36,881 bases of DNA from Candidatus Undinarchaeota archaeon (GTDB lineage Archaea; Undinarchaeota; Undinarchaeia; Undinarchaeales; UBA543). The notes below the pieces were generated by a model. It worked only from the letters and a program-made list of their open reading frames with translations. It had not been told where the DNA came from and made no database searches. Both the position numbers and the translations under genes were made by a program. Of the stretch, positions 1-36,881 are shown piece by piece (positions within the stretch are counted from its first letter, which is position 1; each line of letters opens with the position of its first letter). The stretch lies in assembly GCA_964567575.1 (NCBI GenBank), contig CAZMMZ010000004.1, forward strand, positions 27,931 to 64,811, written 5' to 3'.

Positions 1-141
1 AATGAAATTGAACCAAGCTTTATAGAAATAAATAGCAGTCCAGGAATTTTATCATTAACGAAATATAAAAAAGAACACACAAGATACAGGAAAAAAGTAG
101 TTTACAATATAATCAGAAAAGTAAAACAAATTCCTGATTAA
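1..141 (+). CDS. C-terminal fragment of a probable ATP-grasp (RimK-like) protein, truncated by the window edge
   Basis: Frame 1 is open from base 1 to TAA at 139-141: NEIEPSFIEINSSPGILSL...; FIEINSSPG matches the ATP-grasp E-x-N-x-x-P-G motif. Not in the ORF track. Confidence 0.5.
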   Translation, partial: NEIEPSFIEINSSPGILSLTKYKKEHTRYRKKVVYNIIRKVKQIPD

Positions 142-154
142 ATCACTAAAATTT

Positions 155-1042
155 TTATTCACTGCGATCTTGCATTCTAACTTCAAGATTTTTAATTTCT
201 TTTCCAGGCATACCTTCACCAAGGCCTTCAGAAATTTTTACAAGAACATCTGGTTTATCATAATTAACAGTTGCTTCAACAATTGCTTTAGCGAAACGCG
301 CAGGATCAGAACTTTTGAAAACTCCACTGCCAACAAAAATTCCATCACAACCCATTTGCATCATTAATGATGCATCTGCAGGAGTTGCAATACCACCAGC
401 TGCGAAATTAACCACAGGCAAGCGACCCATTTCTTTGGTCTGCTTTACAATATCAACAGGAACTCTGTATTCTTTTGCTTTTTCTGATAATTCAAAATCA
501 TTTAATGTTTTCAAAGCTTCAATTTCGTCATTAATTAAAGACATGTGCTTTACCGCTTCAACAACATTTCCAGTTCCAGGTTCGCCTTTGGTTCGAATCA
601 TTGCAGCGCCTTCATTAATTCTGCGAAGAGCTTCACCAAGATTGCGAGCACCACATACAAAAGGAATAGTAAATTTAGTTTTGTCAAGATGCTGATCAGA
701 AACTGGAGTTAGAACTTCAGACTCGTCAATCATATCAACGCCAATAGATTCCATAATTTGCGCTTCAGCAACATGACCAATTCGGCCTTTTGCCATTACA
801 GGAATTGTAGTAGCAGAAATAATTTCTTTAACTTTTTGAGGATCAGCCATACGAGCAACACCACCTTGAGCTCGAATATCAGCAGGAACACGTTCAAGGG
901 CCATTACTGCAACAGCTCCTGCAAGTTCTGCAATGCGAGCCTGCTCTGCATTAGTAACATCCATAATAACTCCGCCTTTTTGCATTTTTGCAAAACCGCG
1001 TTTTAATCTATCACTACCTACTGTAATTTGTGGTGTATCCAT
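155..1042 (-). CDS. pdxS: Pyridoxal 5'-phosphate synthase lyase subunit PdxS
   Basis: [48 protein letters not shown] motifs. Start placed at MDTPQ (ATG 1042) behind SD-like GAGGGG; the ORF track start 1069 is an alternative. Confidence 0.96.
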
Positions 1043-1149
1043 TTTCCCCTCGACTTTTAACTCTTTCATTGAGTATAAAACATTTGCTAAAAGTAGTTCA
1101 CCGGCATCATGAGAGAAACCTTAAATAAGTAGAGAATCAGTTTATTATT

Positions 1150-1398
1150 ATGTTCTGGAAAGAATTGCTTCAGGGAAAATATAGGAAAGTAGAAGATGTA
1201 GATTTTAACAGAATTAATGAACTACTTCTAGATATAATGGAAGAATATGATAAACAAAAACTACTAGAAGGAAAATATAATTATGTGGAAGGAATGTTTG
1301 AAATAACTCATGGAGTAGCTAAACTACACCATGAAAAGAAAGAAACAAGTAAATCAGGAGGAGAAATATTTTTAGAATACTTATCGCAAACCAACTAA
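1150..1398 (+). CDS. Hypothetical protein (82 aa), possibly the 5' part of a frameshifted gene
   Basis: ORF with a TTAAATA TATA box about 24 nt upstream; no recognisable family. Confidence 0.5.
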   Translation: MFWKELLQGKYRKVEDVDFNRINELLLDIMEEYDKQKLLEGKYNYVEGMFEITHGVAKLHHEKKETSKSGGEIFLEYLSQTN

Positions 1399-1801
1399 AG
1401 AAGGACACTCACCAGTAAAAGATCAGAAAAAAGCAAGACTTCGTTTAAAAGTTAGATACACACTAAAAAGCACAATAGGAACTGGAAAAAGAGAAAATCC
1501 ATATTGGGAAAAAATTACTGGAACAGAAAAAAATCCACCAGTTATAGAAATGAAAAGAACAAGAAAATTTGCATCTGTATTATTAGTTAATAGTTTAATA
1601 CGCTCCTTAACTGAACGTTTAGAAAGATTACTAGATGAAAACAAACCACGAAAAGGTGTGGTGAAAAGAGCTTCAAATGAAAAACGTTCTGGCGAACCAA
1701 AACTAAAAGAAAAAATATATCTTGAGAAAAAGAGAAAAGCAGAAAAAAAATCCAAAATAGAAATAAAAGATAGTGTCCTAATTCGAACAAATGTTGGTTA
1801 A
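1376..1801 (+). pseudogene. Lys/Arg-rich open frame lacking its own start; likely +1 continuation of 1150..1398
   Basis: Frame is open from after TAG 1373-1375 to 1801 (YRKPTKEGHSPVKDQKKARLRL...MKRTRKF...) and overlaps the end of the 82-aa ORF; first ATG only at 1550. Confidence 0.35.
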
Positions 1802-1804
1802 TTT

Positions 1805-2263
1805 TTAATACGGATTTTCTTCATATCTTAAATCAAGATAATCACCATGCTGCGGCATATAACTATCAGGATCATCAAAGTTTATAATTCCATTAACATA
1901 AAAAATCCACAGAGTATTATTAAAAGTTTCAGCTGTGTTGTTTATTGTTTCAACTTTTGTTATTGTAAAACCATTATTTACAAAATCCAAAGTGATTGTT
2001 CCAACTTTATTAAACATATCATATGCAGATTCGCCTTCTTCAATATCAAAAACTTGACTGGACCGTGAATAATTTCCAAAGTCAATAGTTACGTAAGCTT
2101 TTTGGATTTGAGTTTCTTCAACTGGTTCTTCGCCAGTAAGAACACTAACTAAACCAGCACCACCCATACTTACTACAAAAATCATAACAAACATAATTAA
2201 GATGAACTTGTTCTTCTCAAGTCCCATAATTTTTTTTCTTTTTGATTGACCTTTCTTTGCCAT
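1805..2263 (-). CDS. Membrane-anchored DUF4430 / transcobalamin-C-terminal-like domain protein
   Basis: N-terminal TM (FILIMFVMIFVVSMGGAGLV), then WIFYVNG...DSYMPQHGDYLDLRY, typical of this domain. Confidence 0.65.
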   Translation of the reverse strand: MAKKGQSKRKKIMGLEKNKFILIMFVMIFVVSMGGAGLVSVLTGEEPVEETQIQKAYVTIDFGNYSRSSQVFDIEEGESAYDMFNKVGTITLDFVNNGFTITKVETINNTAETFNNTLWIFYVNGIINFDDPDSYMPQHGDYLDLRYEENPY

Positions 2264-2264
2264 T

Positions 2265-2807
2265 TTAAGGAGTCACCCGACCGATTTGGTAATATGTAAC
2301 ATCACCATCTGTGTCAACAACTGCGAGCCACATTTTCTTTCGAACAGAGTGACCGAGTCGGACAATGCGAGATAGTTCAGTCATACTCATTGAAAAGTTT
2401 TCCGGAACAGCATGAACAAGTATTCCGCTGTGATCTTCACCAATTTTTTCCCCACGCGCATAAATGCGGAAATGCGTACCGAATTTGAAACCGCTTTTAA
2501 CAAGATATCCTTTTGCACGCAAATCTGAATATGTAGAAACTTGTTGACAAATCAACTTATCTGTTTTCTCACCGCGTTTTAGAAGCTCTGCTACAGAAAG
2601 CCCTGTCTTTGCGGTTTTGGTTTTCTTAACAGCGAGTTTACCTTTTTCAACAAGGTGAATCGCCTCAACAAGAGAAAGTGTAAGTTTCCCTCCGCTTTTC
2701 ATTTCGCCGTAGAAGCTCTTCTGGTATAGGGAATTCGCCTCTTTCTCTTCCGAGACTAGTACGTTCCCCCCAACAAGAACACCATTGGCTGGTGATTTCT
2801 TAGCCAT
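2265..2807 (-). CDS. endA: tRNA-splicing endonuclease (single-unit, alpha4-type size)
   Basis: LSLVEAIHLV, DLRAKGYLVKSGFKFGTHFRIY, catalytic Y...H (FRIY-ARGEKIGED-H) and VRKK lysine; 180 aa. Confidence 0.93.
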   Translation of the reverse strand: MAKKSPANGVLVGGNVLVSEEKEANSLYQKSFYGEMKSGGKLTLSLVEAIHLVEKGKLAVKKTKTAKTGLSVAELLKRGEKTDKLICQQVSTYSDLRAKGYLVKSGFKFGTHFRIYARGEKIGEDHSGILVHAVPENFSMSMTELSRIVRLGHSVRKKMWLAVVDTDGDVTYYQIGRVTP

Positions 2808-2842
2808 AATAAGAATAATACAAAACTAGTTGTATATAAGTT

Positions 2843-3889
2843 TCACTTCTTACGTTTCATCAAAGCAGATATTTTTTTATAAAGAGAATCCACATCGAGA
2901 CCATATTTCTTATAGAGAGCTACTGGATTACCAGATTCTCCATATCCTTTCACATAGATTTTCTTTACAGGATAATTGTAGAAAGTTCCATTCACTTCAT
3001 CACGCAAAGCAGTACCTAGTCCTCCCTTAAACTGATGATCTTCAATTGTTACACCAAGTCCTGTTTCTTTGAGACATTTTCTTAAGTACTCCTTATGAAT
3101 TGGATTGATAGTATGAACATTAAGAACACGAGCACTTACATCATCTTTTTTCAATCGTTCTGCAACCTTTAAAGAATTATATACCATTTCACCATGAGCC
3201 ATTATAGTAATATCAGAGCCATCTAATAGCATATCTGGTTCACCATCTTCAGAATACTCATACTCTGAATAAATTACAGGAAGATCTGCTCGCGGAATAC
3301 GCATGTAGACAAGACCAACATTGGCATTCATCCACTCAACCATTTTTTCAGTTTGCATTGCATCAGCAGGAGCAAGTATTCTGAAATTTGTTTCTTTTTC
3401 CATTTCCCCGTTCGCATCATTGACAGTTACTTTATCAGGGATGGCTCTCATGAGAGCTAAATCTTCAAGTGCTTGATGAGTTGCACCATCTGGTCCAACA
3501 CCAAGTCCGCAATGCGTACCAATAATTTTCACATTCATATCTTGATACACGTTCTCATAAGCAAGATTTTGTCGTATTTGATCATAAACTCTTCCAGCTG
3601 CGAATGCCGCAAATGTGCTAATATGAGGGACAAATCCAGCAAGAGACATACCTGCAGCTACACCAACCATATTTTGTTCAGCAATTCCACCTTGGACAAA
3701 TCTTTTAGGTAATTTATCAAAAATTTTTGAAGTTCCAGTTGAAGAACCAACATCAGCATCAATTCCGATTATTCGGTTTTTTTCATCAACAAGATCCTTA
3801 AGCTTATTTCCAAAGGCAGCTCTCAGAGATTTTCTATCTGGTTTTTCTGTAAACAACTTATCAGATAATTTTTTTGTATAATCACTCAT
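2843..3889 (-). CDS. Transketolase, C-terminal (pyrimidine-binding + C) subunit
   Basis: DADVGSSTG, GIAEQNMVGVAAG, THCGLGVGPDGATHQALED, TIEDH motifs; overlaps the stop of the N-subunit. Confidence 0.93.
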   Translation of the reverse strand: MSDYTKKLSDKLFTEKPDRKSLRAAFGNKLKDLVDEKNRIIGIDADVGSSTGTSKIFDKLPKRFVQGGIAEQNMVGVAAGMSLAGFVPHISTFAAFAAGRVYDQIRQNLAYENVYQDMNVKIIGTHCGLGVGPDGATHQALEDLALMRAIPDKVTVNDANGEMEKETNFRILAPADAMQTEKMVEWMNANVGLVYMRIPRADLPVIYSEYEYSEDGEPDMLLDGSDITIMAHGEMVYNSLKVAERLKKDDVSARVLNVHTINPIHKEYLRKCLKETGLGVTIEDHQFKGGLGTALRDEVNGTFYNYPVKKIYVKGYGESGNPVALYKKYGLDVDSLYKKISALMKRKK

Positions 3890-4742
3890 TTTTTAATGCC
3901 TCCTCAGCAGCTTTGATTTCTTTCATAGCGTCCTTGAAATTAGCTGGTTTAATTGGGTTACCATGCCATCCATTTTTGTGTTGTTCCATAAATGAAATAC
4001 CCTTTCCCTTGATTGTATCCATAATAATTGCAACCGGACGATGTATTTTTTTAGCAGCTTTCACAGTATCACGAATTTCTTCAAGATCATGACCATCTAT
4101 TTTTAATGCAGTCCATCCAAAAGAATGAAATTTCTCATAGAGGTTATTTATTCGACCGAGAACCTCTTTATCGGAACCCATTATCTGCTTGTGATTATGA
4201 TCAACAAAAAGTATGAGATTATTGAGTTTTTTAGAAACAGCAAAGTTCGCAGCTTCCCAAATCTGACCCTCTTGACACTCACCATCACCGACCATTGAAA
4301 AAACAAAGGATTTCTTTTTTAAGAGCTTAAGACTTAAGGCAATACCACATGCCACAGATAAACCCTGACCAAGACTTCCAGTAGATGCATCAACACCAGG
4401 GACTTTTGAAACAGCATGACCTTGTAAAAGAGCTCCGACTTTCCTTAGTTTTGCAAGATGGGATTTTTTAAAGAAACCCCTCATTGCAAGTGCAGCATAA
4501 AGAGCAGGACATGCATGACCTTTTGATAAAATAAAATAATCACGATCTTCCCAATTTGGTTTTTCTTTTTTAGTCCGCATTAAATTATGTCGATACGGAA
4601 AATACAAAGAAGCTATAACATCAGTAGCAGAAAGAGAACCACCAGGATGACCGCTTTTTGCAGTATATACCATCCTTATTATACGTTTTCGAATTTCAAG
4701 GGCTTTCCTTTTTATTTTTAGAAGTTTCTCTTGCTTATCCAT
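3882..4742 (-). CDS. Transketolase, N-terminal (TPP-binding) subunit
   Basis: GHPGGSLS, DRDYFILSKGHACPALY, TGSLGQG, GDGECQEGQIWEA, TIKGKG, WHG. Start placed at MDKQEK (4742), about 27 nt after a TTAAATA box. Confidence 0.93.
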   Translation of the reverse strand: MDKQEKLLKIKRKALEIRKRIIRMVYTAKSGHPGGSLSATDVIASLYFPYRHNLMRTKKEKPNWEDRDYFILSKGHACPALYAALAMRGFFKKSHLAKLRKVGALLQGHAVSKVPGVDASTGSLGQGLSVACGIALSLKLLKKKSFVFSMVGDGECQEGQIWEAANFAVSKKLNNLILFVDHNHKQIMGSDKEVLGRINNLYEKFHSFGWTALKIDGHDLEEIRDTVKAAKKIHRPVAIIMDTIKGKGISFMEQHKNGWHGNPIKPANFKDAMKEIKAAEEALKNE

Positions 4743-4778
4743 TATAGAAATACTAGTAGCTAATCTACTATTTAACAC

Positions 4779-5540
4779 TTATCCGCCGAATAATCGGTGC
4801 TTTGCTCTTTCAAAAAAAGATTCTTTGTATGGAGCACCAACAAATTCTGCAGCAAGTTTTTTGTATGCGCGTGCTGCGGGGCTCTTTGGTCTTAAACTAA
4901 CAATTGGTTGGCGCATTGAAACACTTCTTGAAACATTACTGTCGAACGGAACTTTAACAAGAATTGGATAACCTTTTAGAATTCCACGAATTGTTTCATC
5001 TTTAAGTTCATAATTTGCACCAGTAGATTTAGTAACAATAATTCCTCGGACTGGAACTCCGAGTTTCTCAGAAATCTTAATTGCTTTGAGAGCATCAACA
5101 AGTGCTGGAAGCTCTGGGTTTGTAACAATAAGTGCTTCATCAGCAACTTTGATACTTTTCAAAACTTCACCCCAAAGACCTGCACCGCAATCAAGTAAAA
5201 CATGATCATATGTTCCGTCAAGTTGCTGGAAGGCCTCTCTGAAATTTCCAAGATAACGAGTACTACCATTTGAAAGTGTTAGACCCGCAGGAATAATATT
5301 AAGGCCAGTTGCATGAATTTGAACAGTGTCCAAAACTTTTGCTTCGCCTTTGAGAACATTATGAAGAGTTGTAGGAGTTGGTGGCAAACCAAGCTGAAGA
5401 GCTAAATTTGGTGTAACAAGATTTGTATCAACAGCCACGACTCGCTGATTTAAATTATGAAGAGAAAGTCCGAGATTTACAGTTGTGGTGGTTTTACCGA
5501 CCCCACCCTTTCCTGAGATTATGACTGTATATTTTGTAAT
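4779..5540 (-). CDS. minD: MinD/ParA-family ATPase (archaeal MinD); apparent ATT start
   Basis: The deviant Walker A SGKGGVGKTT lies upstream of the ORF-track start (5438), in frame. The frame is closed by TGA within SD AGGTGA; the only plausible start is ATT at 5540. Also VLLDCGAG, VTNPELPALVDA. Confidence 0.88.
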   Translation of the reverse strand: MTKYTVIISGKGGVGKTTTTVNLGLSLHNLNQRVVAVDTNLVTPNLALQLGLPPTPTTLHNVLKGEAKVLDTVQIHATGLNIIPAGLTLSNGSTRYLGNFREAFQQLDGTYDHVLLDCGAGLWGEVLKSIKVADEALIVTNPELPALVDALKAIKISEKLGVPVRGIIVTKSTGANYELKDETIRGILKGYPILVKVPFDSNVSRSVSMRQPIVSLRPKSPAARAYKKLAAEFVGAPYKESFFERAKHRLFGG

Positions 5541-5562
5541 TTTAAATCACCTACGAATAATT

Positions 5563-5598
5563 TTTGTCAGTGAACTGACAAACCTAAAGATTAGGTTT
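5563..5598. promoter_or_regulatory. Two abutting inverted repeats in the minD leader
   Basis: TTTGTCAG-TGAA-CTGACAAA (5563-5582) and AAACCTAA-AGA-TTAGGTTT (5580-5598) lie between the TATA box (TTTAAATA, minus strand 5618-5625) and the SD. Confidence 0.6.
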
Positions 5599-5645
5599 TG
5601 ATATACAAGCTAGCTGATATTTAAACCTTATCGTTGCAAATCAAT

Positions 5646-8369
5646 TTAAACAGATTCTATAACAGATTTGATGTAACCGTTTTTAACTTCTGTTTTTGTA
5701 ACAGGTTCTGGACGTGCAAGAGCTACATTAGGATTTGTGTCTGCTTCGCCAAGATGTTTCTGAACACTTTGACTTTTTTGTTCAATTGATTTTGCAAAAC
5801 CATGAAGCTTTTCTTTTGTTGCATTTGCTTCATTGTATGTTTTGTGAAAATCGTTTTTAATACTTTCAAGATTTGAAAGAACATGTTCAGCGTCTTTTGC
5901 GTGCCATCGAGGTTCTTCAACTTTTTCAGTTGGATGAACAACAGCAACATTTGCAGTTTCAAGTCGTGCCAAATTAAGGCGGTTTTCTGTACTCTTCATT
6001 TCTTCACTTCCATTAACTGGGTTGGTATTGTTAGCTTCTATAAAAGTGTTTTTGATTTTGCTTAAAAGTCCTGAAGATGCACCTGGAGGTTGAGTATCAC
6101 TACCACCGTTACCACCATAATTGATTCCAGTATCATCACCATCGCCTTCTAGAACGCCTTCATCTTGTTTTGAGTAATAATAATAACCAACAAGTGCTGC
6201 TAGCAAGACAAGTGAAACAATCATTGCTGCGATCCCACCAGTTGTAGTTAACAAGTAACCAGTAAGTCCAGCACCATCAACACTACCATCTACTGTTGTA
6301 GCAGAATATTCTTCACTAATTTCAAGTGTGATAGTTGTATACTCTTCTGTGTTTCCATTGCCGATATACAAATCAACATTGTGCAATCCTGCAGGAGCGT
6401 TGTTTAGTTTACCAGTAACAGTAACAGTCTTTGTTTCTTCAGGAAGAACTGTAATGCTTTCTGGAGTTAAATCAACCTCAATTCCTTTTGTGTACATTAG
6501 ATAAGTTTGTGATTCATATGATGGATTTTTAACTCGGATAGTCATCTCAAAAGTTCCATTTGGATTAATTTCAAAAGTGTTAGGAGTACTTGAAATTGAA
6601 GCTTTCTCAAGAGATCCTATTTCAAGATCGACTTTTGAACTTTTCTCATATTCACCGTCAATGCTTGCAGTGTAATAGATTTCATAAACACCTGCTTCGT
6701 CGTAGAAAGGACCATCTTCTGGATCCATTGTAAATTGTAAATCTTTTGTTTGACCTGAAGCAATGTAAACTGTTTTTGATTCCATGTAACTGTCATCAGC
6801 ATACAGTTTGATTGTAACATATCTTCCACCACCACTCTTTAGATCAACAAGTCCAACAGGTGCTGTTACAGTTACTGTTGAAACTGCGCCTTCATCAAAA
6901 CCAGATGGCGTAACCTTTGGTCTTGAAAGACTTAGATCATAATTATTTGCAGGAGCTCCGATAACAAGATCAGATTTCTCTGTGTCACTTGAATGACCTT
7001 CTGCAGTTACTCGAATTGCATAAGTGTCTACGCGAGCATCAATTGGTACATCAACATAAAGTGAAACATAAGTATATTTTCCTGCATCAAGTGAAACTGA
7101 ATGATGTTCCCAATCGAACCAGTGATCAATGTTCCAAGGTGCTCTGAATGTAAGATCAAAAGTATCTCTGTGAGTTCCTATATTTTGAACAAGAACATCA
7201 AACTCTCGATAACTTCCTGATCTAACATTAAGAGTTCTTGGCTCAATGTTTATATTAACATCATAATCAAGACCAGAATCAACATCATCAAAGCCATCGT
7301 CATGTCCATTGCCTTGACCAATATCTTCAATTTCTAAATAGACTTTTTCAAGTTCTTCAAGTCTGCCATTTAGATCTTCTAATTTAATTGTAATTGGATA
7401 ATTTCCAGCTGCAGCATCAGAAGGAACATTTACGAAAAGTGAAATGTCTTCTTGCTCGCCAGCTCTTAGATGAATATATTGAATTTCTGGAGATAACCAG
7501 TATTCAAATTCATCATGGGTACTAATATCAAGAACAAATGTTCCTTGTCTGTCTCCAACACTTGCAATTGAAACAATGTAATCGAATAATTGTCCTGGTG
7601 CAAGTTTTAGTTTGTATGGAGATACAACCATATTAACAAGGCCGTCTCCGCTTATTCCAGAAGATTCAACAGTTACTGTATCTTGAACCTGGATTGTTTC
7701 TCCACCTTCATAAACAGATGCGGAAACAGTTGTTTCTCCAGATCCTGCAAATTGAATTCCATTAGAATATGTAAAAGTGAATGCACCATTTGCAGCTGCA
7801 GGAACAGAACCAAGTACACCAACACCAGCAATACTGAAAGTAACTGTAGTTGGTAAACCAGCACCATTCTTTAATACAGTACCAGTGAAAGTTATTGGTT
7901 GAGCTGAATGGAAAAATTCATCAGCGTAAATAATATCAGTTGCATCAAAATCAGTGAATGAAACATTATCATCAACATCAAATTGGATTGTACCAGTGTT
8001 TGATGCATTGTTAACATCAGATTCAATTGTGATATTTGCATTTACATCATAAGTATCACTTACAGTTGGTGACCAAGCATAAGTTAAATCTTGAACCTCA
8101 GAAGCACCAAGTGAAATTGTGTCTGAACCACTTGAAATCACATTTGAATCGCGTGTAATTTCATAACGAACCACAGCATTAACAGCTGCATCAGCCCCTA
8201 TATTATCAACGCGCACAGTAAGTGTAGCAGCGTCATTAACATACATTGGACTTGGTTCAGAAGTTAGACTAACAACTCGAGCATCCACTGCCGCGTGGAC
8301 AGGAACTGCGATCATAGTTAGAAATACTATGATTGTTAACAATAGTTTCTTAAGGTTGACATTTGTCAT
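5646..8369 (-). CDS. Large membrane-anchored surface protein with tandem CARDB/NEW3-type Ig-like domains and a cytoplasmic tail
   Basis: Signal peptide (KKLLLTIIVFLTMIAVPVHA), repeated VxNxG.../GxYxIxVxA Ig-like units, TM GGIAAMIVSLVLLAALVGYYYY, ~170-aa tail. Start placed at MTNVNL (8369). Confidence 0.75.
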   Translation of the reverse strand: MTNVNLKKLLLTIIVFLTMIAVPVHAAVDARVVSLTSEPSPMYVNDAATLTVRVDNIGADAAVNAVVRYEITRDSNVISSGSDTISLGASEVQDLTYAWSPTVSDTYDVNANITIESDVNNASNTGTIQFDVDDNVSFTDFDATDIIYADEFFHSAQPITFTGTVLKNGAGLPTTVTFSIAGVGVLGSVPAAANGAFTFTYSNGIQFAGSGETTVSASVYEGGETIQVQDTVTVESSGISGDGLVNMVVSPYKLKLAPGQLFDYIVSIASVGDRQGTFVLDISTHDEFEYWLSPEIQYIHLRAGEQEDISLFVNVPSDAAAGNYPITIKLEDLNGRLEELEKVYLEIEDIGQGNGHDDGFDDVDSGLDYDVNINIEPRTLNVRSGSYREFDVLVQNIGTHRDTFDLTFRAPWNIDHWFDWEHHSVSLDAGKYTYVSLYVDVPIDARVDTYAIRVTAEGHSSDTEKSDLVIGAPANNYDLSLSRPKVTPSGFDEGAVSTVTVTAPVGLVDLKSGGGRYVTIKLYADDSYMESKTVYIASGQTKDLQFTMDPEDGPFYDEAGVYEIYYTASIDGEYEKSSKVDLEIGSLEKASISSTPNTFEINPNGTFEMTIRVKNPSYESQTYLMYTKGIEVDLTPESITVLPEETKTVTVTGKLNNAPAGLHNVDLYIGNGNTEEYTTITLEISEEYSATTVDGSVDGAGLTGYLLTTTGGIAAMIVSLVLLAALVGYYYYSKQDEGVLEGDGDDTGINYGGNGGSDTQPPGASSGLLSKIKNTFIEANNTNPVNGSEEMKSTENRLNLARLETANVAVVHPTEKVEEPRWHAKDAEHVLSNLESIKNDFHKTYNEANATKEKLHGFAKSIEQKSQSVQKHLGEADTNPNVALARPEPVTKTEVKNGYIKSVIESV

Positions 8370-8532
8370 TTTACTACACCTAAGTAGTGACATATGCACT
8401 ATTTAAGCTTTATTATTACTCACCAGTGACAAAAAGCATTTGTTGTTTCCGAGACATCACTACCAAAAAAATAGTGAGTATTATATTATTTATAGGTTGT
8501 TAAGAAGATTCTATATTAAACAGAAATACTGT

Positions 8533-8733
8533 TTAGAACAGCACACCCATTCTGTACAAAGCATATCCAAGCCAAGCAACTAGGAACACATACCCAAAAG
8601 CAAGTGTCCAGTGCAAAGGAATGCCTTTCCAGAAATGATGTGATTTTTTGCTATGATAGCTGGCAGATAATGTCAAGCCGAGATAAACAAGACAATCCAA
8701 AACAACCAGATACCAAATTATTTTTTCAATCAT
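8533..8733 (-). CDS. Small two-TM membrane protein
   Basis: 66-aa hydrophobic ORF directly downstream of 8748..8921. Confidence 0.55.
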   Translation of the reverse strand: MIEKIIWYLVVLDCLVYLGLTLSASYHSKKSHHFWKGIPLHWTLAFGYVFLVAWLGYALYRMGVLF

Positions 8734-8747
8734 ATTATCACCATGAA

Positions 8748-8921
8748 TTATTTGAGTTTCCCTTGCTTTCTAAGCAATTTAACAATCCCTGTTGCAGCGA
8801 AACCAACACCCATACCAATTAAAACACCAGCAGGGATCTGCATATAAATAAAACCAATTCCTAGTCCAAGAAATAGACCAGCAACAAAAAGATAGTCTTC
8901 AGGAGATTTATTTTTTTTCAT
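8748..8921 (-). CDS. Small two-TM membrane protein
   Basis: MKKNKSPEDYLFVAGLFLGLGIG...; ATG 8921 lies about 23 nt after TTATAAA (leaderless geometry). Confidence 0.55.
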   Translation of the reverse strand: MKKNKSPEDYLFVAGLFLGLGIGFIYMQIPAGVLIGMGVGFAATGIVKLLRKQGKLK

Positions 8922-9000
8922 AAATTGAACTAGATGAAATTGGTTTATAAGAGTTTTCTTCACAAGAAACAGTTATAAACCAACATTCACTATTTCTTAA

Positions 9001-9570
9001 GTGAGCACAATGACTGAATTAAACTTTAAAACAGCTTTCAAATACCCATTTAATAGGGCAAAGGGAATGCTTAACATTTTCTGGATATTCTTACCAATTA
9101 TTGGTTGGTTTGCATTAGGCGGATATGGTGTTAGAATTGTTCAAGAATTTAGTAAAGGCAAATTCAAGAAATTGCCTACTATGAAATTTAGCAGTGATTT
9201 AAAATTGGGTTTTATGATGTTCGTAAAAGCTATTCCTTTTGTAGTAGTCTATGGAATACTTACAAATATCCTTGGTGCCATAAATCCTTGGATAAGAGGA
9301 TTAGCTGACTTTTTCTTGGGATTATTTGTAGTTCCAATATTAAGCATCCATTTCATAAATAAACAAACAGTGGGTTCTTATTTTGAAGTAGAAATAATAA
9401 GATCTGTTTTTGATAATCTAGGAGATTATGTTACAGCGTTGGTGAAAACGATTTTGTTAGGACTGATATTTGTATTAATGAGTATAATCTTAATAGGAAT
9501 ACCTGCTAATGCTTTTACAAAAAATATCTTCTTAGCAGATTTCTATAAAAGAAAAGTAAAAAAGAAATGA
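9001..9570 (+). CDS. DUF4013-like membrane protein
   Basis: AFKYPF, PIIGWFALGGYGVRIV, LPxxxF..DLKLGFMMFV pattern; start is GTG 9001 or ATG 9010. Confidence 0.72.
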   Translation: MSTMTELNFKTAFKYPFNRAKGMLNIFWIFLPIIGWFALGGYGVRIVQEFSKGKFKKLPTMKFSSDLKLGFMMFVKAIPFVVVYGILTNILGAINPWIRGLADFFLGLFVVPILSIHFINKQTVGSYFEVEIIRSVFDNLGDYVTALVKTILLGLIFVLMSIILIGIPANAFTKNIFLADFYKRKVKKK

Positions 9571-10088
9571 AAAAATCGGAAATCAAAAAAGTATTACTTA
9601 CTCTTGTTTTACCACTAGCATTAACAATTATTGGATTTATTGGAACAGCTGCTGGTGCAATTAATAAAAATAAATTATTTTTTGGAACTGGATTAATTAT
9701 AATGCTTGCAGGAATTATTGTTTTTTTCAAAAACAAAAAAAAGTTAAAAATAAATGCATGGCAAGTATTTGCAATGTCCTGGTTATTTGTTGATGGATGT
9801 TTCCATGCGTTTGCTGTAGCTGATTTTATAGAAGGAGTAGCACCTGACGCAGTTATTGCAAGAGGATTACTTGAACTCGCTGGAGCTTTGCCAATTTATA
9901 TCCACAGGATCATGGGAGCGTTCCTACTTTCAACAACAGTGTATGCCCTTTACTTATTGACTAGAAAAAAGAAATCAAATAAATTTGAAAGAATCTATTT
10001 AATTATTTACACGTGGGTTGAAGCACCAATAACAATTGCAATAATTGCTATAGGGATAATACTAAATCTTTTAGGAATTGGAATTTAA
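9567..10088 (+). CDS. Hypothetical multi-pass membrane protein
   Basis: 173 aa with about 5 hydrophobic segments; ATGA overlap with the upstream gene. Confidence 0.6.
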   Translation: MKKSEIKKVLLTLVLPLALTIIGFIGTAAGAINKNKLFFGTGLIIMLAGIIVFFKNKKKLKINAWQVFAMSWLFVDGCFHAFAVADFIEGVAPDAVIARGLLELAGALPIYIHRIMGAFLLSTTVYALYLLTRKKKSNKFERIYLIIYTWVEAPITIAIIAIGIILNLLGIGI

Positions 10089-10261
10089 ACTAAAACTGAA
10101 TACACAAACAGCACAGCTGAAATTATAAAACAAATAATAGCAAATCTAAAATTTGTACGCAGTCCGCGTTTTTTATTAAGTTTTATTTTAAGTCGGGCTA
10201 ATGTCCTAACTTGCCAATTAATTATTTGTTCTGGAAAAAGAATTATAATTAAGCACAGGTT
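10085..10261 (-). pseudogene. Start-less fragment of a small membrane-protein gene
   Basis: 59-codon open frame (NLCLIIILFPEQIINWQVRTLARLKIK...FAIICFIISAVLFVYSVLV*), closed upstream by TAA at 10262-10264, with no start codon. Confidence 0.3.
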
Positions 10262-10556
10262 TTAAAAAAATTAGGAATAACTGTAGTAATAATAGAAAAT
10301 ATGCACGATGTTCCTTATGTAAAAACAGTTGGTCCTGAAATCAGTTCTATGATGGCAATCATTGGAAAAGAAATAAAAAAATTAGATTTATATTGTGGTA
10401 TTCAAATTTTAGCAGGTGCAAACAAAGAAGCACTTGCAGTAGCAAAATCAGCAGGTTATACTTCGAATCCTAATTGAACATACAGAAATTAAGAATATTA
10501 TACATCAAACTAAACAACCGGAAAAAGTGAATGATTTTTTAAAAAAAGTAAAGTGA
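10253..10556 (+). pseudogene. BtpA/SgcQ-family remnant (5' truncated, internally deleted)
   Basis: IIENMHDVPY...VGPEISSMMAII...CGIQILAGANKEALAVAKSAG is the BtpA/SgcQ signature. No start codon; stops at 10477. A second frame ends EKVNDFLKKVK* at 10556. Confidence 0.75.
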
Positions 10557-10559
10557 TAC

Positions 10560-10599
10560 GCTCAAAACATTTATTAACATCTAAAATACTTATTCTACT
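10560..10599 (+). repeat. Copy A of the tRNA-Trp promoter repeat (BRE-TATA), upstream of the radical SAM gene
   Basis: GCTCAAAACATTTATTAACATCTAAAATACTTATTCTACT; ungapped hand count 34/40 to copy B and 32/40 to copy C. Confidence 0.85.
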
Positions 10600-10630
10600 T
10601 CGATTTAGGATTACAAGAGAAGGATAAACT

Positions 10631-11968
10631 ATGAAAGTATTACTTATCAGCCCTAACATTACCGGCATGAAGGACGGTGTTAATAGAATACAGCCACCGC
10701 TTGGTATATGCTATCTTGCAAGTGTTGCTAGAGAAGCTGGTCATGAAGTTTTTGTTAGAGATACAGCACTTGAAGATTATAGTAACCAAGTAGAGATTGG
10801 TAGAGGGTTAGTAAATATTGGAGAGAGTGATGAAAAAATTAAAGAATTTATTCAAAAAATTAATCCAGATGTAATTGGTGTAACAGCTACTCTTTCTAGT
10901 CTTGAATCCTCTGCATTAAACACAATTAAATTAGCAAAAGAAGTTAATCCAGATATTGTTACTGTTCTTGGTGGCAATCACATAACATTCTCTGAAAAGG
11001 ATTTTGCAGTTGATTACGTTATTAAAGGCGAAGGAGAAGTTGCATTTGTTAAATTGTTAGATAATCTAAAAAATAATATTAAGCCAGATAAAATTATCAC
11101 TGGTCTTCCTTTTGAAAATCTTGATGAGCTCCCATTTCCTGCACGGGATCTTATGAATATAGAAAAATATTTTAAAATTAATTTATTTCATTCAAGCAGA
11201 AGTGGTAGACGTATTTTGAATGTTATGACTAGTCGTGGTTGTCCGCAGGAGTGTTCTTTTTGCACAACTCCAAAAATGTGGGGTAATCGATTCCGTTTCA
11301 GAAGTGCTGAGAATGTAATTGAAGAAATTAAAGGATATGTTGAAAAGTATAATATTGAAGAAGTTCAATTTGAAGATGATACGCTTACACTGAATATCCA
11401 AAACTTATACAAATTATGTGACTTGCTAAAACCAATGAATCTGAAATGGTGCGTTCCAAATGGTATTAGAATTAATTATCACGTTGATCAACATGAAGAG
11501 ATGTTCCGAAGAATGAAAGAATCTGGTTGTTTCCAAGTTACTCTTGCTTGCGAAAGCGGAAATCAACGAGTATTAGATGAAGTTCTTAATAAAAATTTGA
11601 AATTAGAACAAATTAAACCAGCAATTGAAAAAGCAAAGAAAGTTGGTTTGCAAGTTCACACTTTTTGGCTTGTTGGAGCCCCTGGTGAAACAAGGAAAGA
11701 AATGGAAGAAACAATTGAATTTGCTAGTAAGTGTGGTGCAGACAGCTACACTGTAAGCATATACTGCCCATTACCAGGGAGCAAGCTTTTTGATAAAGTC
11801 ATGAAAGAAGGATTATGGTTAGATGGTGGTTTTTCCAATTTAATGATTTATAGAAAGTCTTTCATTCGGGTTGATGGTTTTGAAACTGGTAAAGAATTTG
11901 AAGATTGGGTTACTGAGCAAAACGCATTTCTTAATAAAGGCAGTAAGTTTTTTGTGAAACAAACTTGA
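10631..11968 (+). CDS. Cobalamin-binding (class B-type) radical SAM protein
   Basis: N-terminal B12-binding domain (PPLGICYLAS, PDVIGVT, VLGGNH, GEGE); TSRGCPQECSFC CxxxCxxC motif; EDDTLT; ESGNQRVL. Confidence 0.92.
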   Translation: MKVLLISPNITGMKDGVNRIQPPLGICYLASVAREAGHEVFVRDTALEDYSNQVEIGRGLVNIGESDEKIKEFIQKINPDVIGVTATLSSLESSALNTIKLAKEVNPDIVTVLGGNHITFSEKDFAVDYVIKGEGEVAFVKLLDNLKNNIKPDKIITGLPFENLDELPFPARDLMNIEKYFKINLFHSSRSGRRILNVMTSRGCPQECSFCTTPKMWGNRFRFRSAENVIEEIKGYVEKYNIEEVQFEDDTLTLNIQNLYKLCDLLKPMNLKWCVPNGIRINYHVDQHEEMFRRMKESGCFQVTLACESGNQRVLDEVLNKNLKLEQIKPAIEKAKKVGLQVHTFWLVGAPGETRKEMEETIEFASKCGADSYTVSIYCPLPGSKLFDKVMKEGLWLDGGFSNLMIYRKSFIRVDGFETGKEFEDWVTEQNAFLNKGSKFFVKQT

Positions 11969-11980
11969 TGTTAAGAACTC

Positions 11981-12060
11981 ACTCAAAACCTTTATTAACA
12001 TCAAAAATACTTAATTTAATTCTAAAGAGGGGATATGGCGTAACGTGACTCTTGGCTCCG
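11981..12060 (+). repeat. Copy B: tRNA-Trp promoter plus degenerate 5' part of tRNA-Trp
   Basis: 11981-12047 aligns ungapped to 13591-13657 (offset 1610 nt, 58/67 identical by hand); followed by TGGCTCC, matching the anticodon arm. Confidence 0.9.
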
Positions 12061-12081
12061 GTACACACCACGAATTATGCC
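12029..12081 (+). pseudogene. tRNA-Trp 5' remnant / candidate tRNA-derived hairpin RNA
   Basis: GGGGATATGGCGTAACGTG versus tRNA GGGGCTATGGCGTAACCTG; no T-arm or 3' acceptor strand; GGCGTAACGTG can pair with CACG-AA-TTATGCC. Confidence 0.7.
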
Positions 12082-12110
12082 AAAAATGACAAGAAAATAA
12101 TTTAGTTTTA

Positions 12111-12125
12111 CAAAACCTTTATTAA
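12111..12125 (+). repeat. Copy D: BRE-TATA core of the same promoter
   Basis: CAAAACCTTTATTAA, a 15-nt exact match to copies B and C, 14 nt from the stop of the convergent S-layer-like gene. Confidence 0.6.
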
Positions 12126-12139
12126 TCCCAAACTGATTT

Positions 12140-13540
12140 TCAATTCACATTTAAAGAAGCAGAATCATCAATAACTTCCAAGATTTCAAGTTCGTCACCC
12201 CAGGAGTTTACGATAATCACCTTGCCAGATAAAAGCTCGTCATTTTTTTCCTGCGCGAGAAGATCGGTTGCGGCTTTTGTGCCCCATCTGGTTAATCCTG
12301 CAGCAATTATCACGTTTTTGTCAGGGTTGTATGGATTTTTAGTTATAACTAGCATACCAATACCAGGATTATCATATCCATTATATTCCTTAGAACCGCC
12401 AGTTATGTACCAGAGATTGTTTTTTTGCTCGAAGCGCACTGGAAGCAATGGGTTAATTTCTCTGACAAGAGAATTCGTGACCGGACCCCCGACAAGTATG
12501 AGATTATCTGCCTTTTGGTCAGATATGATTTCAGTATCAATAATGTTCACACTTTTTGATTTACCGGATATGACCCCAAAACGCTGAGCAATATCAGCAA
12601 CCCCCTGAACGTCCGGAGCAGCTGCAGATTCTCCCATTATTATCCAAGACTTGTGCTCTCCTGGAGAAACAAAAAAAGAAGGGTAACTGCTCAGGGTTCC
12701 AGGAATAGCAGGACGTGATGGTTTAGCTGGTTCGGCTTCTGCTTCCTCAACGAGAGCAGCTGAAGGTTCGCTTATTGTAGTAGTTTCTTCTGAAACTTCA
12801 GCAGAAAGCGCCTGCTTCAAACAGACGCCGTTATTGCAGCCATTTTCACATAGGTAGATATCCTTGCCGTAATTAGTTTCAGTTGGACAGGAATATTCCA
12901 CTAAATAATCAGATGCCTCTGCAGTGCTTCCCCAGCTATTAACAGGAGTTTTTTCAATGCAAATATCAGTATTTGATCCGCCAGCCCCGTATGTAACAGT
13001 CCCTTTTGTATATTTATCTTTGCCATTATCCGAATCAACACAACCAACATCCTTAATCAAATGAGGAACTGTCTTGATTGGTTTAGGCGCTTGCGGAGAA
13101 TCCGTTTTTTCGCTTTTTTCAGAAATTTGCTCTTGCTTTTTCACAACCAAGCTTTCTGTTTTAATAGAAGTCTGTTCTGTTGATGCAACAGCTTCAACTT
13201 CGCCACACAGATCTTCCGGCAAATCCAGAACAAGTTCTATTGATCCAAGGTTGCTGTCAGAATCTAGTTCTGCAGTTACCATAATAACAGGAATGTTGGA
13301 AATTATTGCATTGTCACCTGAATTAACGTATTTAAGTTCAGTTATTTTGCGCGTCCGAATACCGATCTTGGCTTTGTATCCAGAATCGCTGTTCCCATAC
13401 AAACCTACAAGAGAAACAGAAACACAATCAACGATAGCTGTTGAATCTCCAGCAGTATTAAGTTTGATAGTATGTGATTCAGCAAGAACAGGTTGAAAGA
13501 ACAACAATAATCCTATTAGGAGACATATTATTTTTTTCAT
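12140..13540 (-). CDS. Secreted S-layer-like protein with a Cys-rich module and a Methanococcus-type S-layer C-terminal domain
   Basis: Signal peptide; CVDSDNGKDKYTKG...C...EYSC...CENGCNNGVC module; IMGESAAAPDVQGVADIA, NLILVGGPVTNSLV, IIAAGLTRWGTKAA. Confidence 0.75.
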   Translation of the reverse strand: MKKIICLLIGLLLFFQPVLAESHTIKLNTAGDSTAIVDCVSVSLVGLYGNSDSGYKAKIGIRTRKITELKYVNSGDNAIISNIPVIMVTAELDSDSNLGSIELVLDLPEDLCGEVEAVASTEQTSIKTESLVVKKQEQISEKSEKTDSPQAPKPIKTVPHLIKDVGCVDSDNGKDKYTKGTVTYGAGGSNTDICIEKTPVNSWGSTAEASDYLVEYSCPTETNYGKDIYLCENGCNNGVCLKQALSAEVSEETTTISEPSAALVEEAEAEPAKPSRPAIPGTLSSYPSFFVSPGEHKSWIIMGESAAAPDVQGVADIAQRFGVISGKSKSVNIIDTEIISDQKADNLILVGGPVTNSLVREINPLLPVRFEQKNNLWYITGGSKEYNGYDNPGIGMLVITKNPYNPDKNVIIAAGLTRWGTKAATDLLAQEKNDELLSGKVIIVNSWGDELEILEVIDDSASLNVN

Positions 13541-13590
13541 AAAATATATTCAGTAAAGAAGTTTATAAAGTTTGGCGATAACAAATCACA

Positions 13591-13638
13591 ACTCAAAACC
13601 TTTATTAACATCCAATTCACTTATTCTAACTCTAAAGA
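13591..13638 (+). promoter_or_regulatory. Copy C: native promoter of tRNA-Trp
   Basis: CAAAACC (BRE) + TTTATTAA (TATA, 13601-13608), about 30 nt upstream of the mature tRNA 5' end. Confidence 0.8.
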
Positions 13639-13769
13639 GGGGCTATGGCGTAACCTGGGAGCGTAAGTGGCTCCAGACATCTGGAGCGTTGATCCTTCGG
13701 GAAATGATATATTTCAAGGCTCGCAGTGGCAGAAACCACTAGGCCAGGGTTCAAATCCCTGTGGCCCCA
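13639..13769 (+). tRNA. trnW: tRNA-Trp (anticodon CCA) with a 58-nt intron at 37/38; CCA tail not encoded
   Basis: Acceptor GGGGCTA/TGGCCCC + A73; D-arm GCGT/GCGT with wobbles; anticodon stem AGTGG/CCACT; loop CT-CCA-G|A; T-loop TTCAAAT; intron 13677-13734. Confidence 0.95.
13677..13734 (+). ncRNA. tRNA-Trp intron with a box C'/D' K-turn and a guide complementary to the anticodon loop
   Basis: CTGGAGC (13681-13687) is complementary to G31-G37; TTGA (D'-like, 13689-13692); TCC-TTCG-GGA stem; AATGATA (C'-like); the D+5 position pairs with C34. Confidence 0.75.
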
Positions 13770-13817
13770 CCTCTTATCCCAATATTTTTATAGTGTATAT
13801 TCTAACAGAGAAATAGC

Positions 13818-16490
13818 ATGACTGATTACGACCACAAAAAAATAGAGCAGAAATGGCAAACTGCTTGGGCAGAAAAGAAAATATTCAAAGTTAAAGAGGA
13901 TTCTAAGAAAAAAAAGTATTATGTTTTAGAAATGTTTCCTTATCCTTCAGGCAAACTTCATATGGGTCATGTTCGTAACTATTCAATAGGTGACGCATGC
14001 TCTCGATTTAAACGCATGAATGGCTTTAATGTTCTTTATCCAATGGGATATGATGCTCTTGGACTTCCTGCAGAAAACGCTGCAATCAAAAACAAAACCA
14101 ATCCAGACAAATGGACAAAGAAAAGTATGGCGCAAATGACAGAACAACTTAAACTCCTTGGACTTTCATATGATTGGGACAGAACAGTTGCAACTTGTGA
14201 TCCTGATTATTACAAATGGAACCAATACATTTTCACAAAGTTTTTTGAAAAAGGACTTGCATACAAAAAACCTTCACCAGTTAATTGGTGCCCAGGTTGT
14301 GGAACTGTACTTGCAAATGAACAAGTTGAAAATGGAAAATGTTGGAGATGCAAAGCTGAAGTTGAAGTTAAAAATCTTGAGCAATGGTCATTTAGAATTA
14401 CAGATTATGCTGAAGAACTTTTGAAAGACATTGATGATAAACTTGATGAATGGCCAGAGCGCGTCAAAACAATGCAAAAAAATTGGATTGGAAAAAGTAA
14501 AGGTGTTGTTCTTAAATTCCCAATTATTGATTCTGATAAAACTCTTGAAATGTTCACAACTCGTGTTGATACTTTATGGGGAGTAACTTTTGTTGTTCTT
14601 GCACCAGAGAATCCACTTGTTGAAGAACTTGTTGCAGGAACAAAAATTGAAAAAGATGTAAAGGAATTCATTAAGAAAGTTGTTATTCAAGATAAATTTG
14701 AAAGAACAGCAGATGATAAAGAAAAAGAAGGAATGTTTATCGGCCGCTACGTAACGAATCCGGCAACGAATGAAAAGATTCCGATTTACATTGGCAATTT
14801 TGTTTTAATGGAATATGGAACAGGAGCAATCATTGCTGTACCAACTCACGATCAACGAGACTTTGAATTTGCAAAAAAATATAATATTCCAATGCGCGTT
14901 GTCATAACTCCAGAAGGTCATGAATTAAATCCTGATAAAATGGTTCGCGCTTACATGGACGAAGGTGTGATGTGCAACTCTGGAGAATTCAATGGATGGA
15001 ACAACAAAGAAGCAATTGATGCAATTGGAGAATATTGTGAAAAGCACAAATGGGGAGAACGCACAACACAATACAAACTCCGTGATTGGTTAATTTCAAG
15101 ACAACGATATTGGGGAACCCCAATCCCAATTATTTATTGTGAAAAATGTGGAACAAATGCAGTTCCAGAAAAAGACTTACCAATTAAACTTCCAACAGAT
15201 GTGAAATTTGAAGGAAAAGGAAATCCAATCAAAACTTCAAAAACTTTTGTTAATTGTAAATGTCCAAAATGTGGTGGCAAAGCAAAGCGAGAAACTGACA
15301 CAATGGACACTTTTGTAGATAGTTCTTGGTATTGGTTCAGATACTGTGATCCAAAGAATAGCAAATTGCCTTATGACAAAAAAACAATAAAATACTGGAA
15401 TCCAGTGGACCAATACATCGGCGGTATTGAACATGCAATTCTTCACTTACTTTATTCTCGATTCTACACAAAAGCTACTCGCGATCTTGGATTACATAAT
15501 ATTGACGAGCCATTCAAACGCTTGCTTTGCCAAGGAATGGTAATTAAAGACGGAGCAAAGATGTCAAAGAGTTTAGGAAATGTTGTTGATCCAAATGAAA
15601 TTATTAAAAAATACGGTGCAGATACTGCACGAATGTTCATGCTCTTTACTGCATTACCTGAAAAGGAATTAGATTGGAGTGAACAAGGAGTAGACGCAGT
15701 CTATCGGTTCTTGCGCAGAATTTATACATTATTTGATGAAGCAAAATTCGCAGATCGCGCAATCAAAGGAACACTTCGAAGCAAAGACAAATACATTCTT
15801 GCAAAAACTCACAGCATATTAAAGAAAGTTACAGGACACATGGAAAACTTCCAGCTTAATATTGCAATTTCAGCAATGATGGAACTCGTTACAGAATTAA
15901 ATAAATATTCTTCAGATTCAAAACCAGAAGTAATGTTTGAAGGCCTCAAAACCCTTGCATTAATGTTAAATCCGTTTGCTCCACATCTTGCTGAAGAATT
16001 CTGGCATATACTCAAACAGAAACCATTCATATCTTTACAGAAATGGCCAGAACCAAATAAGAAATATCTTGATGAAAGTTTTGAGCAAGGCGAAACATTA
16101 GTTCGAAACACACTCTCTGATATTCGACAAGTTATTGACATTGTTGGAAAGCAACCAAAAAAGATTACACTCTTTATTGCACCGGAATGGAAGCGCGAAA
16201 TTTATTCTGGAGTAAAAGCAGGAAAACAAATTAAAGATTTCATGCAAGATGAGAAATTCAGGAAATATGGAAAAGATGTTGCAAAAATGGTTCCTGCTTT
16301 AATGAAAAAGAAAGAACAATTAAAAGAAAAAGTAATGAGCCAGAAAGAGGAATTAAAAGTTTTTGAAGAAAGTAAAACGCAAATGGAAGAAGCACTTGAG
16401 TGCAAATTAGAAGTTGTTAAAGCTCAAGATTCCAAAGAAGATAAAGCAAAAGTAGCTGGTCCAGAGAAACCAGGTGTTTTAGTGGATTAA
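13818..16490 (+). CDS. leuS: Leucyl-tRNA synthetase (bacterial-type core, archaeal-type C-terminal domain)
   Basis: [75 protein letters not shown]; ends [15 protein letters not shown]. Confidence 0.97.
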
Positions 16491-17080
16491 TCTATTCGTT
16501 TCTTCAATTCATTTGCAGCATTGATAAAATTGTCACCAAGCCCCAACTCGTTTTTCTTTAGAGTATTACCAAGAGAAAGATATACAGAAATAAGTTCATC
16601 AAGAGTAATGCCTTCAGTCGTCTCAGTTTTTTCAATAAGAGCTTTGACTTTCCTTGATTTTTGTATTAGCTCAACTGCTTTTTCAGGATATACACCAATA
16701 AAACAATACTCATTCTTACTGACAAATTCCTTAACCATATCAAGAAGAGTATACATAATCCCACCACGCCCTTCTTTAACAGTAACATGGACATTAGAAA
16801 AACCAAAATAATAAAATCCGAAAAGGAAACGAATAAGTGTAAGAGCAGATCCCAAACCTTTCTTCTCATATTCTTTTTGGAAAAAATCATTTTCATAATA
16901 GAGAAGCATCAGAGAAATCCGATCATCTACAGAATTAATATGAGAATAAATTATTTGAGAAGAATCAGAAATCTTCTTGTTTGCAGGATTTTGCTTTTTA
17001 CTTATAAAAAACTTGTATGGAAACAAAGAGTCCTCAGATTTGAGAAAATATATTCGCAAATCATTCAATAGTTTACTCAT
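16487..17080 (-). CDS. Hypothetical protein, possible degenerate GNAT-like motif
   Basis: Start placed at MSKLL (17080), about 23 nt after a TTAAGTA box; contains [12 protein letters not shown]. Confidence 0.55.
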
Positions 17081-17112
17081 AACTAACAATTACCCAAACA
17101 ACTACTTAACAC

Positions 17113-17955
17113 TTACCTTAGCCCGCGCAAATATCTTTCTAAAGTCATAGCATTCCACAAGTGCACAATCACAATCATGCGAGGTTCTCGATTTAGTTTC
17201 TTTTTCAATCTTCTGTATTCTTTTGCAATTTTACGAGCCATGTATCTTTCACGATACTGATCCATCTTGTGAATCACAAGAGAAATCCGCATATCATTCT
17301 TCAATTGCTTACTAAGTGGCATTAAGAAAAGCATTGGCATGAATAATTTGTGAACTACACGATCCCAGATAACGCCCATTCTTGAAATTGTACTCTCGAA
17401 GTGGTTGTGTTTGTATGGATTATTTGTTACAAGACCAGGGTGTCTTACAAGACGCTCGACAATGTGAAATGGGAAATGGGAAATTTCAGAAAGCTTCCAC
17501 AAGATATCAGGCAACCGTTGAGTTTCAATAACTTCTCGCGTGCTTTTAACATGCTCATCTTCAAATAAATTCATTAAATATTTTTCAAGCACATCAAGAG
17601 GAACATCCATTGCATGAAGCTCTGCACCAGCATTTTTTGCTTCTTGCATAACATGAATTTCTCTGCCTTCAGTTTCAATAGCTTCAAGTTCTTCTTCTTC
17701 AATTTGACCAAGCAAGAATTTCTTAAGAAGATCATGTTCAACATCCTTCTTCTCAACTTTAATTGCTTTAAGTAAATGTGTTTTCAATTGATGAACATCG
17801 ACTTTTCCAGAATTGAAATCATCAAAAATTTTCTGGAATGGAGTATATGGAAGTTCCATAAACACTGCATCTGGTTTCTCTTTCTTTATTTCATGAGCTT
17901 CGTAAACTGCATGCGCAGTATCATACACACCCTCAGCAATTATTCTAATTGTCAT
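17113..17955 (-). CDS. Divergent TraB/PrgY/GumN-family-like protein
   Basis: IKKEKPDAVFMELP, EIHVMQEAKNAGAELHAMDVP, RERYMARKI, MIVIV motif order matches TraB; the canonical His motifs are altered. Confidence 0.55.
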   Translation of the reverse strand: MTIRIIAEGVYDTAHAVYEAHEIKKEKPDAVFMELPYTPFQKIFDDFNSGKVDVHQLKTHLLKAIKVEKKDVEHDLLKKFLLGQIEEEELEAIETEGREIHVMQEAKNAGAELHAMDVPLDVLEKYLMNLFEDEHVKSTREVIETQRLPDILWKLSEISHFPFHIVERLVRHPGLVTNNPYKHNHFESTISRMGVIWDRVVHKLFMPMLFLMPLSKQLKNDMRISLVIHKMDQYRERYMARKIAKEYRRLKKKLNREPRMIVIVHLWNAMTLERYLRGLR

Positions 17956-20900
17956 TGTTGAAACCTCCTGTTATAGTAACTAGTGTATTTTGGTTTCTTT
18001 TTCTCAGCTGGAGCCTGAGTACCAGGTGGTAATTGTGGTTTAACTGCTGCAGGTGCACCGGGTTTTGCAGCTGAAGGGAATCCTGCAGGTCGAGCTGGGG
18101 GTTTATATTGAACCCCTGGACGAATTGTTACCGGTCTTGCAGGAGCTGCTGGTTTCTTACCTGCACCAGGTGCTGCAGGTGCAGGTTTCTTTCCTGGAGT
18201 AACTGTTGGATTGAATTTAAGATCAGATTTCATAGCATGAGCTGGCTCAACAAGAGAACCAAGACCAACAGTGTCAAATGCACTCTTAAGCCATGGAACT
18301 TTGGAAATTGGAAGCCATCCTTCTCTGAAAGCGAAAACAAGGAATCCGAAAATTGCAAAGATACCAACTATAAGAAGAATAATCATAAGTGCGCTTCCAC
18401 CACTACTATTCTTTGATTTCTGACTAGTAGCGCCAAGTGAAGATGATATTTGAAGAAGAGTATCTTCTGCTGAACTTAATGCATTATTAGCACTCATCAT
18501 TGATTGTTCTGATGCCGCAGCATCGCTTCTATCAATTGCTAATTCCGCTTCAGACACATGTCCTTCTGCTTCCCCGATTTTTTGTTCAACAATAGCCATC
18601 AAACTTTGTATTTCATCAGAAGCGCCAGTACCAGCTCCAGCTTTTAGTGAAGCTGTGCTGAGATCACTTTTAGCTCTGCTCAATCGAGTTTTTGTATCTT
18701 TGAGGATTTTATTTTCTTGCGCCTGAACTGAGAAACTAACAGGAACTTTCTTTATTTCAAGAACAGTGCTATCTGCTTTGTTAACAAATTCAAATACAAC
18801 ATTTCCTGAGTAATCACCAACTTGTGAAGGTGCACGGAATGATAAAGAAACACCAGCACCAGATGTAATATCTGTTAAAACATTTTTGTCAGCAGTAATA
18901 TATTGTGCTGCAGCGCCCTCAACTTGAATATTGACTTTGTACGCAGCAGGAACACCACCTTGAAGTGATGGTATAATTGTCTTTGAACCATCCGCTGTTG
19001 GGGTAACAGTTCCAATTGACCAACTTGATGGATCAAGAACTGCAACAGAGGTACCTGTTTGAGTTTGATTCAATTGAACTTTTGTAAGCTCATTATAAAT
19101 TGTGAAATCAACAGAAACACTTTCTGATGACATTCCAACACCAGTTATAGATACATAGCCACTATGATTTCCATCTGATGAACTGCTTGGAATATCTAAT
19201 TTAAGAACAAGATTAATTGTTTCATTAACAGGAACTGAAGTGTTATTGAGTGAGTATGATAAACCATTCTGCGCAAGACTAGAAGGAATAGAAACACTAA
19301 GACCAGTAACAAGATTATCCCCATTGTTTGTGATTGTAATTAATTTATTCTTTTCATCTTCATCCCCAAGGGTTCCAAAATCAACATTTTGTGGAGAAAC
19401 TAATACAGGAGAAGGAGCGCTAACAGAAAATGCTAGAGGAACAATAGTTTGTCGCCAATTTTCAACAGGATCACTCACAGTAACATCAACATCATAAACA
19501 CCTTCTGTAGTAAGTGACAGAGAACCTTCATACCATAAATTATCTTCAACATAAGAAAGAGTTCCAGTAGATCCGCTTGCCCCATCAGGAGCATTTACAG
19601 AATACTCAACAATAGCACCATCTAAACCAACAACAGTAGCACGAATGATTGCAGTCTCCCCAACTAAGTAGGAATTCTTATTTGAAACAACATTAATATC
19701 AACTCCCTTAAGAGTTGGTGAGTAAGAGAATTCTCCAATTGCACCACCAGTATCTCCTGCCGATTGCGCGAGGATTTCAACAACATAATCACAAGATGGA
19801 GAATCACAACCTGGATCTACAAAAGTTGTATGGAATAATTTACGAGACTCTTCAACAGTTTGAGTTAAATTATTACTATCGATCCCAACAAGACCACACC
19901 CATTTTTTCTAAAGAGAGTATATTTAACCCAACCATCATCACCGAGAATATCTTTTGTTGTTTTAACAGTAACCAACCGATTTGAATCTATGGAAACATT
20001 AACGTCAATGCCCCCAACTTTTATGAGCTGATCAACTTGATCTTCACCAGGGAATAATCGAAGTTTGTATTGGCCTTTTGTACCGAACCCTGTAGCACCA
20101 TTTAATGTTAATGTATATTTACTATCAGAGCAATCGCCTCGGAAAAGAAGAACCTCTGAACAAGCTTTAACATCTCCACCAGTTTTTGTTAAAGTGCATG
20201 GGAAATAATCATGTGAAACATTGTAAGCATATACTGGACTTGAAACTGAACTTAAACGAGGAATAACCTGAACCTGTGTATCAAGAAGAGGAATACCAGA
20301 TAAACTTTCTTGTAAAAAGACTGAAAGAATACTTGTATCAAATGTTACACTTGCAAGATCGCCGAAGCCATCATTGTTGATGTCTCCGTAACCAATTCCA
20401 AATGTATCAGCTTTGGCTGAACCAATTCTAAAGGAAGAAGTTCGAGGAAGTCCATCTTCTAAATCTTGAAGAAAAATTTCAAGGTAATTCTCTTTTCCAC
20501 TTGAGATTATAACATCAACTAAACCATCACTATTCACATCACCTGAAGTAACCCCAGCAGGAAAATCATCAGTGTTCATAACTTTTACCCAACCAGCATT
20601 GAATGCAACATTATTTTGCTGACGATAAACAACAGCAACATCATCATCAGCATTTACAACAATAATATCATTATCCCCATCACTCTCAACATCTGCTATT
20701 ATAACATCTCGAGAATTTTTAGTTACTTGAATAATCTCATTTTGAACAAATGTAGGATCATTATCATCATCTACAACATCATAATAATATAATATTAGAA
20801 CACGACCTTGTTTAGTTACAGCAACAATATCCTCATGTCCATCTTGAGCAAAATGTAAATTACCATCTGCAGAAACACGACCAACATCTCCAACAGCTAA

Positions 20901-21596
20901 AGCATAAATTGGATCAAATACATCAACAGCATCAGAAGTTACATCAAAGATTAATTCAAGTGGGCAATTAAACCCATCACCAACAACACTGCAAACTGCA
21001 ATATTTGGTGTAGTAAGAGTTCCAACACCTGGAGTTGCATATGCAATTACAACATCATCAGTTTCTGCACCAAAAAAGTTTCCAGCAGCAATAGCAGTTG
21101 GCACTTTATTACCCTGAGCACAAATAGCATTTGGACGCGTTATTAAAGAGGCTGCACTCCAGGAATCAGAAGCAAGAACAGAAATTTGAAAACAAATTCC
21201 ATTTTGTTCCTTTTCAACTACAACAATATCTTTTCCAGAATCAAAATTATCAAAATCCCCAATAGCAATTCCAAAAGGAGTTCCGCCTTGTGGAGGACCA
21301 TATATTGCTTTAGGAGTTATATCTCCTGCAACAAGTTCATAAATAGAAAGTTGAGACTGACCACGATCCCTTACATCAAATGCAGCAAGATTTGCCCAAG
21401 TTACACTATTTACAATAATTTCTGCAGAACCATCCCCATCAAGATCTTCAACTTCAAGAAGAGAACCTTGAGGAGCAACATCAATAGTATCATCCGGAGC
21501 ACCAGATGTTGCTGAGAATGCACTTACAGCACCGAGAACTAATAGTACAGAAACCATTAGTGTTATAGATAATATTACTTTATTCGGGATTTTCAT
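17952..21596 (-). CDS. Membrane-anchored surface protein: FG-GAP/VCBS propeller, Ig-like domains, helical stalk, TM, Pro/Ala/Lys-rich cytoplasmic tail
   Basis: Signal peptide; repeats DLDGDGSAEIIV, GDFDNFDSGKDIVV, DVESDGDNDIIV, GDVNSDGLVDVII, GDINNDGFGDLA; TM ALMIILLIVGIFAIFGFLVFAF; tail PAPAAPGAGKKPAAPARP. Confidence 0.8.
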   Translation of the reverse strand: MKIPNKVILSITLMVSVLLVLGAVSAFSATSGAPDDTIDVAPQGSLLEVEDLDGDGSAEIIVNSVTWANLAAFDVRDRGQSQLSIYELVAGDITPKAIYGPPQGGTPFGIAIGDFDNFDSGKDIVVVEKEQNGICFQISVLASDSWSAASLITRPNAICAQGNKVPTAIAAGNFFGAETDDVVIAYATPGVGTLTTPNIAVCSVVGDGFNCPLELIFDVTSDAVDVFDPIYALAVGDVGRVSADGNLHFAQDGHEDIVAVTKQGRVLILYYYDVVDDDNDPTFVQNEIIQVTKNSRDVIIADVESDGDNDIIVVNADDDVAVVYRQQNNVAFNAGWVKVMNTDDFPAGVTSGDVNSDGLVDVIISSGKENYLEIFLQDLEDGLPRTSSFRIGSAKADTFGIGYGDINNDGFGDLASVTFDTSILSVFLQESLSGIPLLDTQVQVIPRLSSVSSPVYAYNVSHDYFPCTLTKTGGDVKACSEVLLFRGDCSDSKYTLTLNGATGFGTKGQYKLRLFPGEDQVDQLIKVGGIDVNVSIDSNRLVTVKTTKDILGDDGWVKYTLFRKNGCGLVGIDSNNLTQTVEESRKLFHTTFVDPGCDSPSCDYVVEILAQSAGDTGGAIGEFSYSPTLKGVDINVVSNKNSYLVGETAIIRATVVGLDGAIVEYSVNAPDGASGSTGTLSYVEDNLWYEGSLSLTTEGVYDVDVTVSDPVENWRQTIVPLAFSVSAPSPVLVSPQNVDFGTLGDEDEKNKLITITNNGDNLVTGLSVSIPSSLAQNGLSYSLNNTSVPVNETINLVLKLDIPSSSSDGNHSGYVSITGVGMSSESVSVDFTIYNELTKVQLNQTQTGTSVAVLDPSSWSIGTVTPTADGSKTIIPSLQGGVPAAYKVNIQVEGAAAQYITADKNVLTDITSGAGVSLSFRAPSQVGDYSGNVVFEFVNKADSTVLEIKKVPVSFSVQAQENKILKDTKTRLSRAKSDLSTASLKAGAGTGASDEIQSLMAIVEQKIGEAEGHVSEAELAIDRSDAAASEQSMMSANNALSSAEDTLLQISSSLGATSQKSKNSSGGSALMIILLIVGIFAIFGFLVFAFREGWLPISKVPWLKSAFDTVGLGSLVEPAHAMKSDLKFNPTVTPGKKPAPAAPGAGKKPAAPARPVTIRPGVQYKPPARPAGFPSAAKPGAPAAVKPQLPPGTQAPAEKKKPKYTSYYNRRFQQ

Positions 21597-24457
21597 TTAA
21601 TCAACCCTTTTAATTTATTCAACATTCCAGCGCCTTTGACAGGTTTGTCAGACACCGCTCTGCTTTGGTCGCCACTGATTTTGGAATTAGCAATGAGCGT
21701 ATTTAAAGTTTCCTTAGCGTCAATTTTCGCCTTTTTACCAGTCATTAAAACCGAGCGTTCGGGTGTTGAAAATAATATAACAGCAGTCAAATTCTTAGCA
21801 CAAAGAATACTTGCTGTTTGCATTGCAGTTCCCATATCTTTTACATCTGCAAATAAGATCTTACGGCCATTATGTTCAATAAAACTTTTTTCAATCTTTT
21901 CTAAGAATTGACCAGATTGTTCTGAGTTTTGTCTTTTCAATTCTTTCTTCAAATTTTTCCAATGATCAAAAATATTTCGACATGCTTCAGAGAAAGAATT
22001 AACTTTTTCATCAAGTTTTATTTCAGCTTCAACAACATCATCAATCTCTCTAATCTCTTTCAAAAATCGGTTCAGTGTTACTGGAAGATGCTTTGAATTA
22101 ACTTTGAGAATAGATGCACCAAGAAGAACATCTTCAATTGCTGTTTCAATCATGAAATTAGGGAATGCTTGTTCCAAAATCTTAATACTTTCATCAACAA
22201 GCTCAGATTCTTTTGATTGTTTTTCAGAAAGCAAACTCTTTCCTGCAATAAACACAAGACGTACAACACCATCTTGTATTTTTTCTGTTTTAATTACACG
22301 TATTCCTTCAATTTCAGAAACATTATCAAGATGCGTTCCTGCGCAAGCCTGAACATCCCAACTTGGAATTTCAACAACGCGAATATCTTTCCCTGGAATT
22401 GCTCCACCCTGATAAAGTGTAAATCCGTATTTAGATTCAGCTTCTTTTTTGTTTTTTACATTCTTTGAAATCTTGGTTCCTTTTTTGATTGTTTCATTTG
22501 CAAGTTTTTCAATTTGTTTTTTCTCATCTTCTGTTAAAGCTTTGTAATGAGTAATATCAAGACGTCCTTTATTTGGATCGATTTGAGAACCGGCTTGCCA
22601 GATATGACTTCCAAGAACTTTCCTTGCTGCGCCACCAATAACATGCGCTGCAGTGTGAAGTTTTGACAAAGCCATTCTGCGATTTTTATCAACAACTCCG
22701 TGAACTTTATCGCCTTTCTTTAGACCTGATTTTTCAAGAATATGAACAACTACAGTTCCCCCACCAGCTTTCTGAACATCAATAACATTAAGATCATTTA
22801 ATTTTCCAATATCATGCTCCTGTCCACCACCAGTTGGGAAGAAAACAGTTTTATCAAGAATAATCTTTTTCTTATCAATGACTTTCAAAACAGTAGCATC
22901 AAAACTCAACCCCTTTTGACTATAATATAATATATTGGTTGGTTGAATACCAGAAACATTAAATTCATCTTTCTTTTTCGCGCGTTCAACTTCTGGATGA
23001 AGCTCAGCAACTTTTGAATAAAAGTCTGCAGGAACTTTAATTTCCTTTCCAATATTTTTTGCTTCTTCTTTAAGAATTTCAGGAGAAATTCCATTAGAAT
23101 CATAAAGTGAAACAAGTTCAGCATCTGAAAATCCTTTTTCAAGAAGCCGCGACACTATTTTTATAGACTTTGCCTTTGTGCTTTGATATCGTTTCTCTTC
23201 AATTTCAAAAATCTTTTGCAAATCATCAACTGTTTCAGAAAGTTCAGGATATTGCGGCTTGAGATACTTTGCATGTTCTTTGCAAGTTTCAAACAATGAA
23301 ACATCCCAATCATATGCATCAATAAATCCAAGAGCACGTCTTAGAATCACACGCAAATTGTAAGCTCCCCCTACATTTGATGGAATTGCTCCGTCCGTTA
23401 TTGCAAACAATAATGTTCGAGTATGATCACCAATTGAATAAAGACCACTAAGAGGAAGAATTTCTTCTTTAAGATTTTTAACATCCATACTTAGTTTGTC
23501 TGCGATTTCTTGCCAAGTATCATCAATTGATTTTGCTTCTTCCATATCAAGAAGACCAGAATAAGGAAGGAAACGTTTGAGAACATCTTGATTTGGTTTG
23601 ATTCCAGTTTCTTTGTAAAGTTTTTTCACAACTGTTGGGAAATTGCATTCGTAACTTGTTGCAGTTCCCATTGACATCCATGGACATCGCTCTTGCCCCA
23701 TCCCCATGTCAAGAACTTTCAATTCAAGATCTTTGTAAGTGCCATCAGGATTAACTTGATATTGCATGTAAACTTGATTTCCGATTTCCAATCCGCGCGC
23801 AAAGAATTCCATACAAACACCAAGATTTCCACCACCACCCCATTGATCCTCGTGGAATTTAACTTCATGAAGTGGTAGACCCATACCGGTTTCTAACCAA
23901 GTAATAATATCACTAATGTATTTATTTTTGTCAAACTTTTTTTCTGGTGGCACGAATGCGTGCTGACCAATCATAACAAAAGAAGTGTAATGCCGTCCAG
24001 TAATCCCAACATTGTCAATATCATTAAATCGAACACAGGTCTGAGGAACTACAAGCGGATTTGCAGGAGGTTCAACTAATCCTGAAACCACATGAGGTTG
24101 GAAATCGTAAATTGATGCATTGGTCCAATACGTGTCATCTCGCCATCGTGCTACAATTGGATAACGGCGTATTGGAGTGTAACCTAATTTCTTGAAAAGT
24201 TTTGAAAATTCCTGCCACGTCTTAATGAAATCCATTTTCTTACTGCAAGGACTGTCGCCAATGAAGGTGTATTGCCCTGAGCATTCTGGATCTCCACAAA
24301 GCTCAGATTCGCCTTGAACCCAGAAATATTTACCGCATTTTTTGCATCGCTGTCGCTCAAAACCTTTTTCTTGTAATTTTTCAACTGGATAATATTTCTC
24401 AGGAGCTTTGTCAGTCTTTTGTTTAAGCTCACCCTTAAGTTCCTTAATTGTAGGCAT
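21593..24457 (-). CDS. alaS: Alanyl-tRNA synthetase (archaeal type)
   Basis: RQRCKKCGKYFW, VARWRDD, ASIYDFQP, RFNDIDNVGITGRH, DMGMGQER, DHTRTL; editing HTAAH and QACAGTH motifs. Confidence 0.97.
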   Translation of the reverse strand: MPTIKELKGELKQKTDKAPEKYYPVEKLQEKGFERQRCKKCGKYFWVQGESELCGDPECSGQYTFIGDSPCSKKMDFIKTWQEFSKLFKKLGYTPIRRYPIVARWRDDTYWTNASIYDFQPHVVSGLVEPPANPLVVPQTCVRFNDIDNVGITGRHYTSFVMIGQHAFVPPEKKFDKNKYISDIITWLETGMGLPLHEVKFHEDQWGGGGNLGVCMEFFARGLEIGNQVYMQYQVNPDGTYKDLELKVLDMGMGQERCPWMSMGTATSYECNFPTVVKKLYKETGIKPNQDVLKRFLPYSGLLDMEEAKSIDDTWQEIADKLSMDVKNLKEEILPLSGLYSIGDHTRTLLFAITDGAIPSNVGGAYNLRVILRRALGFIDAYDWDVSLFETCKEHAKYLKPQYPELSETVDDLQKIFEIEEKRYQSTKAKSIKIVSRLLEKGFSDAELVSLYDSNGISPEILKEEAKNIGKEIKVPADFYSKVAELHPEVERAKKKDEFNVSGIQPTNILYYSQKGLSFDATVLKVIDKKKIILDKTVFFPTGGGQEHDIGKLNDLNVIDVQKAGGGTVVVHILEKSGLKKGDKVHGVVDKNRRMALSKLHTAAHVIGGAARKVLGSHIWQAGSQIDPNKGRLDITHYKALTEDEKKQIEKLANETIKKGTKISKNVKNKKEAESKYGFTLYQGGAIPGKDIRVVEIPSWDVQACAGTHLDNVSEIEGIRVIKTEKIQDGVVRLVFIAGKSLLSEKQSKESELVDESIKILEQAFPNFMIETAIEDVLLGASILKVNSKHLPVTLNRFLKEIREIDDVVEAEIKLDEKVNSFSEACRNIFDHWKNLKKELKRQNSEQSGQFLEKIEKSFIEHNGRKILFADVKDMGTAMQTASILCAKNLTAVILFSTPERSVLMTGKKAKIDAKETLNTLIANSKISGDQSRAVSDKPVKGAGMLNKLKGLIK

Positions 24458-24499
24458 AAATCAACTAAGAATCCATACTTAAAAAAGGTTGCTAATTGT

Positions 24500-25432
24500 T
24501 CAGAATAGCTCTTGTCTCCAGAAAATCAAAGTTCCAATTAGAGCAATAAGTATTGAAATACCCATTGTAATCACAAATGCATTTGGAGAGTTCTGGAATG
24601 GCAGATTAATATTCATACCATATATGCTTGAAACAAGTGTTGGAAGCATCAGAATAAGTGTAATAGATGTAAGTGTTTTCATAACTTTGTTCAAGTTGTT
24701 ACTGAGAATTGACTCAAAACCATTACGCATTGTCGCTAAAAGAGTAGTATATGTGTCAGTCATTTCCTGCGCCTGTTTGAATTCAATAAGAACATCCTCA
24801 AGAAGCTCTTTGTCTTCTTCATATTTGTTGAAGATCTTCATCAATGTCAAGCGGTTTATCACATAGTTATTTGTTCGAAGTGCTGTATTGAAATAAACAA
24901 GTGATTTTTCAAGGGACAATAATTTAAGCAAATCTTCGTTTTTAGTTGAATCTTCAAGCTCACCTTGTAATAGGAATGCTTTGCGATTGATTTGTCGAAG
25001 TTGGAATAAGAATTTGCGACCAGTTAAGAGGAATATGTTAAGAACAGTTTGAATTTTTTTATTAGTATTAAATTCCTGATTATTTAATCTGTCAAGAATT
25101 CCAGTATCAAAATAAGAAATTGTAATTAATTGATCTTTCACGCGAATAATTCCAAGAGGCCGAGTTGTATGCAGTGACTCTTCACCCTTTTTCATAATAT
25201 ATGGAACTCTGAGAATCATAAACAACGCACCATTTTCAGTTTCAACACGTGCTTGTTCATCTGGATCTTTTAGAGAAGTAATAAAACCATCAAACTCATC
25301 AAGTTTTCCGGTGAGCTTTTGTAATTTTTCAAGATCTTCATCAGTAGGAGACTCTACGTTAACCCATGTTCCCTTATTGAAATTTTTCTGCTCTACTAAA
25401 AGGCCGTTTAGAGTCTTGAAAATCTTTATCAT
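24500..25432 (-). CDS. corA: CorA-family magnesium transporter
   Basis: WVNVESPT, LSLEKSLVYF, NKVMKTLTSITLILMLPTLVSSIYGMN (GMN motif), two C-terminal TMs. Confidence 0.93.
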   Translation of the reverse strand: MIKIFKTLNGLLVEQKNFNKGTWVNVESPTDEDLEKLQKLTGKLDEFDGFITSLKDPDEQARVETENGALFMILRVPYIMKKGEESLHTTRPLGIIRVKDQLITISYFDTGILDRLNNQEFNTNKKIQTVLNIFLLTGRKFLFQLRQINRKAFLLQGELEDSTKNEDLLKLLSLEKSLVYFNTALRTNNYVINRLTLMKIFNKYEEDKELLEDVLIEFKQAQEMTDTYTTLLATMRNGFESILSNNLNKVMKTLTSITLILMLPTLVSSIYGMNINLPFQNSPNAFVITMGISILIALIGTLIFWRQELF

Positions 25433-25511
25433 AATAGAAACTTCTTAAAATGAAGTCATTTATAAGTTTAATTGAAGGATAAACTATCTATACTATCGTG
25501 TTTTAAAGAAT

Positions 25512-26021
25512 ATGATGGTACTTGTAGAGCTAGCGACACCGATTTTAGCATTCGCCTCCCGGATAGGCCGACCGGAGATAGCTCTTATGCTACTTGTTGC
25601 GGTTCTGATTTTTTTCGCTGAACTGGTTTTTTTCTTTGTTCCTGGGCTTTCATTATCAACTTTGTTTATTGCTATGGCTTGCATCAAATTCGGTTTTGTT
25701 CCTAGTTTAGCAATTGCAATCCCACCAATACTTATAGTTCATTTGTTTTACATGAAGAATCCGTCAATTGCAGTTGGTGATATTGTAACAATGGTGATAA
25801 TGGTTTTATTCGGATCCTACGCTGGGCCTTATATTATTAGTACAGTAGGCTGGGGCTTGTTCGGTTCTTTATTTGGATTTGTAAAATGGGGAACAATGAT
25901 ACTCACTAGTTTCATGTACGGTGGTAATATGGGAAAAAGAGTTCAGAATATATTACTAGAACCGATTTTTAATTTCTTTATATTTTGGAAACTGCGGTTG
26001 TTGTTTGGGTTTTTAATTTGA
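25512..26021 (+). CDS. Multi-pass membrane protein (ECF S-component-like size/topology possible)
   Basis: 169 aa with 5-6 hydrophobic segments; no motif firmly recognised. Confidence 0.55.
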   Translation: MMVLVELATPILAFASRIGRPEIALMLLVAVLIFFAELVFFFVPGLSLSTLFIAMACIKFGFVPSLAIAIPPILIVHLFYMKNPSIAVGDIVTMVIMVLFGSYAGPYIISTVGWGLFGSLFGFVKWGTMILTSFMYGGNMGKRVQNILLEPIFNFFIFWKLRLLFGFLI

Positions 26022-26045
26022 GAAAGGGTTTTTACACCCTCCCTC
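26020..26045 (-). terminator. Hairpin terminator-like structure of the rpl1-rpl10-small ORF transcript
   Basis: Minus strand GAGGGAGGGT-GTAAAA-ACCCTTTCTC forms 10 bp with two G-U pairs (A-C mismatches on the plus strand), 5 nt after the small ORF stop. Confidence 0.55.
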
Positions 26046-26050
26046 TAGAA

Positions 26051-26134
26051 TTATTTTTTGGACTTGCGTTCTTTTAATGCAACCTTTCGCTTTTTCTTAG
26101 CTTTTCGTTTTCGTGCGTTCTCAAGTTTACTCAT
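26051..26134 (-). CDS. 27-aa highly basic peptide, candidate small ribosomal protein (eL41/eS32- or bS22-like)
   Basis: MSKLENARKRKAKKKRKVALKERKSKK (15/27 K+R); the ATG overlaps the rpl10 stop (ATGAGTAA). Confidence 0.55.
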   Translation of the reverse strand: MSKLENARKRKAKKKRKVALKERKSKK

Positions 26135-27215
26135 TTGCTTCAGCTGGTTTTTCCTCAGTAGGTGCTTCTTCTTTTGGCTCTTCAGGTTTTGGTTCTTCTG
26201 CAGGTTTTTCTTCTGCTTTCTTTTCAGGTTTTGGTTCTTCTGCAGGTTTTTCTTCTGCTTTCTTTTCAGGTTTTGGTTCTTCTTTTGGAGCTTCTTCTGT
26301 TTTCTCTTCTGGTTTAGCTTCTTCAGCAGGAGCAGATTCTTCTTTCTTTTCTTCCGCTGGTTTCTCAGCAGGAGCATCCTTTACAAGAGATTTCAAAGCA
26401 CCCATTTCAGCAGTTGCTTTTGCTAGAACATCTCCAGCAGTTGCTTTGCAAAGAATCTTTGCTTCAGTTGCAAGAGCTTTTGCTTCTCTGTGGCTCTTCT
26501 GAACCAAGAAAGTAATGTTCTGAGCAGTTGGCATACCAATACCGATTGTCAATTTGAAGGTTCTCAATGCTGCGTTTGTCATATCCTCAACAAGTTGGTC
26601 AGTTGTAATTCCAAGAACATCAGCAGTATATACCATTCCATTTTCAAAAGCAGCTGCAAGATCAAGACCAATTTCCATTGGCTCGATTCCCATTTTTGCC
26701 ATTAAGTCTGCTTTTTTCTTGTCAATTTTTTCGCCTTCTTTTGCAAGAGTTGAATCTTCACGGATTATGACTTTTCCTTTGTCAATTGCTGCTTTAACAC
26801 CCATTGAACCAAGTTCACCGACAATTGGCCCTGGTGGGAACGGAGTGTCCCCTGCAGGAATAACAATGTCTTTTGGCATGATTGCCCCTGGTTTTGCAGG
26901 TGCTGTGGTTCGTGAGCTTCGGAGCTTGTTTGCAATCTTAAATGGATTTGCCTTAGTCATGATAAGTGCTGGCTCACCATTCAAATGCTCATCAAGACCT
27001 GTAATTCCAGCTTCTTTGAGAGCAACTTTTATCAAACGCTTTCGGGTCATTCGAATTGTTGCATCTGCTCTAAGACTGTGTTTAATTTGAAGGAGCTGTC
27101 TTGAAGGCAAGTCTTGGAAATTCAAAATTCCGACAATTGGATTTTCTTTAATTTCAGCAACAAGACTTTTTACTGTATCTTTTTTCCATTGTGAAACGGA
27201 TCCTTGTGTTTTCAT
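26127..27215 (-). CDS. rpl10: 50S ribosomal protein L10 / acidic P0 (uL10)
   Basis: WKKDTV, LPSRQLLQIK, RMTRKRLI, PAKPG, IPAGDTPFPPGP, MGIEPMEIGL; Glu/Lys/Pro-rich tail; ATGA overlap with rpl1. Confidence 0.96.
   Translation of the reverse strand: MKTQGSVSQWKKDTVKSLVAEIKENPIVGILNFQDLPSRQLLQIKHSLRADATIRMTRKRLIKVALKEAGITGLDEHLNGEPALIMTKANPFKIANKLRSSRTTAPAKPGAIMPKDIVIPAGDTPFPPGPIVGELGSMGVKAAIDKGKVIIREDSTLAKEGEKIDKKKADLMAKMGIEPMEIGLDLAAAFENGMVYTADVLGITTDQLVEDMTNAALRTFKLTIGIGMPTAQNITFLVQKSHREAKALATEAKILCKATAGDVLAKATAEMGALKSLVKDAPAEKPAEEKKEESAPAEEAKPEEKTEEAPKEEPKPEKKAEEKPAEEPKPEKKAEEKPAEEPKPEEPKEEAPTEEKPAEANE
26181..26283. repeat. 42-bp coding tandem repeat (2 full units + 19 nt) in the rpl10 tail
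   Basis: Unit TTCAGGTTTTGGTTCTTCTGCAGGTTTTTCTTCTGCTTTCTT at 26181 and 26223, partial at 26265; encodes a 14-aa EEPKPEKKAEEKPA repeat. Confidence 0.9.
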
Positions 27216-27889
27216 TGCTCTTCACCCCCATCATCAGCTTTAACTGGTGCGCCGATTTTAATGCTTTTACCCATTGTTGTTTTCACACAAACTGATCTGA
27301 TATTTTCTTCGTGTTTTGGAGTTTTTGAGTAAATCATTGAAAGAATAGCATCGATATTAGCAACTAATTGTTCATCGCTCATTTCTTCAGTACCGACTCG
27401 GCAATGAATAAGTGGCTGATTTACAATTCTGATTCTAACAAGTTTTTCCAAACGCTTGACAATAGCGTCAAGTGGTACATTTGGAGGAACTGGTTGAGGC
27501 ATCTTGTTTCTTGGGCCTAAAACAGCACCAAGAATTTTACCAATATCTACCATAAAATCAGTTTGCGCAACAAAGAAATCATATCCATTTGCAATTGTTC
27601 GTGTTTCTTTTTTGTTTGTTGCTAATTTAGAAAGTTCTGTTTTATCCAGAATTTTCTCAATTCCTGCTTTCTTTGCATTCTCTGCAGTTGCTCCGTCTGC
27701 GAAAGCTGCGATTTTAATTGGTTTACCGCGGCCGTGTGGGAGCACAACTTCTGCTTTGAATTTGTGTGCAGGGTTTTTCAAATCTAAATCTTTGAAGTTT
27801 ACAACTATATCAAGAGTCTGCTTGAACTTTCGTTCTTTAGAACCCTTTCTAACTAGTTTGATAGCTTCTTGTATGTCTTTTTGTTCCAT
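27212..27889 (-). CDS. rpl1: 50S ribosomal protein L1 (uL1)
   Basis: RKFKQTLDIVVNFKDLD, LPHGRGK, LGPRNKMP, HCRVGTEEM, VKTTMGK; SD GGAGG upstream. Confidence 0.97.
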   Translation of the reverse strand: MEQKDIQEAIKLVRKGSKERKFKQTLDIVVNFKDLDLKNPAHKFKAEVVLPHGRGKPIKIAAFADGATAENAKKAGIEKILDKTELSKLATNKKETRTIANGYDFFVAQTDFMVDIGKILGAVLGPRNKMPQPVPPNVPLDAIVKRLEKLVRIRIVNQPLIHCRVGTEEMSDEQLVANIDAILSMIYSKTPKHEENIRSVCVKTTMGKSIKIGAPVKADDGGEEQ

Positions 27890-28030
27890 AGTAATTATCC
27901 TCCTAACCCAGAATTGGAGTTAGTATTTGGATATCAAATCAATCCCTTGGTGTGTATATAAAGTTATCGAATCCGTTCTCGCGCCAATACTTATATTAAG
28001 CAAAATAACATATGGAACTTGAGAGAGAAA

Positions 28031-28426
28031 ATGAAACAATTTAAAGTTATAGTAAAGAACAAAGCAGGTGAACTTGCCAAAGTTTGCGAGGCACTTGCAG
28101 AGAAGAGTGTGGATATTCGCGCTATTTCTACAGAAGCTATTAGCGAAACTGAAGGTTACATCAAAGTTATTCCAGATGATGATGTTAATGCAAAGCTTGC
28201 ATTAGATGCTGGCGGATTTGGATTTGAAACTTCTGATGTGCTTGTTGTTGATGTTCTTGACCAGCCAGGTAATGTTTCAAAAATAACTAGAAGAATTGCT
28301 GATACAGGAATTAATATTCAATCTTTCTATCTCCTTGACAAAGGTTTGTTTGCAATGGTTGTACCGCGGAATGATATTGCTAATGCAAAAGAAGCTTTAG
28401 AAGATCGAGTTGTTGAAAGCGAATAG
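28031..28426 (+). CDS. Tandem ACT-domain protein
   Basis: VKNKAGELAKVCEALAEKSVDIRAIS and VLDQPGNVSKITRRIADTGINIQSFY: two ACT repeats; start placed at ATG 28031. Confidence 0.85.
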   Translation: MKQFKVIVKNKAGELAKVCEALAEKSVDIRAISTEAISETEGYIKVIPDDDVNAKLALDAGGFGFETSDVLVVDVLDQPGNVSKITRRIADTGINIQSFYLLDKGLFAMVVPRNDIANAKEALEDRVVESE

Positions 28427-28446
28427 AAAAGAACCAATTTCAAATA

Positions 28447-28496
28447 AGGGCTTCGCGAAGCGAATGCCCTCGGCCATTGTCCGCGGCCAGGCGGAC
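28447..28496. other. GC-rich double-hairpin element between convergent genes (REP-like or bidirectional terminator)
   Basis: AGGGCTTCGC-GAA-GCGAA-T-GCCCT (28447-28470) and GTCCGC-GGCCAG-GCGGAC (28479-28496) in otherwise AT-rich DNA. Confidence 0.6.
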
Positions 28497-30137
28497 TTAC
28501 ATAAACGCTTCAGCATCTTTTGCTTTCTGATTTTTCCCACATTCTGAACAAAGTCCTGCATCTACAACAGGATTCTTTTTGCACTTAACGCATTTGCCTG
28601 CATTTGATGCAACCCAATCTTTCATCATTGGGAATTTTACAGGTAATGCAAAATTAAATGAGCCAGTGCTTACAAAAACTCCTTCACCTGGCTCGTAATA
28701 CGGAATCTTTTTCTCAAGCTCGCCAATGTATGGAGTTGTGTCGCATAATGCGCGCGCATCTTTTGGAATTAATTGCAGAGTTATTTTGTTGTGGATTTGT
28801 TTGAGCACTCGCTCATCAATTCCACTTGGATCTTGCTCAACAACAATTGTGAAGACTTTAAATTTCCGTCCTTCTTTTGCAATCTTTGCAATAATATTTC
28901 CTTTACTTGCTTCTTCAGATGAAAGATAATTATGCGCTTCCTCAACAAGAATTCCTGCGGGTTTGTATTTTTTCCATTCTGCTTTGTTATTGATGCACAT
29001 TCCTTTGTAATCTTTGAAAAGTTCATTTGCAATTAAAGATGTAATGAGTTTTGCAGTGTTGTTGCTAATGCTACTAACATCAATAACGTACCACAAACCG
29101 CGAGCAACACCCTCTTTTATTTCTTTGAGAATTGGAGTATATTCTCGGCCCCAAATTAAATCATCATCTTTGATAATACTGCGGAGTCGGCGCTTAACTG
29201 CATCCATAACTTTACGGCCTGCTGAATCACCATAATCAGATCCTAATTTTGGAAGGAATTTATCAGGATCTTCATTAATTATCATTTCAACCCAGTTTTT
29301 TGATCGTGAAAGTATCTGCGTGTCATCAGAAACCTCGCCTTTTTGTACTTTCCAAAAGTATGATCGGCATCGCCACATGAATGGCTTCTGCGTTTCTGGA
29401 TTAAAATTGCGAACCTCGCACAAATCATTCGGAGTTAGAAGTGCTAATGGAATTGAAAGTGATTGCGCGTTTTTGTCGCTGCGATCAGGATTGATTGTAA
29501 GATGTACTACTTTTGTCTGCGATGCTGAATTCAAAACTTTCAAACCTTCATAATATTCTCCATGCGGATCAATAATTACACCGCCGGCGAAACTGCCGTT
29601 TTCATCTCCTTTAATTGTTACACCGAGCAAGACTTTTGCTGCATTTGTTTTTCCAGAGCAGGTCCAACCAGATAAAAGCCAGTGAGTTATGTAAGAATCT
29701 TTTTTGAATCCGACTTTAGTATCAAGTTTCTGACTGCCAGATCGCACGTGAGCGAAATCAAGACGCGGAAGTCCAAGACGATCTTTTTCAAAATCAATGT
29801 CTTCTAATTCATAAACAGAATTGCCGTGACGAGGGATTGTTTTGTAACCAATAACTTTTGTATTATTCTTTTTGCGGTATTCCAGCAAAACAGATGCTTG
29901 CGCATAAAGAATGTATCGCTCTCCAAGATCATAAGCAAAGTCTTCGCGGTTCACCCGAGAACCAATATCAGAATCAATAGGACGCTCTTCAAGATTCGTT
30001 ACAAAAATATAGAATATCTTATCATCTGTTTCAACTTTGTAAAATCCTTCCTCTTCAACAATATTCTCATTCTCTACAAAAAAATACATTTTGCGTTTGT
30101 TTCCATCAAAGAAATCTACTGACCCTACTTTATTCAT
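28497..30137 (-). CDS. HerA/FtsK-clade (DUF87-type) ATPase with a C-terminal Zn ribbon; no adjacent NurA
   Basis: Walker A GWTCSGKT, IIDPHGEY, Walker B ILVEEAHNY, KEGRKF, EQDPS, HAS-barrel-like N-terminus, C-terminal CVKC-x10-CSEC; SD AAGGAG 7 nt before ATG 30137. Confidence 0.85.
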   Translation of the reverse strand: MNKVGSVDFFDGNKRKMYFFVENENIVEEEGFYKVETDDKIFYIFVTNLEERPIDSDIGSRVNREDFAYDLGERYILYAQASVLLEYRKKNNTKVIGYKTIPRHGNSVYELEDIDFEKDRLGLPRLDFAHVRSGSQKLDTKVGFKKDSYITHWLLSGWTCSGKTNAAKVLLGVTIKGDENGSFAGGVIIDPHGEYYEGLKVLNSASQTKVVHLTINPDRSDKNAQSLSIPLALLTPNDLCEVRNFNPETQKPFMWRCRSYFWKVQKGEVSDDTQILSRSKNWVEMIINEDPDKFLPKLGSDYGDSAGRKVMDAVKRRLRSIIKDDDLIWGREYTPILKEIKEGVARGLWYVIDVSSISNNTAKLITSLIANELFKDYKGMCINNKAEWKKYKPAGILVEEAHNYLSSEEASKGNIIAKIAKEGRKFKVFTIVVEQDPSGIDERVLKQIHNKITLQLIPKDARALCDTTPYIGELEKKIPYYEPGEGVFVSTGSFNFALPVKFPMMKDWVASNAGKCVKCKKNPVVDAGLCSECGKNQKAKDAEAFM

Positions 30138-30169
30138 CACTACTCTCCTTAAATCGAGTAAGAAGTCTT

Positions 30170-30191
30170 GGTTAATATAATTATCTTAACC
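30170..30191. promoter_or_regulatory. 22-bp near-perfect palindrome (candidate operator) in the divergent HerA/wHTH promoter
   Basis: GGTTAATATAATTATCTTAACC: 10 of 11 symmetric position pairs are complementary; overlaps the minus-strand TATA (TTATATTA). Confidence 0.65.
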
Positions 30192-30233
30192 TTATCCGAA
30201 ATTATTATAAACCATTAAGAATAAAACAGGATT

Positions 30234-31034
30234 ATGATGTTTGGATTTTTTGATGGTGATGATAAAGAAAGAGAAGATAAATTTTTCAAAGATATAATGG
30301 AGACACCAGAGTATAGAGAGATTTTCCAACTAGTTTTAGAGTATCCTGGTATAAGCACAGGAAATATTGCAAGAAGAACTGGAAAAAAGATGAAACTTGG
30401 AGGTAGAGTACGGAGACTAAACACTATAGGATATCTAAAAAAAGGTAGCACTGGAACTACAAATTTTGCAGTATGCATATTTCAAGGCCCAACACTTGAT
30501 CGAGAAAAAAATATGTCAAGAGTTTACAAGACTCTGAATTTTAGTCAAATTGCAGTAGACAAAATGTGGAAAGCAGAAGAGCTAATACCTTTTTTAAAAA
30601 AAATTAAGAAAAAGACTACAGCAGAGATTAAGAAGATGCTGAAAACCAAGAACACTGCAGTACACTCTCGCTTAGATGGCTTGGAAGACTGTGGAATATT
30701 ATCAAAAGAAAGAAAACTCGGAAAAGATGAATATACCTATGTTCCAAAATACATTAAGGAAATTGTAGCTTGGCATGATATAAGAGCAGAAAACCATCTC
30801 AAAACTACAATACAACGATTAGTAGGGAAAAAGATACCCATACAACAGATAGAAAAAAAAGCAAGAAGAGGAACGATTACTTATTATAGAATAACTATGA
30901 ACAGAAAAGAAAGAGGAAAACTGGCTGCAGGTGGAACACTAGACTTTTGCACAAACCCAATGAAACTATATTTACAAGGCGGATTGAAAAAACCAGAACA
31001 AATTGTAGAAAAAAAAGAGAAGAAAAAAGAATGA
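30234..31034 (+). CDS. Basic protein with two probable winged-HTH domains
   Basis: IFQLVLEYPGISTGNIARRTG...RVRRLNTIGYL and KTTAEIKKMLKTKNTAVHSRLDGLEDCGILSKER...YTY are wHTH-like; TATA about 22 nt upstream. Confidence 0.65.
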   Translation: MMFGFFDGDDKEREDKFFKDIMETPEYREIFQLVLEYPGISTGNIARRTGKKMKLGGRVRRLNTIGYLKKGSTGTTNFAVCIFQGPTLDREKNMSRVYKTLNFSQIAVDKMWKAEELIPFLKKIKKKTTAEIKKMLKTKNTAVHSRLDGLEDCGILSKERKLGKDEYTYVPKYIKEIVAWHDIRAENHLKTTIQRLVGKKIPIQQIEKKARRGTITYYRITMNRKERGKLAAGGTLDFCTNPMKLYLQGGLKKPEQIVEKKEKKKE

Positions 31035-32488
31035 CACTCCTAACAAAATCCAGATACATTGCAGGACTGCAATGTCCGCGTTTCTTATGGACCAAAGTTC
31101 ATGAAAAAGAAACTCTACCAGAACCGGACATAACAGCGCAAGCGCAATTTGATACTGGGGATGAAGTTGGAGAACTTGCAAAAAAAGTGTATCCTGATGG
31201 AGTGGATATTTCTTTTGATAGTTTTACAAAAAATCTTAAAGAAACAACAGAGTTGCTTGCAATTGGCGACAGCCCATTATTTGAACCTGGTGTAAAATTT
31301 GGAAACTTCTTTTCGCGCGCAGATATTCTTGTACCAGTTGGTGATGGATCTTGGGATATTGTTGAAGTTAAGAGCGGAACAAAAGTAAAAGAAATAAATC
31401 TTCATGATGTTTCATTTCAGAAGTATTGTTATACGGGCGCAGGCTTGCGAATAAACAAGTGTTATTTAATGCATATCAATAATGAATATATTCGCAACGG
31501 CGAATTGGATGTTAAAAAACTTTTTGCAAAAGATGATATTACTGAACAAGTTGATAAACTTCTTCCAGATGTTCCAGAAAAAGCAAAGGAATTACTTGAT
31601 GTTATGAATGCTTTCAAATATCCTAAAGCAATAATTGGAAAGCAATGTAGGAGTCCATACAAATGTCCAATTGAAGAGTGCTGGAATTTCCTCCCAGATA
31701 ATAATGTATTTCATTTGTATCGCGGTGGACAGAACACACTCAAGCTTTTCGAAAATGGAATCCATGCAATTTCAGATATTCCACCGGAATTCGCACTTTC
31801 AGAAAAACAAGACATTCAAAAACGCTGTGAGAAAGACGGTAAACCGTATATTGACAAACCAGAAATCAAAAAGTTCTTGGATTCACTTGAATATCCGCTT
31901 TATTATTTGGATTTCGAAACTTTCAGAACCGCAGTTCCAATGTTTGACAACACAAAACCGTATCAACAGCTCCCATTCCAATTCTCATTGCACATTCAAC
32001 AAGAATCAGGAGAAGTTGAACACAAATCATTCCTCTATAATGGGAAAGGAGACCCACGCCGAGAATTTGCAGATGCTTTGAAGAATGCAATTGGAGAATC
32101 TGGAACAATTGTTGCATATAATGAATCATTTGAAAAAGCGCGGATAAATGAACTTGCAGAACTTTTCCCAGAATTCAAAAAATGGAATGAATCAGTGCAA
32201 AAAAGATTTGTTGATTTAATAATTCCGTTCAGAAATTTTTATTATTATAATCCTTTGCAAAAAGGTAGTGCGTCATTGAAAAAAACTATGCCGGCGCTTA
32301 CCGGTAAAGGATACGACGGCCTTGATATTGCAGATGGTGAAACTGCGAGTGTAAAATTTTTAAATGTTACATATCGCGGAGCAGATGAAGAAAAAAAGAA
32401 AAAAGTTCGCGAAGATTTGGAAAAATATTGTGGACTTGATACAGAAGGAATGATTTGGATTGTAAATAAATTAAAAGAGCTTGTCTAG
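31031..32488 (+). CDS. DUF2779-type protein: Cas4/RecB-like PD-(D/E)xK nuclease with a 4-Cys cluster, fused to an RNase H-like (DEDD) domain
   Basis: LTKSRYIAGLQCPRFLW, RADIL...IVEVKS...DVSFQKY, C-x5-C-x4-C, YYLDFET, QQLPFQFSLH, AYNESFE, SLKK, YCGLDT. Start at ATG 31031 (ATGA overlap with the wHTH stop). Confidence 0.85.
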   Translation: MTLLTKSRYIAGLQCPRFLWTKVHEKETLPEPDITAQAQFDTGDEVGELAKKVYPDGVDISFDSFTKNLKETTELLAIGDSPLFEPGVKFGNFFSRADILVPVGDGSWDIVEVKSGTKVKEINLHDVSFQKYCYTGAGLRINKCYLMHINNEYIRNGELDVKKLFAKDDITEQVDKLLPDVPEKAKELLDVMNAFKYPKAIIGKQCRSPYKCPIEECWNFLPDNNVFHLYRGGQNTLKLFENGIHAISDIPPEFALSEKQDIQKRCEKDGKPYIDKPEIKKFLDSLEYPLYYLDFETFRTAVPMFDNTKPYQQLPFQFSLHIQQESGEVEHKSFLYNGKGDPRREFADALKNAIGESGTIVAYNESFEKARINELAELFPEFKKWNESVQKRFVDLIIPFRNFYYYNPLQKGSASLKKTMPALTGKGYDGLDIADGETASVKFLNVTYRGADEEKKKKVREDLEKYCGLDTEGMIWIVNKLKELV

Positions 32489-32529
32489 AACCACAATATA
32501 TTTTATACACTTGTTTCTAACAATAGTCT

Positions 32530-33312
32530 ATGGAAATTTCTACTGCTAAAATTGAAAAAATAGCAAATCTTTACAATCAGCCAACGCGCTATTGCTATGA
32601 ACTCAGGAAACTTGGGAAAAATATGGTTACAGAAGCAGAACGCAAGCAAATTCTCACATTTATTCCAACAAATTTAGAATTTATGGGCTTGAAAATGGAT
32701 GTTCTGAAAAAAATCGCTAAAAAAACTACAATAAACTGCAAAGATGATGTAAATGAATGCTTCACACTCCTAAAAACGCTATGGAGCGACGCTACAAGAG
32801 AAGGCCGTCAAATCGCTGCAGAAGTATTAGCTTTACTTTCAAAAAAATATCCTGAACAATGTTTCGAATTTATACAAGATAGATTGCACCATATTGGCGA
32901 TTGGGAACTTTGCGATAGATTAGCATGCATGAGTATGAAGCAATTAATAAAAAATGACTATGAAAAATATAAAAAACTCATACCAATATGGATACAGAGC
33001 GAAAATCTGTGGGTAAGGCGATTCGGAACTGTTTGTTTAGTAACAATTTCGCACTTGAAACACCCAGATACTACTTACATTCTCAAAAGTTTGGATCGTG
33101 TAATGGACGATAGTGAATATTATGTAAAAAAATCAGTTGGATGGGTACTTCGTGAAGTTACAAAATACTATGATCCTGATATTGCATACAGATTTATGCG
33201 AAAATATGCCAAATCAGACAATAAAGACACCAAATGGATTGTACGAGATGGCTCAGAAAAGCTTGATGCGAAATTAAGAGAGAAAATCTTAGGAATTTTG
33301 AAAAGCAACTAG
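32530..33312 (+). CDS. DNA alkylation repair protein (AlkD-like HEAT-repeat family)
   Basis: IGDWELCDRL, WIQSENLWVRRFG, DDSEYYVKKSVGWVLRE motifs. Confidence 0.85.
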   Translation: MEISTAKIEKIANLYNQPTRYCYELRKLGKNMVTEAERKQILTFIPTNLEFMGLKMDVLKKIAKKTTINCKDDVNECFTLLKTLWSDATREGRQIAAEVLALLSKKYPEQCFEFIQDRLHHIGDWELCDRLACMSMKQLIKNDYEKYKKLIPIWIQSENLWVRRFGTVCLVTISHLKHPDTTYILKSLDRVMDDSEYYVKKSVGWVLREVTKYYDPDIAYRFMRKYAKSDNKDTKWIVRDGSEKLDAKLREKILGILKSN

Positions 33313-33317
33313 CATAA

Positions 33318-33417
33318 ATGACATATGTCCAGAAAGGGGTGACATATCTACCTTTTACACTACATTTTTTAGAGGAAAAGCTAATCTATTTAAACCCTTC
33401 AATCCATTTACACTACA
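33318..33417. promoter_or_regulatory. Repeat-rich promoter region of the giant surface-protein gene
   Basis: Palindrome GACATATGTC (33320-33329); TGACATAT direct repeat (33319, 33340; 21 nt apart); TTTACACTACA direct repeat (33354, 33407) flanking TTTAAA. Confidence 0.5.
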
Positions 33418-33429
33418 GGATTACGCGCA

Positions 33430-36400
33430 ATGGTTTACAAGCGTTACAAATATTACAAGGGCAAAAAACTCGGCCCATATTACTACAAGAGTGTCCGCCA
33501 GCCAGACGGGACTGTAAAAGCTGTTTACCTGGGTACAAAACACCCAAACAAATCAAAACCAATTCTTGAAAAGATTAGTTCAATTAAAGCTCCGCAATTA
33601 TTTAGTAAAATTCCAGTAAGATATGTTGTTGTATTATTATTAGCAACAGTTATTGTAGGAGGATTCTTGATATTCACAGGTCCAGTAGGGCCACTCGCTA
33701 CTGGTTTCGCCACATTACCATCAGGACCAGGTGGTTGTGCAAACTTGACAGTCTTAAATGAGACAAATATCAGTACAAGCCTAACACTTTGTGCAGGCAC
33801 ATATTATATGAACGATTCACTAGGTGACGGTGCATTACCTGAAAACAATGGAACACTAATAATAGATGCAGATAGTATTGAACTTGATTGTAATGGAGCT
33901 ATAATAATAGGAGATGGACAAGGATATGGAATTTTCATGGAAAATCGAACAGGTGTTACTATTAGAAATTGTGTTTTGCAAGGTTATGATAGGGCAATTA
34001 ATGTGTATAACACAAACAACAGCCAGATTGTAGATAATGAAATAGATGGAAGCGTTGTTGCTGGATCAGTTAATGGAATTTATGTCAGAACATCAACAGA
34101 CCTGAACATATCGAACAACAGTGTGCACGATACAATAGGAGATGGAATAACAATGATTGGGCTATTAGGAGGAATGAAACCAAATAGTGATAACACATTT
34201 TATAACAATTCATTGTATGATTCAATAGGGGGAGACGGACTAGACCTAACTGTAAATGAAAACAGCACGATTTATAATAATTTGATTTACTCAAATGGTC
34301 AGGATGGGATAGCTGCAACTAGCGGGTATAATCACAGCATATACAATAACACAATATATGAAAACACGCAATACGGAATAAGCGTAGCAGAATCAAATAT
34401 AACCATATTTGGAAATAATATTTCTGACAACACAGACAGTGGCATATACATAACAAATAGCAACAACACGATTTATAATAACACACTCACATCAAACGAT
34501 GAAGGAATATATGTAATAAATACAAACCTCATAGAAATTTATAATAATACAATTACTGGAGGAAGTTCAGAAAGTGTTTTCTTGTCAAACGCAGATAATT
34601 GTAATGTTTCAAATAACACACTTTTGAATGGAACATATGGTGTTCGTATGGATGTTGGATCCAATAACAACAATATTATTTCAAATAACGCATCTGGAGC
34701 ATCAGCTATAGGAATCGAAGTACAAGACACAGGGAATTTAATCTATAACAATTACATATCTGAAAACTTAGCAAATGTATTTGATGGTGCTGCTGGAAAT
34801 AATTGGACAAAAGAAAACACAACAGGGACAAATATAATTGGCGGAAGTATTATTGCAGGAAATTATTATAGTAATTATTCTGGAAAAGACATAGATGGCG
34901 ATTATATTGGAGACACTGCTTATGTTGTAGAGGGACAAGGTTTAACAGACGCATACCCACTTTGGTATCCTACACCAGTAATAACAGCAACATTGATTTA
35001 TCCACCACCAACTGCAACACTTTATAATATAACACAGAATTTACCATTCAATTACACATTAAATGTTTCATGTACAAACGCAAACTGTGGAAATATAAAT
35101 GTCAGTCTGGATCCAATAGGTGGTGGAGGCTCGTTCGCCCTTGACTTTATAGAATTAAATTGGTTGGAGACAATTGCAACAAGATTCTACACGAACAATA
35201 GTGTTGGAACATTCACATTCGATTCAAACGTGTTCACAGACGACAGCGCGAATGCAATAGGAGCTGGAGATATGGACAATGACGGAGATCTTGACATTGT
35301 AATAGGAAGAGATAATGCAGTTGACTGGACTTATTTGAATAATGGATCAGGAACATTTACATTAAATGCAACCGGCACATTAGCAGAACAAACAACTGAT
35401 ATTGCTTTCGCAGACTTGAATGATGACGGAACATTAGATTATGTTTCAGCAGGTTATGGCGCCATGAATAGGGTATTCATTAATAATGGGAAAGGTACTT
35501 TCGTGCTCACATCAAATACAACAGAAGCAAATCCAACATATGAAATTGCACTAGGAGACTTTGACAATGATGGAGATATGGACTTACTAGAAGGAAATAA
35601 CAATGACACTGATAATCCAGGACAGAATAAAATTTACATGAATGATGGAACAGGAACATTCACACTCTTCTGGAACAGCACAGAAGACGATGACACCTGG
35701 GCAGTTGGGGTTGCAGACCTTGACAATGATGGTGACATTGATTTCATAGCAGGAAATTACAATCGATCAACAGAGCCAGGAAATAACAGAGTTTACTTGA
35801 ACAATGGATCAGGAAGCTTTACTACTGGATGGAATAGCACAGAAGACGATGAAACAAATGCAATTGGACTTGGGGACTTTAATGACGACGGATTTATTGA
35901 CTTCGTAGCAGGCAACTGGGATGGGCCATCAGACAGTCCAAGTAGAGTTTATTTAAATAACGGAGACGCAACTTTCTATCCAGCATGGAACAGCTCGGAG
36001 ACTGATGCTGTTACTGAGGTAAAAGTAGGAGACCTTAATGATGATGGATATCTTGACTTTTTGATAGGAATCGCATCCAATGTAACACGAGCATACATGA
36101 ACAGCGGAACAGGAATGGAATGGAATGTAACATGGAATTCATCATACAAAAATAAAACAAAATCAATTGTGCTTGGGGACTTTACAGGAGATGGAGATGC
36201 TATAGAAACCAATTGTTCTGACGGTCTTGATAATGATCTTGACGGTTGGATAGACAACCAGGACCCTAACTGTAAAGCACTTATCTCAACAACTGAAGAT
36301 GCTTATCCATTCTGGACAAACAAATCAAGCAATCCATTCACAGTAGATCTTGATAAAGGTGAAAGTCAGAATGTTACTTTCTGGATCACTCCAACTGGAG

Positions 36401-36881
36401 TAATAAATGGAGAGTATGAATTCTTCACATATGCAAATCAATCTGCAGACAGTACACTTGGTGGAGAAACAGTTCACATAAATTTAACAATACGTAGACC
36501 ACCAACAGTGACATTATTATCACCAGAAAGTGGAGATTCAGCAACAGGAGGTGCAGAACAAGCATTTTCCTGTAGTATAGAAAATTCAGATGTATCAACG
36601 AACTTGACATTCTACCTATGGGATTCTAGTGGAAACCTTGTAGACTCCGACCTACAACAATTAACTGGACCAGATGTTGGAGCAAGTTGGACACCTACTT
36701 TACCAACACCTGAGGAATCAACGGAAAATTATAATTGGAATTGTAAAGGATACGCTGGAACAAGTTACATCACACAATATGTTTGGTCAACTGTTGGAAA
36801 TTATACATTACTTGTTTCAGGACAGACATCAGAATCAGAAGAGGGCTCAGAATCATCAGCAGGAGGAGGATCCGTAGGAAC
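33430..36881 (+). CDS. Giant membrane-anchored surface protein/adhesin (partial, >1150 aa): basic N-terminal motif, TM, NosD/CASH-type beta-helix, FG-GAP propeller, Ig-like domains
   Basis: Hand translation: open from ATG 33430 to the window end. TM at about 33622-33681; repeated GIxx...IxNNxI; GNYYSNYSGKDIDGDYIGDT; six-seven (G/A)DxDNDGxxDxxxG repeats; very many N-x-S/T sequons. Missing from the ORF track, probably because it has no stop in the window. Confidence 0.88.
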   Translation, partial: MVYKRYKYYKGKKLGPYYYKSVRQPDGTVKAVYLGTKHPNKSKPILEKISSIKAPQLFSKIPVRYVVVLLLATVIVGGFLIFTGPVGPLATGFATLPSGPGGCANLTVLNETNISTSLTLCAGTYYMNDSLGDGALPENNGTLIIDADSIELDCNGAIIIGDGQGYGIFMENRTGVTIRNCVLQGYDRAINVYNTNNSQIVDNEIDGSVVAGSVNGIYVRTSTDLNISNNSVHDTIGDGITMIGLLGGMKPNSDNTFYNNSLYDSIGGDGLDLTVNENSTIYNNLIYSNGQDGIAATSGYNHSIYNNTIYENTQYGISVAESNITIFGNNISDNTDSGIYITNSNNTIYNNTLTSNDEGIYVINTNLIEIYNNTITGGSSESVFLSNADNCNVSNNTLLNGTYGVRMDVGSNNNNIISNNASGASAIGIEVQDTGNLIYNNYISENLANVFDGAAGNNWTKENTTGTNIIGGSIIAGNYYSNYSGKDIDGDYIGDTAYVVEGQGLTDAYPLWYPTPVITATLIYPPPTATLYNITQNLPFNYTLNVSCTNANCGNINVSLDPIGGGGSFALDFIELNWLETIATRFYTNNSVGTFTFDSNVFTDDSANAIGAGDMDNDGDLDIVIGRDNAVDWTYLNNGSGTFTLNATGTLAEQTTDIAFADLNDDGTLDYVSAGYGAMNRVFINNGKGTFVLTSNTTEANPTYEIALGDFDNDGDMDLLEGNNNDTDNPGQNKIYMNDGTGTFTLFWNSTEDDDTWAVGVADLDNDGDIDFIAGNYNRSTEPGNNRVYLNNGSGSFTTGWNSTEDDETNAIGLGDFNDDGFIDFVAGNWDGPSDSPSRVYLNNGDATFYPAWNSSETDAVTEVKVGDLNDDGYLDFLIGIASNVTRAYMNSGTGMEWNVTWNSSYKNKTKSIVLGDFTGDGDAIETNCSDGLDNDLDGWIDNQDPNCKALISTTEDAYPFWTNKSSNPFTVDLDKGESQNVTFWITPTGVINGEYEFFTYANQSADSTLGGETVHINLTIRRPPTVTLLSPESGDSATGGAEQAFSCSIENSDVSTNLTFYLWDSSGNLVDSDLQQLTGPDVGASWTPTLPTPEESTENYNWNCKGYAGTSYITQYVWSTVGNYTLLVSGQTSESEEGSESSAGGGSVG

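Follow-up and report, generated by a model that had tools for sequence, protein, structure and literature searches.

In this tiny, marine-type member of the Undinarchaeota, the tRNA-Trp gene stands at the right-hand end of an array of repeated copies of its own promoter, and the array was probably left by small, integrase-less cassettes that inserted serially into the promoter and 5′ part of the gene. We read it as tRNA-targeted integration in a 5′-side form; it is not a demonstrated integron. The window, that is, the whole stretch of DNA analyzed, is 36,881 nt long, and the locus within it is laid out as follows:

10084–10262, minus strand: degraded remnant of a small membrane-protein gene, by likeness to G001 the ancestral sequence flanking the tRNA-Trp promoter on the left
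10301–10477, plus strand: internal fragment (58 aa) of a BtpA-family protein, a foreign pseudogene piece (Pfam BtpA)
10560–10612, plus strand: copy A, BRE/TATA of tRNA-Trp type (10563–10577) plus spacer, by likeness to C
10631–11968, plus strand: B12-binding radical SAM gene, 445 aa, accessory cargo (Pfam B12-binding and Radical_SAM)
11968–11978, plus strand: 11-nt stretch ATGTTAAGAAC, identical to the native sequence left of the tRNA-Trp promoter in G001
11981–12047, plus strand: copy B, promoter plus tRNA-Trp nt 1 to ~19 (87% identity to C)
12048–12090, plus strand: the ‘arm’, conserved non-tRNA sequence after B, with core 12059–12085 GTACACACCACGAATTATGCC (alignment to the G004 and L120 arms)
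12111–12132, plus strand: copy D, 15-nt BRE/TATA core exact, flanks weakly similar (core match)
12140–13540, minus strand: gene for a secreted protein with an S_layer_C domain, 466 aa, accessory cargo, own promoter at 13541–13590 (Pfam PF05124)
13591–13638, plus strand: copy C (native), the promoter now serving the functional tRNA-Trp
13639–13769, plus strand: tRNA-Trp(CCA) gene with intron (Rfam RF00005, 46.2 bits)
13818–16490, plus strand: leucyl-tRNA synthetase (LeuRS), the conserved right-hand neighbor (Pfam)

The tRNA-Trp gene was found by Rfam; the intron hides it from ARAGORN, which reports no tRNA in the window.

The repeat array described in an earlier, sequence-only reading of this DNA is confirmed in part. 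Direct-orientation repeats are present at 10560 (A), 11981 (B), 12111 (D), and 13591 (C); the radical SAM gene lies between A and B, with its stop codon (11966–11968) 12 nt ahead of B; and the S-layer-like gene lies inverted between D and C, with a TATA box of its own. Copy A is not the left edge of an inserted block: the BtpA-like fragment separates it from the ancestral flank, which ends at ~10262. The position of A inside a larger foreign block, not at its edge, and its lack of a tRNA part and of the arm count against serial insertion. The ancestral flank has 82–90% identity to positions 8437–8641 of L011 in G001, where the gene is intact and abuts the tRNA-Trp promoter. The BtpA-like fragment aligns to positions 52–103 of the 254 in the Pfam profile, under the family cut-off, and no homologue of it was found among 20 relatives.

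Copies A, B, and C are paralogues of the tRNA-Trp promoter and not instances of a promoter consensus. Searched against the whole genome, B matches C with 87% identity over 67 nt (E 3e-17) and A matches C with 86% identity over 37 nt (E 2e-6). All three have 22–52 nt in common beyond a 15-nt core, to which B adds tRNA sequence. The core itself, CAAAACCTTTATTAA, has four matches at ≤2 mismatches in the window versus 0.4 expected; the whole 745-kb genome holds four exact matches, three of them at this locus, and eight sites at ≤1 mismatch, half of which fall here, within 3 kb and on one strand. No site outside the locus resembles the copies beyond 15–19 nt, and in this genome further partial promoter/5′ tRNA duplicates were found for no tRNA other than tRNA-Trp. 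Promoters vary among the other 36 tRNA genes, of which only tRNA-Phe has the core, and the common TATA boxes are TTTATAAA and TTTATATA. Relatives have 0–6 core matches at ≤1 mismatch versus 0–5 for a reversed control. With core matches so few and the other tRNA promoters different, the repeated sequence is not the generic strong-promoter consensus that the sequence-only reading had set against itself. That the copies arose by chance or convergence, as independent promoters matching a strong local BRE/TATA consensus, is scarcely credible: the exact 15-mer does precede unrelated protein genes with unrelated flanks in G001 and G002, which could explain D alone, but the sequence shared beyond the core refutes this origin for A, B, and C, and the clustering of core matches on one strand argues against it as well.

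Copy A is without a tRNA part and without the arm, and its spacer is identical to that of B at 22 of 30 positions and to that of C at 20 of 30. It is likely the promoter of the radical SAM gene, which begins 54 nt downstream of its TATA box; just ahead of the ATG, the final ~15 nt are similar to the 5′ UTR of a radical SAM homologue. The spacer of B most resembles the native G002 promoter (25/30, versus 20/30 for C), and the 11-nt left flank of B is identical to the native flank in G001 (p = 0.0007 versus random genome windows). With this ancestral flank and native-like spacer, B has the look expected of an original copy that was displaced. The tRNA 5′ end that it carries is firm to about nt 19 but does not extend, as had been proposed, to the anticodon, where the 7-mer TGGCTCC was equalled or beaten in 325 of 1000 shuffles. 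Copy D is exact over the 15-nt core only and is one of the four exact matches genome-wide. The core also arises independently in relatives, as a promoter of unrelated genes, and the spacer of D is identical to those of the other copies at only 17–19 of 32 positions. D faces the 3′ end of the S-layer-like gene. By eye, the flanks of D seem to share more than the core with the native promoters of G002 and G004; a simple target-site duplication of 15 nt was also considered to account for D and C.

The site is empty in relatives. In G001 and G002, two metagenome-assembled genomes of the same genus, the order is a DUF4013 gene, a small gene or short spacer, tRNA-Trp, and LeuRS (syntenic in both, 87% identical in G001 and 81% in G002); G002 also has a ~1-kb insert with a TPR gene between the DUF4013 gene and tRNA-Trp. 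The DNA at ~10263–13590 of the window is absent from between the DUF4013 gene and tRNA-Trp in both genomes, homology to the window picks up again at the tRNA-Trp promoter (at 13595–13597, inside copy C), and the promoter/5′ segment is single-copy. Because these same-genus genomes have an empty site, we regard ~10263–13590 as lineage-specific DNA. The arrangement in the window was independently assembled in GCA_002998485.1 and JGI 3300035100, both from the same organism, and 11 contigs of a G002-type species have one single arrangement; no within-species polymorphism at the locus was seen in these contigs and assemblies. The content at the site differs between lineages and is not the fixed gene content that would have spoken against cassettes, but the ongoing cassette turnover anticipated in the earlier reading was not seen in this uniform sample. 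Sampling of turnover through LeuRS homologues led to two lineages without tRNA-Trp at that site, and scans of metagenomes and genome collections with the tRNA-Trp 5′ sequence returned only G001-, G002-, and G004-type contigs.

Comparable stacks, with the arm shared and the cargo different, occur at tRNA-Trp in two other Undinarchaeota lineages. Together with the empty same-genus relatives, they support the promoter/5′ end of tRNA-Trp as a recurrent insertion site, as had been suggested; the feature is carried by these three lineages only. G004, from another family, has four or five modules (P0–P3 plus the native copy across 8.4 kb), each comprising a host-type promoter and tRNA nt 1–16, and three of them carry the arm. 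The cargo there consists of Obg/RsgA/CorA, an Ig-like protein, an ArsR-ArsP operon, and a 164-aa ORF. These modules have a more complex build, with a second tRNA-5′ copy beyond a 45–80-nt linker and a spacing from promoter to tRNA-like start of 43 to 123 nt; one clean crossover per event leaves part of them unexplained, which also counts against serial insertion. A toxin-antitoxin pair and an SbcC-like coiled-coil protein flank the G004 array, and a 421-aa ORF beside it was considered as a new recombinase and rejected, as it resembles an SbcC-like coiled-coil protein. On the JGI contigs L120 and L121, the promoter core and arm come first and the native tRNA-Trp last, with a 128-aa ORF between them; L120 has no tRNA part at all, and its junction falls just after the promoter sequence TTTATTA. 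Across the three lineages, five of the seven cassettes lie on the strand opposite to the promoter copies; cargo with a TATA box of its own includes at least the S-layer-like gene and the cargo of L120.

What links these stacks is the arm, a conserved non-tRNA sequence of ~25 nt that falls within 12048–12090 of the window, directly after the tRNA part of B. Local alignment of the B arm gives scores of 28–29 with the arms of G004 modules P1 and P3 (null 11.5 ± 2.2; 0 of 4000 random windows) and 25 with the L120 arm (2 of 3000 random windows), a significance that in this genome depends on the position of the arm immediately after the tRNA-5′ copy; arm similarity scores of 28–38 stand against a null of about 12 ± 2.3. 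The B arm was not ranked in a genome-wide blastn/nhmmer search of this genome with the G004 arms. Among 401 archaeal genomes, an exact match to the arm pattern occurs only in this genome and G004. The tRNA-derived part has the host allele at nt 11 (C here, T in G004), and the arm is common to both hosts. Derivation of the arm as a decayed rest of tRNA-Trp found no support, the similarity not being significant. Stacks with a common end-sequence in related lineages point to a small family of mobile cassettes. The sequences show the recurrence of the architecture and the arm, the paralogy of the copies, and the empty site in relatives.

The cargo in the window is likewise foreign or accessory and lineage-specific. 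The best same-genus match of the radical SAM gene is a paralog (38–39%), and its nearest homologues, 67–71% identical, belong to unbinned metagenome contigs and a CPR bacterium (Falkowbacteria). Two of three homologues on metagenome contigs stand beside PEP-mutase genes, and no related promoter was found near the homologues in the contexts inspected. The S-layer-like gene (PF05124, E 1e-14) has a GC content of 42–45% versus about 33% in the flanks, and its product has no full-length homologue but itself in 5.8 billion proteins.

The earlier observation that the window holds no integrase extends to the whole assembled genome. A phylum-wide search for tyrosine recombinases (PF00589) gave no match in this genome, G001, G002, or G004, which are 78–82% complete (82% for this one), and none in the array-bearing genomes; a control search matched 14 of 14 reference genomes. 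Neither a serine recombinase (PF00239) nor a Y1 transposase (PF01797) was found in this assembly, and the TnpB domain (PF07282) gave only two matches, both sub-threshold. No arm was found in viral contigs, matches to the tRNA 5′ segment among them are all from unrelated phages or due to chance, and no free or viral copy of a module was found.

Under serial insertion, each event would leave a duplicate of the promoter upstream, in the case of B with the first ~19 nt of the tRNA, and a complete promoter and tRNA would remain at the right-hand end, so that the tRNA would still be expressed. The cassette with the S-layer-like gene would be a member of the family marked by the arm, which would directly follow the displaced promoter/5′ copy here and mark cassettes with other cargo at tRNA-Trp in the two further lineages. 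Insertion may have proceeded by recombination at or beside the promoter/5′ segment with an enzyme supplied in trans; the radical SAM gene, once acquired, may have co-opted copy A as its promoter, and the copies in this genome may now be fixed relics. The lack of a recombinase, of a free copy, and of within-species polymorphism counts against this account, as does its restriction to three lineages.

Dedicated mobile-element machinery may not have been involved. Host homologous recombination of the Campbell type with a circular fragment bearing a promoter/5′ copy, or long target duplication in break repair at a heavily transcribed tRNA promoter, could have inserted the DNA; we consider this unlikely, if far from negligible. 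It accords with array-carrying genomes in which no recombinase was found, with repeats of 37–67 nt that exceed 30 bp and are single-copy in empty-site genomes (the definition in PMC2853133), with duplicated lengths that vary from the core only (D, L120) to 45 nt (A) and 67 nt (B), and with a BtpA′–A–radical SAM block that has no clean repeat at its left edge. However, unrelated cargo in three lineages has a common arm by the duplicated segment, and the target is reused; random break repair would not yield these features, and homologous recombination would still require a common donor backbone. We also see an outside chance that small circular cassettes with a short recombination arm are inserted by an unrecognized trans-acting recombinase into the tRNA-Trp promoter/D-loop, rebuilding the promoter and tRNA 5′ end; this would be a 5′-side, promoter-restoring archaeal counterpart of integron and tRNA-island integration, and a previously undescribed cassette-capture system.

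An active integron-like platform, in which the tRNA-Trp promoter is a dedicated site capturing single-gene cassettes for expression from a duplicated strong promoter, is very improbable. Cassettes bounded by repeated modules in three lineages, adaptive-looking cargo (an arsenic-related operon and surface proteins), and a radical SAM gene that appears to use A all suit it, but no integrase adjoins any array or occurs elsewhere in the array genomes, the boundary modules lack a conserved attC-like fold, and the 11 contigs of one species show no turnover. Nor does promoter donation seem to be the purpose, as the radical SAM gene is alone in reading from a copy, most cassettes facing the other way. 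The interpretation offered by the sequence-only reading is in this sense supported in part. We give slightly less credence to the modules (promoter, tRNA-5′, and arm) being selected small-RNA genes derived from tRNA-Trp, with the genes between them incidental. The BRE/TATA is intact in all modules, the arm is conserved across families, and a T-run follows the arm in B; yet B and its arm fold no better than shuffled sequence (z = −0.1), four modules show no consensus structure or covariation, B and the arm have no Rfam match (E ≤ 1), the promoter-to-tRNA spacing in G004 is variable, L120 is without the tRNA part, and no modules were found in G001 or G002.

The genomes of DPANN archaea are tiny and have few recognizable mobile-element genes, yet these archaea have clearly acquired foreign genes. 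If serial insertion is correct, this locus is one concrete route of gene uptake: repeated 5′-side insertion at a tRNA gene, with the promoter duplicated each time and a shared end-sequence linking cassettes across families. Were the arm a true recombination site, it would offer a handle on the missing enzyme and a means to catalogue the mobile cargo of uncultured archaea. The radical SAM gene, with a CPR homologue among its nearest, appears to have gained an archaeal promoter through duplication, which bears on the expression of transferred genes.

Integron cassettes, CIMEs, and tandem accretion of integrase-less elements share with the array small, mostly single-gene units in a row, a recurring short boundary, and no recombinase inside. 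The array differs from these in having no IntI/attI arrangement (no IntI-like gene in G000, G001, G002, or G004, the first being this genome), no palindromic attC-type hairpin, and no common promoter reading through promoterless cassettes; nor was a partner element with an integrase found. Insertion with long target duplication, as Furuta et al. (2010) summarize it from Nobusato et al. (2000), comprises an insert of <20 kb without mobility genes, direct repeats of >30 bp, and a single copy in a related genome (PMC2853133). The locus agrees, with repeats of 67 nt (B/C) and 37 nt (A/C) that are single-copy in G001 and G002. The cases in that summary are restriction-modification genes at varied bacterial targets, whereas the three lineages here reuse a single target and have a common arm in their inserts.

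The tRNA islands of Islander include a known minority class with 5′ fragments (159 of 3919), and islands stacked in tandem arrays are on record as well (PMC4383910). As in these, an intact tRNA is accompanied by an upstream 5′ fragment in the same orientation with foreign DNA between (B, with tRNA-Trp nt 1 to ~19, precedes the intact gene by 1.6 kb on the same strand), relatives (G001, G002) have an empty site, and several units are stacked at one tRNA. The array differs in that no unit has a tyrosine or other integrase; the units are 1.4–3.6 kb, the two in the window (~1.4–1.6 kb) being under the Islander floor of 2 kb; the junction is at about tRNA nt 16–19 (D-loop) or the TATA box and not in the anticodon loop or at the T-loop/acceptor junction; and the duplication takes in the archaeal promoter. 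Islands at dusA are bacterial and large, with a dedicated tyrosine integrase and a protein-coding target (PMC4482086), but they replace the 5′ end of the target gene with their own sequence, promoter-like part included (PMC4482086), and so share with the array insertion at the 5′ end of the target and replacement of that end by the element's own copy.

Four copies of the BRE/TATA promoter of tRNA-Trp lie in direct orientation in the window, confirming the sequence-only reading on this point, with corrections to the extent of B, the standing of D, and the role of A as a boundary. The features of the locus are as follows.

10084-10262: degraded remnant of a small gene present in a relative (G001)
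Within the lineage-specific DNA: BtpA-like gene fragment, 58 aa
10560: start of copy A
10631-11968: B12-binding radical SAM gene, between A and B
11981: start of copy B
12048-12090 (core 12059-12085): conserved ~25-nt non-tRNA sequence after B, hereafter the arm
12111: start of copy D
12140-13540, inverted: S_layer_C-domain gene with its own TATA box, between D and C
13591: start of copy C, the native promoter
13639-13769: intron-containing tRNA-Trp(CCA), downstream of C (Rfam, 46 bits; missed by ARAGORN)

Copies B and C are 87% identical over 67 nt, a stretch that takes in tRNA nucleotides 1 to ~19 (E-value 3e-17 against the whole genome). Identity between A and C is 86% over 37 nt (2e-6, likewise), and A has neither a tRNA part nor an arm; the exact match of D is confined to a 15-nt core. 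B had been described as carrying the tRNA 5′ end up to the anticodon. This holds to tRNA nucleotide ~19, and beyond that point the similarity is not significant: the TGGCTCC match after B was equalled or exceeded in 325 of 1000 shuffles, and no tRNA derivation is recognisable in the sequence 3′ of B.

Copies A, B, and C are more than chance matches or a generic promoter. The 15-mer core has four matches with at most two mismatches in the window, where 0.4 are expected, and its four exact occurrences in the 745-kb genome are B, D, C, and the tRNA-Phe promoter. Upstream sequences vary among the other 36 tRNA genes, and the enriched TATA words of the genome are TTTATAAA and TTTATATA, not TTTATTAA, so the genome-wide promoter consensus that would have undone the earlier proposal is not what these three copies represent. 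Across 17 Undinarchaeota genomes, the core with at most one mismatch occurs 0–6 times per genome versus 0–5 for a reversed control. Because the exact core precedes unrelated protein genes with unrelated flanks in relatives, it is able to arise independently, and D is therefore the weakest copy.

The tRNA-Phe gene of this genome (C4:13947-14460; L042 5890-6470; outside the window) has a tRNA-Trp-type promoter, with 19 identical nucleotides at the same spacing. A small additional ORF lies upstream of the gene, and the tRNA stems show compensatory changes; these two features suggest allelic replacement. The tRNA-Phe promoters of two same-genus MAGs, G001 and G002, differ from that of this genome; the gene is inverted in G002, and in G001 its 3′ end is duplicated and an ORF inserted.

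At the tRNA-Trp locus, G001 and G002 have a DUF4013 gene, then tRNA-Trp, then leucyl-tRNA synthetase (LeuRS). G001 carries a small minus-strand gene between the first two, and G002 a ~1-kb TPR-gene insert between the last two, with a duplicated tRNA 3′ end. DNA homology of these relatives to the window begins at 13595-13597, inside C and a few bases past its start. Since homology resumes only there, and the segment ending at 10262 is the remnant of the small G001 gene, roughly 10263-13590 is lineage-specific. The array is no binning artefact, its arrangement being identical in two other assemblies. To its left, a 173-aa membrane-protein ORF (9567-10088) overlaps the DUF4013 stop codon. G001 and G002 lack this ORF at the corresponding position, and it may represent another lineage-specific insertion.

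The cargo has diverse affinities. The closest homologs of the radical SAM protein (67–71% identical) are on metagenome contigs and in one CPR bacterium (Falkowbacteria), and two of three on the metagenome contigs adjoin genes for PEP mutase, phosphonopyruvate decarboxylase, or Fe-ADH, which suggests a phosphonate-related B12-radical SAM methyltransferase gained by transfer and stranded without its pathway. The start codon of the radical SAM gene is 54 nt downstream of the A TATA box, and the ~15 nt immediately preceding that codon resemble the 5′ UTR of a homolog; this is plausibly the sole cargo gene reading from a promoter copy. The S-layer-like gene has a GC content of 42–45% versus ~33% nearby, and no full-length homolog of its product was found elsewhere; the BtpA-like fragment has no homolog in 20 relatives. 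A and B do enclose exactly one gene, as described, but they do not bound a cassette, because A sits within the block formed by the BtpA-like fragment, A, and the radical SAM gene, not at its edge.

The same architecture recurs in other lineages. A genome from another family of the order (G004) has five extra tRNA-Trp 5′ starts, all on one strand, in the 8.4 kb that precede its tRNA-Trp. These are grouped as modules P0–P3 plus the native copy, each module combining a host-type promoter with tRNA nucleotides 1–16; in the modules, a linker is followed by a second tRNA-5′ copy, and P1–P3 carry the arm. The cargo between them comprises:

Obg, RsgA, CorA
Ig-like secreted protein
ArsR / ArsF-like / DsbD / ArsP operon
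164-aa ORF

In two JGI contigs (L120 and L121), whose LeuRS is 82% identical to that of the window, the promoter core is cut right after TTTATTA and followed immediately by the arm, then by a 128-aa ORF and the native promoter with tRNA-Trp. The B arm aligns to the G004 arms with scores of 28–29 (null 11.5 ± 2.2; 0 of 4000 random windows), and the L120 arm scores 38 against G004 P1 (0/3000) and 25 against B (2/3000). Among 401 archaeal genomes, the exact arm pattern is found only in the window's own genome and G004. The tRNA-derived part has each host's own allele at nucleotide 11 and the arm is common to the hosts, a pattern expected if a mobile unit with a conserved end had become attached to a host target through that end.

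Two families of short elements were also observed. One is a dispersed, GC-rich, ~70-nt element with two hairpins (GGGCTTCGCGAAGCGAATGCCC and GTCCGCGGCCAGGCGGAC), present in at least eight copies in the window's genome, several just 3′ of tRNA genes; a relative lies inside the G002 insertion at the tRNA-Trp 3′ end. The other is a GC-rich, MITE-like element of ~95–135 nt, found in two genera exactly after the TTTATTA of a tRNA-Trp-type promoter, accompanied by a duplicated TATA region (a duplication of 11 nt in G002); no copy was found in the window's genome.

Two-hairpin element: window 28442-28496; C4:1637-1698, C4:4152-4205, C2:~84640-84700; also C5 and C7
MITE-like element: L012 7929-8022 (G002); L013 3127-3195 and 8068-8205 (G004); L044 ~6065-6150 (G002, tRNA-Phe 3′ flank)

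The MITE-like element also occurs within the G004 tRNA-Trp intron. That intron is absent in one Undinarchaeota family (L083, L084; G012, G006) and present in the window's genome, G001, G002, G004, and G009. On L120 (1258-1690), four tandem units of ~110–130 nt follow tRNA-Trp, and every unit terminates in the duplicated tRNA 3′-end sequence (GTGGCCCCAC). Both sides of tRNA-Trp are thus insertion hot spots, as these units and the G002 TPR-gene insertion sit on the 3′ side too.

With moderate confidence, we favor a history of serial insertion in which small cassettes of one family, lacking an integrase, entered on the 5′ side of tRNA-Trp, each insertion duplicating the promoter and 5′ end of the gene. 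The proposal of a gene-capture hotspot at this promoter is supported by the empty site in relatives and the arm-bearing stacks in G004, L120, and L121. Its extension to an integron-like system that gives genes a promoter fares poorly: five of seven cassettes in three lineages point away from the promoter copies, a fold conserved among the modules is lacking, and no tyrosine recombinase was found in G001, G002, G004, or the window's genome (78–82% complete). The last of these also lacks a detectable serine recombinase or Y1 transposase, with TnpB-domain matches only below threshold. The main rival, insertion without a recombinase through host recombination or repair, is to be weighed against the arm shared between hosts, and we regard it as unlikely. 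The ORFs adjoining the G004 array encode a toxin-antitoxin pair and an SbcC-like protein. No extrachromosomal copy of the module was found, viral-contig scans included, and 11 contigs of the G002-type species all have one arrangement, with no cassette turnover. These results sit awkwardly with a simple model, as do the missing recombinase, the orientation of most cassettes, the lack of a tRNA part and arm in A, the second tRNA-5′ copy in the G004 modules, and the failure of the modules to share a fold or to match Rfam.

Under serial insertion, B fits a displaced original and C a copy that came in with the S-layer cassette. The 11-nt stretch before B is identical to the native left flank in G001 (p = 0.0007), and the B spacer is closest to the native G002 promoter (25/30 versus 20/30 for C, a small difference). 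Alternatively, the duplicated segment could merely have reached further left.

Several known systems share features with this locus. Of the 3919 tDNA islands in Islander, 159 have a 5′ fragment, and tandem arrays are recorded as well; an integrase, a crossover in the anticodon loop or T-loop, and a length >2 kb are required for all of them (PMC4383910). In dusA islands, the 5′ end of the gene is replaced by the island's own sequence (PMC4482086), and 'insertion with long target duplication' denotes integrase-less inserts flanked by repeats >30 bp (PMC2853133). The tRNA-Trp locus mixes features of all three, and is unlike each of them in its 5′/promoter target, its very small units, the position of its junction, and its shared arm.

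Follow-up and report, generated by a model that had tools for sequence, protein, structure and literature searches.

The ribosomal protein eL41/eS32 is a helical, Lys/Arg-rich protein found at the subunit interface. Members of the bS22/mS38 family, which is bacterial and mitochondrial, carry motifs that presumably resemble those of the peptide described here (R-K-R ... K-K-K). eL41/eS32 is also non-essential and patchily distributed (PMC9932298), features that it shares with this peptide. With regard to gene arrangement, overlapping or abutting archaeal gene pairs are described in one study as translationally coupled through termination-reinitiation (PMC6728339), and coupled overlapping pairs are described in another as often encoding subunits of a single complex (PMC10666635). 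A preliminary description of the present locus had stated that archaeal operons usually run rpl1-rpl10-rpl12, and this held in our material, where most of the more distant archaea fetched have P1 starting just after P0. It is known that tiny polycationic proteins can be encoded in ribosomal-protein operons and escape gene callers, and the present locus is of this kind.

The window, which is the whole 36,881-nt stretch of DNA that was analysed, comes from a DPANN-like small archaeal genome (G000; 745 kb in 18 contigs, 82% complete, 36% G+C). We identified in it a 27-codon ORF plus stop (26051..26134, minus strand) encoding a polycationic peptide, P0001, on the basis of its translation, five equal-length orthologues, pN/pS and a simulation. 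In the translated window the coding span runs from 26134 to 26054 on the minus strand, with the stop at 26053-26051. The 27 residues include 11 Lys, four Arg and two Glu, for a net charge of about +13. The ATG (26134-26132) is located inside the ...AAT GAG TAA that ends the P0/uL10 ORF, and the 8 nt shared by the two reading frames, ATGAGTAA (26127..26134, minus strand), were read from the sequence as a putative translational coupling junction. The claim of an ultra-basic 27-aa ORF starting within the rpl10 stop is therefore confirmed. The P0/uL10 gene (26127..27215, minus strand) encodes 362 aa with matches to PF00466 (Ribosomal_L10) and PF17777 (RL10P_insert), has a tail rich in E, K, P and A, and does not have the GLGALFG end. 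It is preceded by the uL1 gene (27212..27889, minus strand; PF00687), which has an ATGA overlap with P0 and an SD-like GGGGGTGA at the junction. Correctly spaced SD-like motifs precede both rpl1 and rpl10; no SD motif was found 5' of the peptide ATG.

Four further orthologues were available for comparison. Two came from same-genus genomes examined beside G000 (G001 and G002), and two (L098 and L099) came from close P0 relatives in a large protein collection, which were traced to their contigs; a metagenome scan with P0 added only L040, a duplicate of G001. Together with the window they make up the alignment of five distinct orthologues, A2. The ATGAGTAA overlap is also present in G001, G002 and L099. 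In L098, a 2-nt indel puts a TAA immediately 5' of the ATG, altering the P0 C-terminus while ATGAGTAAACTT is kept, which suggests that the small ORF, and not the P0 end, is what selection has maintained. In all five orthologues, the peptide ATG thus either overlaps the P0 stop or directly follows it.

A hairpin lies 5 nt 3' of the peptide stop (26020..26045, minus strand), with 10 bp, including two G-U pairs, on the minus-strand RNA (RNAfold, -16.3 kcal/mol). It pairs better on the minus-strand RNA, since A-C mismatches replace the two G-U pairs on the plus strand. This upholds the earlier statement that the hairpin of the operon follows the small ORF and not rpl10, with the qualifier that it is situated exactly between two convergent genes. 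The convergent gene, taken from the ORF list, encodes a 169-aa membrane protein (25512..26021, plus strand); it bounds the unit, lies outside the element and terminates in the hairpin, and its oligo-T at 26054-26059 overlaps the last Lys codons of the peptide. This run, the sole oligo-T near the hairpin (window 26020-26059), serves the plus-strand gene, and the rpl10 strand has no T-run after the hairpin. The hairpin is conserved in L098 and G001, and in L101, a member of the same clade discussed below, it is found directly 3' of P0; it is missing from G002 and L099. G000, G001 and G002 have different convergent neighbours downstream, and the peptide remains attached to P0. No gene overlaps the peptide ORF in antisense in these three genomes.

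The orthologues provide good evidence that the ORF is a protein-coding gene under selection. Each of the five has exactly 27 codons, with no indel in 81 nt, whereas the adjoining P0 tail varies in length, and 12 residues are invariant. The shared pattern consists of an MSKL start, R-[KR]-R-K, KK-[RH]-K, Leu or Met at position 20, and Lys at positions 21 and 24. The DNA of the orthologues differs at 23-32 of the 81 sites (28-40%), and arginine positions that are invariant or conservatively replaced use CGA, AGA, AGG and CGT. In the ORF frame, the Nei-Gojobori method gave a pS of 0.70-1.07 (saturated) and a pN of 0.22-0.26, and hence a raw pN/pS of about 0.25-0.33 that is seen in this frame only, the two other frames giving dN/dS values of 0.4-3.9. 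As a yardstick, the raw pN/pS of the P0 core in the same genome pairs was 0.15-0.29, so that the peptide appears to be about as constrained as its ribosomal neighbour. We also simulated the divergence by placing the observed substitutions at random positions and counting both the openness of the frame and the amino-acid changes. The simulated frame stayed open in 26-47% of trials, but an open frame with as few amino-acid changes as observed was obtained in only 5e-5 to 4.5e-3 of trials (P<=0.0045), statistics that rest on few independent contrasts among five mutually related sequences. Frame, length and a synonymous excess confined to the ORF frame are what is expected of a protein-coding gene under purifying selection, and we consider it very probable, from these comparisons, that the 27-codon ORF is a real coding gene. 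Conservation and dN/dS downstream of rpl10 in relatives had been suggested as a check in the preliminary description, and the five orthologues and their pN/pS support its view of an unannotated coding sequence that is under selection and attached to the rpl1-rpl10 unit.

The distribution of the gene is narrow. In the P0 tree, a genus-level clade with 100/99 support has a basal split between G000 and L098 on one side and a group with L099, G001 and G002 on the other. Peptide-bearing lineages occur on both sides of this split, indicating that the gene predates the clade. No convincing orthologue was found beyond the clade in 14 other genomes of the phylum or in the outgroups L103 and L104. Weak profile matches in the order and phylum (E 0.03-0.3; 17 genomes) were rejected, as they fall within unrelated frames and have no start. 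With the same tool, the eL41 ORF, which is just as short, could be followed over three families, and the narrow range of the peptide is therefore not just an artefact of sensitivity. No copy of the peptide occurs among the ~15 billion predicted proteins of the collection, and its ORF has never been called as a gene. Within the clade, L101 (P0 70% identical; L101:1960-2050) has a 287-aa P0 with no acidic tail and no peptide. A DNA alignment of this region (A4) shows that L101 retains the last ~10 nt of the peptide ORF, the stop and the hairpin, which is consistent with a single deletion having removed the P0 tail together with most of the peptide ORF. This loss indicates that the peptide is dispensable, unlike core ribosomal proteins. 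In L102, where the P0 tail is kept, there is no peptide within the 68 nt available after P0, and the L100 contig ends too early for the peptide to be scored. The peptide family is new and has no detectable relatives, and its origin appears to lie within a single small lineage of archaea. With regard to a source for it, we considered the P0 tail repeats read out of frame, and local DNA alignment of the peptide gene with the tail was no better than with shuffles. A 6-mer, KVALKE, that the peptide has in common with P0 residues 63-68 was dismissed as coincidence, being encoded by different codons and found in G000 only.

P0 and P1 of this order have features of their own. P0 is without the GLGALFG factor-binding end in every family of the order (window 26127-26400, minus strand; L005-L012), and the P0 tails are long, E/K/P-rich and of very different lengths; P1 retains GLGALFG. 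At L100:2420-2466, a TAA stops P0 and tail-like sequence carries on in frame to the contig end; on this short contig, the TAA could be a true premature stop, could result from an error in sequencing or could mark a readthrough context. The sequence L071 (JAFCCF010000013.1), which is titled 'Candidatus Aminicenantes bacterium', encodes an archaeal P0 (41% identical) and is probably mis-binned or mislabelled. The placing of the peptide in the "rpl12 slot" stands as far as its position after P0 is concerned, but P1 is not missing: it is encoded on another contig, C8 of G000, as a canonical 96-aa protein with the GLGALFG end (L001:1465-1755, minus strand). Identity of the peptide with aP1/rpl12 was rejected, since there is no PF00428 (Ribosomal_60s) match and P1 is elsewhere in the genome. 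P0 is likewise not followed by P1 in the other families of the order, whereas P1 follows P0 in more distant archaea. Directly after P1 we observed a 127-aa ORF (L001:1081-1464, minus strand) with a four-Cys zinc ribbon and a Lys/Arg-rich C-terminal tail, which gave weak Zn-ribbon Pfam matches only.

Searches of Pfam, NCBIfam and the PDB with the peptide and the profiles A1 and A2 gave no match (PDB, E<=10). An archaeal eL41 HMM was built from nine archaeal eL41 ORFs, with composition-matched shuffles as controls. It scored three of the peptides at -4.8, -2.2 and -4.5 bits, and between 23% and 91% of shuffles scored as well or better. When A2 was compared by hhalign with the alignment of the order's own eL41 (A3), the probability was 2.2%. 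Pfam PF05162 had no match at the locus, and kinship with eL41/eS32 was rejected on the HMM, hhalign and PDB results as well. Kinship with bS22/mS38 was rejected in turn, as PF08213 (COX24_C) found no match at the locus in G000, G001 or G002 at E<=10 and hmmscan returned none; in the control for PF08213, the true bS22 of a Corynebacterium genome passed the cut-off.

The genome has a separate eL41. By scanning short K/R-rich ORFs we found an uncalled 35-aa ORF, P0122, at G000:C1:77525-77629 (minus strand; L107:1001-1108, minus strand), which scores above 999 of 1000 shuffles with the eL41 HMM and has its own TATA-like upstream sequence. It is conserved in G001, G002, G004, G006, G009 and G012 and spans three families of the order (A3). 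The A3 profile matches the solved archaeal eL41/eS32 chains 6skf_Bk, 6sw9_0 and 9fny_A2 with E values of 7e-9 to 2e-8, and Pfam PF05162 misses P0122. On these profile comparisons P0122 is the true eL41/eS32 orthologue of the genome, and the peptide is therefore not filling in for a missing eL41. The RWKW core of eL41 is eroded in the G000 genus, where it reads RWRT or RRRT. In another small-genome archaeal family, in the phylum of G024, we observed well-conserved eL41 ORFs (L092, L093, L068, L095-L097) with an apparent GTG start and an N-terminal extension, VKTSHPWKK..., which are probably unannotated too.

Other explanations of the locus have to be set against these data. The ORF could be non-functional, a purine-rich 3' untranslated region conserved for its cis elements (terminator, hairpin, oligo-T of the convergent gene), with a frame left open by composition. 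Composition alone did keep the simulated frame open in a good share of trials, the last ~10 nt and the hairpin are conserved in DNA even in the ORF-less L101, and the ORF has no SD and no gene call. However, composition would not bias substitutions so strongly to synonymous sites in the ORF frame only, nor keep five lineages free of indels next to a P0 tail of varying length; moreover, the two alternative frames carry 2-3 stops and the start region was preserved through the L098 indel. We therefore regard this explanation as unlikely. It is far less likely still that the peptide is no separate protein and that frameshifting or stop-codon readthrough adds it to the C-terminus of P0, even though in G000 its reading frame extends upstream without a stop through the P0 tail (a 108-aa ORF) and in L098 only a single TAA separates P0 from the peptide in the same frame. 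The relative frame is +1 in four of the orthologues and in frame in L098, so that no single recoding event is conserved, whereas the ATG does not vary. Moreover, no fused, peptide-like C-terminus occurs among the 120 P0 homologues that were fetched. Equally hard to credit is a highly diverged homologue of eL41/eS32 or bS22/mS38, the kinship put forward in the preliminary description and also the subject of the HMM/HMM comparison that it proposed. Size and charge are similar, and visual inspection places position 12 (W in G001) and position 20 (L/M) 8 residues apart, the spacing of W and L in eL41. Against this, the eL41 HMM scores fall within the shuffle distribution, the hhalign probability is as low as stated above, PF05162 and PF08213 miss the locus, the PDB profile search gave 0 matches for A1 and A2, and the genuine eL41 gene is elsewhere. 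The proposed bS22/eL41-like identity was thus not supported.

A functional but non-ribosomal peptide is harder to set aside. Such a peptide could pair with the acidic P0 tail through matching charge, act as a general nucleic-acid binder or chaperone, or serve as a small regulator of the rpl1-rpl10 message. The evidence of coding selection applies equally to such roles, the charge of the peptide adjoins a strongly acidic P0 tail, L101 lost tail and peptide in one deletion, and a dispensable peptide of narrow distribution would fit. A role as tail partner is weakened by the other families of the order, which have long acidic P0 tails and no such peptide, and by L102, which has the tail and no peptide in the 68 nt after P0. 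We hold a non-ribosomal function to be possible but rather doubtful. The reading that we prefer is a genuine, clade-restricted gene for a 27-residue polycationic, RNA-binding protein, coupled to P0 and most plausibly an accessory protein associated with the ribosome; taken as a whole, we rate it slightly above an even chance. The peptide gene would be co-transcribed with rpl1-rpl10, and ribosomes that have terminated on P0 probably reinitiate at the peptide ATG, a coupling that we infer because there is no SD and, in each orthologue, this ATG either overlaps the P0 stop or directly adjoins it. The conserved overlap or abutment and the lack of an own SD are features by which the two genes would count as a translationally coupled pair, and the output of the peptide would then be tied to that of P0. 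The most likely activity, stated speculatively, would be RNA binding as a short basic helix, given that the 27 residues carry a net charge of about +13. The operon makes the ribosome the most plausible site, where the peptide would most plausibly be an accessory, dispensable protein. That it binds the ribosome, given that the gene is real, is a speculative proposal whose chances we put somewhat below even, on the circumstantial grounds of operon position, coupling and charge. A core ribosomal role is weakened by the restriction to one genus-level clade, the loss in L101 and the lack of a homologue. Sequence evidence alone would not separate a ribosome-associated role from another one. A more specific version, in which a newly born, lineage-specific ribosome-associated protein arose from the rpl10 3' region at the base of the genus, is reinitiated together with P0 and binds rRNA, is no better than a tentative suggestion; it may be set beside the erosion of the eL41 RWKW core in this genus and the order's P0 without a factor-binding C-terminus.

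Common gene callers set a length limit that genes of fewer than 30 codons do not reach. The present peptide is missing from ~15 billion predicted proteins, yet its selection signature is as clear as that of its ribosomal neighbour, and the lineage's real eL41 is likewise shown to be unannotated and missed by Pfam. If the peptide is bound to the ribosome, it would represent a rare and datable gain of a lineage-specific ribosomal protein in reduced archaeal genomes, with one branch losing it again, and its expression would be tied to that of the stalk protein. A non-ribosomal peptide would still add a new family to the archaeal small proteome.

In comparison with known systems, the peptide and aP1/rpl12 (PF00428) are alike in occupying the slot directly downstream of P0, but their sequences are unrelated and their charges opposite. 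With bS22/mS38 (PF08213) it has in common that it is a tiny polycationic peptide; that family is bacterial and mitochondrial, and PF08213 does not match the archaeal peptide. The likeness to eL41/eS32 (PF05162) lies in size (25-37 aa compared with 27 aa), in extreme positive charge and in being missed by gene callers. The peptide differs in being K-rich and not R-rich, in having no KKKGR..RWKW core and no detectable sequence relationship to eL41, and in its age, as eL41 is ancient and the peptide is confined to one genus-level clade. As for archaeal coupled overlapping pairs, the overlap here is 8 nt, the commonest being 4 or 1 nt, and the coupling proposed here is read from sequence features. 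In the respects described in the two studies of such pairs (PMC6728339, PMC10666635), the locus is like them: stop and start overlap or abut, the second gene has no SD of its own, and both genes belong to the same operon.
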